Source: Clostridia bacterium (GTDB lineage: Bacteria > Bacillota > Clostridia > UBA1381 > UMGS1253). Taken from it: a DNA stretch of 64,000 bases. The position numbers were made by a program, and so were the translations under genes. Below the pieces are notes generated by a model. That model did not search any database. It was given only the letters and a program-made list of their open reading frames with translations, and had not been told where the DNA came from. Numbering within the stretch: position 1 is the stretch's first letter; each line of letters starts with the position of its first letter. Location: the NCBI GenBank assembly GCA_045636325.1, contig JAZTXH010000016.1, positions 82,956 to 146,955 on the forward strand, given 5' to 3'. Shown here piece after piece: positions 1-64,000 of this stretch.

Positions 1-18
1 TATTTACAAAATTGCTTA

Positions 19-47
19 TTGACAAAACATAATTTTAAGTGTATAAT
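19..47 (+). promoter_or_regulatory. sigma-A-type promoter driving a short non-coding transcript
   Basis: TTGACA at 19-24, a 17-nt spacer, and TATAAT at 42-47. No SD or ORF follows before the terminator at 104-139. Confidence 0.5.
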
Positions 48-53
48 AAATAT

Positions 54-139
54 AGAAAAAGGCAAGACATCAAACGGTTATGCCAAAAGAATGTATTTAT
101 AAAAATAACGCTTCATTTGACGGTGGGCGTTATTTTTTT
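54..139 (+). ncRNA. candidate ~85-nt sRNA convergent with a small hydrophobic ORF (putative type I antitoxin RNA)
   Basis: The unit is bounded by a consensus promoter and an intrinsic terminator. It has a 5' hairpin at 61-84 (ggca..tgcc). Its 3' end overlaps the 3' end of the minus-strand peptide gene. Confidence 0.35.
104..139. terminator. bidirectional intrinsic terminator
   Basis: aataacgc (104-111) pairs with gcgttatt (127-134). An A-run lies upstream and a T-run downstream, so it can terminate both strands. Confidence 0.6.
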
Positions 140-198
140 ATGGTTATAATAAGCACAATCAATGTGATAATGTATATCATTATGTGCACATATTCCAT
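130..198 (-). CDS. 22-aa hydrophobic peptide MEYVHIMIYIITLIVLIITIKK; candidate type I toxin
   Basis: ATG at 198-196 is preceded by GGAGGTGG with 6-nt spacing. The peptide is a single hydrophobic helix with a C-terminal KK. The TAA stop lies inside the terminator stem. The ORF is below the ORF-track size cutoff. Confidence 0.4.
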   Translation of the reverse strand: MEYVHIMIYIITLIVLIITIKK

Positions 199-293
199 AA
201 GCTACCACCTCCTTATCAAGAGATGATGGCATAACCGCCCAGCTTTTACACTGTTTTCAGTCTTACATTTTTGTAGGATTTTCCGACAAAGAT

Positions 294-322
294 ATTATAC
301 AACACATTTTATATTATATCAA
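294..322 (-). promoter_or_regulatory. promoter for the small-peptide mRNA
   Basis: On the minus strand: TTGATA (322-317), a 17-nt spacer, and TATAAT (299-294). This gives a ~90-nt 5' UTR. Confidence 0.45.
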
Positions 323-793
323 CATCTTTTTATAAAAAACACCAATGTGTTATATAAAAAGACATCTACAATTCAATTTCTCTACGAGATTAGGGCGAAA
401 AGTCGATTTCACAGAAAATCATGTTATAGGTGTTTGTATGGAAAATACAATAAAAAGAAAACGATTTATTAATGTGTTAAAAAAGTTTATGTGACATTAT
501 AATTGTTTCAATAATGATTTTATGTACGCAGGAACTGTGTTTGCATCAGAGAAGGATATAACTGACGAAATAAGTGAAATTACTGAGAATACGGCAATTG
601 TTTTAAGAAACCATTATTGCATATGGTCAAAAGAAGTAATGGCAGGCTACACAAAAGCATATATTAAAAGCTATGCTATAGCGGTGATATGTGGGAATCT
701 CGTCAATGGGGCAGAATAGTAGGTGAGATTTACTGGTTTGTGTTGTTGTTTGGAGATAAAAAAAGAAATTTTGCACAAAATTTAAAAAAACAC

Positions 794-822
794 TTGACAA
801 AAGATTAAAACTCTGCTATACT
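794..822 (+). promoter_or_regulatory. promoter with extended -10
   Basis: TTGACA at 794-799, a 17-nt spacer, and TGcTATACT ending at 822. Confidence 0.5.
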
Positions 823-902
823 TTGATTGATAGTTTGTTATCAGTATTATTTTAGTTATATTTTGATACTTTAATACTTTTATGAAGGAGAGTGTGAAAG
901 TG

Positions 903-1028
903 ATGAAAACATACGAGAAAATTTGGGCAGATATTGTTGACTTAAGAAATGAAGCCATAATGTCAGATGATGATTTAATAAGTCAGGTAGAAGATGGCGA
1001 TGGCTATGACGACGGTGGCGATTGGTAA
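903..1028 (+). CDS. 41-aa very acidic small protein (MKTYEKIWADIVDLRNEAIMSDDDLISQVEDGDGYDDGGDW)
   Basis: A GAAGGAGAG SD lies upstream of the ATG at 903. The gene has its own promoter and a 13-bp-stem terminator. I recognise no family. Confidence 0.4.
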   Translation: MKTYEKIWADIVDLRNEAIMSDDDLISQVEDGDGYDDGGDW

Positions 1029-1049
1029 TTTTTGGATTTAGAAATGTAT

Positions 1050-1108
1050 AATCCCTTTAGAATGGCATTGGCATGTGCTAGTGCTGTTCTAAAGGGATTA
1101 TGTTTTTT
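1050..1108 (+). terminator. intrinsic terminator
   Basis: aatccctttagaa (1050-1062) pairs with ttctaaagggatt (1087-1099) and is followed by a T-run. Confidence 0.7.
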
Positions 1109-1147
1109 CTAAAGTGATTTAAAAATGAACAGAGGGAGATTTTTACT

Positions 1148-1651
1148 ATGTGGGAAAAATATTTAAAATACCGTTGTCCGCGTTATGATGATATGCCATC
1201 CATTCAGCTTTATAAAGACCAGATAGTAAGTGTTGTTAATGAATATACATCATCCTTTAGGCATGATGATGAAAAACTTATAACCTCGTCTATGATAAAT
1301 AATTATGTTAAACACAAGATAATAAAGCCACCAGTTAACAAAAAGTATGACAGAGAGCATCTGGCATTTTTATATATAATATGTCTGCTTAAAGCATTTA
1401 TGCCTATTGAACAAATTAGATGCGGAATGCAATTTGTTATACAATCCGTAGGAATGCGTGATGCATATGATATGTTTTGTGATGAATTTGAAAATGCGTT
1501 GCAAGGCGCATTTGGCAGAGAAGAAATTCATGAAATAAAAAAAACCGGCACTGAAGCTGAACTTGTAAAGGCTGCAGCAACAGGCCTTGCGAATTTTGTG
1601 CATGCGAATGCATTGATTGGACAAATGGGCACAGCGTCAAAAAATAAATAA
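1148..1651 (+). CDS. DUF1836-family protein
   Basis: The segment TSSMINNYVKHKIIKPPVNKKYDREHLAFLYIICLLK matches my recollection of the DUF1836 core (MINNYVK ... KKY.R.HL). Confidence 0.65.
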   Translation: MWEKYLKYRCPRYDDMPSIQLYKDQIVSVVNEYTSSFRHDDEKLITSSMINNYVKHKIIKPPVNKKYDREHLAFLYIICLLKAFMPIEQIRCGMQFVIQSVGMRDAYDMFCDEFENALQGAFGREEIHEIKKTGTEAELVKAAATGLANFVHANALIGQMGTASKNK

Positions 1652-1728
1652 AATCCGATTATAAATAAAAAATAACCTTCCGGAAAGTCAACAGGGAAAG
1701 TTGATAACTGGAGGGTTATTTTCATATT

Positions 1729-3354
1729 TTATCTTGTTATTTTATAAATATTTGCCCAATTTCGTGCGTTTGAATACACTAAAAGTTCATAATCTGAAAA
1801 ATCAAGCTTTTTACACAACAGTTCTGCTGTGCGGTTAGTATTTAATGCGTCGTTTATATACACAATTATTTCATTTTCACCCTTAAGCTCAGGGTCGTTT
1901 CTCAGTTTGTATATCTCACCTGCTGCTACAAAAGCACATTTACTGTATTTTTTGTAATCAGCAAAATTGAAGAGAAAATGTGATTCATGTGTATTTATCA
2001 TGATACACTTTTTATTGCTGTTTTCTTCAAAGTTTTTACGGTTTTCTTCATTTAAGCGATAAAGATAATTTTTACCGCTTGGGCTCGCATTAAAATCATA
2101 CAGGTTTTGTTTCATATTAACACCAAGGCACAAAACCAAAATTACAAACACTATTATGCCCGTGTAACGAAATTCCCTTTTTGAAAAAATGCCTAAAATC
2201 AAAGCGATTGCCTTATACATAACAGAAATTGACAGCATACAGATAAGAGGAAAAATCGGAGCTATGTATCTGTCGGTCTGATATGGTGCAACCTTTGCGA
2301 CTAAGAAAAAGTAGAATACAATTGTCAGGCAACACATAAATATGTTTTTGTGTCGGCTGTTTAAATTTATATGTATAAATTTATTTTTATATGCCCTAAC
2401 GAGAAAGAATGCAATGCAGGTTACAAGTGCCATTACTACAATTCCAATTACTAGGCTGCCTATGCTTGAATTAAATATGTCAATATAGTTTACAGCATTT
2501 TTCAAAGATGATGAATTGGAAACATTGTCAAAGGCTTCAACACCTCTTCCTGATTTGAAAATATGTGAAATCGCGGCAGGCCACAGAGCAAGATATATAC
2601 CGCCGGTCAGTGCCATAAGTCCAGTGTATTTAAATATTTTTTTATATTCACCACGTATAAGCATAGAAACAACCGTAAAAAATGCCAAGGCAAAAAGGAA
2701 AATCAAAAAGTAATACTGGCTATATGCGCCAAGGAATACCACAAGAGCCATAAGAATTGCAGTACTTTTTGTAAAATTATAATTATTTTCGGCGAATTTA
2801 AAATGTAATAAAACAGCCGCAGTTGTAAAAAAAGTAAGCATAGCATACATTCTTATATATATAACCATATTTACACTGTTTACACTGAATGCAAAAAATA
2901 CAGTTGCCAAAAGTGCCATAAAACGCTTTTTAAAAATAAATGCAACTATAAGATACAAAAGAACACATGTGCCAAGCGTAAAAAGTATATTTGGAATAAT
3001 TCCTATGTAATAAGAACCGCTTCTGGGAAAAAACGATGAAATTGTATGCACGATTAAGTAATAAAGAGGCGGATGAACATCGTTTATCTGATTGTAATAA
3101 ACTTTGTCATATTCAAAACGGTGCTCGTTGTTCGTTGTAAGATAGCGGTCGATATCTTCTTTGGTATTCCATTTTATAGTGTTGGTAGAGTCTGTATAGG
3201 TTTTGAAAAAGAAGTCCTCTTCGTAATTTGAAAGACCGTAGGTATATGCCTCGTCACAATGAATTCCTTCTTTCTGACCCGCCCAGTAGAAAAAGTTTAT
3301 ACCTGCCAATAATAGTATAACGGAAAGGCAGATTGCGCAAAGCCTTTTACTCAT
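1729..3354 (-). CDS. polytopic GT-C-type (GT39/ArnT-like) membrane glycosyltransferase
   Basis: The 541-aa product has many TM segments and an N-terminal-loop DE motif (GIHCDEAYTYG). It overlaps the upstream GT2 gene by 8 nt. Confidence 0.65.
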   Translation of the reverse strand: MSKRLCAICLSVILLLAGINFFYWAGQKEGIHCDEAYTYGLSNYEEDFFFKTYTDSTNTIKWNTKEDIDRYLTTNNEHRFEYDKVYYNQINDVHPPLYYLIVHTISSFFPRSGSYYIGIIPNILFTLGTCVLLYLIVAFIFKKRFMALLATVFFAFSVNSVNMVIYIRMYAMLTFFTTAAVLLHFKFAENNYNFTKSTAILMALVVFLGAYSQYYFLIFLFALAFFTVVSMLIRGEYKKIFKYTGLMALTGGIYLALWPAAISHIFKSGRGVEAFDNVSNSSSLKNAVNYIDIFNSSIGSLVIGIVVMALVTCIAFFLVRAYKNKFIHINLNSRHKNIFMCCLTIVFYFFLVAKVAPYQTDRYIAPIFPLICMLSISVMYKAIALILGIFSKREFRYTGIIVFVILVLCLGVNMKQNLYDFNASPSGKNYLYRLNEENRKNFEENSNKKCIMINTHESHFLFNFADYKKYSKCAFVAAGEIYKLRNDPELKGENEIIVYINDALNTNRTAELLCKKLDFSDYELLVYSNARNWANIYKITR

Positions 3355-4297
3355 CTATGTTATCCTCCTTGGAAATGTATATAGGTCTGCGTTTTGTTTC
3401 CATATATGTTTTTGCAAGGTACTGCCCCTGGATTCCCTGACATAAAAGTGTAATCCCTGAAAGAAGAAAAATTATGCAAACAAGAGAAGGGTAACCTGCA
3501 ACAGGGTCACCGAATATAAGGGTTTTTGTAATTATCACTAATATATATATTAATGAAAAGAAACAAAATGCTATTCCTAAAAGAGAAGAAAGCGCCAATG
3601 GCGAGGTTGAAAAGGCGATTATTCCGTCAATAGAATATAATAAAAGTTTATAGAACGACCATTTTGTTTCGCCTGCAACCCTTTCGGCATTTTCGTACTC
3701 GAGCCATTTTGTCTGAAAGCCTACCCATGAAAAGATACCTTTTGAAAAGCGGTTGTATTCGCTCATTTTCAGTATTGCATCAACCATACTGCGACTCATT
3801 AACCTAAAATCTCTTGCACCGTCAACGATTTCAGTTTGCGAAATCTTATTTATCAGTTTATAAAACATTCTTGCAAAAAATGACCTGATTGGCGGCTCAC
3901 CCTTTCGGGTTACACGTCTCGCACCGCTGCAGTCATATCCACCTGTAGTTACTGCTTCATACATATCCGAAAGCATAGTTGGCGGGTCCTGCAAATCTGC
4001 ATCCATAACCGCAACAAAGTCGCCTCGGCTTTTTTCAAGCCCTGCAAAAAGTGCCGCCTCTTTGCCAAAGTTTCTTGAAAAAATTATATATCTTATAAAA
4101 GAATACTGGCTTGCAAGGGTTTTTATAATACGGGAGGTGGCATCTTTTGAGCCGTCATCTATAAAGATATATTCAAAATCAACATTATACGTCTTGTTCA
4201 TATAGTCAGCGGTTTTTCCTAAAGTTTCAACGAAATAGGGAATGGAAGCCTCTTCGTTATAACAGGGAATTACTATGCTGATAAGTTTGTTTTCCAT
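3347..4297 (-). CDS. GT2 polyprenyl-phosphate glycosyltransferase (GtrB/CsbB-like)
   Basis: Motifs are ISIVIPCYNEE and DADLQDPP, with two C-terminal TM helices. The start is set at the ATG after AAGGGG, 11 codons inside the track ORF. Confidence 0.8.
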   Translation of the reverse strand: MENKLISIVIPCYNEEASIPYFVETLGKTADYMNKTYNVDFEYIFIDDGSKDATSRIIKTLASQYSFIRYIIFSRNFGKEAALFAGLEKSRGDFVAVMDADLQDPPTMLSDMYEAVTTGGYDCSGARRVTRKGEPPIRSFFARMFYKLINKISQTEIVDGARDFRLMSRSMVDAILKMSEYNRFSKGIFSWVGFQTKWLEYENAERVAGETKWSFYKLLLYSIDGIIAFSTSPLALSSLLGIAFCFFSLIYILVIITKTLIFGDPVAGYPSLVCIIFLLSGITLLCQGIQGQYLAKTYMETKRRPIYISKEDNIDE

Positions 4298-4415
4298 ATT
4301 CACAACCCCTTTTTGTGTATAACAAATCAATTATATTATATAGTTTTGAGGTAAATATGTCAAGTGTTTTCTAGGTTTGAAGGAGGCATAAAAAATGAAA
4401 CATTGCAAAAAATAC

Positions 4416-4444
4416 TTGACAATATTACAAATTAGGTATATAAT
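4416..4444 (+). promoter_or_regulatory. ileS leader promoter
   Basis: TTGACA at 4416-4421, a 17-nt spacer, and TATAAT at 4439-4444. Confidence 0.6.
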
Positions 4445-4449
4445 ATCGT

Positions 4450-4756
4450 TGCGTGTAAAATTTAATATATTAAAAACGTTGACGAAGACAGTAGGTTGCT
4501 TTGAAAGCATAAGAAAAACATAAGCGAGCGGGGGATGGTGTGAGCTCCGTTGTGAGTAGCTGTAGCTGAATATCACTTCTGAGTTGCAAGGCAGAAAAAT
4601 TTCAAAAGCAGGAGAAACTTTTTTGAAAAACAAGTAAGCTTTGTCGGGAATCCCGCCGTTATAGGGAAGCATATGATGGTATGTTAAAATTAGGTGGTAT
4701 AAAAACAAAGTGAGTAAATATAAGCCTTTGTCCTGATTTTGGACGGAGGCTTTTTT
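4450..4756 (+). promoter_or_regulatory. T-box leader (Ile), transcription attenuator
   Basis: The T-box motif AAATTAGGTGGTA lies at 4687-4699. A terminator follows: gcctttgtcc (4724-4733) pairs with ggacggaggc (4741-4750), then T6. A possible ATC specifier lies at 4572-4574 in the context gaatATCa. The element sits directly upstream of ileS. Confidence 0.8.
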
Positions 4757-4816
4757 AATTTTATGCCGCAAATACTTATTGTAAAAATATTTAGTTAATA
4801 TAAAGGAGGAAAACCC

Positions 4817-7800
4817 ATGTACAAAAAAGTTGATACTAATCTTAACTTTATTGAACGTGAAAAGAAAACAGAACAGTTCTGGCGTGAGAACAAAATTTTT
4901 GAAAAAAGCATAGAAGAAAGAAAAGGGTGTCCGGCATATACATTTTATGACGGTCCGCCTACTGCAAACGGTAAGCCTCATATCGGTCACGTGCTTACCC
5001 GTGTTATCAAGGATATGATTCCAAGATACCGCACAATGAAAGGTTACAGTGTAACCCGTAAAGCAGGTTGGGATACCCATGGCTTGCCTGTTGAGCTTGA
5101 AGTTGAAAAGAAGCTTGGGCTTGACGGTAAAGAGCAGATTGAAGAATACGGTCTTGAGCCGTTCATCAAAGAATGTAAGGAAAGCGTTTGGAAGTATAAA
5201 GGTATGTGGGAGGATTTTTCACGCACAGTCGGCTTCTGGGCTGATATGGACGACCCTTATGTAACATACGATAACAACTTTATTGAATCTGAATGGTGGG
5301 CATTAAAGCAGATTTGGGATAAAGGCCTTTTATACAAAGGCTTTAAAATTGTACCCTATTGTCCCAGATGCGGAACTCCTCTTTCAAGCCATGAGGTAGC
5401 GCAGGGATATAAAGATGTTAAAGAAAAGAGTGCTATTGCAAAGTTTAAGGTAAAGGGTGAAGAAAATTCATTCTTCCTTGCATGGACAACTACTCCATGG
5501 ACGCTTCCGTCAAACGTGGCACTTTGTGTGAACCCTGATGAAACTTATGTTAAAATCAAGCAGGGCGATGTGTGCTATATTTTAGCCGAAGCTCTTATTC
5601 CTTCTGTTATTGAGGGTGAATACGAAAAGCTTGAAAGCTATATCGGCAAGGATTTGGAATATAAAGAATATGAGCCTTTGTTTGACTTTGCAAATCCTGA
5701 TAAAAAGGCTTACTATATTACTTGTGACGGCTATGTAACCTTAACAGACGGTACAGGTATTGTTCATATTGCACCTGCATTTGGTGAAGACGATGCTAAA
5801 GTGGGCAGAGCGTATGATTTGCCTTTTGTTCAGCTTGTTGACAGTAAGGGTGAAATGACAAAAGAAACTCCCTGGGAGGGAATGTTCTGTAAGGATGCAG
5901 ATAAGGAAGTGTTTAAAGCGCTTGCAGAAAAAGAGCTTTTATATGCAGCTCTTCCCTTTGAGCATTCATATCCCTTCTGCTGGAGATGTGATACACCGCT
6001 TATTTACTATGCAAGAGATTCATGGTTTATCAAAATGACAGCCGTTAAAGATGACCTGATTAAAAACAACAATACAATCAACTGGATTCCCGAAAGCATT
6101 GGTACAGGTCGTTTCGGCGATTGGCTTAAAAACGTTCAGGATTGGGGTGTGAGCCGTGACAGATACTGGGGAACTCCGCTTAATATATGGGAATGTGAAT
6201 GCGGTCACCGTCATTCTATAGGTTCTATTGAAGAGCTTAAGTCAATGAGTGACAACTGTCCTGAGGAAATCGAGCTTCACAGACCTTATATAGATGCAGT
6301 AACAATCAAGTGTGATAAGTGCGGCGGTCAGATGAAAAGAGTAACAGAAGTCATTGACTGTTGGTTTGACTCAGGTGCAATGCCTTTTGCACAGTGGCAC
6401 TACCCCTTTGAAAACAAAGAGATATTTGATGCTAACTTCCCTGCAAGCTTTATAAGTGAAGCAGTTGACCAGACTCGCGGATGGTTCTATTCACTGCTTG
6501 CAATTTCAACACTTATCTTTAATGAAGCACCATATAAAAACGTTATTGTTTTAGGTCTTGTTCAGGATGAAAACGGTCAGAAAATGAGTAAATCGAAGGG
6601 TAATGCGGTTGACCCCTTTGAGGCACTTGCATCATACGGCGCTGACCCCATAAGATGGTATTTCTATTCAAATTCTGCACCGTGGCTGCCTAACCGTTTC
6701 CACGAAAAAGCGGTTATGGAGGGTCAGAGGAAGTTTATGGGTACTCTTTGGAATACCTATGCATTCTTTGTGCTTTATGCAAACATTGACGGCTTTGATG
6801 CAACAAAGTACAGCCTTGAATACGACAAGCTTTCCGTTATGGATAAATGGATGCTGTCCAAGCTTAATACGCTTGTTAAAACAGTAGATAACAATCTTGA
6901 AAATTACAAAATTACAGAATCTGCAAGAGTATTGCAGGATTTTGTTGACGACATGAGTAACTGGTATGTAAGAAGAAGCCGTGAGCGTTTCTGGACAAAG
7001 GGTATGGAGCAGGATAAGATTAATGCTTATATGACACTTTACACAACTCTTGTTACTCTTGCAAAGGTTTGTGCACCTATGATTCCTTTCATGAGTGAAG
7101 AAATTTATCAGAATCTTGTTCGTTCAATTGATGCTTCGGCGCCTGAAAGTATTCATTTGTGTAATTACCCTGTAGCTGATGAAAATGTAATTGACACAGC
7201 TTTGGAAGAAAATATGAAAAAGCTTTTGGATGTGGTTGTTTTAGGACGTGCTTGCAGAAATGCGGCTAGCATCAAAAATCGTCAGCCTATTGGTAAAATG
7301 TTTGTAAAAGCTGATTTTGTGCTTGATGAGTTTTATTTAAACATCATCGCTGAAGAACTTAACGTAAAGATGGTTGAATTTACTAATAACGTAAGAAATT
7401 ATACAAGCTACAGCTTTAAGCCACAGCTTAAGACTGTTGGTCCGAAATTCGGTAAATATCTTGGTAAAATCCGTGATTACCTTGCAAATGTTGATGGTAA
7501 CATTGCTATGGATGAGCTTGAAGCAGAGGGCGCAGTAAAGATTGATGTTGGCGAAGAAGTAATCAGGCTTGAAAAGGAAGATTTGTTAATCGAAACTGCA
7601 CAGGTTGAGGGCTTTGCATCTGAAAGCGATTTTGGTATCAGTGTAATTCTTGACACAAATCTTACAGATGAGCTTATTGAAGAAGGCTTTGTTCGTGAAA
7701 TCGTAAGCAAAATTCAGACAATGAGAAAAGATTCTGGCTTTGAAGTTATGGATAATATTGCACTTTACATCTCAGGCAATGAAAAAATAGAGGGCATTAT

Positions 7801-7930
7801 CGAAAGAAATGCAGAAGAAATAAAAGAAGATGTTTTATGCCGTGAAATTTATCAGAGTAAGGAAACGGCAGTCTCAAAAGAATGGAACATTAACGGCGAA
7901 AAGGTTATGCTTGCGGTTGAAAAATTATAA
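4817..7930 (+). CDS. ileS: isoleucyl-tRNA synthetase, long (type 2-like) form, 1037 aa
   Basis: It has the HIGH motif (PHIGHV) and KMSKS. Its length and the absence of a C-terminal Cys cluster fit the long form. Confidence 0.97.
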   Translation: MYKKVDTNLNFIEREKKTEQFWRENKIFEKSIEERKGCPAYTFYDGPPTANGKPHIGHVLTRVIKDMIPRYRTMKGYSVTRKAGWDTHGLPVELEVEKKLGLDGKEQIEEYGLEPFIKECKESVWKYKGMWEDFSRTVGFWADMDDPYVTYDNNFIESEWWALKQIWDKGLLYKGFKIVPYCPRCGTPLSSHEVAQGYKDVKEKSAIAKFKVKGEENSFFLAWTTTPWTLPSNVALCVNPDETYVKIKQGDVCYILAEALIPSVIEGEYEKLESYIGKDLEYKEYEPLFDFANPDKKAYYITCDGYVTLTDGTGIVHIAPAFGEDDAKVGRAYDLPFVQLVDSKGEMTKETPWEGMFCKDADKEVFKALAEKELLYAALPFEHSYPFCWRCDTPLIYYARDSWFIKMTAVKDDLIKNNNTINWIPESIGTGRFGDWLKNVQDWGVSRDRYWGTPLNIWECECGHRHSIGSIEELKSMSDNCPEEIELHRPYIDAVTIKCDKCGGQMKRVTEVIDCWFDSGAMPFAQWHYPFENKEIFDANFPASFISEAVDQTRGWFYSLLAISTLIFNEAPYKNVIVLGLVQDENGQKMSKSKGNAVDPFEALASYGADPIRWYFYSNSAPWLPNRFHEKAVMEGQRKFMGTLWNTYAFFVLYANIDGFDATKYSLEYDKLSVMDKWMLSKLNTLVKTVDNNLENYKITESARVLQDFVDDMSNWYVRRSRERFWTKGMEQDKINAYMTLYTTLVTLAKVCAPMIPFMSEEIYQNLVRSIDASAPESIHLCNYPVADENVIDTALEENMKKLLDVVVLGRACRNAASIKNRQPIGKMFVKADFVLDEFYLNIIAEELNVKMVEFTNNVRNYTSYSFKPQLKTVGPKFGKYLGKIRDYLANVDGNIAMDELEAEGAVKIDVGEEVIRLEKEDLLIETAQVEGFASESDFGISVILDTNLTDELIEEGFVREIVSKIQTMRKDSGFEVMDNIALYISGNEKIEGIIERNAEEIKEDVLCREIYQSKETAVSKEWNINGEKVMLAVEKL

Positions 7931-7943
7931 TTAATAAGGGTAA

Positions 7944-7980
7944 AAAGGATGTTATGCTTTTTAGGATAACATCCTTTTTG
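7944..7980 (+). terminator. ileS intrinsic terminator
   Basis: aaaggatgttat (7944-7955) pairs with ataacatccttt (7966-7977), followed by a T-run. Confidence 0.75.
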
Positions 7981-8344
7981 AAATAAAACGATTTTTAAAA
8001 TTGTTTAAAAGAATTCGACCTCGCTGTAATTAAAGACATAAATGCATGATTATTGAGTTTTAATTGTGTGTTAATGAAGACCATCCCACACAGTTAAGAT
8101 TCATCGTTTGAGCAGAAATTCCGGATTTAAGAAAAATGGTATGCCAAAAACAAGAGATGACATAAGCTATATTGCCATGTTTTCGCACTAATTTTGTCGT
8201 ATATTGTCTTTTGACTGACAAAATCCGACTTTAATAAAATTTGCTTGCAAAATTTTTCTGATTTTAAAAGCCAATCCTGTTTTGCGCAGTAAAGTTTATG
8301 AAAAATATTGACAAAAAATATTTATCATGATATAATGTGAACAC

Positions 8345-8390
8345 AAGCCACTCCGGTATGTAAACTTTAATTTACATACCGGAGTGGCTT
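8345..8390 (+). promoter_or_regulatory. 20-bp perfect inverted repeat at the 5' end of the glucokinase transcript
   Basis: aagccactccggtatgtaaa (8345-8364) and tttacataccggagtggctt (8371-8390) flank a 6-nt loop. The repeat starts ~8 nt after a TATAAT box (8331-8336). No T-run follows it. Confidence 0.55.
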
Positions 8391-8442
8391 GAGGAAACAA
8401 AAGGTGTTACAGGTAAAAATGAATGTAATCGGAGGAATGATT

Positions 8443-9402
8443 ATGTATTACATAGGTGTTGATTTAGGCGGAACAAATATTGCTGTGGGTATTATTGATG
8501 AAAGCGGTAAGCTTTTGTGTAAAAAGAGCGTTCCAACGCTGGCACAGCGCGGTGAAGACGCTATTATAGAGGATATAGCAAAGACTGTTAAAGAAATTGT
8601 TTCAGAGAATGGCTTTTCAATGGAGGATATAAAAAATGTAGGCATAGGAAGCCCAGGCTCGGTTGACAGTGAAAAAGGTGTGGTTATCACTGCATGTAAT
8701 CTAAACTTTAAAAATACTTTTCTAAAACAGAAATTAGAAAAGCTTTTAGAAAAAGATGTGTTTGTGGATAATGATGCAAACTGTGCAGCGTGGGGCGAAG
8801 CTATGGCAGGTGTTTCAAAAGGAACTCACAGTAGCGTAATGGTAACTCTTGGCACAGGCGTTGGCGGCGGAATAATTGTTGATAATAAAATAGTAAGCGG
8901 ATTTAATTTCTTTGGTGGTGAGCTTGGACATATTATTATAGAAGCAAGTGGTAAGATGTGTCCTTGTGGTCGTCAGGGTTGCTGGGAGGCATATTCATCT
9001 GCAAGTGCACTTATAAATCTTACAAAGCAAGCGATGGAAGAAAATCCGGATTCAATTATTAAAGATATTGTAGAAGCAAACGGCAAGGTAAGCGGCAAAA
9101 CTGCATTTGAGGCTGCGCGCAAAGGTGATAAGGTGGGTCAAGCTGTGGTTGATGAATACATAAAATATCTTACAATCGGTATATATAATGTTATAACGAT
9201 TTTTCAGCCTGAGGTTGTTGTTGTAGGTGGTGGCGTGTCAAATGAAGGGGATGGGCTTTTTGTTCCTTTAACAGAAATGGTTAATAAGCTGTCATACATA
9301 AGCGAATTTCTTGCAGAAGAAAAGAAAACCAAAGTTTTAAAAGCTTCATTAGGAAATGATGCAGGTATCATAGGTGCGGCATTGTTAGGTATAAATAAGT
9401 GA
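8443..9402 (+). CDS. glcK: ROK-family glucokinase
   Basis: The N-terminus is YIGVDLGGTNIAVG. It carries the ROK zinc motif GHIIIEASGKMCPCGRQGCWE. The start is set at the ATG after GGAGGA. Confidence 0.85.
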   Translation: MYYIGVDLGGTNIAVGIIDESGKLLCKKSVPTLAQRGEDAIIEDIAKTVKEIVSENGFSMEDIKNVGIGSPGSVDSEKGVVITACNLNFKNTFLKQKLEKLLEKDVFVDNDANCAAWGEAMAGVSKGTHSSVMVTLGTGVGGGIIVDNKIVSGFNFFGGELGHIIIEASGKMCPCGRQGCWEAYSSASALINLTKQAMEENPDSIIKDIVEANGKVSGKTAFEAARKGDKVGQAVVDEYIKYLTIGIYNVITIFQPEVVVVGGGVSNEGDGLFVPLTEMVNKLSYISEFLAEEKKTKVLKASLGNDAGIIGAALLGINK

Positions 9403-9520
9403 TAAAAATGTGCAGATTTTTTTAATCTGCACATTTTTCAAATCAGGATATGCTTGATTTTTTTAGGGAAATATTATAATATATAGTTAGAAAAAATTCA
9501 AATGACAAAGGGGTGAGAAA

Positions 9521-9949
9521 GTGTATATTATATTAAGTCTTACACCGGTAATTTTTAATTATGCGTATATTTTTCTTGAGCCTTTTCACATTCCGCTTTT
9601 GTATTTAATAAGATTTTTCTTAAACTGGGCTATTTTTCCGGTATGCATTGTTTGGATAAATTTTTTAAATGTAATTACCCGTAAAATAAGGCCGTTTTTT
9701 TCTGTGTTTATGAGTTTTTTGGTTATGGCGCTATGTTACGGCAGTGTATATATGACGTATTATATGAAAAACACTGTTCCTCTTGACGATTTTGGTGTAA
9801 AATCAATATTTCTTACGAATTTATATATGTTTGTTCCCTTTGCGGTGGTTTTGGTAATGAATATTATATATAATCTTACTTTGGGAAGAGTGATTAAAAA
9901 AAGAAAAAAAGCGGCAAAAAAAGCAGCAAAAGGCAGACGCAGAGCATAA
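9521..9949 (+). CDS. small polytopic membrane protein with a Lys/Arg-rich tail
   Basis: It has four hydrophobic segments and a KKRKKAAKKAAKGRRRA tail. The start is GTG after AAGGGGTGAG. Confidence 0.5.
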   Translation: MYIILSLTPVIFNYAYIFLEPFHIPLLYLIRFFLNWAIFPVCIVWINFLNVITRKIRPFFSVFMSFLVMALCYGSVYMTYYMKNTVPLDDFGVKSIFLTNLYMFVPFAVVLVMNIIYNLTLGRVIKKRKKAAKKAAKGRRRA

Positions 9950-10265
9950 AAAGTAATTTAAAGGGGCTTTGAAAAATTCTATTTTTAAAATTGTTTTATC
10001 ACAGCATTTATTATCACAAATAAGTTGAGGCGTCAAGGGTAAAGGTATGATTTTTTGTGAATATATGCTATAATGTAAATTAAAAATACACAAGTTTAAA
10101 TAAAAAACATAAAAATTTAAAAATACTATTGACATTGGGGAAAAAATATTGTAAAATAGTTGAGGTGTAAAGGAGAATAACTTTACAGGCGGAGCGCTTT
10201 TGGCAAGTGGGGAAGAAGTTTTGTCCGCATTTTTAAAAAAATATTTGTCAGAGGTGTGAAGTAAG

Positions 10266-10622
10266 GTGAAAGACAATAATAAAAATTTAGAGATTGGTGC
10301 TCTTTTGGATTTCTATGGCAAACTGCTTACGGAAAAGCAGGCAGATGCTCTTGATTTATATTATAATCAGGATTTGTCTTTGGCGGAAATTGCTGAGCTT
10401 ATGGGCATAACAAGGCAGGGCGTAAGGGATAATATTAAAAGGGGCGAAAAGCAGCTTGAGGATTTTGAAGCTGTTTTGCACCTTTGTGAAAAATTTGGTG
10501 AAATTACCACAGTTTGCTCTGTTATGAATGAAAATGCAGTAAAGCTAAAAAAGCTAGGGGTATCAGAAGCAATTGCAGATGAGATTTTATATGGCATTGA
10601 AAAAATAGAGGCTATAATATAG
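10266..10622 (+). CDS. ylxM: YlxM/UPF0122 HTH protein
   Basis: The sequence LSLAEIAELMGITRQGVRDNIKR is present. The gene occupies the conserved position upstream of ffh. Confidence 0.8.
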   Translation: MKDNNKNLEIGALLDFYGKLLTEKQADALDLYYNQDLSLAEIAELMGITRQGVRDNIKRGEKQLEDFEAVLHLCEKFGEITTVCSVMNENAVKLKKLGVSEAIADEILYGIEKIEAII

Positions 10623-10668
10623 AGTAGTGTAAACACTGTTTTTCCGTGTTTATAAAGGAGATATTCAA

Positions 10669-12006
10669 ATGGCATTTGAAGGTTTAGGTGAAAAACTGCA
10701 AAATGTTTTTAAAAAATTAAAAGGCAAGGGTAAGGTTTCGGAAACAGATGTTAAAGAAGCCATGCGTGAGGTTAAGGTTGCGCTTCTTGAGGCGGATGTT
10801 AACTTTAAGGTGGTTAAGGAGTTTGTTAAAACAGTTTCTGAAAAGGCAGTGGGCAGTGATGTGCTTGAAAGCCTTACACCCGGTCAGCAAATAATAAAAA
10901 TAGTAAATGATGAGCTTACAAACCTTATGGGTGCAACTCAGGCGAAGCTTAATTTTTCCAATAATCCGCCTACGGTTATGATGCTTGTGGGCTTGCAGGG
11001 TGCAGGTAAAACAACTACCTGCGGAAAGCTTGCAGGTCAGATAAAAAAGCAAATGGGAAAAAGACCCCTTCTTGTTGCCTGCGATGTGTACCGTCCTGCG
11101 GCAATAAAGCAGCTTCAGGTTGTAGGCAGTCAGCTTGATATTCCCGTGTTTTCCGATGAAGGAAACACAAATCCCGTTGAAATTGCGAAAATGGCTTATG
11201 AACACGCCAAGAAGCATGGCAATGACCCTGTGCTTATTGATACGGCGGGTCGTCTTCATATAAATGAAGAGCTTATGGATGAGCTTAAAAATATCAAAGG
11301 TGAGGTTAAACCCTCTGAAATTCTTTTGGTGGTTGACTCTATGACGGGTCAGGATGCGGTTAATGTGGCACAAAGCTTTAACGAACAGCTTGGCGTTGAC
11401 GGTGTTATATTAACAAAGCTTGACGGTGATACAAGAGGCGGTGCGGCACTTTCGGTGCGTCAGGTAACGGGTAAACCCATAAAATATGTTGGTATGGGCG
11501 AAAAGCTTAATGATTTAGAGCCTTTTTATCCTGACCGTATGGCATCAAGAATTCTTGGTATGGGCGATGTTTTAAGCCTTATTGATAAAGCTCAGGAGGC
11601 TTTTGACGAAGAGCAGACAAGAAAGCTTGAAGCAAAGCTTACAAAAGGTCAGATGGATTTGGAAGACTTTTTGGACCAGCTTCAGCAGATTAAAAAGATG
11701 GGGCCTTTGGAAAGCGTTATAAAAATGCTTCCGGGTGTGGGTTCAAAGTTGCCGTCTGATTTGCAGGTGGATGATAAACAGCTTGGAAGACCTGAAGCTA
11801 TAATCCGTTCAATGACACCTGAGGAAAGAAGAAGACCCGAGATTATAAATGCAAGCCGTAAGGTAAGAATTGCAAACGGTGCAGGTGTTAAGGTGCAGGA
11901 GGTTAATGCTCTTTTAAAACAGTTTGAACAGATGCGTTCAATGGTTAAAAAGTTTTCTGCCCCCGGCGGTATGAAAAAGCTTAAGAGGATGAAATTTCCT
12001 TTTTAG
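10669..12006 (+). CDS. ffh: signal recognition particle protein Ffh
   Basis: It has GLQGAGKTTT, DTAGRL and TKLDGD motifs and a Met-rich M domain. Confidence 0.97.
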   Translation: MAFEGLGEKLQNVFKKLKGKGKVSETDVKEAMREVKVALLEADVNFKVVKEFVKTVSEKAVGSDVLESLTPGQQIIKIVNDELTNLMGATQAKLNFSNNPPTVMMLVGLQGAGKTTTCGKLAGQIKKQMGKRPLLVACDVYRPAAIKQLQVVGSQLDIPVFSDEGNTNPVEIAKMAYEHAKKHGNDPVLIDTAGRLHINEELMDELKNIKGEVKPSEILLVVDSMTGQDAVNVAQSFNEQLGVDGVILTKLDGDTRGGAALSVRQVTGKPIKYVGMGEKLNDLEPFYPDRMASRILGMGDVLSLIDKAQEAFDEEQTRKLEAKLTKGQMDLEDFLDQLQQIKKMGPLESVIKMLPGVGSKLPSDLQVDDKQLGRPEAIIRSMTPEERRRPEIINASRKVRIANGAGVKVQEVNALLKQFEQMRSMVKKFSAPGGMKKLKRMKFPF

Positions 12007-12096
12007 AGCTTGCAAGTGAAGATTGAAACAGTCATTTAAAATAAGTTAAAAAACTTATATTAAATATACAAAATTTATTTGGAGGTGAATTTAGTT

Positions 12097-12339
12097 ATGG
12101 CAGTAAAAATCAGATTAAAGAGAATGGGTGCAAAGAAAGCTCCTTTTTACAGAGTTGTTGTTGCTGATTCAAGATATCCCAGAGATGGCAGATTCATCGA
12201 AGAAATCGGTACTTACAATCCTATGGTAGAGCCTGCTGATGTTAAAATTGATGCAGAGCTTGCAAAGAAATGGATGGCTAACGGTGCACAGCCTACTGAT
12301 ACAGTTAAAAGATTGATGAAGAAAGCAAATGTTCTTTAA
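12097..12339 (+). CDS. rpsP: 30S ribosomal protein S16
   Basis: The N-terminus [26 protein letters not shown] follows a GGAGGTG SD. Confidence 0.95.
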
Positions 12340-12363
12340 TTGTGGAAAGGAAGGTACTAAGCC

Positions 12364-12594
12364 ATGGAAAAGGTTTTGGAAACTTTGGCAAAATCTCTTG
12401 TTGATAACCCCGATGAGGTTTCTGTAACAGTTGTTGAAGGTGAAGACAAAACAGTTTTAGAGCTTCGCGTTGCAGAAAGTGATATGGGTAAGGTAATCGG
12501 CAAGCAGGGCCGTATCGCAAAGGCAATCAGAACAGTTGTTAAAGCGGCTGCAAGCCGTGATAACAAGCGTGCGGTTGTTGAGATTATAGGCTAA
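12364..12594 (+). CDS. KH-domain RNA-binding protein (YlqC/UPF0109)
   Basis: It contains GKVIGKQGRIAKAIRTVV and sits in the conserved position after rpsP. Confidence 0.85.
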   Translation: MEKVLETLAKSLVDNPDEVSVTVVEGEDKTVLELRVAESDMGKVIGKQGRIAKAIRTVVKAAASRDNKRAVVEIIG

Positions 12595-12636
12595 AAAAAG
12601 GGGCGCGGTAAGCGTCAGAAACAAAATAATGTTTTC

Positions 12637-12680
12637 AAAGAAACGGCACAGAATACCTGTGCCGTTTCTTTGTTATTTGT
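12637..12680 (+). terminator. intrinsic terminator after the KH gene
   Basis: A 15-bp perfect stem: aaagaaacggcacag pairs with ctgtgccgtttcttt, followed by a T-rich tail. Confidence 0.8.
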
Positions 12681-12713
12681 GATATGCCATTTGCAAAAAT
12701 TTTATAAAATCTA

Positions 12714-12742
12714 TTGCCTGAAAAATAAAAATGTGGTATAAT
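12714..12742 (+). promoter_or_regulatory. promoter of the surface-protein genes
   Basis: TTGCCT at 12714-12719, a 17-nt spacer, and TGgTATAAT ending at 12742. Confidence 0.5.
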
Positions 12743-12926
12743 GATATTGCGAAACAAATTGAATTAACAAAGTAAAGGGAACTCTCATTATTTTACAAGG
12801 GGGTATTGCACCCTTTTACATTTACCATTTGAATTGGCAAAAAATGCAAATTCCACTTGGTAAATGTAGGAGATTTTCCTCTTTTGTTAAGATTTGTTTC
12901 GCAGCAATCGGGGTTTGCGTTTTTCG

Positions 12927-12956
12927 GTGCGTCGGCTTCGGTTGGCGCACTTTTTT
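12927..12956 (+). terminator. leader terminator/attenuator ~20 nt upstream of the SD
   Basis: gtgcgtcggc and gttggcgcac form a ~10-bp stem (3 G-U pairs) with a UUCG loop, followed by T6. It lies inside a ~230-nt leader. Confidence 0.5.
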
Positions 12957-12978
12957 ATATTTTAAGGAGGGCTTTTGT

Positions 12979-15765
12979 ATGAAGAAAGCGTTATCAATCT
13001 TTTTATTAATCACAATGTTATTTTCGGCAGCAACAATAACCTTTGCGGAAGTTTCAAATGAAGGGGCAAATACCTTGCCCTATGTAATAGAGCCGCAGTT
13101 TGAAAGTGCATTCGAGTTTAATAAATACGGCATTGCACAGGTACAGCTGCCGACAGTCGGTGATGAAGTGGGCAAAGTTGGCGTCATAAATCTTAAAGGT
13201 GAAAAAATCTTCGGATTTGACGGCACGAAGTTTGTAATCCGTAAAAACGGACTTATTATGGCACTTGGCGAAAATGATAAAGCGGCTTTTTTCTCAAGTG
13301 AAGGAAAGCAGCTTACCGATTATGTATACGAAACCTTTAAAAGAGTTCAGCAAAAAACTCCTCATGAGGTAACATATAACTATCTTACCAACCGTCACGA
13401 CGGTGATGGTGAAAGTGATTTGGTGCCCATTTGCAGAGACGGTAAATTCGGTTTTATTAACAGTAAGGGCGAAGAAGCCATTGCACCCACCTTTGACTAT
13501 GTTTTCGGATTTTTTGATGGTATATCCAAAATCGGTTATGACGGTGTTTTAAGTGAATACGGAACCTATACACAGTGTATGTATGGCTATGTAAACGAAA
13601 ATGGAGAAGTATTGCCAACGGGCAAGCTTTGGGAGGCTTCTGATTTTTCACACGGCTATGCCAGAATTGCTGACGGACAGTATAAAGTGATAGACAAAAA
13701 CGGCAGTGAAGTGCACTTTCCTACGGGTGATTTTGAATTTATAGAAACAAACGGTAATTTTATTTTGGCAGGTCACGACGGCGGTCATGTGGTGCTGGAT
13801 ATGAACGGCAATCTTATATCGGATTGGGCACCGAATATTCAGCTGTTTGGTAAAAGCTTTATTATATGGCAAAAACAAATTGCCGATATAAATGGAAATA
13901 TTATATATACTGCACCCGAAGGTGTTACAATTATTTTTGCAAGAGAGGGAAGCCGGGTAACACCAATATATAAAAGGGTTGTACAAAACAGAGTAGAGGT
14001 GCTTGTATCAGGTCTTGTAAATCAGGAGGGCAAGGTTGTAATTGAGCCGGGCTACAAAGGCTTAAGAGAGGTTGCAGAAGGCATTTTCTATTCACCTGAC
14101 AGTTATTGGCTTTTTGATGTAAACGGAAACCGTATTGCTCAGCTTGACGGGTATGAAGTAAGCCCGTTTACGGTGTATAACGGTCTGTCTTACAATTTGC
14201 TTCCTGTAAAAAGCTTTGAAAATCACAAATGGGGATATGTAAAGCTTCCCGAAACGGAAAATCCGTATATTTCAAAATACACACAGTCTGATATATACAA
14301 GATTTATAATATATATAATACTGACTATGGAACTGTTTTGTATATGCAACCTTTTGGCGTTCCACACGCTACGGGACCGTTTTTGATGCTTGTCCGTAAA
14401 AACGGAGAGGAGATAAATCTTTCTTCTGCGGTGTCAAGAGAAACAGTATGGGCACATCCTGAACATAACGATATAAAAATTTCCGAGGACGGCAGATATA
14501 TTACATTTAATGTTTCCTTTGATAAGCGTTCACAAGGCGGTGTGACAGATGGGGAAAGCTTTGTACTGCACGATGCAGGTACATATTATTATAAGGCTGA
14601 CCTTGAAACAGGATTAACCATTGAAACGCATTTTGAGCCCCTTGATACAATGGGAGAAGCTTCTATTTCTTCCTGGGCAAAGCCTGAGATTGAAAAAGCA
14701 ATAGCTTTGGGCTTTGTTCCGATTCCGCTAAGAGAGAATTACAAAAGAAATATTACAAGAGCCGAATTTGCAAAAATGGCAATGGATTTTCTTTCCTTTT
14801 CTTATGGTTATTCCAATGCAACAAGGCTGAAAACCTGGTCAGAGGTTGACTATGAAAAGCGTGGTTATGTTAACAATGACTTTCTGTGTGCATATTGCCA
14901 CGCAAAGCCTGACAGAAACGGCAAAGCCTTTATGTCGGGTAACAAAGAGTATGAGTATAACTCAAATCTTAAAATAACGATGGCAGAGCCCTTTGAAAGA
15001 ACTGAAGATTTTCTGTATTATGAATCGGTAATTGCCGCATATAACATAGGCATTGTAAACGGTGTAAGTCAAACAGAATTTAACCCGAACGGCGATATTA
15101 CCCGTCAGGAGGCAGCGGCAATGCTTATGCGTGTTTACAGAAATTACTCAGAGGCTGAAAATATATCAAATGACTATAGCTTTGCTGATAATGCTGTAAT
15201 TGCGGATTGGGCAAAGGAAGATGTTTACATGATAAATCAGCTTGGTGTTATGCAGGGTGTGGGTAATGATATGTTTGCACCCCTTGATAACTACACCGTT
15301 GAGCAGGCTATTGCTACTTTTTTAAGACTTTATGAAAATGCCCCCGTAAGCCGGAAAAACAAAAATATTGTCCCCCTTCTCGAAATGAAATTTGAGAAAG
15401 AAAAAGTAACAGAGGGAAATTCTGGCGGCAGAGGATGGGTAACATTAGAAGAAAAAGAGTTTGTGTTTGATGACTATACCATATTGCAGGGAGTATGGAA
15501 TATGCGACACTACGGCGGAAGCGATGTTATTTATATTTTCCACAAAAGCGGCGGTGTATCATCATTTTATACCGACGGAAACCTGACATCTGAGTTGGAA
15601 ATAGATGCTGATAGAAATATAATTCGCTATAATGCTAAAGTTTCAGATACTTTCCGCCTATACAATCAGCTTTGCGGAAGTGAAAAGGTATATTCGGCAG
15701 GAGAATATATGTTTGAATGTGATATTGAAACAGGAAATATTCTCCGATTGGAAAGAATAGCATAG
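12979..15765 (+). CDS. secreted surface protein: WG/KWG-like beta-repeats, three SLH-like modules and a C-terminal domain
   Basis: The signal peptide is MKKALSIFLLITMLFSAATITFA. Repeats include DGKFGFINSKGEEAI and YGYVNENGEVL. SLH-like segments include ITRAEFAKMAM, ITRQEAAAMLMRVY and WAKEDVY...GVMQG. The start is set at the ATG after AAGGAGG. Confidence 0.75.
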   Translation: MKKALSIFLLITMLFSAATITFAEVSNEGANTLPYVIEPQFESAFEFNKYGIAQVQLPTVGDEVGKVGVINLKGEKIFGFDGTKFVIRKNGLIMALGENDKAAFFSSEGKQLTDYVYETFKRVQQKTPHEVTYNYLTNRHDGDGESDLVPICRDGKFGFINSKGEEAIAPTFDYVFGFFDGISKIGYDGVLSEYGTYTQCMYGYVNENGEVLPTGKLWEASDFSHGYARIADGQYKVIDKNGSEVHFPTGDFEFIETNGNFILAGHDGGHVVLDMNGNLISDWAPNIQLFGKSFIIWQKQIADINGNIIYTAPEGVTIIFAREGSRVTPIYKRVVQNRVEVLVSGLVNQEGKVVIEPGYKGLREVAEGIFYSPDSYWLFDVNGNRIAQLDGYEVSPFTVYNGLSYNLLPVKSFENHKWGYVKLPETENPYISKYTQSDIYKIYNIYNTDYGTVLYMQPFGVPHATGPFLMLVRKNGEEINLSSAVSRETVWAHPEHNDIKISEDGRYITFNVSFDKRSQGGVTDGESFVLHDAGTYYYKADLETGLTIETHFEPLDTMGEASISSWAKPEIEKAIALGFVPIPLRENYKRNITRAEFAKMAMDFLSFSYGYSNATRLKTWSEVDYEKRGYVNNDFLCAYCHAKPDRNGKAFMSGNKEYEYNSNLKITMAEPFERTEDFLYYESVIAAYNIGIVNGVSQTEFNPNGDITRQEAAAMLMRVYRNYSEAENISNDYSFADNAVIADWAKEDVYMINQLGVMQGVGNDMFAPLDNYTVEQAIATFLRLYENAPVSRKNKNIVPLLEMKFEKEKVTEGNSGGRGWVTLEEKEFVFDDYTILQGVWNMRHYGGSDVIYIFHKSGGVSSFYTDGNLTSELEIDADRNIIRYNAKVSDTFRLYNQLCGSEKVYSAGEYMFECDIETGNILRLERIA

Positions 15766-15789
15766 TAGTAAATAAGGAGGCGAAAATGC

Positions 15790-18700
15790 ATGAAAAAATT
15801 ATGTTGTATATTGATTAGTATAGTTGTTTTGACTTCATTAGTTCCAGTATCCGTTTTTGCAAACGAGGAAATGAAAGATGGTTTTTTTACTTATACGGTA
15901 AACGAGAATTCCATAACAATAACTGATTGTGATGAGGAAGCTTCAGGTGATGTGCGGATACCTTATGAAATAAATGGTATACCTGTGGAGCATATTGGAG
16001 ATCATGCCTTTTCTTCTTGTAGTAAAATTACAAGGCTGCTGCTTCCAAATATCAAAACAATCGGATGTGGTGCTTTTGCATATTGTGAAGCATTGGAAAA
16101 AATTACGTTTTCCGATAGTCTTGAAATAATTAAAGGATGTCATGTTATGCACATCACTACAGGTCAAGATAATTATGAATATTTTATGGGACTTCCTTCG
16201 GCAACCTTCTATTACTGCAAAAGTCTTAAGAATGTATATTTTCAAGGTGACAATACAAAAATAGAAGGTACTCTTTTTATAGATTGCCCCAATCTCAGTT
16301 ATGTAAAACTGCCTGATAATCTGAGCGAACCACTGTCGGAATATGAATTTTTAAGCAAGGAAACGGTTGGACAGCAAAAATATGTTTTTACCGATTATCC
16401 ATCCAAACTGAAAATCGGAAAAACAGAAAATGAAATTATAAAGAGCTTTTGCTTAGAAAAAGGATTTAAGATGGCGGAAATCTATTACAGTGACGGACAG
16501 GAATGTCATGGAGAATTTCAATGGTACAACGGCTTTGCATATGTGGTTTTGGACGAGTCGGCAAAAACTGCAATACTGGTTGACTATGACAGAGAAATTA
16601 TCATAGGTGAAGAGCTTGTCATTCCCACTGAAATAAACGACTATAAAATAACCGGATTTGCAGATAGGCTATTCAATAACGGTACATTTAAAAAGTGTGA
16701 TTTGCGGAATTTCCCTGTTTTGTCGCACTCCATGTTTACAAATTCTTTGTTGGAAGAGATTATATTATCACCGCAAACAAAGGAAATTCCCCCTCAATGC
16801 TTTCCGGGAACAAAAATAAAAACTGTTGAATTACCGGAGGGGCTGGAAGTTATAGGAGAGGATGCTTTTCGAGAAAGTACAATCGAGGAGGTTGCCATTC
16901 CGTCAACAGTGAAAGAAATAGGAGAAAACGCTTTTACGTTTTGTAATAATCTCAAAAAAATTGAAATTAAAGAAGGTGTGCTTTCGAGTCTGCAAGCAAT
17001 GAGTGACGGTTATGCTTCAAGCTTTAGTGCACCCAACATTGAAACTTTAATAATTCCTCCAAGCATAACACTCATTGATGACTATGAGTTTAAGGAATTG
17101 AAAGTTGCCAAAGCCGGATATTCTGTGGGTGATTATCCGCAAAATCTTACGGTGTACGGTACACCCGGCTCATATGCTGAAAGTTTCGCAAGAATTCATG
17201 GGTTTAATTTTATAGAAAATTTAAGTTGGGAAAGCAAAACAAAAAACCTTTACGCTATAGCACGCCTTGAAAAAGAATCATTTACAGTTTTTGTTAATGA
17301 AATAATAGATACAGAGTATGGTACGGTCCTGTACTATGATATTGGCGGTATGCCGCACGGACCTTACACACGATTTTTGCTTGTTGATTATGATGGAAAT
17401 GAATACCAGTTTGAAGGCGATCCCATACCGGCTGATACTGTATATGGCAGAGACCCGGAGTTTGACAATTTGAAAATTTCGGATGATGGGAGATATCTGA
17501 CCTTTTCTGTATCGTTTGCCGATAGACTGGTAGCAACGCTCGGTGATACACCACAGATGTTTCACGATGCAGGCACATACTATTTTAAATGTGACCTTAA
17601 AGAACATACACAGGTAGAGACACGCTTTGAACCATTGGATACAATGGGTGAGGACGAAATTTCTGCATGGGCAAAGCCGGAGGTTGAAAAAGCCATTGAG
17701 ATTGGCTTTGTGCCTATTTCTTTGAGAGATAACTATAAAAAGAATATAACAAGAGCCGAATTTGCAAAAATGGCTATGTACTTTTTAAGTGTGCAGTATG
17801 GATATCAGCCGGAGCATATAATACGCACTTATTATAATCTGGATAAAGAATTTCCTTTATATGATTTCATTTCTGCATATTGCACATCAAAGAAAGACCG
17901 TAACGGAAACAACTTCATCAATAATACTACAGGTGAAGAATGGAAATATGAAGATAAGAGAGCAATGGATACTGTGTCCGTGTTCAGCAAGACAAATTTC
18001 GGTGATTTAAACGGTGAGAATGTTTTTGATATGCAGTTAATTGGTGTTGCATATAATTTTGGCATTGTAAACGGTGTAAGTGAAACGGCATTTAACCCTG
18101 ATGGCGATATTACAAGGCAGGAAGCAGCGGCAATGTTAATGCGTGTCTATAAAAATTATGCAGAATATAAAAACACGGACACCGAATATCTTTTTTCTGA
18201 CGATGACACTATTGCCGATTGGGCAAAAGAAGATGTGTATAATGTAAATGCTCTCGGCGTAATGCAGGGAGTAGGAAATGATATTTTTGCACCGTTGGAC
18301 GGATATACAGTAGAACAAGCCATAGCGACATTTTTACGCTTATATGAGTCGGCGCCCGTAAGCAGAAAGAACAAAAATATTGAACCATTGCTTGACTTTG
18401 AATACGAAAAAGAGAAATTCTATGTGAATGTTCCGGGAACATCATCATTCTTTCCCGAGAAGGAATATGAGTTCGATGCATACACGGTAGTCAGCGGAGT
18501 CTGTCAGAGCTTGCACGGAAAACCCGATTATAAGCTTTATGTATTCTACAAATATGGCGGTAAGCGTGATTTGACATCTTTTATGCCGGTAGCGCAGGAT
18601 AATACAAGCTTGATTGAAGATGTAAAAATCAACCCTGAAGAAAATATAATTACTTTTGTTACCGAAATTTCCGATACTTTTTGCCTGTATAATAAGTTAA

Positions 18701-18795
18701 ACGGAACGGAAAAGGTGTATGATATGGGAAAATACATCTTTGAAATCAATTTGGAAACGGGAAATGTTATAAGGATTGAGCGGTTATTTGATTAA
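15790..18795 (+). CDS. secreted surface protein: BspA-type leucine-rich repeats and the same SLH-containing C-terminal half
   Basis: It has a signal peptide. LRR units have the pattern IP..V..IG..AF..C..L. The C-terminal ~490 aa is paralogous to the previous gene. Confidence 0.75.
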   Translation: MKKLCCILISIVVLTSLVPVSVFANEEMKDGFFTYTVNENSITITDCDEEASGDVRIPYEINGIPVEHIGDHAFSSCSKITRLLLPNIKTIGCGAFAYCEALEKITFSDSLEIIKGCHVMHITTGQDNYEYFMGLPSATFYYCKSLKNVYFQGDNTKIEGTLFIDCPNLSYVKLPDNLSEPLSEYEFLSKETVGQQKYVFTDYPSKLKIGKTENEIIKSFCLEKGFKMAEIYYSDGQECHGEFQWYNGFAYVVLDESAKTAILVDYDREIIIGEELVIPTEINDYKITGFADRLFNNGTFKKCDLRNFPVLSHSMFTNSLLEEIILSPQTKEIPPQCFPGTKIKTVELPEGLEVIGEDAFRESTIEEVAIPSTVKEIGENAFTFCNNLKKIEIKEGVLSSLQAMSDGYASSFSAPNIETLIIPPSITLIDDYEFKELKVAKAGYSVGDYPQNLTVYGTPGSYAESFARIHGFNFIENLSWESKTKNLYAIARLEKESFTVFVNEIIDTEYGTVLYYDIGGMPHGPYTRFLLVDYDGNEYQFEGDPIPADTVYGRDPEFDNLKISDDGRYLTFSVSFADRLVATLGDTPQMFHDAGTYYFKCDLKEHTQVETRFEPLDTMGEDEISAWAKPEVEKAIEIGFVPISLRDNYKKNITRAEFAKMAMYFLSVQYGYQPEHIIRTYYNLDKEFPLYDFISAYCTSKKDRNGNNFINNTTGEEWKYEDKRAMDTVSVFSKTNFGDLNGENVFDMQLIGVAYNFGIVNGVSETAFNPDGDITRQEAAAMLMRVYKNYAEYKNTDTEYLFSDDDTIADWAKEDVYNVNALGVMQGVGNDIFAPLDGYTVEQAIATFLRLYESAPVSRKNKNIEPLLDFEYEKEKFYVNVPGTSSFFPEKEYEFDAYTVVSGVCQSLHGKPDYKLYVFYKYGGKRDLTSFMPVAQDNTSLIEDVKINPEENIITFVTEISDTFCLYNKLNGTEKVYDMGKYIFEINLETGNVIRIERLFD

Positions 18796-18905
18796 AATTT
18801 AAAATTTGGTTGAATTTGAAGCAGGTTTGTGATATTATATAATACAATGCGATGCTTTCAAAGCATTGCTTTGGAAGTAATATTTCTGAAAAGGAGAATA
18901 AACAT

Positions 18906-19418
18906 ATGAGAAATAAAGTTCTTCAGGTTGGAGAAATTGTAAACACTCACGGGCTTCGCGGTGAGGTTAAAATTGTACCCTGGACAGATTATCCTGAGGT
19001 ATTTGAAGATTTTGACTGTGTTTATCTTGAAAAAAACAATACAAAGCTTACAATAAAAAGCATAAAATATCAAAAGTCCAATTTAATTGTAAAATTTGAT
19101 GAAATTCCCGATATAAACGAGGCTGAAAGGCTTAAGGGAAGTGTTTTGTATGTTGAAAGAGAGCAGCTTGGTGAGCCTGAGGAAGGTTATTATATATGTG
19201 ACCTTTTAGGTATAAAGGTAATTGATGAAAATGAAAATGAAATCGGTGTTATAAAGGATGTAATCAGCACGGGTAAATGTAACGATGTTTATGTTCTTTC
19301 GGCTAAAGATGGGGGAAGAGATATCCTTATTCCCGTTATTGATGAAGTTGTTTTAGACGTTGATATTGATAAAGAAATATGCCGCGTGCATATAATTGAG
19401 GGGTTGCTTGACCGATGA
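18906..19418 (+). CDS. rimM: 16S rRNA processing protein RimM
   Basis: It contains VGEIVNTHGLRGEVKI. The ATG follows AAAGGAG. Confidence 0.9.
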   Translation: MRNKVLQVGEIVNTHGLRGEVKIVPWTDYPEVFEDFDCVYLEKNNTKLTIKSIKYQKSNLIVKFDEIPDINEAERLKGSVLYVEREQLGEPEEGYYICDLLGIKVIDENENEIGVIKDVISTGKCNDVYVLSAKDGGRDILIPVIDEVVLDVDIDKEICRVHIIEGLLDR

Positions 19419-20152
19419 AATTTGATTGCCTTACACTGTTTCCCGATATGTTTAAATCTGTTTTGGGTGACAGCATAATAGGAAGAGCGGTAAACGACAA
19501 TTTAATAGATTTGAATTTTATACAAATAAGGGATTTTTCGACTGATAAGCACAAAAGGGTTGACGATTACCCTTACGGCGGCGGTACGGGAATGCTGATG
19601 TCTGTTCAGCCTGTGTATGATGCATATAAAAGTATTGAAGAGGGGCTTTCTTATAAGCCCTACACTGTGTATATGTCGCCAAAGGGCAGTGTGTTTAATC
19701 AGAATAAAGCCCGCGAGCTTTTAAAAAAGGAGCATATTGTTATTATATGTGGTCATTACGAGGGACTTGACCAAAGGGTGATTGACGAAATTGTTGACGA
19801 GGAAATCTCAATCGGTGATTTTGTTTTAACTGGTGGTGAAATTCCTGCAATGGCGGTGATTGATGCGGTGTGTCGTATGGTGCCTGGGGTGCTTGCAGGG
19901 GAAGAAAGCTATATGGGAGAGTCGCATTTTAATTCTCTTCTGGAATATCCCCAGTATACAAGGCCCTATGAATTTTTAGGCAAAACTGTTCCCGATGTTT
20001 TACTTTCGGGGCATCATAAAAATATTGAAAGTTGGAAAAGAGAGCAGTCACTTCGGGAAACTTATAAAAAAAGACCGGATATGCTAAAAACGGCACAGCT
20101 TGATAAAAAAGACCTTGAAATTTTGGAAAAAATTAAAAAGGAAAATGAATAA
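19415..20152 (+). CDS. trmD: tRNA (guanine37-N1)-methyltransferase
   Basis: It contains DDYPYGGGTGML and ICGHYEGLDQRV, and overlaps rimM by 4 nt. Confidence 0.95.
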   Translation: MKFDCLTLFPDMFKSVLGDSIIGRAVNDNLIDLNFIQIRDFSTDKHKRVDDYPYGGGTGMLMSVQPVYDAYKSIEEGLSYKPYTVYMSPKGSVFNQNKARELLKKEHIVIICGHYEGLDQRVIDEIVDEEISIGDFVLTGGEIPAMAVIDAVCRMVPGVLAGEESYMGESHFNSLLEYPQYTRPYEFLGKTVPDVLLSGHHKNIESWKREQSLRETYKKRPDMLKTAQLDKKDLEILEKIKKENE

Positions 20153-20306
20153 TATGAGAACTTTAAAATAACAGGCAACCTAATGGACGGACGTGAAGTA
20201 TTTGTTGCAGGCATCGGTGTTGCGGAAGAGAGAGGACTCAAATATTACCGTTCAACAGATTTTAGCAGTTCTTCACAGATTTATTGAAAACAAATAATTA
20301 AACAGA

Positions 20307-20353
20307 CAAATGGCAAACCGTATGTAAAAATGCGATTTGCCATTTGATTTTTT
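20307..20353. terminator. bidirectional terminator between trmD and spmB
   Basis: caaatggcaaa (20307-20317) pairs with tttgccatttg (20336-20346), followed by a T-run. Confidence 0.6.
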
Positions 20354-20365
20354 ATATAGGTTATT

Positions 20366-20884
20366 TTATTTAAAAAACATATTGCATACTGCACACGACA
20401 TAACAACACAGAAAAAATCAGCCAGAAGAGCACACAAAAGTGTGTGGCGGGTATTTTTTACCTTTGTTACGCTAAAATACAGGGCTGCAGTATATATGCT
20501 TGTTTCGGTAGATGCCATTATTGTGCAAGCAGTTTTGCCGATTATACTGTCAGGTCCATAATTTGAAAGTATATTGGAGAGTATCGCCAAAGACCCACTT
20601 CCTGAAACAGGTCGAAGAACAGAAAGCAGTGTAAGCTCAGACGGAATTGAAAAAAAATTAAATACGGGGGAAAGCAACCTTTGAATTACTTTTGCCCCGC
20701 CTGATGCCTGAAGCATTGCAGAAGCGCACATTACCGCTAAAACTCCAGGGAAAATTTCAAGGGCCATGGGAAGGGCTTCTTTTACACCGTCGGTAAAGCT
20801 TTTGAAGGCGTTTTTCTTTTGTATAGCTGAAATAATCATAATAATAAGAATAAATGCAGGTATTATATAGGAAGATATATTCAA
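20366..20884 (-). CDS. spmB: spore maturation protein B
   Basis: It is a nucleoside-recognition-type membrane protein. The motif LRPVSGSGSL...YGPDS resembles B. subtilis SpmB. It is paired with spmA. Confidence 0.8.
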   Translation of the reverse strand: MNISSYIIPAFILIIMIISAIQKKNAFKSFTDGVKEALPMALEIFPGVLAVMCASAMLQASGGAKVIQRLLSPVFNFFSIPSELTLLSVLRPVSGSGSLAILSNILSNYGPDSIIGKTACTIMASTETSIYTAALYFSVTKVKNTRHTLLCALLADFFCVVMSCAVCNMFFK

Positions 20885-20890
20885 ATTAAT

Positions 20891-21463
20891 TCACCCTTTT
20901 GATTTTTCAAATATACTGCATAAAACAAGTGCAAAAATTAATGTCATAAGTGAAACGCTCCATATAGGCATAAGAACACAGAAAACATCTTTTGAACCTG
21001 CCACAGACCGCAGTGCAAAAACCGTTGACGGAATAAGCTGAACGGAAGCAGTATTTAAAACGATAAAGCGGCACATTGCATTGGTGGCGCAAGTGTTGTT
21101 TGCATTTTTGTCAAACAGTTTCATTGCTGAAAGTCCGAATGGGGTAGCGGCATTTCCAAGACCTAAAAGATTTGCGGTTATATTTGAGCTTATATACAAA
21201 TCGAGCTCAGGCGAGGGCGGATGTTTTATGATGCGATGTGTAACAGGGCGCAAAAGCTTTGATAAAAATTTGGTTATGCCGCAGCATGAGGCAATATTTA
21301 ATATGCCTTTCCAGAAACACATGGTTGCACTTATGCTGATTATAAGCCGCGCGCAGTTTTCGCAGGCTTCAAGGCAGGCGGTAACTGTTTGCGCAGCGGT
21401 GTTATTTACGGCAGCGCAAATCAAAGAAAAGCACACCATAAAAATCCATATATAATTAATCAT
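20891..21463 (-). CDS. spmA: spore maturation protein A
   Basis: It is a membrane protein with an MINYIWIFM... N-terminus, lying upstream of spmB. Confidence 0.8.
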   Translation of the reverse strand: MINYIWIFMVCFSLICAAVNNTAAQTVTACLEACENCARLIISISATMCFWKGILNIASCCGITKFLSKLLRPVTHRIIKHPPSPELDLYISSNITANLLGLGNAATPFGLSAMKLFDKNANNTCATNAMCRFIVLNTASVQLIPSTVFALRSVAGSKDVFCVLMPIWSVSLMTLIFALVLCSIFEKSKG

Positions 21464-22965
21464 ACAACCTGCCTCCTTTTGAATTTTATAATTTTCAAGC
21501 GGCTTATATCAAAGGCTTTTGTTATTAAAAGAAAAATAATATATACAATGCATATTAAAAATGCCTTTAAAACCAGTGCTTTTACAGAAGTAAGGTAACG
21601 GGTAAATATCATTGCAGGGATGGCTCCGCAAACGGCTGCTAAAACAGGTTTTATAAAAAAGTCAGAAAATTTTATATAAAAGTGTGTTTTTCTGTAAAGC
21701 CATATAAAATTTATAGAGGAAGTAAAAATGTTGCTTATTATTATTATATATATAAATGCATCTGCACCATATAGTGGCACTAAGGTTAGAATAGCCGCTA
21801 TACGCACAACTGAGCAGAGCATATTGAATTTAAGCGAGGCAATATGTAAATCAAGGGCGGAAAGGGTACCTGCAATTACGCTTTCTGTATACATAAAGGG
21901 GATTGCAATTGAAAGCCGTCTTAAAAAATAACCTACGGTGTTTTCGTGGTAGAGTATTTCTGATATTTCATAAGCACACACAAAAAATAAAACTGCTATA
22001 AGAACAGAGGCGCCGATAGTTATATGAATGATAAACGAAAGTGTCCTTTGTATTGATCTTGTGCCTCCATTTTCGTTCATTGCTGATATTTCAGGTAAAA
22101 GCAGAGTTGAAATTGCATTAAGAAATGATGATGGAAAAAACATTATCGGTATCGCCATTCCTTTTATTATGCCAAAAACAGAAATTGCAAAGGTTTTATT
22201 TAAGGCATGTCTGAAAATTGCATCAGGCACAATAAGATTTTCAAATGTATGAAGAAAGCTTGAAAGGTAAGTGCTTATGGCGGTAGGAGCAAAAATATGA
22301 AAAAAGCTTTTTAAAGAGCACTTGCTTTGTGTATGCAAATGCTTTTTTTTAAGAACCCGCCGATATGCAATATAAAGAAAAGCAAAGGCGGCAACCTCTG
22401 AGAAAACATTTGCCTTTACTACTGCAAGACAGCAGGCATAAATATCAGTGTGGGGTGTTTTTGATAAAAGGCTGAAGCAAATAGCCATTCGCAGAGCTTG
22501 CTCAAAGAGCTGAGAATTTGAATTCACGCTTACCTTTCTTATTGCTGTAAAATAACCTTTAATGCATGCAGAGGCTGATATAAACAAAAGTCCTGTGGAG
22601 AGTAACCTTACACATGAAGCCGCATCGGGATAACCAATACTTTTTTGAGCTATAATATTTGAAAATGTCATAAAGAAGGCAGTTAGAGCAATGCTTAAAA
22701 AAACAGACAGGCGAAAGCACAGCTGCATCACCGCAATAGCCTGGCTTTTGTGTGCCGAAACCAATTTTGTTACGCTTACATTAAATCCTGCTGAGCACAG
22801 CATACACATAAGGGAATATACAGAAAAAATAAGCTGATAAATTCCCATACCCTCAGAGCCAATAGCTCCTGACAGATATATACGGAAAAATATTCCGGTG
22901 CCTCTTAGTATTATTGCGGTCAAAGTAAGTATCACAGTGTTTTTTAAAAACAGTTTTTTGTGCAA
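21460..22965 (-). CDS. MOP-superfamily flippase, SpoVB-like
   Basis: It has ~14 TM segments and overlaps spmA by 4 nt. A likely TTG start follows AAGGCGGGG, 33 codons inside the track ORF. Confidence 0.7.
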   Translation of the reverse strand: MHKKLFLKNTVILTLTAIILRGTGIFFRIYLSGAIGSEGMGIYQLIFSVYSLMCMLCSAGFNVSVTKLVSAHKSQAIAVMQLCFRLSVFLSIALTAFFMTFSNIIAQKSIGYPDAASCVRLLSTGLLFISASACIKGYFTAIRKVSVNSNSQLFEQALRMAICFSLLSKTPHTDIYACCLAVVKANVFSEVAAFAFLYIAYRRVLKKKHLHTQSKCSLKSFFHIFAPTAISTYLSSFLHTFENLIVPDAIFRHALNKTFAISVFGIIKGMAIPIMFFPSSFLNAISTLLLPEISAMNENGGTRSIQRTLSFIIHITIGASVLIAVLFFVCAYEISEILYHENTVGYFLRRLSIAIPFMYTESVIAGTLSALDLHIASLKFNMLCSVVRIAAILTLVPLYGADAFIYIIIISNIFTSSINFIWLYRKTHFYIKFSDFFIKPVLAAVCGAIPAMIFTRYLTSVKALVLKAFLICIVYIIFLLITKAFDISRLKIIKFKRRQVV

Positions 22966-23119
22966 AAAATTCCCCGCCTTTCGTTGCTTTATACAAATAT
23001 ATGGAATGGTTTTAATAAATATTTCACAAAAAAGATTTTTTTGAAAAACTATTGACAAATACAAGATTTAAGTGTATGATATTGGTAAAGTTGACGTTAG
23101 TTTAAGGAGGAATACTTAA

Positions 23120-23764
23120 GTGATAATGAGAAATATTTTGAAGCTTGGTGTTGCATCAGGGCTTTTGGTTTTGGCATTAAGCTTGACTGGTTATGCGGCA
23201 TCTGTGACAAGTGTTAATGGCACAGATGGTGTTAATGCATTTGCAACAAGTGCTGATGCTTTAACAGCTGACACAGCTCTTGAGTCAACTCTTACAGTAA
23301 GCGGTACAGTTGATATAGATGAAGCTAACGTTACAATCATGATTTCTGCTGAAGATACAATTGTTTATGTTAATCAGATAGTTGCTGATGAAGACGGCGA
23401 TTTTGAATTTGAGTTCCCTGTAACTCTTGAAGCCGGTTATATATATGAAGTTAAAGTAAACACAGAAAACAGCGAAAAAGCGAGCGAGCTATACTTTAAG
23501 ACTGCAGCTCTTCACTATGGTGATATAGACAGCGATGATAAGGTTACTTTGGATGATGCAATATATATTGCAAGAAAGTATTCTAATTTGACGCTTCCAA
23601 ATGCTACCGTAATGGCAAATTTAGATGCAGGCTTGGGCGATATAGATGGTATTAATGGAGTTACCTTGGATGATGCAATATATGTTGCAAGAAAGTATTC
23701 TAAGTTATCAGTTCCTGTTGGTGGTGTTGCTGAAAAGAGATTGGCTTGGTATGTTGCTCAGTAA
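23120..23764 (+). CDS. small secreted dockerin-containing protein
   Basis: It has a signal peptide and two EF-hand-like dockerin segments: GDIDSDDKVTLDDAIYIARKYS and GDIDGINGVTLDDAIYVARKYS. Confidence 0.7.
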   Translation: MIMRNILKLGVASGLLVLALSLTGYAASVTSVNGTDGVNAFATSADALTADTALESTLTVSGTVDIDEANVTIMISAEDTIVYVNQIVADEDGDFEFEFPVTLEAGYIYEVKVNTENSEKASELYFKTAALHYGDIDSDDKVTLDDAIYIARKYSNLTLPNATVMANLDAGLGDIDGINGVTLDDAIYVARKYSKLSVPVGGVAEKRLAWYVAQ

Positions 23765-23874
23765 TTAATAAGTTTAATGAGATTAAGGTGTGATTAAAAA
23801 ATCACACCTTTTTTGATGGATAAAAAAAGCTCTCTTCACCCATTGAAGAAAGCTTTTTTAATATTTGGGAAGTT

Positions 23875-24582
23875 TTAGTTTATTATTTCTGCCAAAGCAT
23901 ACACCATGCCGTCAGGGGAAGAAAGCATAATGCTTTTTGTTTCGGACTTAAAATTATAAAAAACTTCAATTGTATCTCCTAGTTTTGCTTGGGATTTATA
24001 CTGAATACGAAACTCTGTAAATTCAAGCTCGGGAAAAGCATTTACTATATATGAAATATAGCTTATATTATTAACGTGTTCGTTTGTATCAATATCTGTT
24101 TTATATACCTTGATGTCGCACTTTTTTTCATAGGTGTCACATTTTTTTACTTTATAAACAGTGTCATCAGGGAAAACTGATATATTTTCCACACCGTAGC
24201 TTTCAATATTTTCAGGTGTAACTTTTCCGAATTTTAAATCTTTATAGTTGTATAGAACCCATACAGATGACGCTTTTAATATAATAATTTCGTTTTCATC
24301 TGTTATATTAAAATTTCTGTAACCATACATATTTTTAAAACCGGAGGCCCATGTTTTAACTAAAAGTTTTTCATCTATGGAGGGAAAACGGTTAATTTTA
24401 ACGTGCCATCCGGCAAGAATCCATGCAAGATTTAATTCTGAAAGCTTTTTTGCTCCTATACCTGCGTTTTCACTGTGATTAATTGATGTGTCTTGAAGAT
24501 ATGCCATAAAAGCAGGCAGGCTTGCTGTTAAATTTTCGCCGGTTTCACTGTATCTTACTTTGTAATTTTCTGTATGAATCAT
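23875..24582 (-). CDS. acyl-ACP thioesterase
   Basis: It shows a double hot-dog pattern, including NLAWILAGWHVKINRFP. The ATG follows AAAGAGG. Confidence 0.75.
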   Translation of the reverse strand: MIHTENYKVRYSETGENLTASLPAFMAYLQDTSINHSENAGIGAKKLSELNLAWILAGWHVKINRFPSIDEKLLVKTWASGFKNMYGYRNFNITDENEIIILKASSVWVLYNYKDLKFGKVTPENIESYGVENISVFPDDTVYKVKKCDTYEKKCDIKVYKTDIDTNEHVNNISYISYIVNAFPELEFTEFRIQYKSQAKLGDTIEVFYNFKSETKSIMLSSPDGMVYALAEIIN

Positions 24583-24595
24583 AATGTTTGCCTCT

Positions 24596-25381
24596 TTATT
24601 CAATAATATTTATACGCTCAATGCTTTCGGCTTTGCCGTTTGCATCCGTAGTGATTATAACACCGTTTAACTGCCCCGAGCCTTCTGCAGGTTCAAAACG
24701 CTGGGGCATTCCGGTAGTAAAGCGCTTTAAAATAATTTCTTTATCCATACCGATAACAGATGTGTATGCTCCTGTCATACCAACATCTGTTATATAGGCA
24801 GTTTTTCCGGGCAGTATTTTTTCATCAGCCGTTTGTACGTGAGTATGAGTGCCGACAACAGCACTTACCTTGCCGTCAAGAAAGTAACCCATGGCTATTT
24901 TTTCGCTTGTTGCTTCAGCATGAAAATCAACTAAGATAGTATCCGTTTCCTTTTTTATTTTTTCAAGCTCACGCACTGCTGCATCAAAAGGACAGTCGCA
25001 AGGCTCCATTGAAACTCTGCCCATAATATTGATTATACCAAGCTTTTCGCCATTTATATCAATTACTGTGCTCCCTTTTCCGGGAAGGGCGCTATTTAAG
25101 TTAGCAGGGCGGATAAGACTTGGGCAGTAATCTATAATTTTTAATATTTCACTGTTATTCCATACGTGGTTGCCCATTGTAATTGCGTTAATTCCCATAT
25201 TTAAAAATTCTTCGCAAATAGTTTTGCTTATTCCTCTGCCATGGGCAGCGTTTTCACCATTTACGACAACAGCGTCAAAAGAATATTTCCGGTATAATAC
25301 ATCAAGGTTTTTAAAAAGCATATTGCGTCCGCAATTTGCCATAATGTCACCAATAAAAAGAATTTTCAACTTTAGTTTCAC
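24596..25381 (-). CDS. ymdB: YmdB-family metallophosphoesterase (2',3'-cyclic-nucleotide phosphodiesterase)
   Basis: It contains ILFIGDI, NGENAAHGRGI and GTHTHVQTADE, and lies immediately downstream of rny. Confidence 0.9.
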   Translation of the reverse strand: MKLKLKILFIGDIMANCGRNMLFKNLDVLYRKYSFDAVVVNGENAAHGRGISKTICEEFLNMGINAITMGNHVWNNSEILKIIDYCPSLIRPANLNSALPGKGSTVIDINGEKLGIINIMGRVSMEPCDCPFDAAVRELEKIKKETDTILVDFHAEATSEKIAMGYFLDGKVSAVVGTHTHVQTADEKILPGKTAYITDVGMTGAYTSVIGMDKEIILKRFTTGMPQRFEPAEGSGQLNGVIITTDANGKAESIERINIIE

Positions 25382-25464
25382 CTCTGTATAAAATAAATCA
25401 ATTATTTAGAAAAAACAGCAATTTACATAAAAATTGCTGTTTTTTATATCGCTATTATTTTTAA

Positions 25465-27036
25465 TTATTTCGCGTAGTCAATTGCTCGCATTTCTCTTAT
25501 AACATTAATCTTAATCTGACCGGGATATTCAAGCTCATCTTCGATGCGCTTTACAATATCACGAGCCATCAAAATTACATCTTCGTCCTTAACATCTTCA
25601 GGTTTAACCATAATTCTTACCTCACGACCTGCCTGAATAGCAAAAGATTTTTCAACACCATTAAAGGAGTTTGCAATTTCTTCAAGCTTTTCAAGACGCT
25701 TGATGTAAGTTTCAAGATTTTCTCTTCGTGCACCGGGCCTTGCTGCAGAAATAGCATCACAAGCCTGAACAATAGCTGCCACAATTGTAGTAGCTTCAAC
25801 GTCACCATGATGTGCCATAATAGCGTGGATAACGTCATTGTTTTCCTTGTACTTCTTAGCAATATCGGCTCCAATTGTAACGTGTGAGCCTTCAATTTCG
25901 TGGTCAACTGATTTGCCTAAGTCATGCAGCAGACCTGCACGCTTTGCTAAAGTTATATCAATGCCAAGTTCACCTGCCATAGCACCTGCAAGATGAGCTA
26001 CTTCGATTGAATGATTTAGTACATTCTGACCATAACTTGTGCGGTACTTAAGTCTGCCTAAAAGCTTTATAATTTCAGGATGCAGACCGTGAACACCTGT
26101 TTCAAATGTTGCACGTTCACCTTCCTGTTTTATTTCGGCTTCAATTTCGCGTCTTGATTTTTCAACTGTTTCTTCGATACGCGCCGGATGAATTCTGCCG
26201 TCTGCAATAAGCTTTTCAAGTGAAAGTCTTGCAATTTCACGGCGGATGGGGTCAAATCCAGATAAAATAACTGCTTCGGGAGTATCGTCTATAATAAGGT
26301 CGATACCTGTAAGTGTTTCAAGAGCACGGATATTTCTGCCTTCGCGTCCTATAATTCTGCCTTTCATTTCTTCACTGGGAAGAGCCACAACAGAAACTGT
26401 TGTTTCTGCAGCATGGTCTGCTGCAACTTTCTGAATTGCGCCTGCAACAATGTTCTTTGCGCGCTTATCAGCTTCCTCTTTTGTCTGCATCTCAATTTCC
26501 TTGATGAGCATTGCAGACTCATGACGAACCTGACTTTCAAGGTCTTTTAAAAGGAACTGCTTTGCTTCTTCAGCAGTGTAACCTGAAATCTTTTCAAGAG
26601 CTTCAATCTCTTTCTGCTTTATTTTAGCAATTTCTTCTTCCTTTTCTTCAAGCTCTTTATTCTTCTTTGCAAGAGCCGCCTCTTTTTCCTCAAGTGTTTC
26701 TGTTTTCTTGTCTAATGTTTCTTCTTTTTGCTGAATACGTCTTTCCTGACGGGAAATCTCGCTTCTGCGTTCTTTGATTTCCTTATCAAGTTCCTGACGC
26801 TGCTTGTGGTTTTCTTCTTTTGCTTCTAATAAAATTTCACGCTTTTTACTTTCAGCTGCTTTTTGAGCATCTTCAAGAATTCTTTTTGCTTCATTTTCTG
26901 CACCACCGATTGAAAGCTCTGCTTCGCGCTTGCGCTTTTCATAACCAGCTTTTGAAGCTATCTTGTATGTTACAATAGAGGATAAGATTGCGCCAACTAT
27001 CGCACATACTGCTGCTACGATTATAACCATAGCCAA
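25465..27036 (-). CDS. rny: ribonuclease Y
   Basis: It has an N-terminal TM helix, a coiled coil, a KH domain ([12 protein letters not shown]) and an HD domain (LLHDLGK). Confidence 0.95.
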
Positions 27037-27618
27037 AACACCTCCTTTTTTAATAGGAGTAGCAAATAAAGATTATTAAATTGTTAATGTGCAAAATTCT
27101 AAAGAAAAAATTTATGTAAAATTTTTCTTTTCCTCAGATTAAAAGTGAACATCTCCTTAAGTTTTTAATTATTTTATCAAATAATATACGGAAGCCTTTG
27201 GAAAAAACTCAAAGACTACCGGTAATCAAGAAAGAAAGTAAATATTTTAATCAACCGGCCTTTGCAGCCTGTCAACAAATTAAAAATGCTTTATATTCTA
27301 CCCACTTGTATTGTAATTATGAAAATCAAAAGAAATGATACTTAAATTATATAACACAGCAGCGTTTATAAAAATTAATTTAACTTATCTGCTGAATACG
27401 GAATTTGCACCTTGGAAAAAAGAACAAATACACTTGTTATATTTGTTGATTACATAAAATACATACCAATATATATTGTATATTCTTTTTGCGGTTATGT
27501 CAATAGAAAAAGTGTAAATTTTTATATATTTTTTAAAAAAATAATTATCTGGGGTAAAAAGTGATAAAATGGTAGCATAAATTATTTTATAAGCTATAAA
27601 TGAAAGGGATGTCTTAAA

Positions 27619-28440
27619 GTGAAAGGTTATAAAAAGTTTTTTTATTTAACAGCCACAGTTTTAATTGTAATCAGCTTGTGTGGTTGCAAAAATGGAAAAA
27701 ATAGTAAAAAAGAGAGCGTATTTTATGAACATTCAGAGTATGTTTCAGCGCTACTTACGGATAATACAAAATATGGTTGGGGATTTAAAAAGGAAAATGG
27801 TCAGGCCCCTTATATCGATGATAAAACGATAAAGATGCTTAGAGAAAACGATGCTTTTTATATGGGAAATGAAGATGAAAAATTTTTGTATCTTACTTTC
27901 GATGAAGGGTATGAGAACGGGCACACATCAAAAATACTGGACGTTTTAAAAAAAACAAACACGCCGGCGGCATTTTTTGTTACGGGAGATTACATAAAAA
28001 CACAGCCTGAGCTTGTTAAAAGAATGTATAAAGAGGGTCACATAGTAGGCAATCATACAAACCATCATCCGTCGATGCCTGATAAATCAGATGAAGAAAT
28101 TAAAGACGAGATAAGTTTGCTTAATAAAATGTATAACGATTTAACGGGGGATAATATGAAATATCTGCGTCCGCCAATGGGAGAATACAGTGTGCGTACG
28201 CTTAATATAACAAAGAAGATGGGATATAAAACTGTATTCTGGAGTTTTGCATATGTAGACTGGAAAAGAGATGTTGTAAAAGGCGCGGATTATGCATACG
28301 AGCAAATTATGCCTTATTTACACAACGGAGGAGTAATTTTGCTTCATGCAGTGTCAAAAGATAATGCTGATGTGCTTGAAAGATTTATATGTGATGCAAA
28401 ACAAATGGGATACGAATTCAAAAGCCTTGACGGAATTTAA
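27619..28440 (+). CDS. pdaA: polysaccharide deacetylase, PdaA-like (spore cortex delta-lactam de-N-acetylase)
   Basis: It has a lipoprotein-like signal (SLCGC) and the motifs YLTFDEGYENG and GHIVGNHTNHH. Confidence 0.75.
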   Translation: MKGYKKFFYLTATVLIVISLCGCKNGKNSKKESVFYEHSEYVSALLTDNTKYGWGFKKENGQAPYIDDKTIKMLRENDAFYMGNEDEKFLYLTFDEGYENGHTSKILDVLKKTNTPAAFFVTGDYIKTQPELVKRMYKEGHIVGNHTNHHPSMPDKSDEEIKDEISLLNKMYNDLTGDNMKYLRPPMGEYSVRTLNITKKMGYKTVFWSFAYVDWKRDVVKGADYAYEQIMPYLHNGGVILLHAVSKDNADVLERFICDAKQMGYEFKSLDGI

Positions 28441-28478
28441 AAAATATGCTATAATTCCCGTGAAACGGGGGATAGAGA

Positions 28479-29705
28479 ATGAAATTTACATATAAACACA
28501 CTATGTTTGCAAGCTATGTAGGATATGTAACACAGGCGATAGTTAATAATCTTGCACCGCTTTTGTTTGTAACTTTTCAAAAAGAATTTGCAGTTACTCT
28601 GGATAAAATAGGATACATTGTTTTTATAAACTTTTTTGTGCAGATTCTTACGGATATTGCGGCGGCTAAATTTGCAGATAAGTTAGGTTACAGAGTATGT
28701 GTATGTGCAGCTCATATATTGGCGGTCATCGGGCTTTCGGGGCTTGGAGTATTTCCGTATATTTTTCCTGATACATATGCAGGCATTCTTACGGCTACGG
28801 TTATAAGTGCGGTGGGAGGTGGCCTTTTGGAGGTTATTGTAAGCCCGATTGTAGAAGCGCTCCCCGGAGATGCAAAAAGTGCTAAAATGAGCTTTTTACA
28901 CTCCTTTTATTGTTGGGGACAGATGGGTATTGTAATAATTTCTACTGCATTTTTTGCCATTTGCGGAATAGAAAACTGGAAGTTTTTGTGCTTTATATGG
29001 GCACTTGTTCCGTTTTTTAATTTGCTTATGTTTTTAAAAGTACCGTTATGCAAGCTTGTGTCAGAAGAATACAAAATGCCATTTAAAAAGCTTTTGACAG
29101 ATAAAATTTTCTGGGTATTTTTGCTTCTTATGCTGAGTGCAGGGGCGTCTGAGCTTTCCATGTCACAGTGGTCAAGTTTATTTGCAGAAGCGGGTTTAAA
29201 GGTTTCAAAAGCTGCAGGTGACCTTTTAGGAATGTGTATGTTTGCTCTTTTGATGGGTATTGCACGTGTGTATTTTGGAATAAGCGGTGAAAAAATAAAA
29301 ATCGAAAACGGGCTTATTATGAGCAGTACGATATGTGTTATATCTTATCTTGCAACTGCTTTTTCAAGTAATCCGGTTATATCTTTGATTGGCTGCGCAG
29401 TATGTGGCTTGAGTGTGGGTCTTATGTGGCCGGGAACATATAGCCTTGCTGCTAAATTTTTTCCTGCAGGAGGAACAGTTATGTTTGCGGTTTTGGCATT
29501 GGCAGGAGATATGGGATGTTCAACTGGTCCTGCAATTATAGGAAAGATTTCTGTTTTTGTTCAGGATACAGGGAGGAAAATCTTGCCGTTTATAACCGGA
29601 AGTGACATAACGGAGGTCGGGCTTAAAACAGGTATTGCAATAGTAGGTATGTTTCCGCTTGCTATGCTTATAGCAGTTGCGCTGTTAAAAAGAAAAAAGA
29701 GATAA
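28479..29705 (+). CDS. MFS transporter
   Basis: The 408-aa product has ~12 TM segments. Confidence 0.7.
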   Translation: MKFTYKHTMFASYVGYVTQAIVNNLAPLLFVTFQKEFAVTLDKIGYIVFINFFVQILTDIAAAKFADKLGYRVCVCAAHILAVIGLSGLGVFPYIFPDTYAGILTATVISAVGGGLLEVIVSPIVEALPGDAKSAKMSFLHSFYCWGQMGIVIISTAFFAICGIENWKFLCFIWALVPFFNLLMFLKVPLCKLVSEEYKMPFKKLLTDKIFWVFLLLMLSAGASELSMSQWSSLFAEAGLKVSKAAGDLLGMCMFALLMGIARVYFGISGEKIKIENGLIMSSTICVISYLATAFSSNPVISLIGCAVCGLSVGLMWPGTYSLAAKFFPAGGTVMFAVLALAGDMGCSTGPAIIGKISVFVQDTGRKILPFITGSDITEVGLKTGIAIVGMFPLAMLIAVALLKRKKR

Positions 29706-30079
29706 AACAAAAGCAGATGTGAGTTTGAACTGCACCGGCTTGTGCTGTCTGCACAAACCGGTGCAGTTCATTTCAAGAGAGCCGGTTGTTAAAGGCAAGT
29801 ATTACCTTGATAAAATTTGAAAAGATAAATCAGTTCGATTTATCCTAAAAAAAGTGAGTGTTTTAGGGCAAAATTGCCTTATCCGGTTGTGAAACGAAAA
29901 TGAACATCTGTTCATTTGACGAGGTGCATTTTTATTAGTTCTAATGGATATTTGCAGCTAATACTATTTTATGTTTCAGCAATATGGATTTGAAAACCAA
30001 ATGTAAAAGAATATAAAAACGCAAAAATGTATAGAATATGAACAAATAGTTAAATAATGCAAAAAAATAGAAATATTAC

Positions 30080-30108
30080 TTGACAAAAGAGATATATCGT
30101 GGTATCTT
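30080..30108 (+). promoter_or_regulatory. hrcA-grpE-dnaK-dnaJ promoter
   Basis: TTGACA at 30080-30085, a 17-nt spacer, and TGgTATCTT ending at 30108. Confidence 0.6.
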
Positions 30109-30119
30109 ATTAACTGTGA

Positions 30120-30146
30120 TTAGCACTCAACTGTTTAGAGTGCTAA
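30120..30146 (+). promoter_or_regulatory. CIRCE operator (HrcA binding site)
   Basis: A perfect TTAGCACTC-N9-GAGTGCTAA lies between the promoter and hrcA. Confidence 0.93.
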
Positions 30147-30191
30147 CAAAGGAAAAAGTTTAGGTAAAAATAGCATAAGGGGGGAGCCGAA

Positions 30192-31253
30192 GTGGAGCTT
30201 GGCGGCAGAAAGAGAAAAATTCTGCAGGCAATAATTGAAGATTATATAATAAATGCAGAACCAATCGGGTCAAGAACCATTGCCAAGCGTGATGATATGG
30301 GGCTTTCCAGTGCAACGGTAAGAAATGAAATGGCGGACCTTGAGGATATGGGGTATCTTATTTCTCCACATACATCTTCGGGAAGAGTGCCAACCGATAT
30401 GGGCTACAGATTTTATGTTAATGAGCTTATGAACAGCTATGATATGGCAATGGCTGATGTAGTCAAGTTAAGAAGGCTTTTCAGTGCAGGAATTCTACAG
30501 CTTGATCGGCTTATCAGGCAGGCAAGCGACATTGTTTCACAGCTTACAAGCTATACGGCAGTTGCCGTAACACCGGAGCTTAAAAAGTCGTATGTAAAGC
30601 GGTTTGAATTAGTTCCCGTTGATGAAAAATCGGCCCTTTTGGTGCTTGTTACAAATGAGGGCATTGTTAAAAATCAGCTTATAAATGTAAGTGATGATGA
30701 AATTTCATTAAGAAGACTTTCTTTGGTTTTGAATGAAAGGCTTGCAGGGCTTACCATAGAGGAAATTAATCTTAATATAATAAATGATGTGCAGAAAATG
30801 CTTGGCAGCAGCCCAGCGGTGCTTATGCCGATTTTAGAGTTTATTCATCAGTCTATAAGTGAGCTTGACGGAAGTGAAGTTTACGTTTCCGGCAGAAAAA
30901 GCATACTTGCCCATCCTGAATACAGAGATATTGGTCAGGCAAGGCAGTTTTTAGAGCTTCTGGATGATAAGGAAAGCTTAAAGCACGCTGTAGATCAAGG
31001 TGCAAAGGACGGCGGAATTGAAATTATAATTGGTAATGAAAATGACATTGATGAAATGAAGGGCGCTTCAATTGTTACTGCTAAATATACATCAGGCGGT
31101 AAGACCATTGGTAAAATCGGTATTGTGGGACCCACCAGAATGGATTATGCAAAAGTTGTTTCGTCACTTGATTTTATTGCAAAAAGTATGGACGGAATAG
31201 TTGATGAGCTTTATAAAGAGGAGAAAGGTAGTGTAGATAGTGGCGAAGAATAA
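30192..31253 (+). CDS. hrcA: heat-inducible transcription repressor HrcA
   Basis: The N-terminus contains RKRKILQAIIEDYI..AEPIGSRTI. It is the first gene of the dnaK operon. Confidence 0.95.
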   Translation: MELGGRKRKILQAIIEDYIINAEPIGSRTIAKRDDMGLSSATVRNEMADLEDMGYLISPHTSSGRVPTDMGYRFYVNELMNSYDMAMADVVKLRRLFSAGILQLDRLIRQASDIVSQLTSYTAVAVTPELKKSYVKRFELVPVDEKSALLVLVTNEGIVKNQLINVSDDEISLRRLSLVLNERLAGLTIEEINLNIINDVQKMLGSSPAVLMPILEFIHQSISELDGSEVYVSGRKSILAHPEYRDIGQARQFLELLDDKESLKHAVDQGAKDGGIEIIIGNENDIDEMKGASIVTAKYTSGGKTIGKIGIVGPTRMDYAKVVSSLDFIAKSMDGIVDELYKEEKGSVDSGEE

Positions 31254-31782
31254 AAAAGATGAAGAAATAAAAAATGAAGATGTAAATGCACAAGAAAATG
31301 AAACTGAAGTTGCAGAAGAAACCGGAGAAGAAACTCAAGCGAAAGAAGATTTTGTATCAAAAGAAAAAGAACTTGAAGAAAAGTATTTGCGTCTTGCAGC
31401 AGAATATAAAAACTATCAGGCAAGAAGCCAGAGAGAAAAAGACGAGCTTTATTCAAAATCTGTTTCCGATGCAGTGGAAATGCTTTTGCCTGTTATAGAC
31501 AGTGTTGAAAGGGCAGAAGGTATGGCAAAAGAGTCAAAATCTGTTGAAGATGTGTGTGCCGGTATCGAGCTTATTGCAAAAATGACAAGAGAAGCTTTTG
31601 AGAAACTTGGCGTTGAAGCTATTGAGGCTGTTGGCAAAGAGTTTGATGCAAATGTTCACAATGCGGTTATGCATACAGATGATGACAGCGTTGGAGAAAA
31701 TACAGTAGTGGAAGAATTTATGAAAGGCTATAAAATGAAAGATAAGGTTATCCGCTACAGTATGGTGAAGGTAGCAAATTAG
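31240..31782 (+). CDS. grpE: nucleotide exchange factor GrpE
   Basis: It has an acidic N-terminus, the sequence LRLAAEYKNYQARSQRE, and the expected operon position. Confidence 0.9.
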   Translation: MAKNKKDEEIKNEDVNAQENETEVAEETGEETQAKEDFVSKEKELEEKYLRLAAEYKNYQARSQREKDELYSKSVSDAVEMLLPVIDSVERAEGMAKESKSVEDVCAGIELIAKMTREAFEKLGVEAIEAVGKEFDANVHNAVMHTDDDSVGENTVVEEFMKGYKMKDKVIRYSMVKVAN

Positions 31783-31821
31783 GCGATTTAATTAATAAAT
31801 ATTTTCATTATATAATTTTAG

Positions 31822-33669
<1,848 letters not shown>

Positions 33670-33835
33670 GGTTTAAACGGATATTTCAGGGCGGAGATTA
33701 TAATTTTCCGCCCTTTAATACCGCTTTTGAATAGGCTATATGTTTTAAGTCACAATATGTTTACATAAATTTGATTGAAATATTTTATGAAATGTGTTAG
33801 AATAATACCTATCCATTATTAAAGGAGTTTGTAAA

Positions 33836-34981
33836 GTGGCAGAAAAGCGAGATTATTATGAAGTACTTGGCGTTTCAAAGGGTGCTTCTGACGATGAAAT
33901 AAAAAAAGCATACAGACAGGCGGCAAAGAAATATCATCCTGACCTGAATCCGGGAAAGGAAAAGGAAGCTGAGGAAAAATTTAAAGAAGTTAACGAGGCT
34001 TATGATGTTTTGAAAGATCCTGAAAAAAAACAGAGGTATGACCAGTTCGGGCATGCGGGGGTTGACCCATCATATGGTGGCGGTGCAAGCTATGGAGGCG
34101 GATTTGGCGGCTTTGATATGGGCGATATTTTTGACACTTTCTTTGGTGGAGGCTTTGGAGGAAGGAGCCAAGGCAGCGCTAGAAGAAACGGTCCGAGAAA
34201 GGGAAAAGATATTCAGCAGAATATTCAGATTACCTTTGAAGAGGCAGCGTTTGGTGTTAAAAAAGAAGTTACCATATACAGAATGGAAACTTGTAAAACA
34301 TGTAACGGAAGCAAGGCGAAGCCGGGCACAAGCCCTGCAAGGTGTGGTGTGTGTGGTGGTTCGGGGCAGGTGAGAACAACACAGAGAACGCCTTTCGGCA
34401 GTTTTCAGTCAACGTCTACATGCAGTCAGTGTAATGGTGCAGGTGAGGTAATAAACACTCCCTGTAATGATTGTCACGGCACAGGTCAAATTCGTCATCA
34501 ACGCAAGATAGAAGTTAATATTCCTGCAGGTATTGATAATGACCAGACAATTTCCATACGCGGTGAAGGAAGCTCCGGAATAAAGGGCGGTCCTCATGGT
34601 GATTTATACATTACGGTTAACGTTTTAAAACACGAAATATTTACAAGACGGGGCTTTGATGTGGTATTGGAAATGCCTATAAGCTTTACCTCGGCGGCTT
34701 TGGGGGATACTCTTCGTGTGCCGACACTTGATGGCGAGGTTGAATATAAAATTCCTGAGGGAACGCAAACGGGAACAGTATTCAAGTTTAAAGGAAAAGG
34801 TATAACACGTCTGCAGTCAAAGGGCAGGGGCGACCAGTATGTTAAAGTTAATGTGGAGGTGCCTAAAGGGCTTAGCGAAAAGCAGAAAGCTCTTTTAAGA
34901 GAATTTGAAGCCCTTGATAACGGAAATAATCAGGCAAAAAGCAAATTTTTTGAAATGCTTAATAGATTTAAAAAGAAATAA
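33836..34981 (+). CDS. dnaJ: chaperone DnaJ
   Basis: It has a J domain (HPD), a G/F region and four CxxCxGxG zinc motifs. Confidence 0.97.
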
Positions 34982-35113
34982 ATTAAACAAAAGTGCCTTA
35001 AACTTATACAAGATTATGCAATTTTTTGTTATTTAAGTTAAATAGATTCAATGTGAGATAATTCCATTGCTTAGCAATATTTTTCACACGACAAAGGCAT
35101 ATTTCACAAAAAA

Positions 35114-35141
35114 AAGACTATTATGAAGAATAGTCTTTTTT
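35114..35141. terminator. bidirectional terminator shared by dnaJ and tRNA-Arg
   Basis: aagactatt pairs with aatagtctt. A-runs and T-runs lie on both sides. Confidence 0.7.
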
Positions 35142-35218
35142 TGGCGCACCCGATGCGATTCGAACGCACGACCTACAGAGTCGGAGTCTGTCACTCTATC
35201 CAGCTGAGCTACGGGCGC
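35142..35218 (-). tRNA. tRNA-Arg (anticodon CCG), CCA encoded
   Basis: The reverse complement is GCGCCCGTAGCTCAGCTGGATAGAGTGACAGACTCCGACTCTGTAGGTCGTGCGTTCGAATCGCATCGGGTGCGCCA. It folds as a cloverleaf with anticodon loop CTCCGAC. Confidence 0.9.
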
Positions 35219-35234
35219 ATATTTAATTTGCCAC

Positions 35235-35269
35235 AGAAAAAAGCGGATACTCATATTTAAAGCATCCGC
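35235..35269 (-). terminator. terminator of the 39-aa peptide gene
   Basis: On the minus strand, gcggat..atccgc is followed by T6. Confidence 0.65.
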
Positions 35270-35295
35270 AAATTTCTTACGTATTAAACGAAAAA

Positions 35296-35415
35296 TTAAA
35301 GGTCGCCACAATCTTCAATTCCGCTAAAGGCAGCATCGCCACCAAACAAGAAAGACAACATAATCTCTTCATCAAATGATACAACCTCAACAGTAGGAGT
35401 TTCATACTTTCTCAT
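35296..35415 (-). CDS. 39-aa peptide MRKYETPTVEVVSFDEEIMLSFLFGGDAAFSGIEDCGDL
   Basis: The ATG is preceded by AAAGGTG. The gene has a perfect consensus promoter and its own terminator. It is below the ORF-track cutoff. Confidence 0.45.
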   Translation of the reverse strand: MRKYETPTVEVVSFDEEIMLSFLFGGDAAFSGIEDCGDL

Positions 35416-35465
35416 ATAATAACGCACCTTTCTTAACAAAATTCCAAATATAAATTCATGATATC

Positions 35466-35494
35466 ATTATACTAGAAAAATTAATGATTGTCAA
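35466..35494 (-). promoter_or_regulatory. perfect consensus sigma-A promoter for the peptide gene
   Basis: On the minus strand: TTGACA (35494-35489), a 17-nt spacer, and TATAAT (35471-35466). Confidence 0.65.
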
Positions 35495-35997
35495 CAATTT
35501 TAAAAAATTTTTTCTGTTGCAAGTTTTTTGCAAAGAGTGTTTTTAATATCAATAGAGATATATTTTATTTTTTTGCAGTTATGATATGGTAAAAATTGCA
35601 CCTTTTCAAAGTTTTAAAGTTTTGTCATACACTCTGTCTTTTTTGTTATTTTAATGGCATTTACTTTGGGGCGCAAAGGGGGGATACATCCTTTTAAATC
35701 AATATATAAAAGATTGTCTAAAGTAATTTTGTTAGTATTTTCGGTGTATTTAATATGTATATTTTTGTCAATTGATTTTAAGTCGTATAAATATATATGT
35801 GTAGGGCATAACTTTATTAAGCGCTTCTCGGTTTACAAAACCGCAAGTATCAGCAGATATATAGTTTTATTAAGCTTTTTTAAACAATGGCGAACAATCA
35901 GCGCGGATAAGGCATTCTCATACTAAAAGGGTTACCAATACCTGATGCTTCGTAAAACTTTTTATCCTCGCGAAACTTAAGTATAAGAAAATCTATA

Positions 35998-36306
35998 TCA
36001 GTTTTTGCTCCATATAGCTTCAGTGTTTGCAAAGACATATATCTTCTTGTTTTCAGAAGACTGTGGATTTTTCTCTTGGAAATTTATGTGCTTAGTATTC
36101 AATTGTGTGGGTATCGCACCATTTTTGCATTCACTGCATTTTATGAATTTATGCTTTGTGTATAAAAGTCGAGGATAAACGCTTATGATTTCAGGATTGT
36201 TACACCATGCAATTTTAAGGGAAAACGCATAAAAAAACACAGTTGTTCTGATGCTGCCGCCGTCATGTATAGCAAAGGACTTTATATCGCAAATAAGAGT
36301 TTCCAA
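35998..36306 (-). pseudogene. truncated, degenerate glycyl-radical-enzyme activase (radical SAM) remnant
   Basis: IKSFAIHDGGSIRTTVFFYAFSLKIAWCNNPE aligns by eye to the PflA-type motif S...DGPGIR..VF..GC.L.C.WC.NPE. Two of the three cluster cysteines are lost. The ORF stops after 102 aa, whereas activases are ~250-300 aa. Confidence 0.5.
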
Positions 36307-36460
36307 TTTTTTAAACGCTAATTATTTATATTATAATTATAAATGCAAAGTTAAAAAAGGCAATGCATAATTCAATTAAGATGTGCAATCCTTAAATTAA
36401 AGATATTTATTTTCACCGGCATAACCCTACAGAGCATGCCGGTGAAAAATGCTAAGAATT

Positions 36461-36628
36461 TTAATGCGGAAGAACATCGCGCATAGCGCGTTTCATATCG
36501 TTTACCATATATCCGGCTTTTCTTGCGGCGCGTTTGCGTTGCTTTGGAGTTATGGGGTCTAATATAATAGCTATGGTTGCGCCTGCAAGTGCACCGGCAA
36601 TTGCTCCCTTAAAAAAACCTGTCCGCAT
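36461..36628 (-). CDS. small YtxH-like/glycine-zipper membrane protein (55 aa)
   Basis: The sequence is MRTGFFKGAIAGALAGATIAIILDP.... The ATG follows AAGGAGGG. A terminator hairpin lies at 36405-36445. Confidence 0.55.
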   Translation of the reverse strand: MRTGFFKGAIAGALAGATIAIILDPITPKQRKRAARKAGYMVNDMKRAMRDVLPH

Positions 36629-36808
36629 AAACTTACCCTCCTTTTTTAAAAATTGCAAATCTTTCTTGACTGCAGTATTATTATGTGTCTCATAAGAAGA
36701 ATTAAACTTTTAAAATCTGGCTTAAATGCAAGAAAGAAGCAGATGTAAATTTTTATTGACTTATGTTTATTTGTATGTTAGAATGTGGGTATGGGGGAGG
36801 TGAATGGT

Positions 36809-37288
36809 ATGAACGAAAGTGTAGCAGTTGCAGGCGGTGTTTTTGGTGGCCTTGCGGCATTGATTTTAGGGCTGGTGGGTTTTGTTTTTGTTTTATTGTG
36901 GTTTGTCGGCACCGGTGTTATTCACAATAAGCTTTGCTGGAAGCATCCGAATCTTTTTCCTGTTTTGACTATTTTGTTGTTTTTTGTAAATCCCATCGGA
37001 ATTATGATTTCTGTTTTTGCAATCAGTGCAAAAAGCAATAAGATGAGAGAAGAGGCATATAACAGTATGATTGCTGACCCGTCAGACAGAAGGGTGGATG
37101 AGCTTATTGAATTTCTCAACAGGTACAAGTGCCCTAACGACCCCAATTCGTGGCACCGCTTAAGAGGTGTGTGGTATGCTTGTAATCAGAGTGATAATAT
37201 AAGTGTGGCTAAAAAGGAAGAGCTAAAAACATTTCTTCTCATGCAGGGATTGTACTTAAACAGAGATGAGGCTCAGATAAAACACTGA
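36809..37288 (+). CDS. hypothetical membrane protein
   Basis: It has two or three TM segments and a soluble C-terminal domain. The ATG follows GGGGGAGGTG. Confidence 0.5.
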   Translation: MNESVAVAGGVFGGLAALILGLVGFVFVLLWFVGTGVIHNKLCWKHPNLFPVLTILLFFVNPIGIMISVFAISAKSNKMREEAYNSMIADPSDRRVDELIEFLNRYKCPNDPNSWHRLRGVWYACNQSDNISVAKKEELKTFLLMQGLYLNRDEAQIKH

Positions 37289-37385
37289 ATCAAAAAAGAG
37301 TAGTGTGTTGACAAGCAATTGAAAATATGTTATAATGTAGAAAAGCTTTTAAAATTACATAAAACTTCTGAAAGGGTACATTATT

Positions 37386-38108
37386 ATGAATAGAGAGAAA
37401 TATACTATAGATGATTTATTAATGATAATGAAAAAACTCAGAAGTGATAACGGCTGCCCGTGGGACAGGGCGCAGACTCATGATTCCATTAAAAGCAGCA
37501 TGATAGAAGAGAGCTATGAGGTAATTGATGCTATTGATAAGCATGATGATAAAATGATGGCAAACGAGCTTGGGGATTTGCTTTTGCAGATTGTGTTCCA
37601 TTCTGAAATTGCATCGGAGCGGGGCAAATTTGATTTTTTGGATGTAACTGACGAAATTTCAAGAAAGCTTATAAGCCGTCACAGTCATGTTTTTGGCAGT
37701 GACAGTGCCGGCGATGCTGAAACGGTGTTGGATTTGTGGGATAAAAACAAAAAAGAAGAAAAAGGCTTTTTATCCGCTACTGACACTTTAAGGGATGTTC
37801 CGGAGTCATTTGCGTCACTTATGAGAGCTCAGAAGGTTTTAAAAAGAGCTAAGAAAAGCGGTATGGAGTTTTCACCTGACTTTGGAAATGAAGAAGACAT
37901 TTTAAACAGTATTATTGAATGTGCTTCTGATATGAAAAAAGACATAGCAAACGGTGCAGATGGTGAAGATGGGCTTAAAAAACTTCTTTTGCTGAATGCG
38001 GCGCTTGGCATGGTAATAGGTAAAGAATGCGAAATATTGCTTAAAAAGTCAGTTGATGAGTTTATTGAAAAGTTTAGCGTTTTAGAGCAAGTTGCACAAC
38101 AAAATTAA
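37386..38108 (+). CDS. mazG: MazG-family nucleoside triphosphate pyrophosphohydrolase
   Basis: It contains GCPWDRAQTHDSIK..IEESYEV and ELGDLLLQIVFH. Confidence 0.85.
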   Translation: MNREKYTIDDLLMIMKKLRSDNGCPWDRAQTHDSIKSSMIEESYEVIDAIDKHDDKMMANELGDLLLQIVFHSEIASERGKFDFLDVTDEISRKLISRHSHVFGSDSAGDAETVLDLWDKNKKEEKGFLSATDTLRDVPESFASLMRAQKVLKRAKKSGMEFSPDFGNEEDILNSIIECASDMKKDIANGADGEDGLKKLLLLNAALGMVIGKECEILLKKSVDEFIEKFSVLEQVAQQN

Positions 38109-38262
38109 AAGTTTTTGTGTAAAATGCACTCAAAAAACTGTAAGATGTCCATAAAATAAGGTTTTTTTTGAAAAAATAAAAAAGTTTTTTGAAAAAAATA
38201 AAGGATTTTAAAAAAGGGCATAGAATTTTATATCTGTCAATATTTTTAGGAGGTAATATATA

Positions 38263-38535
38263 ATGAACAAAGCAGAATTAATTGCAAACGTTGCTGCGAC
38301 AGCAGGGTTGACAAAAAAAGATGCAGAAAAGGCTATTAACGCATTTATTGAGAACGTTGAAGGCGCACTAAAGAAGGGTGACAAAGTTCAGTTAGTTGGT
38401 TTCGGTACTTTTGAAGTTCGTGAAATCGCTGAAAGAACAGGCAGAAACCCCGCAACAGGTAAAGAAATTAAGATTCCTGCTTGCAAGAAACCCGCTTTCA
38501 AAGTTGGTCAGGGTCTAAAGAACGCTCTTAACTAA
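38263..38535 (+). CDS. hup: HU DNA-binding protein
   Basis: It contains MNKAELI...GFGTFEVRE.AERTGRNPATGKEIKIPA. Confidence 0.95.
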   Translation: MNKAELIANVAATAGLTKKDAEKAINAFIENVEGALKKGDKVQLVGFGTFEVREIAERTGRNPATGKEIKIPACKKPAFKVGQGLKNALN

Positions 38536-38611
38536 TTAAGAAAAAAGACTGTTCCGTATAAAATGCGGAGCAGTTTTTTTGTTAATACAAAAGGTATAAA
38601 AGGAGAAAAAT

Positions 38612-38851
38612 ATGAGACTTGATAAATATTTAAAGATATCACGGCTTATAAAGAGGCGCAGTGTGGCAAATGAGGCTTGTGATACGGGCAGAATTTATGT
38701 AAATGGTAAAGTTTGCAAAGCATCCTACGATGTTAAGGTAGATGATATTATTGAAATACACTTTGGCGAAAAAATTGTTAAAGCAAAGGTTTTAAAGGTG
38801 GTCGAGCATGCTTTAAAAGACGATGCCGCACTTATGTATGAAATTCTGTAG
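38612..38851 (+). CDS. S4-domain RNA-binding protein (YabO-like)
   Basis: It begins MRLDKYLKISRLIKRRS and is syntenic with yabP. Confidence 0.8.
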   Translation: MRLDKYLKISRLIKRRSVANEACDTGRIYVNGKVCKASYDVKVDDIIEIHFGEKIVKAKVLKVVEHALKDDAALMYEIL

Positions 38852-38927
38852 TTCTAAAAATAATATGTCTTCATATATTTATAATACTAAAAAAAGCTAC
38901 TGTTTATGTGGCAGATTGGAGACATAT

Positions 38928-39200
38928 ATGGCAAGCTTAGCTGAAAATGAAAGACATAGCTTAACTATGGAAAACAGAAACCGCGTTTTTATAACCGGCG
39001 CTACAGAACTTGAAAACTTTGAAGAAAAAAATATGACAATTAAAACTACTATGGGACTTCTTTTTTTAAAGGGCGAAGATATGCATATTATCAAATTTGA
39101 CACTGATGCAGGAGAAATCGTGATTGAAGGTGAATTTGATGCGGCAGAATATGCTGAAAGTGACGGAAAGGGCAGCTTTTTATCCAGGCTGTTTGGGTAA
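38928..39200 (+). CDS. yabP: sporulation protein YabP
   Basis: The pattern HSLTMENRNRVFITGATELENFEE..MTIKTTMGLLFLKGEDMHI matches YabP. Confidence 0.8.
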   Translation: MASLAENERHSLTMENRNRVFITGATELENFEEKNMTIKTTMGLLFLKGEDMHIIKFDTDAGEIVIEGEFDAAEYAESDGKGSFLSRLFG

Positions 39201-39205
39201 GGTTT

Positions 39206-39772
39206 ATGTCAGCCGGACTTAATGAACAGCTGTGGATTTTTCTCTTGATGCTTGTTTATGGGGCGGTAGCGTCAGGTATATTTGACATTTTAAGAAGCAT
39301 ATACCGCATTTTTAAACCATCTGCCTTGACTGTGGGGATAGGGGATATTCTTTTTTGGCTTGTAATAAGCGTGTTGACGTTTTTTGCAATTTTTATATCA
39401 AATAACGGGCAGATTCGTTTATTTGAGTTTTTTGCTATGATTCTGGGCAGTATTATTTATTTTCTAACGCTGTCGAAGGCAGTAATTTTTATGTTTTCGG
39501 CGGTGTTTTTCTGTTTAAAAAAAATTTTTATATTTTTTTTAAAATTTTTCTTGACTATTGCGCGATTTTTGTATAAAATGGTATTAAGAGTTTTTGTGGG
39601 TATTTTTATGCCCGTTTTTAAATTGATAAAGAAAATCAGGGCGTGGCTGTGGCTTGTTTGCTTCCGTTTTAAGAAGAGAGCGGGAGCTATATTTAAAGCA
39701 AAACGCAGGGCGAAAAAAATGAGTAAACAAAAAAGGGAAAGGAGGCTAATGCATGCAAAAGAAAAAGAATAA
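39206..39772 (+). CDS. yabQ: spore cortex protein YabQ-like
   Basis: It is a membrane protein containing NNGQIRLFEFFAMILGSIIYF. It sits after yabP and has a long Lys-rich tail. Confidence 0.6.
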   Translation: MSAGLNEQLWIFLLMLVYGAVASGIFDILRSIYRIFKPSALTVGIGDILFWLVISVLTFFAIFISNNGQIRLFEFFAMILGSIIYFLTLSKAVIFMFSAVFFCLKKIFIFFLKFFLTIARFLYKMVLRVFVGIFMPVFKLIKKIRAWLWLVCFRFKKRAGAIFKAKRRAKKMSKQKRERRLMHAKEKE

Positions 39773-40064
39773 CAAAAGAAAAAAAAGTGTAAGCGCGCTT
39801 CATGTGTTTTTGCGCGTGTTTACTATTGTTTTTGCAGTGTTCACTATTGTTAAAGTTATCGCGCAGCAGCCTCTTTTAGGTCAGTATGATAATAAACTGG
39901 ATGAGTATGACAATCTGATTGCTGAAGAAAATGAGAAGATTGAATATTACGGCAATTTAAAAGAGCTTTATAAGACGGAGGAATATAAAATCCTTATAGC
40001 CAAGGAAAGGCTTGGGTTGCTTGAAGAAAATGAAAAGGTTTACATTGCCGCAAACGGTGAGTAA
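39753..40064 (+). CDS. divIC: septum formation initiator (DivIC/FtsB family)
   Basis: It has an N-terminal TM helix and a coiled coil, and contains KERLGLLEENEKVYI. Confidence 0.7.
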   Translation: MQKKKNNKRKKSVSALHVFLRVFTIVFAVFTIVKVIAQQPLLGQYDNKLDEYDNLIAEENEKIEYYGNLKELYKTEEYKILIAKERLGLLEENEKVYIAANGE

Positions 40065-40146
40065 TACGGTTTGGGGATTTATAAAATATGTATAGATAAC
40101 AAAACGGAGTATGTGGCATATACTCTTGAGGGGGAAAGCTGTTTTT

Positions 40147-40614
40147 ATGGCACTTGAAGTTGGAGCAGTAGTTGAGGGAAAGGTTGTAAGCATAATGCCT
40201 TTTGGTGCGTTTGTTTCGCTTCCCGAGGGGAAAACAGGATTGGTACATATTTCGGAGGTATCACTTGATTATGTTGAAAATGTTGCAGAGCATTTAAGTG
40301 AAAATCAGGAGGTTCGTGTTAAGGTTGTTGGAATCGATCCTAAAGGAAAGATAAGTCTTTCTATTAAAAAAGTTCTTTTGGATGAGAAAAAGGTGGCTCC
40401 GGCAAAGAAGCAGGAGCGAAGTCAGGTGCATGTAAGACCGGCGAATATTGATTGGCTTAGTAATAATTCAAACACATCTGCGGATTTGTCTTTTGAAGAT
40501 ATGTTAGGCAAGTTTAAAACTGACAGTGATGAAAAAATGCAGGCGCTAAAGCGCAGCAGTGAATCAAAGCGCAGAGGCGGTTACAAGCGTTCATCTGGAA
40601 ATAATTATTTTTAA
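40147..40614 (+). CDS. S1-domain RNA-binding protein (YabR-like)
   Basis: It contains VGAVVEGKVVSIMPFGAFVSLPEGKTGLVHISEVS. Confidence 0.85.
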   Translation: MALEVGAVVEGKVVSIMPFGAFVSLPEGKTGLVHISEVSLDYVENVAEHLSENQEVRVKVVGIDPKGKISLSIKKVLLDEKKVAPAKKQERSQVHVRPANIDWLSNNSNTSADLSFEDMLGKFKTDSDEKMQALKRSSESKRRGGYKRSSGNNYF

Positions 40615-40829
40615 TATAAAAAACCGGATTATCAAGTCCGGCTTTTTGTATTTTTTGTATTGTATAAATTTTTGCGTGAATTTTATGGGCGGATGCACGC
40701 ATAGGGCACTTGGTAGGCATCCGCACCCTACAATGATGTAATTGAATTGATAATATTTTGTAGGACACATTGCTCTTCATCGTACCGCGTTTATATATTA
40801 ATATAGATGTTAATTTTACGGAGGAAAAA

Positions 40830-41486
40830 ATGTTTAAATCAGCTATTTTTGATTTGGATGGTACAGTGTGTGACACCATTCATACAATTGCACATTACGG
40901 TAACCGGGCACTTGAAAAGTTTGGATTTGAAACTATAGAAGAGAAAGAATATAATTACCTCGCAGGCAGAGGGGCTTTAAATCTGATATGCGGAATGCTT
41001 AAATACCGTGGCTGTGAAGATAAAGAAATGATAAAAAAAGTTTTTGACTTTTATAAGCCTGATTATGAAACAGACAGTCTTTACAAAACAAAGGTTTTTG
41101 ACGGCATAAAAGAAGTAATTTCTAAAATGAAGGCAATGGGTATGAAAGTGGGTCTTGTGTCAAACAAACCCCATGAAGCGGTATGTTTTATTATAGATGC
41201 ACTGTTTGAAAAAGGCAGCTTTGATTTTTATACCGGTCTTTTAGATAATATGAAAGCAAAGCCTAACCCTGAAAGTGTTTTAAAAGTGGCAGAGCAGTTT
41301 GGCGCAGAACCTTGCGAATGTATGTATGTAGGAGATACAGATGTTGATATGTTTACAGGTAAGGGCGCAGGTATGTATACAGTCGGTGTGCTATGGGGCT
41401 TTCGTGATTATGAAGAGCTTTCGTGTGCAGGCGCAGACGAGATTGTAGAAAAGCCTTTAGAGCTTTTAAAAATTTTAAAAAGATAA
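40830..41486 (+). CDS. HAD-superfamily phosphatase (phosphoglycolate phosphatase-like)
   Basis: It contains AIFDLDGTVCDT, VSNK and GDTDVDM. Confidence 0.8.
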   Translation: MFKSAIFDLDGTVCDTIHTIAHYGNRALEKFGFETIEEKEYNYLAGRGALNLICGMLKYRGCEDKEMIKKVFDFYKPDYETDSLYKTKVFDGIKEVISKMKAMGMKVGLVSNKPHEAVCFIIDALFEKGSFDFYTGLLDNMKAKPNPESVLKVAEQFGAEPCECMYVGDTDVDMFTGKGAGMYTVGVLWGFRDYEELSCAGADEIVEKPLELLKILKR

Positions 41487-41797
41487 AAACAAGAAAGGTC
41501 GCGGCCAATTTTTTAGCTGCAACCTTTTTATTTTTATCTGAATTCGGAAGGCTTCTGGGGCATCATATCCTAGAACTTAAGGCTGGATTGTGTTTGCCTA
41601 ACGGCTAAGGACACTTGAATAAATTTCATCAAATTTAAAATTTTTATATATGTATTCGCTTACGAGTATTCCTTGTAAAAGACCAATTTTGTTTAAAACA
41701 ACATCACGATGCCCGACGCAGCATTTATTTGTCTGACCTAATCCGTAATGGATAAGTAAAAAGCAGTTATTAAAAAATTTTTGTTAGTATTTTAATA

Positions 41798-42592
41798 TTA
41801 TTTTATATATGGTCTTACCGGCTGACCGTTTGCTGAAAGGTATTCTTTTAATTCACGAACGGAATAGTTTCTGTCCATCTTCGGTGAATAAAGCATAGAG
41901 CTTATAATACCTGCAGATGCACCGGTTTTTGAAAATACATCCCAAAGATGCTCAGGCTTTCCTGCACCGCCTGATGCAATAACGGGGATGTTAACCGCAT
42001 CAGAAATCATTTTTGTAATCTCTAAATCATAACCCTGATGAGTACCGTCGTTATCAATTGAATTTACGCAGATTTCACCTGCACCAAGAGCCTCACCGCA
42101 TTTTGCCCAGGACAGAGCATCAATACCTGTAAATACTCTTGCACCATCAATTGCAATTTCGTATCCGCTGGGGATTTCAAGGGTTTTTTCAACTTTTTTT
42201 ACCTGCATACTAAGCACGATACACTGACTTCCGAATGCCTTTGCGCCCTCTTTTATTATCCATGGCTGACGCACTGCCATAGAGTCAATGCTGATTTTTT
42301 CGGCGCCGGCCTTTAAAACCTCATACATATCGTCAAGATTTCTGATGCCACCACCAACAGTAAAGGGAACAAATACGTTTTCTGCTACCATTTTAACTGT
42401 GTCTATATCAATTTTTCTTCTTTGTGCACTTGCAAGAATATCAAAGAAAATAATTTCGTCTATCTGGTCTGCATATATTTTTTTTGCAACAACCTCTGCT
42501 TTGTCTATGTCAATATTATTCTGAAATTTATGTGCCTTTGTAACCATTTTATCACGTATATCAAAGCACGCAATAAGTCTTTTTGTAAGCAT
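41798..42592 (-). CDS. HisF-family (beta/alpha)8-barrel protein, divergent paralog
   Basis: It contains KRLIACFDI, TVGGGIR and VIASGGAGKPEH. The position I align with cyclase Asp130 (AIDAK) reads SMQVK. No other his genes are in the window. Confidence 0.8.
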   Translation of the reverse strand: MLTKRLIACFDIRDKMVTKAHKFQNNIDIDKAEVVAKKIYADQIDEIIFFDILASAQRRKIDIDTVKMVAENVFVPFTVGGGIRNLDDMYEVLKAGAEKISIDSMAVRQPWIIKEGAKAFGSQCIVLSMQVKKVEKTLEIPSGYEIAIDGARVFTGIDALSWAKCGEALGAGEICVNSIDNDGTHQGYDLEITKMISDAVNIPVIASGGAGKPEHLWDVFSKTGASAGIISSMLYSPKMDRNYSVRELKEYLSANGQPVRPYIK

Positions 42593-42612
42593 TTTTCACC
42601 CTCCTTTAAAAA

Positions 42613-43212
42613 TTATAGCTTTGCGAAGTTTTCCAAAAGCTTAAGGCCAATTTCACCGCTTTTTTCAATGTGGAACTGAGAAGCGTAAACATTGTCTTTT
42701 GCTATCATGGATGTAAAGTCTTCCCCGTAATTGGTAACAGCTAGAGCCACGTCTTCTTTCGGGCGGATGTGATAAGAGTTTACAAAATAAAAATATTCAC
42801 TTTTGCCAAGACCTTCGTTAATGGGAAGTTTTTTTAAAAATTCTGCACTGTTCCAGCCCATCTGTGGAACTCTTACCTTGTTTTCATCAAAGCGGACAAC
42901 GTCGCCTTTTATCCAGCCTAAACAACAGGCATCGTCTTCTTCGCTATGCTCAAATAAAACCTGAAGTCCAACGCATATTCCAAGGAAGGGCTTTTTTTCT
43001 TTCAGGGCATGATTTTCAAGAGTTTCTATTATATCAAGCTCTTTTAATGAATCCATTGTTGCACCCGCGCTTCCTACGCCGGGAAGAATTATGTGTGAAC
43101 AATTTTTTAAAGTCTCTTTGTCTGCGGTCAGCACACATTCAAGATTTTTTGCTTTGCAGGCATTTTCCACACTGGGGCCGTTACCTGCCTTGTAATCAAT
43201 TATACCTATCAT
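42613..43212 (-). CDS. HisH-family class I glutamine amidotransferase
   Basis: It has the nucleophile elbow LGICVGLQ and the His/Glu pair in QFHIEKS. Confidence 0.85.
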   Translation of the reverse strand: MIGIIDYKAGNGPSVENACKAKNLECVLTADKETLKNCSHIILPGVGSAGATMDSLKELDIIETLENHALKEKKPFLGICVGLQVLFEHSEEDDACCLGWIKGDVVRFDENKVRVPQMGWNSAEFLKKLPINEGLGKSEYFYFVNSYHIRPKEDVALAVTNYGEDFTSMIAKDNVYASQFHIEKSGEIGLKLLENFAKL

Positions 43213-43225
43213 TTAAAATCTCCTC

Positions 43226-43957
43226 TTACTTTTTGTTTCTGTTTATTATAAACTGTTTTGCCTGAGCTTCAAAATCGTCACAAAGCTCTTTTAAATCTTC
43301 TTTAAAGTTAGGATATTTATTTAAAATTGCTTTTTTAATCAAAAAATCTGCAAGCTCTGGATTTTTTGGCAGTATCGGACCGCACATATAAGTTCCGATA
43401 ACGTTTTTATAAAAAATTCCTTCATATTCACCTTTATCCCCGCGGCCAAACAAAACCTTGCCCAAAGGCGAAAAATTATCTGATTTTGTTTTGTTTTTAT
43501 GATTTTCAAAGCCTGCAAGAATAACAGCTTTGCCGTCAAGCTCTGATTCAAGCGCAAAATCGCCCATAAAACTACCGTCTGTTTCAAAACTTTCGGCATC
43601 TAAAATTCCAAGTCCTGTATAAGTTTTGCCGCCCATCTCAAAGGTTTTTAAAAGCATCTGATAACCTGTATGAGTGGCAAGCAAAACACCGCCGTTTTCT
43701 GCAAATTCCTTTATTTTATCAGCGTGGGGAAGAAGAATGTCCAAAGCTTTTAAGACTTCTTTTTCGCCGCCACCGCCGATTAAAACAATATCTGTATTTT
43801 TAACTAAAAACTCGCCTGATGATACAAAATCACAGCAGACCGCATTAATGCAGCGTTTTTGGCATCTCATTTTTAAAACGCTTACATTTCCCGTATCACC
43901 TGAAAGATTCAAAAGGTCAGGACAAAGATTTAAAATTTTAATTGAATAATCAGCCAT
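43226..43957 (-). CDS. gatD: GatD-like (CobQ-type GATase) subunit of lipid II isoglutaminyl synthase, atypical active site
   Basis: It contains LNLSGDTGN, FENH and YKNVIGTYMCGPILPKNPE. Its ATG overlaps the murT stop (TAATG). The expected Cys elbow reads ATHTGYQ, and the expected HGP reads CGP. Confidence 0.75.
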   Translation of the reverse strand: MADYSIKILNLCPDLLNLSGDTGNVSVLKMRCQKRCINAVCCDFVSSGEFLVKNTDIVLIGGGGEKEVLKALDILLPHADKIKEFAENGGVLLATHTGYQMLLKTFEMGGKTYTGLGILDAESFETDGSFMGDFALESELDGKAVILAGFENHKNKTKSDNFSPLGKVLFGRGDKGEYEGIFYKNVIGTYMCGPILPKNPELADFLIKKAILNKYPNFKEDLKELCDDFEAQAKQFIINRNKK

Positions 43958-45324
43958 TACTCTTTATCCCCCTTTTCTGAAAGTCCTTTAAGCACAAGAT
44001 ACGCAGGATGCATGGTTGTATAGTTTACAAGAGCATAACAAACCTTTTCGCCTCCTAAAAGCATAAGAGAAATTGCTTCTTCAATGTTTTCTGCGATTTT
44101 CATAACTGACTCATCTGCTCCAGCATATTTTAACCTTAAATACATATCGTGTTTTCTTATGCCACCAAAGGTGTATGATGAAGTTTTGCTCTCACAAAGG
44201 GTTTCAAAATCAACATCATAAATCCACGAAATATCAACCCCGTCTGAGGGATTATCATTCAGTAGAATACAAACATCTTTTGCTCTCGGATCATTTATAA
44301 CAGCCGTGACAGATTGATTAAAGCCGGTTGGATTTTTTGAAAGCACAATATAAATTTCCTTGTCACCTATATTGAATTTGCTCATTCGGCCCGGTTCAGG
44401 CTTTTGATTTGAAAGAACATTTTTTATGGTATCTTCATTTATTCCAATAGAATTTAAAACACTGTATGCCCCTAAAAGATTGTATACATTATAAAGTCCG
44501 GTTACGTGGCTTGTAAGGCGGAAGGATTTTTTGCTCAGTTTATTTATATCAAATCTAAGAGTGCCGTCTTCAATTTTTATATTTGTCGCACTGTAGACGG
44601 AATCGGGATTTTTATATCCGCATTTTTGGCATTTGTATTTACCAAGTTGGCCGTAATTATAATATTCATAGTCCATTAATGTAGAGCATTTCGGGCACTC
44701 TGACCCATAGTGACGCTCACGAAGAGTAATTAAATCCGTCTTTTGGCCTATGCAGTAGTATATATTTTCTTTTTTAGTTTCAAAAACTGATGTAACAGGG
44801 TCGTCAGCATTTAAAACAAGTTGAGCATGGGGGGCAAGAAGAAACGCTTTTTTCAAAAGCTTTGATGTGCCCTCTATTTCGCCGTAACGGTCAAGCTGGT
44901 CACGGAAAAGATTAGTAACGGTAATCACATCAGGGGTAAGATGGCGGAAAAGCAGGTGCAGATTTGCCTCGTCAACCTCAAGGGTTGCAAAGTCTGCATC
45001 GAGTTTGCCGAAAAATTTAGCTTTTTTTGCAAAGCTTGCGGCAATACCGCCTAACATATTTGCGCCCACATTATTGCAAACGATTTTGTTCCCTGCTTTT
45101 AGAAGAACGGAATTTATAAGGTTGTTTGTTGTTGTTTTTCCGTTTGTTCCGCACACTATAATTATTTTTTCTTTTATCTGTTTTGCCATAAGGTCTATAA
45201 AATCCGGGCATATTTTAAGGGCAATGTTTCCTGGTGCCGTTGACCCGCGCGATTTTAACACACTGCAGATAAAAAATACTGCCTTTGCCGCCAAAGTGGC
45301 AATAAATAATTTAAGTTTTTTCAA
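43957..45324 (-). CDS. murT: MurT, Mur-ligase-family subunit of lipid II isoglutaminyl synthase
   Basis: It contains GTNGKTTT, NLFRDQLDRYGE and the Cys4 ribbon CPKC...CQKC. Its C-terminal DUF1727-like region contains DGVDISWIYDVDFE. Confidence 0.85.
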   Translation of the reverse strand: MKKLKLFIATLAAKAVFFICSVLKSRGSTAPGNIALKICPDFIDLMAKQIKEKIIIVCGTNGKTTTNNLINSVLLKAGNKIVCNNVGANMLGGIAASFAKKAKFFGKLDADFATLEVDEANLHLLFRHLTPDVITVTNLFRDQLDRYGEIEGTSKLLKKAFLLAPHAQLVLNADDPVTSVFETKKENIYYCIGQKTDLITLRERHYGSECPKCSTLMDYEYYNYGQLGKYKCQKCGYKNPDSVYSATNIKIEDGTLRFDINKLSKKSFRLTSHVTGLYNVYNLLGAYSVLNSIGINEDTIKNVLSNQKPEPGRMSKFNIGDKEIYIVLSKNPTGFNQSVTAVINDPRAKDVCILLNDNPSDGVDISWIYDVDFETLCESKTSSYTFGGIRKHDMYLRLKYAGADESVMKIAENIEEAISLMLLGGEKVCYALVNYTTMHPAYLVLKGLSEKGDKE

Positions 45325-45534
45325 ATATCATCATTTCTTTCCAAAAAAATATCAACCTATATTATAACACAGAATAAACCAAATTACAACTGATTTTCAC
45401 AATGTGAAACGTAATATTTTCATTTTTTTTAAAAAATTGCGGATTTTTTATGTTTTTTTTTCAGAACACTTGAATTTTTTTAAAAAATATGGTATCACTA
45501 TATAGTAGAAACTTCAAAAAAGGGTGATGCAGAA

Positions 45535-46518
45535 ATGAAGATAAGAATAGGTATTTTAGGTTATGGTAATCTTGGGAGAGGTGTTGAAAGCGCGGTGTAT
45601 AACAGTGCGGATATGCAGATTGTTGCATTATTTACCCGTCGCGACCCTGAAAGCATAAAAACAATGACGGATACTCCCGTTTATTATATTGATAAAATTG
45701 TTGAAATGAAAGACGAAATTGACGTTTTGATTGTTTGTGGCGGCAGCGCAAACGACCTTCCGATGCAGACACCTGAGATGGCAAAGTATTTTAATGTTAT
45801 TGACAGCTTTGACACTCATGCAAAAATTCCAGAGCATTTTGAAAATGTTGATAAAAGCAGCAAGGAAAGCGGAAAAATCAGTATAATTTCAGCTGGCTGG
45901 GACCCAGGTCTGTTTTCTTTAAACCGCCTTATGGGTCAGGCAATTTTACCGGATGGTTGTGATTATACCTTTTGGGGAAAGGGCATAAGCCAAGGGCACA
46001 GTGATGCAATTCGCAGAATTGAGGGCGTTTTGGATGCAAGGCAGTATACTGTTCCCGTGCCTGAAGCGTTAGAGAGCGTAAGAGCGGGTGAAAATCCGGA
46101 GCTTACTACACGGCAGAAACATACAAGAGAGTGCTTTGTTGTGGCAGAAGACGGAGCAGATTTAGCGCGTATTGAAAGAGAAATTAAAACAATGCCCAAC
46201 TATTTTGCTGATTATGATACAACAGTTAATTTTATTACAAAAGAAGAACTTGAGCTTGACCATAAGGGTATTCCTCACGGGGGCATGGTATTCAGAACGG
46301 GCAAAACCGGATTAAACGGCGAAAACAGCCATATTATAGAATACAAGCTAAGCCTTGAGTCTAACCCTGAATTTACATCAAGCGTTTTAGCAGCTTATGC
46401 AAGAGCAGCATACAGATTAAATCAAGAAGGGGTGAGCGGTTGCAAAACAGTTTTTGATATTGCGCCTTCATATCTTCATCCGAAAAGCGGTTCAGAATTG
46501 AGAAAAGAACTTTTATAA
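45535..46518 (+). CDS. ddh: meso-diaminopimelate D-dehydrogenase
   Basis: It contains IGILGYGNLGRGVE, GWDPGLFS, FWGKGISQGHSDAIRRI and HGG. It is collinear by eye with C. glutamicum Ddh. Confidence 0.85.
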   Translation: MKIRIGILGYGNLGRGVESAVYNSADMQIVALFTRRDPESIKTMTDTPVYYIDKIVEMKDEIDVLIVCGGSANDLPMQTPEMAKYFNVIDSFDTHAKIPEHFENVDKSSKESGKISIISAGWDPGLFSLNRLMGQAILPDGCDYTFWGKGISQGHSDAIRRIEGVLDARQYTVPVPEALESVRAGENPELTTRQKHTRECFVVAEDGADLARIEREIKTMPNYFADYDTTVNFITKEELELDHKGIPHGGMVFRTGKTGLNGENSHIIEYKLSLESNPEFTSSVLAAYARAAYRLNQEGVSGCKTVFDIAPSYLHPKSGSELRKELL

Positions 46519-46688
46519 TTTTTAAATAAAATAAAGATTAAGAAGTTTTACTTAGATTGGTGAATAAATGATTGCAAATAATTACGAATATATCCCGCAA
46601 GGAGAAATACTGAGCGAAACACAAAATGACAACCCAATAAATACGGGTTGTCATTTTGTGCCAGTTGATAAATAAAATAATTTAAAAT

Positions 46689-47510
46689 TCAGAATTTTCT
46701 ATATTCACCTGCCGATTTGCCTTTTAACTGTTTAAATATACGGGAAAAATGACCATAATCAGAAAAACCGATTGCATAGGCAATAGATGTTATAGGCATG
46801 TTTGTTTCTTTCAGCATGCGGCAAGCTTCATTAATTCGATAATTTCTTATATAAGTGGCAATACTGCAGTTTAAATATTTATTCGCAATACTATATAGAC
46901 GGGTTCTTTTTATATGGAAAACAGAGCATAGATCCTTAGCTGTGATAGTATATGATAAATTATCTTTAATATATTGGTCCAGTTGTATGATAAATTCATT
47001 CTTTGCAGGAGTAACCCATTCGTTAGAAAGGAAATATGCTGAAAGTGATTTTAAAATAGTGATACATGCATCAAGTTCTTCCAATGATTTTACAGGAATG
47101 TTGTCTATTGCATTATATATTCCCGGAAAATTTTCATCAGTGAAATTTTGTTTTAAATGACGGCGTGTTTTTTCTGCAGTGTTTTCAGTAAGAACTTGCC
47201 CGAACATAACAAATCCAAGAATTTCACCCTTGTCACATATAGGTACTATTGCTTCGGATAAACCTAAATGGCATTTGTAATGCATATCTTTTTTCAATTT
47301 TGAACAGGTATCAAAATTTGAATAGTCACAATCTTTGCATTTTTTGCTCCAAAGAGAATTTTTATCAATAATTCTGCAGAATTCAATATCTTCCTCAGGG
47401 TATGATAATAAACGTTTGCCGTTGTTATCGTATAAAACTATTTTTATATTGGTAAGAGTGTGAAAATCCTGAAAAGCTTTATTTAAATTTTCTATATTAA
47501 GATTTAACAT
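46689..47510 (-). CDS. AraC-family regulator with an N-terminal PocR-like sensor domain
   Basis: It has a C-terminal AraC double HTH (ITSIAYAIGFSDYGHFSRIFK) and a Cys-rich N-terminal domain. Confidence 0.75.
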   Translation of the reverse strand: MLNLNIENLNKAFQDFHTLTNIKIVLYDNNGKRLLSYPEEDIEFCRIIDKNSLWSKKCKDCDYSNFDTCSKLKKDMHYKCHLGLSEAIVPICDKGEILGFVMFGQVLTENTAEKTRRHLKQNFTDENFPGIYNAIDNIPVKSLEELDACITILKSLSAYFLSNEWVTPAKNEFIIQLDQYIKDNLSYTITAKDLCSVFHIKRTRLYSIANKYLNCSIATYIRNYRINEACRMLKETNMPITSIAYAIGFSDYGHFSRIFKQLKGKSAGEYRKF

Positions 47511-47669
47511 ATTATCACCATAAAAATTATATCAAATTATAAGGGGGAAATCAATGAAATATAAAAAAAATATTCGCACACGAACAAATATTACATAAAA
47601 CAGACAAATTTATCTTTTATTTAGTTTTTATTCAATGTAAAATATAATCGAAATGGAGGTAGTGATAAT

Positions 47670-48686
47670 ATGAAGTATAATGGGAAGGATTTTGCCGATA
47701 TTTCGCCATATGTGGGAAATATGTATCAATTATTCGGAACACGTCGTTATCAGCTTACTGAAGGTGAAAGTAACGGCTGCAGATGTATTGATGTCCGTAC
47801 AGGCAGTGGTTTGGAATATACTGTGGTTTGTGATCGCGGTCTTGACATATCTCTGGCGGCATATAAAGGAACAAATTTGGTATTTCTTACTCAAAATTCA
47901 GAAGCAAATCCTGCATATTATAATCCTCATGCTTCTGAGTGGCTGCGCACATTTACAGCAGGGTTGCTTACAACATGTGGGCCACAAAATCTTAGTTCTC
48001 CATGTGAGGATAATGGGGAAGAATTAGGGCTTCATGGCAGATGGAGTTCCCTTTGTGCAAAACAGGTATGTGAGTTTGTTGACACAGAAAAGGGAGAAAT
48101 ACGAATAAGCGGCACATTAAATGACGCGGTTACAATGGGGAATAAGCTTAGTATTAGAAGAAATATATCTTCTCAGATTGGTAAATCTGTTATTGTAATT
48201 GATGATGAAATAAAAAATGAGGGTAGCAGACCGGCACCGCTTAATGTATTGTATCACATTAATTTTGGTTATCCTTTTTTGGATGAAAATACACAAATAG
48301 AAATACCATCCAAGTCTTTTTGCGGTTATAACGAGTATACTAACGAGCGAATAGATGAAATAGCAACTATCAAAAAGCCATACTCATATGCCTGCGAAAA
48401 AAATTATCTGCATACTTTTGACGGAGGACTGGTAACAGCAAGAGTGTATAATCCGACTCTGTGTGGTGGATTAAATGTATATATTAAATTTAATTCGGAG
48501 GTTTTGCCGTATATGACCCAGTGGGTGCTTGAAGATTACAAGGATTACGTTCTTGCAATCGAGCCGGCAAATGTACCTTGTGAGTCAAGAAATAAACTTC
48601 GTGAAAAAGGTATGTTACCCGAAATTGCGCCGGGGGAGACAAAAAAATTTCATGTGGAAATTGAAATTGCTTCAGAAAAAGCATAA
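47670..48686 (+). CDS. aldose-1-epimerase-like protein (DUF4432 type)
   Basis: It is 338 aa, contains GLHGR and HINFGYPF, and is the first gene of the sugar operon. Confidence 0.6.
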   Translation: MKYNGKDFADISPYVGNMYQLFGTRRYQLTEGESNGCRCIDVRTGSGLEYTVVCDRGLDISLAAYKGTNLVFLTQNSEANPAYYNPHASEWLRTFTAGLLTTCGPQNLSSPCEDNGEELGLHGRWSSLCAKQVCEFVDTEKGEIRISGTLNDAVTMGNKLSIRRNISSQIGKSVIVIDDEIKNEGSRPAPLNVLYHINFGYPFLDENTQIEIPSKSFCGYNEYTNERIDEIATIKKPYSYACEKNYLHTFDGGLVTARVYNPTLCGGLNVYIKFNSEVLPYMTQWVLEDYKDYVLAIEPANVPCESRNKLREKGMLPEIAPGETKKFHVEIEIASEKA

Positions 48687-48727
48687 AGATATACAACATA
48701 AAAATATATAAAAAGGAGTTAATTAAA

Positions 48728-50107
48728 ATGGTTAAATCAAAAGCAGCATTTGTAGTATATGGTGTTCATAAGGACGGACTTTGTGACCCGGACGGAAATC
48801 TTTTTATCGATGAAGGTCTTATTCTAAATTCTAAAGAAGCATTAAAAAACCAAGGTGTTGAGCTTGTGACACCTGAGCTTATTATAGCAACTAAACAAGA
48901 AGCGAAAGAAATTATTCTTCCTCTTGCAAAGGATGACAGTATTGATACTTTAGTTCTGTTTTCAGGAACATGGGTATGGGCAGCACATATGATAGCTGCA
49001 GTACGCGAATTTGCCAAAACAGGCAAAGGAATTGTTATATGGACTCACGACGGTTCACAGGGATGGCGTCCGGTTGGCGGCCTTGTGCTTAGTGCGGCAC
49101 TTAATGAAGTTGGAATAAAACACAAATTTGTATATGGTGGCGCAGATGATATTACTACAGTAAAAAGAGTTGCTAATTACTGTAAAGCATCTGCACTTAA
49201 AAAGAGTATGGAAATGACAACGCTTCGTTCATTTGGCGGACGCGGTATGGGTCAGACTTGCGGAGCTGCAGACCCATCACAGTGGATGCGTATGTTCGGA
49301 ATTGATATCGATTCACGTGATACATACGAGCTTGTTGAAGCTGCAAAAAATATTCCTCAGGAAGAGGTAGATAAAATCTGTGATTACATAGATGCAAACT
49401 TTAAATCCAAGGTAGATCGTAATGACGGAAATTATCGTTCTATACGCTTGTATCTTGCTCTTAAAGCACTTAAAGAAAAAGACGGATTTGATTATTATAC
49501 AATTCAGTCTTTCCCCGGCATGGGCGATTACTATGCGGCAACTTGTTTTGCACAAAGTATGATGCTTAACGATGGGGTGCCAACCTCTACTCTATCTGAT
49601 TTTAACACCTGCTTAACTTCAATTATGATTATGGGGCTTAGCAAAGAGCCTATCTATTACGGAGACCTTCAGCATGCAGATAAGAAGGCGGGAGAAATAA
49701 AAATTATCGGAGACGGCGCTATACCTCCATGTCTTGCAAATGAAGATGGTGTTTATCTTGCCGGCCACGGAATTCCTACAGAGGGAGAAGCAGGAGGCCT
49801 TTCAATAGATCTCGTATGTAAGAGTGGAAAAGGTGTTATTGCACGCTTAAGCCGTATTAATGGTAAGTTTAAAATTGTTGTTGCTAGATGTGAAGTTTTC
49901 CAGCCTGCAAAAGAAGAACTTGAAAAGCGTCGCCATGAATGCGGTATTCCTTTCTGGCCTCATGCTTTTGTTAAAGTTGAAGGTGATGTTGGTCAAATTA
50001 TAGAAAATTGGAATAACGAATACGGATGTCTTGGTTACGGCGAAGACCTTTATGACCAGATTGTTGATTTTGGCGAGATTATGGGTATTGAAGTTGTTGC
50101 ATTTTAA
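48728..50107 (+). CDS. L-fucose/L-arabinose isomerase-family protein (short form, 459 aa)
   Basis: The call rests on size, overall pattern, and the isomerase-kinase-aldolase context. The substrate is unknown. Confidence 0.6.
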   Translation: MVKSKAAFVVYGVHKDGLCDPDGNLFIDEGLILNSKEALKNQGVELVTPELIIATKQEAKEIILPLAKDDSIDTLVLFSGTWVWAAHMIAAVREFAKTGKGIVIWTHDGSQGWRPVGGLVLSAALNEVGIKHKFVYGGADDITTVKRVANYCKASALKKSMEMTTLRSFGGRGMGQTCGAADPSQWMRMFGIDIDSRDTYELVEAAKNIPQEEVDKICDYIDANFKSKVDRNDGNYRSIRLYLALKALKEKDGFDYYTIQSFPGMGDYYAATCFAQSMMLNDGVPTSTLSDFNTCLTSIMIMGLSKEPIYYGDLQHADKKAGEIKIIGDGAIPPCLANEDGVYLAGHGIPTEGEAGGLSIDLVCKSGKGVIARLSRINGKFKIVVARCEVFQPAKEELEKRRHECGIPFWPHAFVKVEGDVGQIIENWNNEYGCLGYGEDLYDQIVDFGEIMGIEVVAF

Positions 50108-50125
50108 AAGAAGGGAGCTTAGGCT

Positions 50126-51631
50126 ATGCTTATAGGCGGGCTTGATGTAGGAACAACTGGAACAAAGCTTACAGTATATGATACATGTGGCTGTTTTGTA
50201 GAAAATGAATATGTAGAATATGATGTGTCAAGAAAAAATGGCGAAGACGAAATTGATGTGGATGTAATTTTTGCCGCTGTTTGCGATGTTATATCAAAAA
50301 CAGTAAAAAAACATCCTGATCTCGCGGCAATAGGGGTTACAACCTTTGGCGAAACCTTTACAGTTCTTGATGAAAATAACAAGCCTTTATTTCCGGCTAT
50401 GCTTTATACTGATCCAAGAGGAGAAGAAGAAAGCCTGTTGCTTTGCAATTCTATAGGTATTAAAAATCTAAGAAGCATAACCGGTGTTAACCCTCATCAA
50501 ATGTATTCAATTCCTAAAATGATGTGGCTTAAGAATAAAAATCCCGAAGTGTTTGCAAAAGCAAAAAGAATACTTCTTATGGGCGATTATATAGTGTATA
50601 TGCTTACAGGGAAAGCCCAGATAGATTATTCGCTTGCAGCAAGAACTATGGCATTTGATATAGTTGAAAAGAAATGGAGCTCCCAGATTCTTAACTGTGC
50701 CGGCATAGATGAAAGTTTGTTATCCGTACCGGTTCCTACAGGCACACTTGCCGGAACTATATTAAATGACTTGGCAAAAAAGCTTGGGACCTCTGAAAAT
50801 CTTAAGATTGTTACCGGATGTCATGACCAAATAGCCGCGGCTGTCGGAGCTGGAGTTTTTGAATCAGGACAAGCTGTTGACGGAACAGGAACAGTTGAAT
50901 GCGTTACGCCTGTTTTTGACGGTATTCCTGATAATGATGGCATATATGATGGTGGGTATTCTGTAGTTCCGTATGTTTTTGAAAACAAATATGTTTGCTA
51001 TGCCCTGTCATATGCCGGCGGTGCAACTTTGAAATGGTATAGAGATTGTTTTGCAAAATACGAAAAGGAGCTTGCTTGTGAAACAGGCGAAAATGTGTAT
51101 GCATTGCTTGATAAACAGGTATCATCAGCTCCTACGGATTTACTTGTGCTTCCTCACTTTGCCGGAGCGGCGACACCATACATGGATGTTAATGCAAAAG
51201 GTGCAATTATAGGTCTTACTTTTGAACATACAAGCGCAGATATTTATAAGGCAATAATGGAAGGCGCAACTTATGAAATTATGATGAACACGGATCATCT
51301 TAGCAATTTTGGTATTAAAATTGATGAGTTATATGCAACAGGCGGTGGAGCATCGTCTCCGATATGGTTGCAGATTAAAGCGGATATCTTAAACAGACCT
51401 ATAACAACACTTGAATCCCGTGAGGTAGGTGCCTGTGGAATATGTATGCTTACAGCAGTCGCAGTAGGTGCTATAAATAACTTAGCTGAAGCAAAGAAAT
51501 TGTTTGTAAAACAAAATAAAACGTATTATCCGCACGCTGAAAATTCAGCGAAATATAATAAAAACTTTGAAGCATATAAAATGATTTATGATGCAGTACG
51601 CCCTGTTATATCTAAGATTATGGAGGAATAA
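50126..51631 (+). CDS. FGGY-family carbohydrate kinase
   Basis: It contains IGGLDVGTTGTK, GCHDQIAAAVGAG and ATGGGASSPIWLQI. Confidence 0.85.
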   Translation: MLIGGLDVGTTGTKLTVYDTCGCFVENEYVEYDVSRKNGEDEIDVDVIFAAVCDVISKTVKKHPDLAAIGVTTFGETFTVLDENNKPLFPAMLYTDPRGEEESLLLCNSIGIKNLRSITGVNPHQMYSIPKMMWLKNKNPEVFAKAKRILLMGDYIVYMLTGKAQIDYSLAARTMAFDIVEKKWSSQILNCAGIDESLLSVPVPTGTLAGTILNDLAKKLGTSENLKIVTGCHDQIAAAVGAGVFESGQAVDGTGTVECVTPVFDGIPDNDGIYDGGYSVVPYVFENKYVCYALSYAGGATLKWYRDCFAKYEKELACETGENVYALLDKQVSSAPTDLLVLPHFAGAATPYMDVNAKGAIIGLTFEHTSADIYKAIMEGATYEIMMNTDHLSNFGIKIDELYATGGGASSPIWLQIKADILNRPITTLESREVGACGICMLTAVAVGAINNLAEAKKLFVKQNKTYYPHAENSAKYNKNFEAYKMIYDAVRPVISKIMEE

Positions 51632-51634
51632 ACA

Positions 51635-52480
51635 ATGCTTGTAACATTAAAAGAAATTTTAAAAATTGCCAACGAACGAAAGTGCGCAATTGGCTCATTT
51701 AACACACCAAATATGGCAACTATTAAAGCTGTTATTGGCGGGGCAGAGGAAATGAATGAACCTGTAATAATAATGCATGCACAGGTGCACGAAGAAATGG
51801 GTGTTTGCAAGATGAGTGAGATTGCGCCTGTTATGCTTAATATGGCAGATAAAGCAAAGGTACCGGTATGTGTGCATCTTGACCACGGCACAGACCTTGG
51901 ATATGTTAAAAAAGCAATTGAATCAGGGTTTACCTCTGTAATGTATGATGGTTCAGAACTTCAAACATTTATGAATTATGTAAATACTTCTGTTGCCGTA
52001 AAACTTGCAGAAAAAACGGGTGCATCCGTAGAGGCAGAAATTGGTTCTATGGGCAAACGTGAAGGCGGCGGAGGAGAGGGAACAAGTATTTATACTGACC
52101 CTGATGAAGCAAAAGATTTTGCAGAAAAAACAGGTATAGATGCACTTGCGTGTGCATTTGGAACTGCACACGGTATGTATTTAAAAAAACCGAAGCTTGA
52201 TTTTGAAAGATTGGAAACAATAAAATCAAAGGTTCAAATTCCTCTTGTAATGCATGGCGGCTCAGGCGTTAGCCCTGAGGATTATACAAGAGCCATAAAG
52301 TGTGGAATACGTAAAATAAATTACTATACATATATGGCAAATGCAGGAGGTCGTGCGGTAGAAAAGCTGTTTAGAAAGACCTATTATCATGATATAGAGT
52401 TAGCTGCTATTGAAGCTATGAAAGATGATGTTAAAACAGCAATAAATGTATTTTCAGGGCAGAATAGACCTGGATTGTAA
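51635..52480 (+). CDS. class II (FbaA/GatY-type) ketose-phosphate aldolase
   Basis: It contains AIGSFN, VHLDHG, FGTAHG and MHGGSG. Confidence 0.85.
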   Translation: MLVTLKEILKIANERKCAIGSFNTPNMATIKAVIGGAEEMNEPVIIMHAQVHEEMGVCKMSEIAPVMLNMADKAKVPVCVHLDHGTDLGYVKKAIESGFTSVMYDGSELQTFMNYVNTSVAVKLAEKTGASVEAEIGSMGKREGGGGEGTSIYTDPDEAKDFAEKTGIDALACAFGTAHGMYLKKPKLDFERLETIKSKVQIPLVMHGGSGVSPEDYTRAIKCGIRKINYYTYMANAGGRAVEKLFRKTYYHDIELAAIEAMKDDVKTAINVFSGQNRPGL

Positions 52481-52490
52481 ATAAAAGTTT

Positions 52491-52529
52491 AAAATGACAA
52501 TATTCAATAATTGATTATTGTCATTTTTT
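52491..52529 (+). terminator. terminator of the sugar operon
   Basis: aaaatgacaata pairs with tattgtcatttt, followed by a T-run. Confidence 0.75.
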
Positions 52530-52546
52530 ATTGGTTGTGTTAGAAT
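52518..52546 (+). promoter_or_regulatory. promoter at the island edge, overlapped by an 11-bp inverted repeat
   Basis: TTGTCA at 52518-52523, a 17-nt spacer, and TGtTAGAAT ending at 52546. The palindrome gaatagattta (52543-52553) / taaatctattc (52561-52571) spans the -10 and +1 positions. Confidence 0.45.
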
Positions 52547-52572
52547 AGATTTAACAAGGTTAAATCTATTCA

Positions 52573-52732
52573 GTGAATTGCCTTCGGCATGAATTGAAAT
52601 CTATGATTCATGAATTGAGTCTTACGGCTCATGAATTGCACCTATTGGTGCATTAAGGCAATTCACTTCATGGAGCAATAGCGAGAATTCATGGCGGAAC
52701 GCCAATTAATGACAAGGTCGTTGTCAATTCAT
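52573..52732. repeat. array of eight RTGAATTG octamers, four forward then four inverted, each spacer holding a mini-hairpin
   Basis: Forward copies start at 52573, 52589, 52610 and 52631. Inverted copies start at 52659, 52685, 52703 and 52725. Spacing is 16-28 nt. Spacer hairpins are gcc-ttc-ggc, tgcacc-tatt-ggtgca, ggcg-gaa-cgcc and tgacaa-ggtcg-ttgtca. Confidence 0.8.
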
Positions 52733-52945
52733 TATGATTTTTAATCTTGAACACTATTCATTAGGGACCAAAGGCGAAACCTTAGTATTTATGCGGGTTT
52801 GCGGAGTTGCGGTTCACTTTTGTTTGCTATAAAATCAGCAAATAACAACTCGAATTTCGAAAGGTGGTAGGTATTTATCATAAATATTCGCTGTAAGCGA
52901 TGAGAACTTTAGTTCTTATAAAAATTAAAAACAAGTATGTTTTTT

Positions 52946-52982
52946 TGGCAGACTATAGAAAACTATAGTCTGCCATTTTTTG
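52946..52982 (+). terminator. strong intrinsic terminator 40 nt upstream of the first island ORF
   Basis: tggcagactatag pairs with ctatagtctgcca (13 bp, 4-nt loop), followed by T6. Confidence 0.8.
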
Positions 52983-53023
52983 TATCAGTTATTAAAATTT
53001 TGAAAAATTAGGAGGATTAAAAA

Positions 53024-53689
53024 ATGGTTGAATATTTTGTAACAAAAGGAAAATTGGTAGTAAGAAACGGTGAGCCACTTGTGATGGCGGATGTAGAAAC
53101 AAAAGCACTTTCACAGCCAGAGTTCATTTTATGGACAAGTCTGCATTGGAATGTATTAAATCGGGAATCGCTCAAAACAGAGTTTGACAGAAGAATGAGA
53201 AAATACAATCTAAACTTAGATGTTTCGTTTGAGCAGACACTTTCAAGACTTAAAACCAGAGGGCTTGTGGCATCAAAGTCAGATTATCTTGCAGTTGATG
53301 CGCTGTACAATCTGGTAAAGGATTTGTATGTGGTTCCCCTTGGAACAGTCAATGTATTTAAAAAGGCAATGATGTTTGGAGCTATGCTTATCAATGGAGT
53401 TCCCTTTGATAAATGCAGAGAGGCTATGAATGATTTCAATCTAAAGCGCCTTGAAAAACAAATTGTTGGTTTTTTAAAAAGACTTAAAGTCTCAGGGGCA
53501 GAGCTTATCCGCATCAACGATAAAGATTTATGGAATATAAAGTCTGAAGAAGATATTGTTCCGCTTGCGTACGATGAGCACGAAGATATGAATTCTCTGG
53601 GGAACAGTACAAGATTTTCAAAGGACAAAAACAAAGTCCTTGAAGCAATCGTGAATCTGTACTTAAAGAAACAAATTGTATTTGAATAA
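53024..53689 (+). CDS. hypothetical protein (221 aa)
   Basis: A GGAGGA SD is present. I recognise no family. Confidence 0.55.
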   Translation: MVEYFVTKGKLVVRNGEPLVMADVETKALSQPEFILWTSLHWNVLNRESLKTEFDRRMRKYNLNLDVSFEQTLSRLKTRGLVASKSDYLAVDALYNLVKDLYVVPLGTVNVFKKAMMFGAMLINGVPFDKCREAMNDFNLKRLEKQIVGFLKRLKVSGAELIRINDKDLWNIKSEEDIVPLAYDEHEDMNSLGNSTRFSKDKNKVLEAIVNLYLKKQIVFE

Positions 53690-53708
53690 TAGAAAGGTTT
53701 GGTGAATT

Positions 53709-54359
53709 ATGAAAAGGGCAGTAAGTATTTTATTAATGGTTGTAATGATGACAATGTGCATGAGCGTATCAGCTCAAAGCAATGTAAAAGTAACGCTCGA
53801 CGGAAATGAGATTTCTTTTCCTGATGCAAAACCCTTTATTGATCAGCGGGATAGAGTTTTAGTACCAATCAGATTTGTATCAGAGGCACTCGGTGCTCTG
53901 GTAGATTGGGAAAACAAATCAAGAACTGCAGTTATTAAACAAGATGACGATGAAATCCGTTATACAGTTTATCAGCCAATGGCATACTTAAACGGCGAAA
54001 TGATGGTTATGGATACATACGGAATTTTGAAAGACCAGAGAACTATGGTTCCTATAAGATTTATTTCTGAACTTTTGGGCTGTGATGTTGCCTGGGATGA
54101 AAATAACTCAACAGTTATTATTACATCTCCAAAGGATGCAGTTGAGTTCCCTGAACCTCAGATTTCTGTAAATTATCCAAAGAGTATTTCAGACAAAAGA
54201 CTTCTTTGGATTAATATTGACAATTACAGAGATTTTGAGCGCAGCGGTAATTATGAATTTAAAGTTGAGTTTATAAATCCTGTGCAGTTCAATACATACG
54301 AACAGGATGAGGGAGCAATCAACGGTTGGCAAAAGTATTCAAGATGCAATTTTGTATAA
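53709..54359 (+). CDS. secreted protein with a copper-amine-oxidase-N-terminal-like (stalk) domain
   Basis: It has a signal peptide. Repeats are VLVPIRFVSEALGALVDWE and TMVPIRFISELLGCDVAWD. Its 3' end abuts a truncated gene fragment. Confidence 0.65.
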   Translation: MKRAVSILLMVVMMTMCMSVSAQSNVKVTLDGNEISFPDAKPFIDQRDRVLVPIRFVSEALGALVDWENKSRTAVIKQDDDEIRYTVYQPMAYLNGEMMVMDTYGILKDQRTMVPIRFISELLGCDVAWDENNSTVIITSPKDAVEFPEPQISVNYPKSISDKRLLWINIDNYRDFERSGNYEFKVEFINPVQFNTYEQDEGAINGWQKYSRCNFV

Positions 54360-54369
54360 CTGTGAATCT

Positions 54370-54630
54370 GTTGCTATTGACGAAAAGGTTATGATGTGTA
54401 TTGAATTTGTATATAGTGAAGATTACGACAGAATATTAAGAGGTGACCACGACAATAAGGAAGTTAAACAGGTAATTGACGCAATTTCAAGTTTTGTTGT
54501 GACAAATGACAGTGATTATTATTTAAGCATTTGTCAAATTTCCTCTGTAGGTAAGTATAGTCATACAAAGGTTTATGTAATGCCTGAAAAAGACTTTGGA
54601 GAGTTCTTTTTGAAACATCAAAACAAGTAA
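54370..54630 (+). pseudogene. 5'-truncated copy of the RusA-like gene (homolog of 56302..56973)
   Basis: EKVMMCIEFVYSEDYDRILRGDHDNKEVKQVIDAISSFVV... aligns with the C-terminal ~85 aa of the 223-aa paralog. No N-terminal part or start codon is present. Confidence 0.6.
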
Positions 54631-54790
54631 ATGAATATCCAAAAACCGTATCACAAAACGGCGTTTTAAAGACAAATTTTTGCGACGTGGAGAAAAGGCC
54701 GTAAAAACGGGATTTCCGAGGCCTTTTCTCCAAATAAAAAAGACCGTAAATAAGGAACTTGGATTAAAATAAGCAGGTGAAAGTAAAACT

Positions 54791-55927
54791 ATGATAAGAG
54801 AGCAGACAATAGAATATAAGATAGTAAGTTTAATAGGATTAGCAGGAGAAGTACAGACAGAAGAGTTATATAAATTGAAATATGGAAAAGAGTATATAAG
54901 GAAAACGATAAGTAAGTTAATAACAAATAAATATATTAAAGTATATAAATTCAATAATAAAAAATATTTAAGATTAACGGTATCGTGTAAAAGATATTTA
55001 AAAGAATACCATTCAGATAGATTTGAAAATATGTTTGATGGAGCGAGCAGGACCAATAAGGTGAGAAATGATGAACACAGAGGGATAAGGAATCACAGAC
55101 TCGCTGAAATATTAATTCTCTTAGACCTTGCAGACATAAAAATTTTTGCGGATGAAAAAAGCCTGATGGAAAAAACTCTTGGATTTGAAAGAAGAAACGG
55201 CACAGACTTAACAGACTATTGTGCAGAGAAAAACACAGCAGAGTTTTATACGGCAGATGAATTAAAAGCAGCAGGATTATTTAAGAATGCAAGAACGTCA
55301 AGAGCAATGGGAGTTATCTTCTCTTATCCAGAGGTTTATATAATATATAATTTTGGCGATGAGGTTTTGAAAATGGAGAATAAAACTGAGGAATCATTTT
55401 TCTCCAAAGCAAAATTGGCATTTTATTTTGAACTGCAGGAAAAACACTATTATGAATTTCCAAGAATTATTTATGTAGGAAACAGTATGGATCTTGCAAA
55501 TAAGATTATGAACGCAAGAAAAGGAGCAGTAAAAAAGATATTTAACTCATGGACGGACTATCCGCATGTTCTCTTCATTGATGCATCAAATCACGCTCCT
55601 GAGCAACTTAAATATATTATAAACGCTACTCGTAGAGATGAAATAAAGGATGTTATATATAATAATTTTGGCGGAGATAACGAAGCTTTATATGTTGCCA
55701 ATACAATGGATCACAAAACTGAAATTATGGATTGCACCAATTTCAATCTCGTAGCTATTAATCTTTATAAAAGAGAAAGAGAAAGTTATGATGAAAAAAC
55801 TAAAAAAATAATAGTTGTCAGCATTGATTATCAATTTCCTTACATGAAAAAATATTTCAGAAAAAAAAGAGATGTTGAACACTATCAGATTATTTCAGAA
55901 GATATATATGGAACGGGGGACACCTGA
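54791..55927 (+). CDS. hypothetical 378-aa protein, copy A (N-terminal winged-helix-like region)
   Basis: It is a paralog of 57146..58282, with the same length and a shared QTIEYK..VS.IGLAGE.QTEE.YKLKYGKEYIRKTISKLIT N-terminus. Confidence 0.6.
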   Translation: MIREQTIEYKIVSLIGLAGEVQTEELYKLKYGKEYIRKTISKLITNKYIKVYKFNNKKYLRLTVSCKRYLKEYHSDRFENMFDGASRTNKVRNDEHRGIRNHRLAEILILLDLADIKIFADEKSLMEKTLGFERRNGTDLTDYCAEKNTAEFYTADELKAAGLFKNARTSRAMGVIFSYPEVYIIYNFGDEVLKMENKTEESFFSKAKLAFYFELQEKHYYEFPRIIYVGNSMDLANKIMNARKGAVKKIFNSWTDYPHVLFIDASNHAPEQLKYIINATRRDEIKDVIYNNFGGDNEALYVANTMDHKTEIMDCTNFNLVAINLYKRERESYDEKTKKIIVVSIDYQFPYMKKYFRKKRDVEHYQIISEDIYGTGDT

Positions 55928-55934
55928 CAACAAA

Positions 55935-56290
55935 ATATACAATTAAAAAGAAAAGAATTTTGTGTAGATACCCAAAATAGTATTTTGACAAGTCCCGATA
56001 TAAGCCTTAAAGCAAAAGGTATGCTTGCTCTGAGGCTTTCACTTCTGGGTAACTGAAAATTTAAGAATAAAACTTACAGGAGAAATTAATGAGTATCTTT
56101 TCGTAGAAGAATTAAAAATGCCGTATGAAATAGAAAAATACATTGAATAAAGAGAATCCAGAGACGGATTTTTTAGTTCTTGTAAAACCAGAGCAAGAAA
56201 TTCCAGTTCTGGATAATCCTTTACTGGAGTTTCCAATGTAGGATATCCCAGAAGAGGAAAATGCTGACACATATAAATAAATAGTAACGG
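55935..56290 (+). pseudogene. decayed copy of the HTH/replication-initiator-like gene (homolog of 58279..59235)
   Basis: The fragments SPDISLKAKGMLAL and IPVLDNP..E.P...IPEEE match the intact copy. They are interrupted by stops and frameshifts and by a large internal deletion. Confidence 0.55.
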
Positions 56291-56301
56291 AGGAGTAAAA
56301 A

Positions 56302-56973
56302 ATGATCTACAAAAATATTGACACAAGCAGTGTAAAAGCGGAATTGGATTTTGATCAAATTCAAAGCGATTTGGCAAAGTTCAAAAGCCACACGTCGATG
56401 CCGCAAGATGATGTAATAACACTTATGAATTATATCGACAAATTTGAGCGATTGATAGCAGACAAAGATTATAATGAGCTTGAATACAGTGCGGAGTGTT
56501 TTATGTGTAATCTTCGCGACATTCTGGCAAATGTAAAACAAGAGCCGAGAAAAAGAGCACTTACTAAATGTGCAGATAGAATGGGCATAACAGTACAGAA
56601 AACAAATGGCGTTCTGGAAATAACATTACCTATGATACTGCCGAAGAAAACAAAAACAAAAGCAGACTATTTATTCGATCCGATATTTCACGCGATGGAA
56701 GAATTTTCGAAAAACGAACCTCTTTTTATAAAAGAAAAAGCAATGATGTGCATCGAATTTATCTACGATAAAAATAAGAAAAATATTCCGCGTGGTGACC
56801 ACGACAATAAGGAAGTCAAGCAGGTAATTGATGCAATTGCCTCCTTTGTTGTACGGGATGACAGTGATGACTATTTAAGTCTTTGCCAGATTTCGTCTGA
56901 AGGTGATTATAATCACACAAAGGTTTATGTTATGCCCGAAAAAGATTTTGCAGAATTCTTTTTGAATCATTAA
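56302..56973 (+). CDS. RusA-like (Holliday-junction-resolvase fold) domain protein with a ~95-aa N-terminal extension
   Basis: The C-terminal half carries RGDHDNKEVKQVIDAI...DDSD. This matches the RusA D-x-D-N-x-x-K-x-x-x-D-A ... DD pattern. Confidence 0.5.
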   Translation: MIYKNIDTSSVKAELDFDQIQSDLAKFKSHTSMPQDDVITLMNYIDKFERLIADKDYNELEYSAECFMCNLRDILANVKQEPRKRALTKCADRMGITVQKTNGVLEITLPMILPKKTKTKADYLFDPIFHAMEEFSKNEPLFIKEKAMMCIEFIYDKNKKNIPRGDHDNKEVKQVIDAIASFVVRDDSDDYLSLCQISSEGDYNHTKVYVMPEKDFAEFFLNH

Positions 56974-57145
56974 AATAGTTAGAAAATGCCGCAAAAACCG
57001 TATCACAAAACGGCGTTTTTAATCGAAAATTTTGTGACATGGCGAAAAGCCCATAAAACCGGGATTTTCGAGGCTTTTTCTCTGATAAAAAAAGACCGTA
57101 AATAAGAAGATTGGATAAAAATAAAGCAAAGGAGTGAAAACAGAT

Positions 57146-58282
57146 ATGATTAAAAAGCAGACAATAGAATATAAACTGGTAAGCATAATAGGATTAGCAG
57201 GAGAGATACAGACGGAAGAAATATATAAATTAAAATACGGAAAAGAGTATATAAGAAAAACAATAAGCAAGTTAATAACAAAGAAATGTATTAAAGTATA
57301 TAAGTTTGATAATAAGAAATATTTAAGATTAACAGTAGCTTGTAAAAAATACTTATTGGAAAATTATCCTGAAAGATTTGAGTCTATATTAAAAGGTGCA
57401 GCCAGAGCTAACAAAATACGAAACGAGGAACACAGACGAACAAGGTATCACAGACTTGGCGAGCTTTTAATTCTTTTAGACCTTGCAGACATAAAAATAT
57501 TCGCTGATGAAAAAACTCTTTGGAAAAAGACTCATGGGTTTCAAGAAGCAGACGGAACAGACTTCACAGACTATTCACCGGATAAAAAGACTGCTGAGTT
57601 TTATACAGCAACGGAATTAAAAAGCTTTGGATTTTTTGGAAATGCAAGAACATCAAGAGCGATGGGAATCATATACTCTCATCCGGATGTTTTTGTAATA
57701 TACTACTTTGTCAATGAATTTCCCAAATTGGAATACAAAACTGAAAGTAGTTTTTGTCACAGTGCGGGTTCCGGCATTCATTCTAATTTGAGGCACGATT
57801 ATCATGCTCGTGCAAAAATAATTTTCGTTGGAGACAGTATGAAAATATTTAACGATATTTTACGTGATAAAAGAAAGTCCACAGAGAAAATTCTTAGGAT
57901 GAATGATGATAGTGACCCTGTTATGTTCCTTGATAAATCTCATCTTGGTTCAAGACAACTTATGTATTTTATCAACGAAAGAGCCAGGAATGAAATGAAA
58001 ATGTTTTCTTGTGATTATTTTGGAGCTGAAACTACAGGATGGCATATAGGTTACATTCCCAATACGGGCAAGATTGTCAGAGATTGCACTATATGCAACC
58101 CGAGGGTTATTTCATATATTAAATACATCAGCAAAGGAGAAGCTGTTGAGTATAAAGCGGTAAATGTAATGTGTTTTGATTTTCAATATGAATGCATAAA
58201 GAAATATATTGGCGATTCTGATAACGTTACATATTACACATACGATTCAGAAAAGGTACTAGGAACGGAGGAAACGAGATGA
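57146..58282 (+). CDS. hypothetical 378-aa protein, copy B
   Basis: It is a paralog of 54791..55927. The start is set at the ATG after AAGGAG, by homology. Confidence 0.6.
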   Translation: MIKKQTIEYKLVSIIGLAGEIQTEEIYKLKYGKEYIRKTISKLITKKCIKVYKFDNKKYLRLTVACKKYLLENYPERFESILKGAARANKIRNEEHRRTRYHRLGELLILLDLADIKIFADEKTLWKKTHGFQEADGTDFTDYSPDKKTAEFYTATELKSFGFFGNARTSRAMGIIYSHPDVFVIYYFVNEFPKLEYKTESSFCHSAGSGIHSNLRHDYHARAKIIFVGDSMKIFNDILRDKRKSTEKILRMNDDSDPVMFLDKSHLGSRQLMYFINERARNEMKMFSCDYFGAETTGWHIGYIPNTGKIVRDCTICNPRVISYIKYISKGEAVEYKAVNVMCFDFQYECIKKYIGDSDNVTYYTYDSEKVLGTEETR

Positions 58283-59235
58283 AAAAACATATAACTAAAA
58301 AAGAAAAAGGATTTGTGCAGGTAGCTAATAATATACTGTCGGATCCTGATATAAGCTTAAAAGCAAAAGCTGTACTTACTATTATGTTATCGCTCCCGGA
58401 GAACTGGGATTTCAGTATAGAAGGAATTGCAGGCAAATGCAAAGAAAGCAAAGATTGTATTGCTAAAGCAATAAATGAACTTATAGATGCAGGTTACGTA
58501 AAAAGGACAAAAACACGCGGAGATGATGGCAGAATAACAAAATGGGATTATGAAGTTTTTGAAGAACCGTATATATTAAATCAACAAAATGATAATAATG
58601 AAAAGTCGTGTGAGGAAGAGAATAACACGGTTCTTTCGCCTGCAGAAAGCGTTTCTCAAGATAATTTTGACGCAGAAGAAACAGAAGATGAAACTCCAGT
58701 TCTTGAAAACCCAGTTCTGGATAATCCTTCTATGGAAATTCCATCAGAGGATATTCCAGATGAGGAAGGTGAGGATACATATAATACTTTAATAAATAAA
58801 AAAGAAAATAATAATATTTTATTTAATAATATCCAATCCAATCCTATCCCATCTAAGAATAAAATAAGTTTTAATATGTCTGAGATAGAATTAACAAGAT
58901 TTACTGTTGAAGAAAATATTGATTACGATATTCTTCTTGAAAATTTTCCTAACCGGAAAGCTATGATTGACGAAATCGTAAATCTTATGGTTGAAGTACT
59001 CTGTTCCAAAAGAGAAACCATAACCATCGCAAGCGACACTCATCCGATAGAGCAGGTCAAGAAACGCTTTAAATCCATAGATAGCGGGCATATAGAGTAC
59101 ATATTGGAGTGCCTGGATAAAAACACAACCGACATCCGTAACATAAAGCAATATCTGCTATCAGTTATTTTTAACGCTCCCCAGACGATGGATAACTATT
59201 ATACCGCCGCTGTAAAACATGATTTATACGGATAG
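58279..59235 (+). CDS. HTH-domain protein, replication-initiator/DnaD-like N-terminus with an acidic Pro-rich linker
   Basis: It contains GFVQVANNILSDPDISLKAKAVLTIMLSLPENWDFS (winged-helix type) and ENPVLDNPSMEIPSEDIPDEE. Its ATG overlaps the upstream stop (ATGA). Confidence 0.55.
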   Translation: MKKHITKKEKGFVQVANNILSDPDISLKAKAVLTIMLSLPENWDFSIEGIAGKCKESKDCIAKAINELIDAGYVKRTKTRGDDGRITKWDYEVFEEPYILNQQNDNNEKSCEEENNTVLSPAESVSQDNFDAEETEDETPVLENPVLDNPSMEIPSEDIPDEEGEDTYNTLINKKENNNILFNNIQSNPIPSKNKISFNMSEIELTRFTVEENIDYDILLENFPNRKAMIDEIVNLMVEVLCSKRETITIASDTHPIEQVKKRFKSIDSGHIEYILECLDKNTTDIRNIKQYLLSVIFNAPQTMDNYYTAAVKHDLYG

Positions 59236-59359
59236 AAAGTCGAGCAAAAAAAGAACCAATCATCTGAGGCGTAGATGCCTACATAGCATCCTCTCCGACA
59301 AAAGGTTCTTTTAGCTTTGTTTTATCAAGTTAACTCAGAAAGGCAGAAAAATATGCTGA

Positions 59360-61147
59360 TCACGCGAGGGATTTCAAATATTCTTCAACGTTAAGATATT
59401 TGATTCCGTTAGCATTGGTAGTTTCACCGCGATAGATGACATATTTCCCTTTGATATCGCCAAACCGGAAGGCGGTATCTTTGCATTTTTGTTCATCAAT
59501 AAGATGCTGGTATTGCTTTGAAACAATCTCTTTACTGTATTTGATTTCATATATTTCGCAAGAAAGAGATTTTTCATCTGCGATGACCATATCAAATTCG
59601 CCTGTGGTGAATTGAAGCTTAAATACTTGCTTTTGAGGATATGCCATCTTTGTTTCCAAGAGAACAATTTCTTCCAGCATACGGCCTTTAACCTCGCTTA
59701 ATATTCTCTCAAGGATGTATGCTCTTTCGCTAGCTGAGAAATTACTGAATTTTTCATCCTGAAGAATAGAATTAACAAGTTCTGTAGCCTGTGAATATCT
59801 CATACCGGGCTGTGTAATTGTTGTTTTTTTATTGCCGGGGCTTACAACCGGTAAATATTCCTCGTCAATTTCCATTGTCAGATCAAGCAGAGAAAGGTAC
59901 TCCTTGATTTCTAATGCACAAGTTTCATCGATGTCTACTGATTGGTCTTCAATATTCAAAATTTTGAGAGTTTGCATAAGACGCTCTTCAACCGCATCTC
60001 TATCGATATTGCTTAATAAATCAACGCTGTTTTGCTTGTCTTTTAACAAATTGTTAGCGGAGATTGATAAGTCGGTAGACTTGAAGGTTTTTGTGAGTAC
60101 GTCCACAGTAAAACGATGGTTAATATCTTCTACTACACGGTTAATAGCGTTTGTAAGCTCACCTTTTTCGTATAAGGCAATCAGGTGTCTGAAATGAGTA
60201 CCGTGTTGATAATATTTAAGTGAGTGTTGAATATTTCTTGCTATTGCAGTGTCGATATATTCATCAGTTTTCTTGGGATCAGCAAATGGTGATTCTATGT
60301 TGTAATTTATACCACTAAGACTCATTGTGCCACCAAAGCGAATATATTCATCAATACCCTTAATTCCAAGAACCTTTTCAAATTCACGATAAGGAATAAA
60401 GGTTGTGTGAAGAGTGATACATCTGTCATATAATTCTTCGCTTTCAGTGAACAAAAAACCGAGTGAGTCTGTGCCGGAAAGAACTATTTTCATTCCGCAG
60501 GAAGCGTATATGTCAGAGAATAAAGCGGCACCTTCGATAAAGTCTTCCATCAGAGTTACTTCATCAATGAACACATATTTATATCCTTGCGTTTCAAGAT
60601 ATTTAAGGTCTTGGTTTAATTGTGAAAGATTATCCTGAGTTTTCACCTGTATAAATGCAGACTGTTGTAATTCGCTTTCTGTCATATTTGCGATGATCTG
60701 ACGAATAAGAGTTGTTTTACCGGTACGGCGCAGACCATAAAGGACAAAAACCTTATCCATATGGCCACCATAAATATATTCGTGGAGTTTACTATAGCAT
60801 TCTCTCTTTTTATAACTTTTAACCGATGAGGCATATTTTTTAAGTTGCTCACCAATACGAATATATGTGTTAAATTCGTGAGAGATTGAGCTTTTTGGAG
60901 TTGATGGAACTAATCTTTTTAATTCCTTTAACTCTTTTTCTAATTCTCTGCGTTTTTTAATTTGTGCTTTCAGTAATTCAACATCATCGAAGGCAACATA
61001 TGTTTCTTTAGATTTTCCATCTATGTTTACACGATGGTAATAATAAACTTTATCTTTAATAGTTTTTTTAGATACACTTCCCGGTGGGAGAGCAGCAATT
61101 TCCCGTTCGAGGTCAATAATACGCTCCATAACATCATTATTAGCCAT
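59360..61147 (-). CDS. AAA-type ATPase with a C-terminal PD-(D/E)xK-like (DUF4143-like) region, 595 aa
   Basis: Walker A is GLRRTGKTT and Walker B is YVFIDEV. The C-terminus contains GEFDMVIADE...CEIYEIKYS. Confidence 0.7.
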   Translation of the reverse strand: MANNDVMERIIDLEREIAALPPGSVSKKTIKDKVYYYHRVNIDGKSKETYVAFDDVELLKAQIKKRRELEKELKELKRLVPSTPKSSISHEFNTYIRIGEQLKKYASSVKSYKKRECYSKLHEYIYGGHMDKVFVLYGLRRTGKTTLIRQIIANMTESELQQSAFIQVKTQDNLSQLNQDLKYLETQGYKYVFIDEVTLMEDFIEGAALFSDIYASCGMKIVLSGTDSLGFLFTESEELYDRCITLHTTFIPYREFEKVLGIKGIDEYIRFGGTMSLSGINYNIESPFADPKKTDEYIDTAIARNIQHSLKYYQHGTHFRHLIALYEKGELTNAINRVVEDINHRFTVDVLTKTFKSTDLSISANNLLKDKQNSVDLLSNIDRDAVEERLMQTLKILNIEDQSVDIDETCALEIKEYLSLLDLTMEIDEEYLPVVSPGNKKTTITQPGMRYSQATELVNSILQDEKFSNFSASERAYILERILSEVKGRMLEEIVLLETKMAYPQKQVFKLQFTTGEFDMVIADEKSLSCEIYEIKYSKEIVSKQYQHLIDEQKCKDTAFRFGDIKGKYVIYRGETTNANGIKYLNVEEYLKSLA

Positions 61148-61167
61148 AAAAACACCTCCGTTTATTA

Positions 61168-61215
61168 GTTATACCCAATTATACCCTAAATATACATAAT
61201 TGTCAAGGGTATAAC
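61168..61215 (-). promoter_or_regulatory. consensus promoter bracketed by 9-bp inverted repeats (candidate operator)
   Basis: On the minus strand: TTGACA (61206-61201), a 17-nt spacer, and TATAAT (61183-61178). gttataccc (61168-61176) and gggtataac (61207-61215) are perfect inverted repeats. An extra ttataccc copy lies at 61179-61186. Confidence 0.55.
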
Positions 61216-61284
61216 TGATAAACAAATAATAAGTATTTCATCAAAAGAATAAGCAGGCGTTTCACCTACTTGGCATATACTGCG

Positions 61285-61479
61285 TTATTTCAGCTCGTCT
61301 GTGTCGGCATATGCTTGCCGCCGGTTACCACCTATACTCCGGAAGGTTTTCTGATTTAAAACATAATTTTTTACTACTTTTTGTGCAGCATGGGAAATAA
61401 AATCCTCTGCCATGAGTTGACTATCATTTTCATTATTTGGATTATGGAAAGTTATAATTAGTTTTTCATGTGTTTTCAT
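61285..61479 (-). CDS. hypothetical small protein (64 aa)
   Basis: It is the last gene of a tightly coupled 4-gene set. Its ATG lies 2 nt after the upstream stop. Confidence 0.4.
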   Translation of the reverse strand: MKTHEKLIITFHNPNNENDSQLMAEDFISHAAQKVVKNYVLNQKTFRSIGGNRRQAYADTDELK

Positions 61480-61481
61480 CT

Positions 61482-61976
61482 TTAGTCCCACAGTCTTCTT
61501 AGATGTTTTCGAAATAGTTGTATTCCTTCATCAAGAGACTTTTCCATAAAGTCAGTTTTTTCCTTTTCTTTTTTATGATAATTCTCGTCCAATTCATTAT
61601 CTGCGTGGCATATTAAACGACCTGCATTATAATCAATTTCTAATGTTTTAAGATATTCATCTCTATATGGATTTGTAAACTCAGTACTTCGCTCATCAGC
61701 ATTTCTAAAAGATTGAGCCATTGTTTTTATAATAATAACCCATTCTTCATCGGTCATATCTGAAGGATGTCCTGTATGTATCTTTATATATTCATCAAGC
61801 ATTTCAGGAACGATTGATAAAAACCAATTATCAATATCCCAGATATCTCTATAGCAATACCCTTTGTTTGCTCTCAGCCAAGCACAATGAATGTCTCTGA
61901 ATTTGTGTGCAATTACAGTCCATGGATGCAGTAAACAATATTTACGAGAATAGGCCACTGGTGTAAATATAGACAT
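61482..61976 (-). CDS. hypothetical protein (164 aa)
   Basis: Its ATG lies 4 nt after the upstream stop, with AAGGAGG inside the upstream gene. Confidence 0.5.
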   Translation of the reverse strand: MSIFTPVAYSRKYCLLHPWTVIAHKFRDIHCAWLRANKGYCYRDIWDIDNWFLSIVPEMLDEYIKIHTGHPSDMTDEEWVIIIKTMAQSFRNADERSTEFTNPYRDEYLKTLEIDYNAGRLICHADNELDENYHKKEKEKTDFMEKSLDEGIQLFRKHLRRLWD

Positions 61977-61980
61977 TACC

Positions 61981-62559
61981 TTAGTCCTCCTTACTGGTAG
62001 CAAGAATTTCGTCAAGCGTTATTGGTTCATAATTCCAATGCATGCAGCCAACATTATAAATTTCATTTTGAAATCCTCGGTCATTTAGATTTTTTGCTAT
62101 CTCTCGTTCAATATTTGATTCTTCAGAACTATGCGAATGACCATGGAGTAAGATTGTCTGGTAACGATGTGCATTATAAAATGGCATAAAATAGTGACTT
62201 AAGATGCATCTGCGCTTGTTGCCGTTTTCGAGAGTAACTACGATGTCATCATAATCCTTGATCCCCGCAAGAGCTTTTTTTGCCTTTGCATTATTAATAA
62301 ACCGATCATGATTCCCCTTGATAAGAATAATCTGTCCATTCAGACTCTTTATAAGCGGTTCTGCATAATCTGTGAGTGATTTCCAAATCATATCGCCAAG
62401 CACATAAACAAGATCGCCCTTACCAACTTTATTATTCCAACGTTTTATCATTTCCTCATCCATTTCTGATGCAGACGAAAAAGGCCTTTTATCAAATTGA
62501 ATAACGTTTTCATGACCAAAATGTGTGTCTGCTGTAAAAAAGATTTTTTGCATAAGCAT
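61981..62559 (-). CDS. calcineurin-like metallophosphoesterase
   Basis: Motifs are FFTADTHFGH, GDLVYVLGDM, KGNHD and LLHGHSH. Its ATG overlaps the upstream TGA (TGATG). Confidence 0.8.
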   Translation of the reverse strand: MLMQKIFFTADTHFGHENVIQFDKRPFSSASEMDEEMIKRWNNKVGKGDLVYVLGDMIWKSLTDYAEPLIKSLNGQIILIKGNHDRFINNAKAKKALAGIKDYDDIVVTLENGNKRRCILSHYFMPFYNAHRYQTILLHGHSHSSEESNIEREIAKNLNDRGFQNEIYNVGCMHWNYEPITLDEILATSKED

Positions 62560-63185
62560 CAATCCTCCGATGGTATCAATTTTACATCCCGTATATCTTG
62601 CCATACGCATTTTTCTGCAACAATATCAGTATTTTCATATGGCAAATTCATAAAAGAAATTATGTCTTCATTAGGAAAATAACTGTGGCAATATTTAGGA
62701 ATTATACCTTGCGGAACAACACCAACCTTTTCAGTTCCTTTCACGCGTTCTATAAAGTTCTCGCCATCGTTAATAATAACAGGAAGCCCAGCACGACACA
62801 AAGCTAAATAGAATTTTATAGTTTCTGTACTTCTGCCGTATGAAGAGCCGGCGAGAGATAAATAAAACCCTTCGTTGTCACAACGGACATATAAACTAAT
62901 GTGTGTTGAATTTCCACCACGACACACTTCCCAGGGATGTGCTCCGTGCCAATCGGGAGAATTAAGCCACTTTATAAAATCTTCAGAGGAATCTCCATCG
63001 ATATCTGCCAGATCAGCATCACGACCATCTGCAAAACGATAATATTGCTCCTTGGGTGACATATCTCCTATGTCATAACCCATAGCAGAGTATCCAATAG
63101 AACAGTAGTTATAGAAGTCGTTTGCAGTCATATTATAAAGTCTGCCATGGGTGCACCATTGAAATGAATCTCTTGCACCTTCCAA
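62559..63185 (-). CDS. hypothetical protein, 5' end uncertain or possibly truncated
   Basis: The only start available is a TTG without an SD, or an internal ATG at 63131. The upstream in-frame sequence is the antisense of a recombinase remnant. Confidence 0.4.
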   Translation of the reverse strand: MEGARDSFQWCTHGRLYNMTANDFYNYCSIGYSAMGYDIGDMSPKEQYYRFADGRDADLADIDGDSSEDFIKWLNSPDWHGAHPWEVCRGGNSTHISLYVRCDNEGFYLSLAGSSYGRSTETIKFYLALCRAGLPVIINDGENFIERVKGTEKVGVVPQGIIPKYCHSYFPNEDIISFMNLPYENTDIVAEKCVWQDIRDVKLIPSED

Positions 63186-63189
63186 ACAC

Positions 63190-63395
63190 GGACGAAGTGC
63201 AAGAATTTTCTTCTTTCGATTAATGAGAACTTGCGCAAAGTCAAGGAAACTACCATAAAAGTTTATAAAGAGATTGGAGCGATTAAAAAGATTGACAGAA
63301 GTGTAGTAGAAAAATTAATTGACAAGATGATAGTACATAGGGAAGGGAGAGTTGAAATCCAATGGAAATTTAAAGAAATTTTTCAAAGTGCATAA
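63190..63395 (+). pseudogene. 3' remnant of a large serine recombinase (DUF4368-like C-terminal tail)
   Basis: It translates to ...KNFLLSINENLRKVKETTIKVYKEIGAIKKIDRSVVEKLIDKMIVHREGRVEIQWKFKEIFQSA*. This resembles the conserved tail of TndX-type recombinases. No catalytic domain or start codon is present. Confidence 0.5.
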
Positions 63396-63715
63396 AAGCT
63401 TGACAGTATTGCAAAATGCAATCTGACAAGTCACTAAATTTAAAAGTTATAGTTTGCAATTTTTTAATATTTATGATAAAATACAAGAGCGAGAAAATAT
63501 AGCATTCTCGCTGGTCCTGAAAGTAAATTGTTCAAATAAAATCAGCTGAAAAATAGGAAAAATTCTTTAGTCCCTATTATTCACTGTTCACTGGGCTTGA
63601 CAAAAGTCGAATTGTGTCAGATATTGTAATTCTGTTTAAAATGTGCTATTATCCAAATATGATACTTATACTAGTGTAATAAAATTATATTTATAAATGT
63701 TGAAGGAGTGTTAAT

Positions 63716-64000
63716 ATGGAAGAAAAGATAAGACAATTTGAAATTGAAGCTAACAAGGCATATCAAAAAAACAAAGCAAAGGGTTTTGCAGAGGTATTAT
63801 CTGCGATGATTGTAGGAACTATATTTACAATACTTGCCATTGTGAGTACATACCAATTTTGCGTGTTTGCGATGGAAGGTGTTGATTTTAGTGCCTATCT
63901 TTCAAAAATATGGAATGATATTTTCGGAGCATTTATACCTGAAAGCGATGTAGGATATATAAAAATGTTTAAAGGGCTTGCAAGTGCATACGTATTTGTT
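63716..64000 (+). CDS. partial CDS (runs off the window), membrane protein
   Basis: The ATG follows GAAGGAG. The 95 open codons begin MEEKIRQFEIEANKAYQKNKAKGFAEVLSAMIVGTIFTILAIV.... Confidence 0.4.
   Translation, partial: MEEKIRQFEIEANKAYQKNKAKGFAEVLSAMIVGTIFTILAIVSTYQFCVFAMEGVDFSAYLSKIWNDIFGAFIPESDVGYIKMFKGLASAYVFV

Follow-up and report, generated by a model that had tools for sequence, protein, structure and literature searches.

Linkage of murT-gatD, encoding a putative pseudo-glutaminase, to hisH-hisF in uncultured Clostridia

MurT/GatD, an essential enzyme and drug target in staphylococci, pneumococci and mycobacteria, has been described as a self-contained glutamine-dependent complex, and murT-gatD genes have been reported to be widespread in the Clostridiales (PMC6085368). 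In S. aureus GatD, any one of the substitutions C94A, H189A and R128A suffices to abolish glutaminase activity (PMC5871853). MurT alone is inactive, a complex containing GatD C94G can still use NH3 to amidate lipid II at pH 8.5, and at neutral pH NH3 is not used by the S. aureus MurT/GatD complex (PMC3266927).

A second glutamine amidotransferase, the imidazole glycerol phosphate (IGP) synthase HisH/HisF, is represented by the T. maritima proteins (1gpw and 1thf), and in the HisF of this species Asp130 is considered indispensable (PMC5919458). In Roseburia, which are gut Clostridia, the his pathway is complete but split, with hisF-hisH forming an operon of its own away from hisGZDB-EI, and the his genes are associated with glutamine-metabolism genes; no linkage to murT-gatD was reported there (PMC7478625). 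Finally, the WbuY/WbuZ-type (HisH2/HisF2) proteins are stand-alone HisH/HisF-like pairs found beside an ATP-dependent amidating enzyme, an arrangement that in concept resembles the locus described here.

In the window, that is, the whole 64-kb stretch of DNA that was analyzed, four minus-strand ORFs (41798-45324) have the order murT-gatD-hisH-hisF (Table 1). As in the MurT/GatD systems of S. aureus, S. pneumoniae and M. tuberculosis, murT and gatD form an overlapping two-gene unit (1 nt, TAATG); unlike in those systems, two more amidotransferase genes follow in the same putative operon, with junctions of 13 nt (gatD/hisH) and 20 nt (hisH/hisF). An RBS-like AGGAG lies 5' of the hisH ATG. An earlier note on this DNA had described the same four packed genes as almost certainly a single transcript, had named the Mur-ligase P-loop, the Cys4 ribbon, GICVGLQ, FHIEKS and CFD, and had placed a Gln at the position of Asp130 in HisF. 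The ORFs are exactly as it described, every motif is present, the P-loop reading GTNGKT, and alignment to 1thf confirmed the Gln.

Table 1. Positions (in the window) and properties of the features of the four-gene locus
Feature	Position	Strand	Description
Promoter-like site upstream of murT	45361..45389	-	TTGTAA, 17-nt spacer, TATAAT, TG before -10
murT	43957..45324	-	455 aa, TTG start; putative Mur-ligase-type ATP-dependent amidating subunit; active-site residues intact
gatD-like, predicted pseudo-glutaminase	43226..43957	-	243 aa; retains GatD fold and MurT-contact motif but not the catalytic residues
hisH	42613..43212	-	199 aa; class-I glutaminase subunit, Cys-His-Glu triad intact
hisF	41798..42592	-	264 aa; cyclase / ammonia-channel barrel, divergent clade with N103D, T104S, D130Q

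We consider it likely that the four genes constitute one operon. The promoter-like site matches 10 of 12 consensus positions and has the only extended -10 among the sites in the region, a consensus match to be read against a total site count that was not above that of shuffled controls; and the junction scan revealed no terminator-like site at any junction within murT-gatD-hisH-hisF. When Rfam was searched for T-box elements and glutamine riboswitches, the only match was one tRNA.

MurT contains the Pfam domains Mur_ligase_M and MurT_C, and aligns over its full length with its best solved relatives, the MurT proteins of S. pneumoniae (6fqb, E 1.7e-71) and S. aureus (E 4.5e-71). The features shared with these systems include the P-loop, the catalytic Glu (EVDE), the Cys4 ribbon (CPKC...CQKC) and the equivalent of Asp349 (GVD), the last of which is present in all loci having the four-gene block. 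The best reading is thus a putative but intact ATP-dependent lipid II D-Glu amidating enzyme. The protein might instead amidate some other carboxylate, in which case the logic of GatD and HisH/HisF would not be as described below: MurT scored only 299.5 and 282 bits with NCBIfam MurT models, far below the equivalog cut-off of 800, and the DNAAD motif reads DNPSD (NDNPSDGVD). However, the full-length alignments to both solved proteins, the retained active-site residues and the reported prevalence of murT-gatD in Clostridiales make this quite unlikely.

The product of the gene directly following murT is a GATase_3 (CobB/CobQ-type fold) match, which aligns to S. aureus GatD (5n9m/6gs2, E about 4e-36) and, like the window MurT and in contrast to the described systems, scores under the NCBIfam equivalog cut-off. 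Its identification as GatD-like in the earlier note holds for fold and position, but that note missed the loss of the catalytic residues: Cys94 is replaced by His, the oxyanion residue Gly95 by Thr, the glutamine-binding Arg128 by Ser, and His189 by Cys. The segment contacting MurT, (H)GPxLPxN, is retained as CGPILPKN, with only its His changed. Because all four of these catalytic positions are substituted, the window GatD is predicted to be a catalytically dead pseudo-glutaminase, through which glutamine could not serve as the donor. That such a protein has been retained makes biochemical sense, since the C94G complex is active with NH3 and MurT alone is not.

We also considered that His94 and Cys189 might constitute a swapped, still functional dyad, leaving MurT/GatD self-sufficient. 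The same H/C combination occurs in a 78%-identical homolog (P0002), and the two side chains are 3.7 Å apart in the S. aureus structure (PMC6113224). Yet Gly95, at the nucleophile elbow, and Arg128 are lost as well, and sister loci exhibit the combinations C/Y, S/S, C/C and C/N, none of which can form a dyad. The site thus looks like one that drifted after inactivation, and we regard a rearranged dyad as very improbable.

Altogether, the four-gene block was identified at 12 distinct loci (the window, L003, L007-L015 and L030; L004, a second contig with the same proteins as L003, was counted together with it), all of which are uncultured Clostridia genomes or contigs. Because the same block is found in 12 distinct loci, the adjacency of murT-gatD and hisHF, which the earlier note had proposed to check in related genomes, is not a product of chance. 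The block persists although its flanks change and MurT diverges to as little as 50% identity, and at four of the linked loci there is an ATGA overlap between gatD and hisH. Such retention, together with the overlaps, represents more linkage than neutral accident usually keeps. The four proteins evolve at different rates, GatD being the fastest (mean pairwise identity, 51%) and HisF the slowest (89.5%). The neighbors scanned comprised murT-gatD, DAP dehydrogenase, HAD hydrolase and sugar-catabolism genes, and the DAP dehydrogenase gene is a divergent neighbor in the window and five other linked loci. No other his gene (hisG, hisD, hisC, hisB, hisA or hisI) was detected in the 64-kb window, consistent with the earlier note, or in the roughly 20 kb surrounding each linked locus. 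A literature search for MurT, GatD and HisF together found no relevant paper.

The Cys/His dyad of GatD is broken in seven of the 12 linked loci, which fall into two separate subclades of the tree, so that it was apparently lost at least twice in the linked lineage; in Clostridia outside this lineage, such dead GatDs appear at least four times. Broken dyads are far more common in the linked lineage than in GatD homologs generally, 108 of 120 of which have the canonical C/H dyad. However, the five linked loci in which the dyad is intact indicate that linkage can exist without GatD decay and does not at once bring it about. Furthermore, dead GatDs are encoded at loci lacking an adjacent hisHF, where the downstream genes are feoAB (L112), a membrane protein gene (L114) or unrelated genes (L005 and L006); in this neighbor comparison, the L115 contig stops before the downstream gene. 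GatD decay is therefore not tied to hisHF adjacency.

HisH exceeds the equivalog cut-off of the NCBIfam model TIGR01855 (216 bits; cut-off 105), and its GICVGLQ and FHxEKS motifs are unchanged at every aligned locus. HisF belongs to PF00977 (His_biosynth, 204 bits), but scores below the cut-off of TIGR00735 (277.4 versus 294.55). As in the T. maritima pair, hisH and hisF are adjacent, the HisH triad and Asp11 of HisF (CFD) are conserved, and HisF retains the ammonia-gate residues R5, E46, K99 and E167 as well as the GGG and SGG segments. It differs from the T. maritima protein, with which it is 41% identical, in having D103, S104 and Q130 in place of Asn103, Thr104 and Asp130, and the pair lies apart from all other his genes, behind murT-gatD.

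From the missing Asp130 and the stand-alone position, the earlier note had drawn an analogy to WbuY/WbuZ-type paralogs. We determined that the N103D/T104S/D130Q signature is common to all 106 members of a large, mainly clostridial HisF clade, and that at least nine of these lie within complete his operons: five in the order hisA-hisH-hisF-hisI, with further his genes upstream for as much of the locus as the contig covers (L016, L036, L047, L049 and L054), two in the order hisF-hisG-hisD (L094 and L107), and two with a full his gene set (L116 and L119). A search using the HisA of L036 as the query revealed two complete his operons with Q130-type HisF, as well as a HisA-homolog locus in which a degenerate HisF-like domain is fused to HisIE and hisH is absent. 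Where measured, the window HisF is 74-76% identical to the his-operon proteins. In the tree, the murT-linked HisF lineage is monophyletic and nested in the Q130 clade; its five private substitutions all lie outside the catalytic, ammonia-gate and N103/T104 positions that were checked. HisF is highly conserved throughout the clade, L016 and L036 being 81% identical in HisF and 72% in HisD. Some clade relatives adjoin GS-III and gatCAB.

Since the Q130 clade includes his-operon members and the linked lineage is nested in it with few private substitutions, the sequences suggest that the HisH/HisF pair is most likely a genuine IGP synthase rather than a WbuY/WbuZ-type paralog; for the clade as a whole, we infer this activity from operon context. 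A role as stand-alone WbuY/WbuZ-type proteins in acetamidino formation on glycans or nonulosonic acids could be argued from the separation of the pair from other his genes, and from distant clade members (L025, L050 and L051) that adjoin a DegT-type aminotransferase gene and a second His_biosynth-like gene. Nevertheless, some of the nearest relatives beyond the linked lineage are his-operon members, with the identities given above, the linked lineage exhibits no active-site divergence from them, no WbuX-type or polysaccharide genes were present among the neighbors scanned, and the split pathway of Roseburia provides a precedent for a solitary IGP synthase pair. The analogy to WbuY/WbuZ is thus not borne out, and we consider it extremely unlikely. 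Both models for such paralogs were tried and rejected for HisF, the WbuZ model TIGR03572 (224; cut-off 299.7) and the AglZ/HisF2 model NF038364 (186; cut-off 310) each scoring below their cut-offs and below the hisF model (277).

An IGP synthase pair might still have been recruited by MurT. In such a four-protein lipid II amidation complex, HisH would hydrolyze glutamine and the ammonia would pass through the HisF barrel to MurT and its pseudo-GatD, allowing GatD to decay repeatedly into a scaffold, whether or not the role as IGP synthase was kept. The earlier note had suggested that the pair might be an alternative ammonia source for MurT, and the dead GatD lends this idea a rationale: MurT still needs a nitrogen donor, and the S. 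aureus complex makes no use of NH3 at neutral pH (PMC3266927). Also in its favor are the retention of the block in varying surroundings, the tight or overlapping gatD-hisH junctions, the disparity between the fast-evolving GatD and the slow-evolving HisF, and the invariance of the HisH triad and HisF gate in a lineage in which most GatDs, from two subclades, are dead. However, no change specific to the linked lineage is found at functional sites of HisF or HisH, the same HisF clade serves his operons, and the high conservation of HisF is a property of the entire clade. In addition, GatDs have died without hisHF nearby and have survived with an intact dyad beside it. HisH glutaminase activity normally requires PRFAR bound to HisF, and the ammonia ends inside the barrel. 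To our knowledge, ammonia hand-over from HisH/HisF to another enzyme has no demonstrated precedent. We therefore judge recruitment, both as a four-component machine and as the cause of GatD decay, to be unlikely, and the case for MurT/GatD and HisH/HisF actually working together to be weak.

Given the observed and conserved gene order, the residues present at the key positions and the placement of HisF in the Q130 clade, we lean, with rather modest confidence, toward a lineage-specific composite operon, in which MurT and a scaffold GatD, probably using free ammonia, are encoded together with a housekeeping IGP synthase. The four genes would be co-transcribed from one promoter upstream of murT, with translational coupling of gatD and hisH in some relatives. 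GatD would have survived the loss of its glutaminase chemistry as a structural partner needed by MurT, so that MurT most likely uses free ammonia in this organism. The habitat is gut or faecal, and the divergent neighboring gene encodes an ammonium-dependent DAP dehydrogenase. HisH/HisF, of the Q130/D103 clade, would be the organism's own IGP synthase, presumably serving histidine synthesis in this genome, and ammonia would not be passed directly from one system to the other.

If hisHF encodes only a housekeeping IGP synthase, the operon is a gene-order curiosity; recruitment, if true, would be a natural example of a glutaminase from a different pathway taking the place of an amidotransferase's own. 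The absence of the supposedly essential Asp130 from a large HisF clade serving his operons calls into question the currently accepted catalytic model of this enzyme, and accounts for the under-calling of these proteins by annotation models. Finally, natural MurT partners with a dead glutaminase imply that peptidoglycan amidation in gut anaerobes may run on a nitrogen source other than glutamine delivered by GatD, with free ammonia as one candidate and the co-transcribed HisH/HisF as a less likely one.

The window carries four closely packed minus-strand genes, murT, a gatD-like gene, hisH and hisF (see the table), and their positions agree exactly with those reported in an earlier note made from the sequence alone. 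Consecutive genes are joined by a 1-nt overlap (TAATG), 13 nt and 20 nt, hisH and hisF are each preceded by an RBS-like AGGAG or AGGAGG, and no terminator-like site was found at any junction of the four-gene block. Upstream of murT lies a promoter-like site that has an extended -10, and a weaker match precedes the hisH start by about 30 nt; the latter could allow some independent expression of hisHF, although it is a consensus match at chance level, as promoter-like matches are no more numerous in the region than in shuffled controls. An Rfam scan of the window returned one tRNA and nothing else.

Positions of features in the window and in the other genome or metagenome loci compared with it (L numbers); GatD residues are those at Cys94/His189
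Feature	Locus	Position	Strand	Remarks
murT	window	43957-45324	-	Mur_ligase_M and MurT_C (Pfam/NCBIfam)
gatD-like	window	43226-43957	-	GATase_3; H/C
hisH	window	42613-43212	-	TIGR01855, 216 bits (exceeds cut-off of 105)
hisF	window	41798-42592	-	PF00977, 204 bits; Q130 clade
Promoter-like site	window	45389-45361		extended -10
Weaker promoter-like match	window	43245-43272	-	TTGAAG-16-TATAAT, within gatD 3' end
meso-Diaminopimelate (DAP) dehydrogenase gene	window	45535-46518	+	DAPDH_C; divergent from murT
Conserved sporulation/housekeeping block	window	37386-40614		one side of operon; mazG, yabP, S1-domain protein; by eye, HU-like, S4-domain-like, yabQ-like and divIC-like ORFs
Sugar-catabolism cluster	window	46689-52480		other side of operon; PocR/AraC regulator, DUF4432, fucose-isomerase-like gene, FGGY kinase; by eye, ORF resembling class II aldolase
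gatD	L005	10001-10711		C/D; no hisHF nearby
gatD	L006	10001-10717		S/H; no hisHF nearby
gatD	L112	6001-6720		A/H; then feoAB, no hisHF
gatD	L114	2410-3132		G/H; then membrane protein, no hisHF
VanY-type D-Ala-D-Ala carboxypeptidase gene	L024	7887-9188		directly upstream of hisH-hisF or hisF
VanY-type D-Ala-D-Ala carboxypeptidase gene	L027	8902-10032		directly upstream of hisH-hisF or hisF
Distant clade member and neighbours	L025	8499-11259		second weak His_biosynth-like gene, DegT-type sugar aminotransferase
432-aa fusion	L120	7739-9037		follows hisZ-G-D-B-A; highly degenerate HisF-like domain, HisI, HisE
his operon	L118	4073-8352		hisD, hisB and hisH fragmented

A HisF protein scan over one genome per GTDB species returned 25 loci, and tblastn placed the whole murT-gatD-hisH-hisF block in every locus whose HisF is at least 81% identical to that of the window (L007-L015 and L030). 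The block is also present in L003, a Logan contig reached via a GatD homolog, giving 12 distinct loci with the window included, labelled in their records as uncultured Clostridia, Candidatus Aphodoplasma, Oscillospiraceae or Bacillota MAGs. The adjacency, for which the earlier note had proposed a neighbourhood check, thus recurs in related genomes. In four of these loci gatD and hisH overlap by ATGA, and in the remainder, where start calls are approximate, the junction between them is short. Mean pairwise identity within the 12 loci is 89.5% for HisF, 73% for HisH, 59% for MurT and 51% for GatD. Their flanks vary, and the divergent gene for DAP dehydrogenase, a further peptidoglycan-precursor enzyme beside the operon, is found in some loci only (in addition to the window, L003, L009, L010, L011 and L030).

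Aligned with the S. aureus GatD structures 5n9m and 6gs2 (E about 4e-36), the window GatD has His in place of the nucleophile Cys94 and Cys in place of the catalytic His189 (S. aureus numbering); in the family alignment, the oxyanion Gly95 is replaced by Thr and the glutamine-binding Arg128 by Ser. The S. aureus and T. maritima reference sequences were checked against PDB chain alignments. In S. aureus GatD, C94A, H189A and R128A each wholly abolish glutaminase activity (PMC5871853). All three of these residues are replaced in the window GatD, which we predict to be catalytically dead, a property that the earlier note had missed. The MurT-contact segment following His189, GPILPKN, is kept, and MurT itself is intact: it keeps GTNGKT, the Cys4 ribbon and the Glu that binds Mg, and its NDNPSDGVD contains the counterpart of Asp349. 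With the MurT motifs and the contact segment retained and the GatD catalytic residues replaced, the window is predicted to encode a working MurT and a GatD that is scaffold only.

Such a MurT would probably draw its nitrogen from free ammonia, for which the support is indirect. Several locus record titles indicate a gut or faecal origin, and the adjacent DAP dehydrogenase gene encodes an enzyme that assimilates ammonium directly. Furthermore, the S. aureus complex with GatD C94G loses glutamine-dependent activity but can still amidate lipid II with NH3 at pH 8.5, while S. aureus MurT by itself is inactive (PMC3266927).

Among the other linked loci, the Cys94/His189 dyad is intact (C/H) in L008 and L012-L015, and reads C/Y in L003, L011 and L030, S/S in L007, C/C in L009 and C/N in L010. 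In a neighbour-joining tree of concatenated MurT, HisH and HisF, calculated without bootstrap support, the loci with a degenerate GatD fall into two subclades that lie apart and each have an intact subclade as sister group, which implies that the dyad was probably lost at least twice in this lineage. Every linked locus keeps the HisH triad and the Asp349 equivalent of MurT. The canonical dyad is present in 108 of 120 GatD homologs, and degenerate forms are also found at loci where murT looks normal and no hisHF follows (L005, L006, L112 and L114); GatD decay, although overrepresented in the linked lineage, therefore does not require hisHF linkage. Pseudo-GatD seems to be recurrent in Clostridia.

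Alignment to T. maritima HisF (1thf) upheld the earlier note's assignment of Gln to the Asp130 position, and revealed that Asn103 is replaced by Asp and Thr104 by Ser. When the 25 genome loci were combined with 80 metagenome loci from the clade alignment, D103/S104/Q130 was found in all 106 sequences; one scan pattern contained SIDS, so that D103/S104 was partly selected for, while Q130 was in no pattern. R5, D11, E46, K99 and E167 are kept in nearly all of the 106. Besides the window, loci of this clade are L007-L111, L116 and L119. Nine clade members lie within his operons: L016 has a full hisZ-G-D-C-B-A-H-F-I operon; L036, L047, L049 and L054 have hisA-hisH-hisF-hisI, preceded by further his genes up to the end of each contig; in L094 and L107 hisF is followed by hisG-hisD; and L116 and L119 have full his operons, their HisF carrying SMQ and SID. 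Because the Q130 clade includes these nine members in the hisF slot, the supposedly essential Asp130 appears to be dispensable or relocated, Asp103 on the neighbouring strand being the obvious candidate.

Most remaining clade members are stand-alone hisH-hisF pairs, often near genes for type III glutamine synthetase (L018, L043, L044, L081-L084, L090 and L099), gatCAB (in the order hisH-hisF-gatCAB in L017, L019, L020, L035 and L055), VanY or glutamate dehydrogenase. This repeated proximity to glutamine and ammonia genes suggests shared nitrogen-related regulation. The VanY-type genes, in termite-gut Oscillospiraceae MAGs, constitute a second association of hisHF with a peptidoglycan gene. L120 lacks hisH in its his operon. 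The fragmentation in L118, whose near-identical counterpart L119 is intact, is due either to indel errors of long-read sequencing or to decay of the his operon.

The window HisF scored 277.4 against the NCBIfam hisF equivalog model, under the cut-off of 294.55, and lower still against WbuZ (224, cut-off 299.7) and AglZ/HisF2 (186, cut-off 310). On these scores and on gene context, the WbuY/WbuZ-type pair proposed in the earlier note is rejected. The sole WbuZ-like context seen in the clade is that of the distant members L025, L050 and L051, which share the neighbours tabulated for L025; one, from a Paracoccaceae MAG, adjoins a transposase.

Within the Q130 clade, the murT-linked lineage forms a nested, monophyletic group, which differs from the other 94 clade sequences at only five lineage-specific HisF positions (G15K, 41, 53, 221 and 257), none of which is among the catalytic, ammonia-gate and N103/T104 positions checked. 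HisF is highly conserved throughout the clade; between L016 and L036, for example, identity is 81% for HisF and 72% for HisD. The window contains no hisG, hisD, hisC, hisB, hisA or hisI, and none was found less than about 10 kb away from a linked locus. Roseburia, a genus of gut Clostridia, has a complete his pathway in which hisF-hisH form an operon of their own and other his genes lie next to glutamine synthetase (PMC7478625). Given this precedent, the his-operon clade members, the nested position, the few private substitutions and the clade-wide conservation, the ordinary reading, that HisH/HisF is the organism's own IGP synthase, is the most likely.

The strongly conserved hisHF behind MurT would point instead to HisHF supplying ammonia to a MurT with a dead glutaminase, if the linked genomes lack a his pathway. 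We consider this unlikely, because the GatD dyad is intact in five linked loci, dead GatDs exist without hisHF, HisF bears no sign of adaptation, and the HisH glutaminase normally fires only with PRFAR-loaded HisF. The gene arrangement described in the earlier note is thus upheld and its interpretation supported in part, while the four-component amidation machine is not demonstrated and appears improbable. The novelty lies in a natural MurT/pseudo-GatD variant and in its unusual yet conserved fusion into one operon with a probable IGP synthase of a divergent, Asp130-less clade.

Follow-up and report, generated by a model that had tools for sequence, protein, structure and literature searches.

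A GatD homologue with a decayed glutaminase site beside an apparently intact MurT in a gut Clostridia lineage

Can the glutaminase subunit of the enzyme that amidates lipid II lose its catalytic residues and still be retained? The question is raised by a gene in a 64 kb stretch of a Clostridia genome (hereafter, the window), which is also the genome-level scope of our analysis. The gene, gatD (43226..43957, minus strand), encodes a 243-amino-acid GatD-fold subunit in which a preliminary description, working by eye, placed a His where the catalytic Cys is expected and a Cys where the catalytic His is expected. Two readings were offered, an inactive glutaminase retained as a scaffold and a swapped Cys/His dyad that still works. 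MurT/GatD is regarded as an essential glutamine-dependent enzyme and a drug target, and its triad, comprising the Cys and His of GatD and an Asp of MurT, has been described as highly conserved among homologues (PMC6113224). Our literature search found no paper on natural dead GatD homologues or on a murT-gatD-hisH-hisF operon. The MurT/GatD lipid II isoglutaminyl synthases of S. aureus, S. pneumoniae and S. pyogenes (PDB 6gs2, 6fqb, 9sq9) serve as the comparison in what follows.

The translated open reading frame is the 243-residue protein quoted in the preliminary description. It scores 70.2 bits against PF07685 (GATase_3, cut-off 27), and the S. aureus GatD structures 5n9m/6gs2 match it over residues 6–241 (HMMER, E ~4e-36). 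An AF2 model of the protein (pLDDT 96.1, pTM 0.93) has helices at 200–214 and 228–242 and finds its top structural match in S. aureus GatD (6gs2_A, TM 0.89 by Foldseek); going by this model, the protein should still fold as GatD. Two NCBIfam equivalog cut-offs are missed (NF052463, 148.6 bits against 450; NF045636, 120 against 400). The name of NF052463 points to Staphylococcus, and these misses weigh little. The gene lies directly downstream of murT, with base 43957 common to the murT stop and the gatD start, and of the ~90 related loci that extend far enough upstream, nearly all have murT ahead of gatD. The loop that contacts MurT is retained as GPILPKNPEL after the site equivalent to H189, and the C-terminal helix alpha7 is also present. 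We would call the window protein a pseudo-glutaminase variant of GatD: it is homologous throughout, although judged by its residues it lacks the catalytic features that define a GatD glutaminase.

Those residues can be placed with some precision. A HMMER residue alignment pairs 'vllatHtgyq' of the window GatD with 'pglticggyq' of S. aureus GatD, which sets His96 (codon CAT, 43670..43672, minus strand) on Cys94 at the nucleophile elbow, and pairs 'gtymCgpilpkn' with 'gtylhgpilpkn', which sets Cys192 (codon TGC, 43382..43384, minus strand) on the catalytic His189. MAFFT and hmmalign, run with 269 homologues, return the same two columns. The agreement of the three methods rules out a shifted by-eye alignment, and both the exchanged residues and their codons are as the preliminary description had read them. 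The replacements extend beyond the dyad: oxyanion-hole Gly95 is Thr97 (with the oxyanion-hole G60 retained), lid Tyr17 is Ser, and the glutamine-capturing Arg128 is Ser129 (codon 43571..43573, minus strand). In these five respects (Cys, His, Arg, one oxyanion Gly and the lid Tyr) the window protein is unlike the known MurT/GatD enzymes. In S. aureus GatD, alanine at any one of C94, H189 and R128 is enough to abolish glutaminase activity (PMC5871853), and C94S and C94G abolish glutamine-dependent amidation (PMC6113224, PMC3266927). All three of the glutaminase-abolishing sites are replaced in the window GatD, and we infer that its glutaminase activity has been lost.

Sequencing or assembly error at both codons, a possibility that the preliminary description had raised, can be dismissed. 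An independently assembled Logan contig (L001) encodes a protein identical to the window GatD, and an ENA protein from another sample (P0002), 78% identical to it, carries the same His/Cys pair; the pair is therefore not an artefact. It is, on the other hand, rare, which answers the question of how common the exchange might be. The canonical Cys/His combination occupies the catalytic sites in 107 of the 120 best word-search hits and in 125 of 148 cluster representatives, and among the sequences surveyed His/Cys is confined to the window protein (P0001) and P0002. Some departure from the canonical state is more widespread, with ~16% of the 50%-identity clusters nearest the window GatD being non-canonical at the Cys or His site. 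The presence of both His96 and Cys192 in P0002 is compatible with a constraint on the pair and, to that extent, goes against pure drift.

The partner subunit presents a different picture. The product of murT (43957..45324, minus strand) appears from its sequence to be an intact ATP-dependent Mur-ligase-type subunit: it matches PF08245 (Mur_ligase_M) and PF08353 (MurT_C, 114.9 bits), aligns with the MurT chains of PDB 6fqb/6gs2 (E ~1e-71), and carries the GTNGKT motif, a Cys4 zinc ribbon and the motif DNPSDGVDISW. The last of these includes Asp364, which corresponds to S. aureus Asp349, the residue that completes the GatD catalytic triad (PMC6113224). Asp364 and the neighbouring Asp/Trp are invariant in all nine MurTs that partner a degenerate GatD. 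A difference at Gly191 of MurT was set aside, being probably a local alignment shift.

In the window, two further genes follow murT and gatD, which sets the operon apart from the known MurT/GatD systems. The first, hisH (42613..43212, minus strand), starts 13 nt after gatD, and after a 20-nt gap comes a hisF-type gene (41798..42592, minus strand), giving four tightly packed genes on the same strand. A promoter-like site (TTGTAA-17-TATAAT, extended TG; 45361..45389, minus strand), which is a consensus match only, lies upstream of murT, and a consensus scan found no terminator-like sites between the four genes. Nine distinct loci carry this block (the window, L002/3, L005, L007, L087, L120, L122, L123/4 and L125). 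All nine keep the same gene order, even where MurT identity is as low as 53%, and both flanks vary. In the eight loci where gatD and hisH are both completely called, the gap between them ranges from -4 to ~60 nt, with a 4-nt overlap in L002 and L122. On a neighbour-joining tree of MurT the four-gene clade is monophyletic. All HisF homologues of at least 83% identity, among those looked up, reside in four-gene loci, and a scan of metagenome contigs for HisF found, besides the short fragment L120, only relatives of at most 80% identity that are unlinked to MurT. In a scan of genome contigs, where the best identity is 45% among the matches listed, hisHF lies within 6 kb in just one of the 80 GTDB species-representative loci listed, L007, which is also the sole locus among those 80 with a non-canonical GatD.

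Relatives within the four-gene clade suggest how the His/Cys pair may have come about. At the Cys and His sites they carry C/Y (L002/L003), C/G (L005), S/S (L122), C/N (L007) and C/C (L123/L124), and on the MurT tree these states would trace to one or two losses within the clade. At the His site, canonical relatives use CAC or CAT, L002 uses TAC, the window TGC and L005 GGC; these codons would fit a chain of single-nucleotide steps from CAC through TAC and TGC to GGC, that is, drift. The Cys-site codon is TGC or TGT in relatives and CAT in the window. Since CAT differs from TGC at all three codon positions, His96 implies at least two amino-acid replacements (nonsynonymous steps). In the nearest relatives the His site is occupied by Tyr, Gly or Ser, and the nucleophile site mostly still by Cys; therefore, the window lineage most likely passed through a state that lacked His189 before His96 arose.

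This history bears directly on the second reading of the preliminary description, in which Cys192 would act as the nucleophile and His96 as the general base, leaving GatD a working glutaminase. The geometry is not unreasonable: the side chains of C94 and H189 lie 3.7 Å apart in S. aureus GatD (PMC6113224), so an exchanged Cys and His would remain neighbours, and the G59–G61 loop, D19 and Asp364 of MurT are all retained. The pair is also kept in P0002, although, in proteins that are 78% identical overall, two shared residues carry no information. What the exchange cannot carry with it is the surrounding machinery, which is built around residue 94 and not 189, namely the nucleophile elbow, the strained backbone of residue 94 (C94 is a Ramachandran outlier in S. 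aureus GatD; PMC6113224) and the oxyanion hole formed by the backbone of G60 and G95 (PMC5871853). Moreover, Thr, Ser and Ser now stand in for G95, R128 and Y17, the His had probably gone before His96 was reached by two or more steps from TGC, and the rate of GatD evolution is relaxed (see below). With relatives that lost His189 first and His-site codons that drift stepwise, a working swapped dyad is not borne out, and we regard it as very unlikely, the least probable of the readings considered here. As far as codons and alignments can tell, the "swap" is best read as decay by drift rather than as a re-wired dyad.

If the site is decaying, is the gene as a whole decaying with it? We compared 79 canonical with 9 degenerate GatDs at positions conserved in at least 90% of the canonical set. 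Eleven such positions are lost in the degenerate proteins (Y17, R64, L73, G95, Y104, L115, R128, G151, R152, N169 and H189), known pocket residues among them, whereas both sets keep D19, G59–61, the loop G190-P191-x-L193-P194-x-N196-P197 and residues of the C-terminal helix. The G190–P197 loop and helix alpha7 are the elements of GatD that contact MurT (PMC6113224). Rates of evolution were compared across 2850 canonical locus pairs, in which GatD identity equals 0.73 x MurT identity + 0.22 (residual SD 0.054). Relative to this line, GatD identity between the window and L002 is 0.17 too low and between the window and L005 0.24 too low, whereas L087-L125, the sole canonical pair inside the clade, deviates by +0.02. 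The window GatD has evolved ~3–4 SD faster than MurT identity predicts. Between the window and L002, dN is 0.37 for GatD, 0.18 for MurT, 0.08 for HisH and 0.03 for HisF. The corresponding dN/dS of GatD, ~0.2–0.35, is a weak estimate with dS saturated, and points to continuing purifying selection. Taken at face value, constraint on GatD is relaxed and not gone.

The selective regime also allows us to weigh the possibility that MurT and GatD no longer amidate lipid II, either because the pair is decaying or because it serves another ligase function with a different ligand bound by GatD. The pocket residues of GatD do change as a group, and seven of the nine MurTs paired with a degenerate GatD have lost a conserved Arg that follows the zinc ribbon (R230 in S. 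aureus). We nevertheless consider such a loss or change of function very improbable. The catalytic and structural motifs of MurT are all intact and its dN/dS is ~0.05–0.15, the MurT interface of the window GatD is conserved in a gene under purifying selection, and the operon has been kept across a deep clade.

We therefore return to the reading of GatD as a scaffold, which raises the question of where the ammonia might come from and whether the neighbouring hisH and hisF supply it. The preliminary description had suggested that an inactive GatD would rationalize an "extra" HisH glutaminase downstream. HisH is a class-I glutaminase with an intact Cys / His-x-Glu triad by alignment to PDB HisH structures, and it passes the equivalog cut-off of TIGR01855 (216.3 bits against 105.4). 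Its motifs GICVGLQ and QFH(I/L)EKS, the latter QFHIEKS in the window, are found in all nine four-gene loci. The hisF-type gene encodes a (beta-alpha)8 barrel (PF00977, 204 bits) that scores 277.4 bits against TIGR00735, below the equivalog cut-off of 294.55. Aligned with T. maritima HisF, it keeps the ammonia gate R5/E46/K99/E167 as well as D11 and K19, and the phosphate-site residues are also present, whereas D130 is replaced by Gln. In HisF, Asp11 acts as the acid and Asp130 as the general base (PMC11350729). Gln130 is found in the window HisF and in all 120 of its closest homologues. It defines a subfamily in which Q130, E98 and D103 are common to 121 of 121 sequences, S104 to all but one, and the ammonia gate, D11 and K19 are intact throughout.

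The distribution of this Gln130 subfamily is broad. Members occur inside true his operons (L092, with the order hisD-hisC-hisA-hisH-hisF, and also L096 and L099), beside GS-III/GatCAB/PurBC (L088-L090) and in a Vallitalea cluster (L086). We discount Gln130 as evidence for a HisF that has lost cyclase function and serves purely as an ammonia channel, the same residue being present in the copies from true his operons. A search of the window and of the sequence flanking the nine four-gene loci found no other his genes. Since members of the subfamily stand in true his operons, the hisHF pair is most simply an ordinary ImGP synthase, and the window HisH-HisF is probably the organism's ImGP synthase and not an "extra" glutaminase. 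A HisF identity of 95% at 76% MurT identity was considered as a sign of recent transfer or special constraint and rejected: dS is saturated (1.4–1.7), and the subfamily evolves slowly, with 73–80% identity across distant Clostridia.

The linkage itself is real and correlates with the decay of GatD. The preliminary description proposed asking whether the swap co-occurs with hisH/hisF neighbours; taking degenerate GatDs together, six of nine hisHF-linked loci have one, as against 0 of the 79 GTDB loci that lack the linkage among the matches listed (Fisher p = 1.6e-7, uncorrected for phylogeny). Three of the linked loci (L087, L125 and L120) have a fully canonical GatD; therefore, the hisHF linkage predates the decay. 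Degenerate GatDs also exist outside the clade, with C/D in L004, A/H in L127 and S/H in L128, and no glutaminase gene was found among the called neighbours of gatD in these three loci. The earlier suggestion of an "extra" HisH glutaminase is weakly supported: the neighbours and the state of GatD are associated, but there are canonical linked GatDs, a HisF type that is also found in his operons, and dead GatDs that have no glutaminase neighbour.

Could HisH-HisF nonetheless have been recruited as the ammonia donor? In such a scheme HisH would hydrolyze glutamine, ammonia would pass through the HisF barrel and reach MurT via or beside the dead GatD, and GatD would serve as an adaptor between MurT and the barrel. 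The tight same-strand block, its conserved order amid variable flanks, the excess of degenerate GatDs in linked loci, and a HisH triad and HisF ammonia gate that are intact everywhere would all agree with it, and a weak hint in the same direction is that HisF identity is higher between degenerate lineages of the two subclades (0.89–0.91) than between the two canonical lineages (0.85). Ammonia modules of a HisH/HisF-like kind have a precedent in the WbuX/WbuY/WbuZ and AglZ/HisF2 acetamidino systems, in which a HisH-like glutaminase and a HisF-like barrel stand beside an ATP-dependent enzyme that needs ammonia, much as hisH and hisF adjoin murT in the window. The names of these systems are those of NCBIfam (TIGR03572, NF038364), and, unlike WbuZ and AglZ-HisF2, the window HisF falls below both cut-offs (224 against 299.7 and 186.4 against 310) and its subfamily occurs both in true his operons and in unrelated contexts. 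Known ImGP synthases, moreover, couple glutamine hydrolysis tightly to PRFAR. At 13 active-site and gate positions, which are the only ones compared, MurT-linked HisF copies match other subfamily members of 73–80% identity. The linkage is older than the decay, dead GatDs occur in loci that have no hisHF, and a neutral alternative is at hand, in which hisHF depends on the murT promoter and is hence unable to move. We conclude that the coupling of HisHF to GatD decay is suggestive, and hold recruitment to be unlikely, though with appreciably better prospects than a change of MurT/GatD function. If true, a four-protein amidotransferase would represent a natural case in which one glutaminase took over from another within a complex that already existed, and an ImGP synthase moonlighting in cell-wall synthesis.

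We favor, as the probable explanation, that the window GatD is a pseudo-glutaminase kept as the structural partner of MurT, with ammonia that does not come from GatD. Its observed basis is the loss of catalytic and substrate-binding residues, the retention of the elements that contact MurT, an intact MurT, the acceleration of GatD and the four-gene linkage. The first reading of the preliminary description, an inactive glutaminase retained as a scaffold, is supported in these terms: C94, H189, R128, G95 and Y17 are all replaced in a fast-evolving GatD that conserves its MurT contacts. Under this explanation, the glutamine-hydrolyzing site of GatD would decay by drift, with the His/Cys exchange an accident of that drift, and the protein would be retained since MurT requires GatD structurally. 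Intact MurT would use ATP to activate the alpha-carboxylate of D-Glu in lipid II and then amidate it, using ammonia that enters from outside GatD.

Experiments in S. aureus indicate why a dead GatD might be retained. MurT/GatD_C94G amidates lipid II with NH3 at pH 8.5, and MurT alone or GatD alone is inactive with any donor (PMC3266927, Table 2); a dead GatD may be kept because GatD_C94G supports amidation with NH3 while MurT alone does not. As a counterpoint, S. aureus MurT/GatD used NH3 only at pH 8.5 and not at pH 7.5 (PMC3266927). The dead GatDs with no neighbouring glutaminase favor a general ammonia-dependent mode. From this comparison we infer both that amidation continues and what its nitrogen source may be: judged from the 64 kb of genome covered, the ammonia with which this gut Clostridia lineage amidates its peptidoglycan precursor probably has a source other than GatD. 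For free ammonia or ammonium in these gut organisms as that source the chances seem to us about even, and we rank it as more likely than the co-transcribed HisH-HisF. The concentration of GatD decay in the hisHF-linked clade (6/9 against 0/79 of the loci listed) is an observation that goes against free ammonia alone.

Placed beside known enzymes, the window MurT/GatD shares with its characterized counterparts the two-gene cassette in which the murT stop overlaps the gatD start, the folds of both subunits (GatD, TM 0.89; MurT, E ~1e-71), the motifs of MurT together with its triad-completing Asp, and, in GatD, the GPxLPKNP loop and the C-terminal helix that contacts MurT. Its closest functional analogue may be the S. 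aureus MurT/GatD_C94G complex (Münch et al., 2012, PMC3266927), in that a glutaminase-dead GatD is proposed to support MurT. The S. aureus variant is engineered, carries a single substitution and is active with NH3 only at pH 8.5, whereas the window GatD has lost its site naturally and at several residues, and the loss has been carried through speciation. Natural dead GatDs beside an intact MurT imply that glutamine-independent amidation of lipid II probably operates in vivo. Degenerate GatDs also constitute a natural series in which to study the role of GatD apart from ammonia supply, the route by which ammonia reaches MurT, and substitution by a neighbouring glutaminase. A proposed parallel lies in carbamoyl-phosphate synthetase I of ureotelic vertebrates, whose class-I glutaminase domain lacks the catalytic Cys, is kept for structural or allosteric reasons and belongs to an enzyme that uses free ammonia. 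There too a dead class-I glutaminase part is retained in an ammonia-using enzyme, although, unlike the window GatD, it is a fused domain of a different synthetase family and resides in eukaryotic mitochondria.

Loss of the catalytic Cys and/or His in GatD homologues is recurrent: one or both are missing in 23 of the 148 nearest 50%-identity cluster representatives (P0121–P0268). Non-canonical pairs, written as the residue at the S. aureus Cys94 site followed by that at the His189 site, include C/Y, C/C, C/N, S/H, G/H, A/H, D/H, and S/S. At the three degenerate-GatD loci inspected outside the hisH-hisF clade (L004, L127, and L128), the murT-gatD pair is of the ordinary type and no extra glutaminase is found nearby.

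In the alignment, the Arg directly past the MurT zinc ribbon (CGxKR; R230 in S. aureus) is 95% conserved alongside canonical GatD, and it is substituted in seven of nine MurTs paired with a degenerate GatD, the window protein having Asn239 (codon at 44608–44610, minus strand). This pattern suggests that, across the interface between the subunits, the Arg serves GatD's glutaminase site.

The window HisF (41798–42592, minus strand) belongs to a large, strongly conserved clostridial subfamily, its 120 best matches sharing 73–94% identity; besides the window, members occur at loci L086–L099, L109, and L116. The catalytic general base, Asp130, is replaced by Gln in all 121 sequences (window plus 120 best matches), as are Asp98 by Glu (121/121), Asn103 by Asp (121/121), and Thr104 by Ser (120/121), and a 6-residue insertion follows beta5. 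True his operons house members of this subfamily at L092, L096, and L099. Gln130 throughout the subfamily, together with this operon membership, therefore implies an imidazole glycerol phosphate synthase variant that functions without the textbook general base.

Nitrogen- or glutamine-using genes often surround hisH-hisF(Q130) (L087, 136–4901; L125, 1–3781; flanks of L088/L089), among them those for CTP synthase, GMP synthase, adenylosuccinate lyase, type III glutamine synthetase with an ANTAR regulator, and GatCAB, and nitrogen-status co-regulation may lie behind this gene company. L123/L124 encodes a 326-aa GMP-synthase C-terminal/ATP-PPase-type protein (2028–3008, minus strand) that lacks a glutaminase domain, a further amidotransferase in the clade that apparently has no glutaminase of its own. 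Its gene adjoins the murT-gatD-hisH-hisF block and DAP dehydrogenase.

In Vallitalea pronyensis (CP058649; L086, 8937–10978), hisH-hisF(Q130) is followed by a gene for a 443-aa protein with zero matches in NCBIfam and precomputed Pfam, and beyond it by a divergent 237-aa HisA-like barrel (TIGR00007, 67 bits, well under the cut-off) and a DegT-type aminotransferase.

Elsewhere in the window, two paralogous plus-strand ORFs of ~380 aa each (54791–55927 and 57134–58282) have nearly identical N-terminal halves, with the common stretch …EQTIEYK(I/L)VS(L/I)IGLAGE(V/I)QTEE(L/I)YKLKYGKEYIRKTISKLIT…. Small ORFs separate the two, a 595-aa minus-strand ORF lies nearby, and the region appears to be a duplication or a mobile element. 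Two neighbouring plus-strand ORFs of ~1000 aa each (12829–18795), with signal-peptide-like N-termini, probably encode cell-surface proteins.

Follow-up and report, generated by a model that had tools for sequence, protein, structure and literature searches.

A gene-less array of hairpin-spaced linkers in a Clostridia genome, and the dispersed repeat family it shares with PF05635 loci

We analysed a 64-kb stretch of a Clostridia genome (hereafter the window) and found that a non-coding region in it carries one copy of a dispersed repeat, a 165-bp array of short conserved linkers alternating with hairpins. Its membership in a clostridial repeat family is well supported, and other members of this family flank genes of PF05635, a four-helix-bundle, Avd-like protein family named '23S rRNA intervening-sequence protein'. 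Our preferred reading, with a probability of roughly 0.55, is that the core (52570-52734), its leading hairpin (from 52543) and its promoter (from 52518) form an orphan, gene-less copy of a dispersed Clostridia selfish element of the intervening-sequence (IVS) type. For the window alone the outcome is modest: a supposed 430-nt RNA or origin is reduced to an orphan 165-bp repeat, a spacer and a terminator.

The array separates an aldolase gene from a 221-aa ORF, and no rRNA match was found in the window. An ORF scan of 52481-53016 detected only ORFs of 30-32 aa, in agreement with the initial description of this stretch as free of any ORF of 60 aa or more. The features of the region are the following:

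52491-52532, + strand: AT-rich hairpin and T run, directly 3' of the aldolase stop (inverted repeat I2, 18-nt arms, 94% complementary)
52518-52546, + strand: sigma-A/sigma-70-type promoter TTGTCA-17-TGtTAGAAT, 10 of 12 consensus positions, with TG extension, directed into the array
52543-52571, + strand: leading hairpin hp0 (inverted repeat I5, 13-bp arms, 100% complementary), directly 5' of the first linker
52570-52734, + strand: conserved core, member of the 'c+' array family, 165 bp, the only stretch with homologs elsewhere (blastn)
52573-52651, + strand: forward arm, linkers GTGAATTG (52573) and ATGAATTG (52589, 52610, 52631) alternating with hp1-hp4
52580-52588, 52596-52609, 52617-52630 and 52638-52651, + strand: forward-arm hairpins hp1, hp2, hp3 and hp4
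52651-52666, + strand: centre CATTAAGGCAATTCAC, family consensus CAT..GCAATTCAATTCAT, columns invariant or nearly so in alignment A2
52659-52732, + strand: inverted arm, linkers CAATTCAC (52659), GAATTCAT (52685), CAATTAAT (52703) and CAATTCAT (52725)
52672-52685, 52693-52703 and 52711-52725, + strand: inverted-arm hairpins hpR1, hpR2 and hpR3
52735-52945, + strand: small hairpins and a GCGG x3 run, 211 nt, outside the repeat family
52946-52981, + strand: intrinsic terminator, 13-pair stem (6 G-C), 4-nt loop, TTTTTTGT tail

The hairpin at 52491-52532 is probably the terminator of the aldolase operon and lies outside the repeat family; with fewer than 3 G-C pairs, it escaped the terminator scan. 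The -35 box of the 52518 promoter sits in its descending arm. Inspection of the sequence had already pointed to an extended -10 promoter overlapped by a palindrome, and both were recovered, the palindrome being hp0, which covers the -10 box with arms of 13 bp. The strong terminator with a 13-bp stem, noted before the first island gene, was found as well; it ends 42 nt before the ATG (53024) of the 221-aa gene and is a possible 3' end for an RNA started at the 52518 promoter. It has no homolog in the fetched DNA and is not kept in the array family. The GCGG triplet run is equally real (52793-52812, 0 expected in shuffles), and the 52735-52945 stretch around it gave no homolog among the 136 fetched loci, no PF05635 remnant and no Rfam match. 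The region had been said to resemble no known RNA family, and this holds: at gathering thresholds, the sole Rfam match in the 64-kb window was a tRNA, and a permissive scan of the 6 kb from 50000 to 56000 returned no match with E<=1. The 221-aa protein matched no Pfam, PHROG or PADLOC model, no relatives of it were found in viral contigs, and exact look-ups of the aldolase, the 221-aa protein and the window's DapDH gave no record.

The sequence-only reading had counted four forward and four inverted copies of the octamer RTGAATTG. The four forward copies are indeed exact, but only two of the inverted ones are (52659-52666 and 52725-52732), GAATTCAT (52685-52692) and CAATTAAT (52703-52710) having one mismatch each. 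Six exact octamers thus fall within 160 nt, compared to nine found for about ten expected in the whole 64-kb window, so this cluster is beyond chance; the window contains a single array copy. Each spacer does contain its own mini-hairpin, as had been noticed. The helix proposed around the first linker, F1, was also recovered: the centre pairs with linker F1 and the start of hp1, complementarity between the arms 52565-52584 and 52655-52674 reaches 85%, and both the minimum-free-energy and the centroid folds contain a 13-bp F1/centre helix. The region folds better than its own shuffles, the z score being -7.7 over 438 nt and -4.9 over the core.

Two pattern scans provided at least 136 loci, with 149 motif clusters, 98 of which have hairpin spacers. 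In this way, MAGs of gut and rumen Clostridia, together with viral contigs, yielded about 100 arrays of like build, or more. The blastn matches to the core include L114 (88% identity, E = 2e-52), L111 (82%), L038 (81%) and L016 (86%). Every alignment with a related locus ends at 52570-52734, and the idea of one 450-nt unit had to be abandoned, homology being limited to this segment. Within it, the window core aligns end to end with 20 other 'c+' members (alignment A2), and the linker columns are invariant. In the 'c+' build, four forward CATGAATTG linkers come first, every one followed by a hairpin, then a centre GCAATTCA(A/C)TTCAT, then three or four inverted linkers, again with a hairpin apiece. 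The window has this build, and the family's conserved R module, CAATTCATG-hp-(C/G)AAWTCATG-hp-CAATTCATG-hp-CAATTCAT, can be aligned to its inverted arm.

The hairpins behave differently from the linkers, as their sequence varies and their pairing is kept. Among 246 distinct spacer hairpin sequences, 95% of the stem positions are Watson-Crick paired, compared to 30% after shuffling (maximum 34%), and compensatory changes occur between homologous hairpins, e.g. GCAC/GTGC to GTGC/GCAC. The order of the hairpins is common to the window, L114, L111, L038, L016, L005 and L008. The sequence of hp0 varies too, a hairpin being always present at the same place in at least 20 oriented family members. Forward linkers precede inverted ones in 55 of the 98 hairpin-spaced clusters, and the reverse order is seen in 3. 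One-armed half arrays make up ∼45% of the arrays.

The genes flanking the arrays are unrelated housekeeping genes (RhaA, UxaC, PEPCK, CysRS), and some arrays sit among phage terS, terL and portal genes. Arrays were found in every intergenic geometry, with no significant bias of orientation relative to the flanking genes. L016 carries its array after terL, and phages with 52-61% TerL identity were found without it. At L185, the array holds a piece of the tail of a methyltransferase gene, and the locus itself has no methyltransferase; the Nostoc element L222 is flanked by a 10-nt direct repeat. We looked for a target-site duplication or an empty site and found none, the compared flanks showing no consistent duplication. 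The search for an empty site via the aldolase, in a metagenome scan, yielded no close orthologous locus (best match 70% identity, on a truncated contig). The case for mobility is therefore indirect. A run of Ns was observed inside the L195 arrays.

These results bear on the suggestion that the region is a DNA-level element of the mobile island. The specific versions of it, an iteron region or origin, an oriT or a single-strand origin (sso) of the island, are unsupported because the element is not island-specific: the family adjoins housekeeping genes, and blastn of the region against phage and plasmid collections gave no match. A dispersed or mobile DNA element in the broader sense comes closest to what we found.

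The link with PF05635 was visible from the protein side. In all 6 independent protein-seeded loci, a full array ends 15-35 nt before the PF05635 start codon, co-oriented with the gene, and in 3 of these 6 a second, partial array lies 3' of it. Starting from the pattern instead, a PF05635 gene is abutted by 5 of 98 arrays, ∼95% of the arrays being orphan. Wherever the gene follows a full c+ array (9 loci out of 9), the centre motif has the orientation of the gene. Diverged PF05635 homologs come with diverged repeats (GTGAAAT, ATGATAT, TGCAGAA, contiguous GTGAATT). The homologs present in the plasmid collection were all flanked by inverted tandem heptamers (8/8); they represent eight lineages, seven of them outside Clostridia, and belong to cyanobacteria, Bacteroidota, Spirochaetota, Chloroflexota and Monoglobus. 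TAACTGA-like units and TTGAATT are among the arrays flanking PF05635 genes in Nostoc, Euhalothece, Planktothrix, Chondrinema and Bernardetia. The tandem arrays beside PF05635 have 4-15 copies, and the heptads mostly share a YGA core. Perfect tandem heptamer arrays are otherwise rare: 15 were counted in 1.35 Mb, and most of them adjoin a PF05635 gene or had been selected by pattern.

The PF05635 proteins share a near-invariant LRSGTSIGANI.EA motif, and the family resembles Avd, a protein of diversity-generating retroelements (DGR) (PMC10053308). No PF05635 gene or remnant was detected in the 64-kb window, 52733-52990 included, and only one PF05635 relative was found in viral contigs. Database copies of the 117-aa PF05635 protein are often called as 140-179 aa, the arrays inflating the ORF calls.

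In the IVS-type reading, the element consists of 7-8-nt RTGAATT(G) linkers alternating with short hairpins of free sequence and kept pairing, the linkers making up a forward arm, the conserved centre GCAATTCAATTCAT and an inverted arm. Elsewhere such arrays lie 5' of a PF05635 four-helix-bundle gene, at some loci on either side of it, and homologs of this gene in other phyla have plain tandem heptamers in inverted orientation instead. The window copy would be a miniature, ORF-less form, lodged between genes rather than in an rRNA gene. The data show the build, the family, its dispersal, the PF05635 link and the predicted pairing of the arms; transcription, RNase III cleavage, the mode of spread and any role of the protein are inferred. 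By analogy with rRNA intervening sequences, the window copy would be transcribed from its own promoter, and copies elsewhere within operon transcripts. The arms may then pair via their linkers into a structured block, a candidate double-strand substrate for RNase III, and the host transcript would tolerate the insert after processing.

Concerning transcription, TTGnnn-17-TATAAT promoters occupy a position equivalent to that of the window in L114, L111, L038 and L022, which makes five subfamily members with the window. This recurrence in four close homologs renders transcription of the array plausible, and this is what survives of an earlier proposal of a novel ∼430-nt structured ncRNA; the long single unit does not, as only the 165-nt array is conserved. 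In the family at large, promoters were found at only 12 of 142 array ends, compared to 2.7% at random positions, and no consistent terminator lies downstream of the arrays (5 vs 5 of 23, no asymmetry). In L082 and L205 a promoter is found between array and gene, so that transcription starts downstream of the array at these loci.

Concerning pairing, RNAalifold on the family alignment predicts that forward linkers pair with inverted linkers, and the predicted folds of L222 (32-bp stem) and L068 (z = -9.9) have the ORF enclosed by the arms. In the window, forward and inverted linkers are complementary, but the helices are short, branched and without covariation, and since the linkers are invariant, arm-to-arm pairing gets no covariation support. 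The A/G choice in the forward linkers is not mirrored in the inverted ones (weak trend, Fisher p = 0.07). Paired linkers give helices of 8-9 bp only, broken by hairpin branches, which is a poor match to the classical ∼20-bp RNase III substrate, and half arrays are unable to form a long stem because they have a single arm. We also asked which nucleic acid the hairpins are selected in. The strand with the forward linkers shows no excess of G.T (11) over A.C pairs (21), and its loops TTC, TGC, TAC and TGAC are complementary to loops of the GNA and GNNA types. Taken together, wobble counts and loop sequences do not look like selection on a sense RNA; for the choice between RNA and DNA, wobble pairs and model energies are suggestive, not decisive.

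A wider proposal, which we hold only tentatively, is that PF05635 genes and their flanking inverted heptad arrays constitute one ancient, phylum-spanning class of tiny selfish elements, of which the rRNA IVSs would be the first-noticed members. A ring of the protein would recognise the heptads, with their core N-Y-G-A-N-N-N, in single-stranded RNA or DNA, and orphan arrays would be footprints or targets, including the hairpin-interrupted Clostridial arrays and possibly the cyanobacterial STRR and TAACTGA repeats. If this is true, heptamer repeats that have been unexplained for decades would have a source, and a partner protein open to testing.

The alternative that fares best, though we consider it improbable, is a protein-binding RNA, in which single-stranded linkers spaced by hairpins would be repeated sites for a ring-shaped PF05635 protein, and orphan arrays such as that of the window, with its own promoter, would be regulatory targets or sponges. 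Avd is a nucleic-acid-binding pentamer, PF05635 is Avd-like, and the entry of the closest solved homolog, 2RLD, has 5 chains, to be compared with ∼4-5 linkers per arm. The heptad sequence shifts together with the protein subfamily, the proteins have their near-invariant motif in common, most heptads their YGA core, and contiguous heptads (other phyla) and hairpin-separated ones (Clostridia) are equivalent only if the nucleic acid is single-stranded. Promoter conservation in the window's subfamily would also fit. However, tandem copy numbers of 4-15 show no fixed five, the window has no PF05635 gene, and the heptads do not always face the gene in one way, Nostoc L222 and L075 being opposite to L068 and L225; arm pairing as in the IVS-type reading fits this better than strand-specific binding.

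Less probable still is a role as double-stranded DNA, with the inward-facing linkers acting as transposase or recombinase sites (MITE-like ends), or as operator- or centromere-like sites. The strong preference for the forward-then-inverted order (55 vs 3) is one that transposon ends would be expected to show. The discrete boundaries, the variety of intergenic geometries without orientation bias, the near-perfect palindromic stems devoid of wobble excess and the position of the array upstream of the transcription start in L082 and L205 all agree with it. There is also a precedent, the omega repressor of pSM19035, which binds cooperatively to heptad arrays on dsDNA. In such a model, however, the linker spacing of 14-25 bp puts the sites out of helical phase, and perfectly palindromic spacers of free sequence are left with no role in the duplex. 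In addition, no transposase or recombinase recurs among the commonest families listed for the neighbours, and no target-site duplications were seen.

We regard as quite unlikely a role as single-stranded DNA, where stable mini-hairpins on the CAATTCAT strand would be a signal for priming or second-strand synthesis, or be recognised by an HUH-type enzyme. Exceptionally stable DNA hairpins include d(GCGAAGC)-like classes, and the loops of the CAATTCAT strand (GAA, GCA, GTA, GTCA and GTAA, closed by C-G) fall in them. The excess of A.C over G.T on the opposite strand goes in the same direction, and model energies slightly favour the CAATTCAT strand, but by 0.1-0.3 kcal/mol only. Moreover, arrays adjoin housekeeping genes and not only rolling-circle or conjugative elements, and neither relaxase, Rep nor Y1-transposase genes go with the arrays, as judged from the commonest families listed for the neighbours and from 10 neighbours scanned singly. 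The 'CS-6-like' hexamer TAGCGA, which had been rated as at most a weak hint of an ssoA or oriT, is not conserved, homologs reading GAAGCGAG, AACGCGAG or GGAGCGAG at this place.

Finally, it is very hard to maintain that the island genes are controlled by a long leader acting as conditional terminator or antiterminator, as the sequence-only reading had envisaged, or that the 221-aa gene is served by an RNA array like those of type III toxin-antitoxin systems: the order of promoter, repeats, strong terminator and gene 42 nt further on would suit it, but homologous arrays, the conserved part, precede unrelated genes, adopt other geometries and lie between housekeeping and phage structural genes, the stretch from array to terminator is not conserved, the 221-aa protein has neither a Pfam, PHROG or PADLOC match nor viral-contig relatives, and the units are not identical tandem repeats, unlike ToxI-type antitoxins.

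Several other candidates were discarded. The octamer is not over-represented outside the array, as Chi or DNA-uptake sites would be; pac or cos sites do not account for three arrays within 5 kb of one phage, nor for chromosomal arrays; the spacers are palindromes, unlike those of a CRISPR-like array; K-turn or C/D-box motifs and tandem G.A self-pairing are inconsistent across linker types; and N4-type hairpin promoters have the wrong host range.

Beyond the window, gut and rumen Clostridia carry the array family in great abundance, it extends to their phages, and its build is unusual, with conserved linkers and freely varying hairpins. The only characterised relative of PF05635, whose name derives from rRNA intervening sequences, is the Avd subunit of diversity-generating retroelements. 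Inverted tandem heptamers flank PF05635 genes in cyanobacteria, Bacteroidota, Spirochaetota and Chloroflexota as well. Together these points suggest that several puzzling repeat classes have a common origin, and they name a concrete protein. In practice, these arrays break assemblies, inflate ORF calls, and can be mistaken for ncRNA genes or origins.

How does the window array compare with known systems? It shares with type III toxin-antitoxin loci (ToxI-like) the succession of promoter, short-period repeats, terminator and gene, but its units are non-identical, the array is inverted, and the downstream gene is not conserved and bears no resemblance to ToxN, CptN or TenpN. MITEs are closer in several respects: ∼165 bp, non-coding, inverted ends, discrete boundaries, intergenic dispersal and longer gene-carrying relatives. 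In contrast to MITEs, the family showed no target-site duplication, its partner gene is no recognisable transposase, and one-armed copies are common.

REP/BIME elements are extragenic, palindrome-rich mosaic clusters transcribed in operons, with many orphans and few copies flanking one particular gene. The Clostridia arrays are likewise extragenic and rich in palindromes, mostly orphan, a few flanking one gene. In REPs, however, the palindrome itself is conserved, being imperfect, 20-40 nt long and marked by a conserved 5' tetranucleotide, whereas here the linkers are, and the hairpins vary (246 distinct). The partner gene is a four-helix bundle and not a Y1 (HUH) RAYT transposase; a Y1-transposase or RAYT-like gene was not enriched among the commonest families listed for 110 neighbours, nor in 10 neighbours scanned singly.

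The cyanobacterial STRR and the TAACTGA repeats of Beggiatoaceae, Cyanobacteria and Bacteroidetes are widespread intergenic arrays of 7-nt units, of unexplained function (PMC4679880). Their heptamers are contiguous and mostly direct, whereas in the window heptads are split by hairpins of 8-17 nt and form two inverted arms. In the literature searched, no link is described between STRR/TAACTGA-type heptamers and PF05635; searches on the motif, on hairpin arrays and on an STRR-four-helix-bundle link retrieved heptamers beside an ORF for the Coxiella IVS only (PMC4990558).

The closest known system is the 23S rRNA IVS with its S23p/PF05635 ORF, known in Coxiella and Leptospira. In Coxiella, a 28-bp terminal stem is cut by RNase III, and tandem heptamers lie just upstream of the S23p (PF05635) ORF (PMC4990558). 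Such IVSs are regarded as selfish and horizontally spread, their heptamer copy number is variable, and short ORF-less forms exist (PMC4990558; bioRxiv 10.1101/2024.02.27.582315). Unlike IVSs, which interrupt helix 25 or helix 45 of the 23S rRNA gene, the Clostridia arrays lie between protein-coding genes and in phage operons. Their arms are heptad linkers broken by variable hairpins instead of a plain stem, many copies have one arm, and the copy in the window lacks an ORF but brings a promoter of its own. RNase III cleavage is putative here. What they have in common, at the level of the family and not of the window, is a long form in which heptamer repeats adjoin a PF05635 ORF (6/6 and 8/8 loci), with arms that are predicted to pair around this ORF.

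The array lies between an aldolase gene and a 221-aa ORF, the first of the island genes. The window carries the following features:

52480, end of the aldolase gene
52491-52532, AT-rich hairpin and T run, after the aldolase gene
52518-52546, sigma-A-type promoter TTGTCA-17-TGtTAGAAT
52543-52571, leading hairpin (hp0) with 13-bp arms, overlapping the -10 box
52573, forward linker GTGAATTG, followed by a 9-14-nt hairpin
52589, 52610 and 52631, forward linkers ATGAATTG, each followed by a 9-14-nt hairpin
between forward and inverted linkers, centre CATTAAGGCAATTCAC
52659 and 52725, inverted linkers, exact
52685 and 52703, inverted linkers with one mismatch each
after 52734, 211-nt stretch containing small hairpins and the GCGG x3 run
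52946-52981, strong terminator
53024, start of the 221-aa ORF
54307-54630 and 54791-55927, DUF6100 fragment and 378-aa ORF (module copy 1)
56302-56973 and 57134-58282, DUF6100 gene and 382-aa ORF (module copy 2)
58279-59235, HTH_36 + DUF6017 gene after the duplicated module, matching phage replication-initiator families
59360-61147, minus strand, 595-aa AAA_14 ATPase, matching the PADLOC candidate defence family PDC-S01 (E = 1e-14)

The inverted linkers are likewise separated by hairpins. The octamer occurs 9 times in the whole window, for ∼10 expected, and 6 of the 9 copies fall inside 160 nt. The 4+4 octamer array of the sequence-only reading is therefore real and far beyond chance, with exact copies numbering 4+2. 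Compared to shuffles, the region folds with z = -7.7 and the core alone with z = -4.9; the opposite strand gives z = -6.1, which palindromes would lead one to expect. At 52491-52546, the array promoter has its -35 box within the descending arm of the hairpin that is the probable aldolase terminator, so that the upstream operon terminates, and transcription into the array starts, on shared bases. The GCGG x3 run (52793-52812, 8-nt period) is unique in the window, with none expected in shuffles, and no homolog of it was found. Further down, the two-gene module at 54307-58282 is duplicated in tandem, with diverged copies. The window comes from an uncultured Clostridia bacterium, and its DapDH has its nearest named relatives in MAGs of Monoglobales, Oscillospiraceae and Acutalibacteraceae (77-80% identity).

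Related loci were collected by scanning viral contigs for pairs of linkers spaced 10-14 nt (16 loci), and one genome per species for three linkers (at least 120 loci). Hosts among the matches listed in the latter scan are nearly all gut or rumen Clostridia MAGs, including Oscillospiraceae, Acutalibacteraceae, Christensenellaceae and Eubacteriales. When window 51000-55000 was compared by BLAST with all loci from both scans, only 52570-52734 aligned, the best matches being L114 (88%, E = 2e-52), L111 (82%), L038 (81%) and the phage contig L016 (86%). No conservation of the 211 nt downstream or of the terminator was found in any DNA compared. The 450-nt region, first taken as a single unit, is thus a composite whose conserved part is 165 bp. 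A blastn search of the phage and plasmid collections gave no match for the region, and Rfam returned nothing for the feature, in agreement with the earlier statement that it was not recognised as any known RNA family.

The conserved letters of the family are the linkers, (C)RTGAATT(G) and complement. Hairpin-forming spacers were present in 98 of 149 motif clusters. The spacers are diverse (246 distinct sequences among 338) and form almost perfect hairpins: Watson-Crick pairing holds at 95% of stem positions, against 30% in shuffled sequences (maximum 34%), and compensatory changes, e.g. GCAC/GTGC to GTGC/GCAC, are found between homologous hairpins. Arrays are either full or one-armed; full ones run forward-then-inverted in 55 cases, versus 3 reversed. 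One subfamily can be oriented through the centre motif GCAATTCAATTCAT, and reads in alignment A2 as hp0, four linker+hairpin units, CAT.., centre and three to four inverted units; the window array belongs to it. The same contigs carry arrays of the same build with linkers TCGATAT, GCGATAT, AATGATG, GTGAAGT, GTGATAT or GTGAAAT, and one phage contig has five arrays with four linker types. At L114, a second array with TCGATAT linkers (2470-2620) follows the ATGAATTG array and is preceded by a second copy of the TATAAT + hp0 module (gatttcatc...gatgaaatc). Orthologous arrays from related MAGs (L021 676-849, L113 7762-7935) differ chiefly in the loops of the hairpins (TTT/TTC, GACA/GTCA, TAT/CGT); what little else differs lies at the array end and in the downstream flank. 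The loops seem hypervariable.

A Pfam scan of 110 ORFs adjoining arrays gave one odd enrichment: PF05635 (labelled '23S rRNA intervening-sequence protein', or S23p; a four-helix bundle), in 4 of them. By local search, a 117-131-aa PF05635 gene directly adjoins arrays at five loci. Three have a full array, a ribosome-binding site, then the gene (L040, L050, L072); in L068 the gene stands between a forward and an inverted arm, and in L075 between an inverted and a forward arm. The reverse test, seeded from the PF05635 protein, gave at least 7987 relatives in the database with E ≤ 1e-10, the best 120 of which share 85-100% identity. Six relatives from differing genomic contexts were fetched, and in all six a full co-oriented array ends 15-35 nt before the start codon. 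An HMM search of the fetched DNA found no PF05635 gene without linker or heptamer repeats, and orphan arrays are homologous to gene-linked ones. With high confidence, we identify the window feature as an orphan copy belonging to a dispersed family of linker-hairpin arrays that is tied to PF05635.

Three of the six protein-seeded loci have a second copy of hp0, forward arm and centre just 3' of the gene (L195/L197 1850-1990; L213 1090-1290; L216 1115-1330). These copies stop just past the first inverted linker or its hairpin, making a 100-200-bp direct repeat around the inverted arm and gene, which may mark a junction left by recombination or integration. In databases, the 117-aa protein is often given a length of 140-179 aa because the ORF call extends into the array. 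A run of N interrupts the L195 arrays (1995-2100); array repeats break or confuse metagenome assemblies.

The arrays are intergenic and found in every gene geometry; neither a significant bias in their orientation to the genes on either side nor a consistent terminator was found. Ordinary genes adjoin them, such as those for rhamnose and glucuronate isomerases, PEPCK, adenylosuccinate synthetase and Cys-tRNA synthetase; on phage contigs they occupy gaps between terS, terL and portal genes, and phages at 52-61% TerL identity lack the array at the corresponding junction. Such a distribution rules out a leader dedicated to the island genes, as it does an origin or oriT belonging to the island; each of the three initial readings (the remaining one being a structured ncRNA) is only partly right, and the overall observation is confirmed in part. 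A TTGnnn-17-TATAAT promoter directly before hp0 is common to the window, L114, L111, L038 and L022; family-wide, promoters were found at 12 of 142 array ends, versus 2.7% of random positions. Behind RumA/TrmA-type methyltransferase genes, hp0 overlaps the last codons and the stop codon (L213 640-700; L040 and L072, upstream of the arrays). Behind a peptidase M28 gene (L185 1275-1320), hp0 bears the same methyltransferase-tail sequence, CATGTTGA.CTATCGTTTG, as if this unit had moved together with a piece of its former flank.

More distant PF05635 homologs have other heptads: GTGAAAT repeats with hairpins (viral contig), ATGATAT repeats with hairpins, TGCAGAA repeats, and contiguous GTGAATT (Chitinispirillaceae MAG). 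All eight plasmid-collection homologs (Nostoc, Euhalothece, Planktothrix, Bernardetia, Chondrinema, Treponema, Chlorohelix, Monoglobus) are flanked by inverted tandem-heptamer arrays, such as AATTCAA x4 paired with TTGAATT x4, or GTGATTA x15 with TAATCAC. Some of the eight genes sit squeezed into operons (hsdS|hsdR, RND adaptor|permease, helicase|methylase). The genes so placed, with heptamer flanks, are those of Monoglobus (L218, where the gene is not annotated), Planktothrix (L223), Chondrinema (L224) and Chlorohelix (L225); the helicase's partner is a DNA methylase. Perfect tandem heptamer arrays are otherwise rare: they number 15 in 1.35 Mb of fetched DNA, and most adjoin a PF05635 gene or came through our own search pattern. 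Most heptads beside PF05635 genes read N-T-G-A-N-N-N (ATGAATT, GTGAATT, TTGAATT, GTGAAAT, GTGATTA, GTGACCA, ATGAAGG, at L041, L205, L219, L220, L222, L225 and the Clostridial arrays), so that a TGA stop overlaps with a codon resembling a start. As 7 is coprime with 3, an array offers stop and start in all three reading frames.

By reasoned analogy, the element would be transcribed, with its own promoter driving this in the window, its arms would pair, and the block would be processed like an rRNA intervening sequence (IVS); such processing would make insertion in operons tolerated. Inverted heptad-linker arms flank or precede the PF05635 ORF, and in the folds predicted for two elements that contain the gene, the arms pair around it (a 32-bp stem in L222; z = -9.9 in L068). 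RNAalifold on the family alignment pairs forward with inverted linkers. This pairing comes without covariation, as the linkers are invariant, and the A/G variation of one arm has no mirror image in the other. From one branch point to the next, only 8-9 bp are paired, and many arrays have a single arm. Nor do the hairpins seem optimised for sense RNA: G.T pairs (11) are rarer than A.C (21), and the loops TTC, TGC, TAC, TGAC and TTAC are complementary to loops of the GNA and GNNA type, leaving room for a role as single-stranded DNA or a function of the other strand. Attractive as an alternative is a model in which a putative ring of PF05635 protein would bind the heptads in single-stranded form; this would explain the interchangeability of contiguous and hairpin-separated heptads, as well as the change of heptad from one protein clade to another.

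PF05635, a functionally uncharacterised family, bears a resemblance to Avd, an accessory protein in diversity-generating retroelements (PMC10053308); its closest solved relative, 2RLD, was deposited with five chains. Heptamer arrays without an assigned function are on record, for example TAACTGA in Beggiatoaceae, Cyanobacteria and Bacteroidetes, in a paper that does not mention a PF05635 protein (PMC4679880), and our literature search found no paper linking heptamer arrays with this protein. The family name derives from the intervening sequences of 23S rRNA genes. In the Coxiella IVS, 2-3 tandem GACAGAT heptamers lie directly upstream of the S23p ORF (PMC4990558); in another register, GACAGAT reads ATGACAG. 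IVS distribution is sporadic, and IVSs are regarded as horizontally transferred (bioRxiv 10.1101/2024.02.27.582315). The window element resembles an IVS in its components, but does not lie in an rRNA gene, the defining location of an IVS, and is therefore classed as a new variant rather than as a member of that group.
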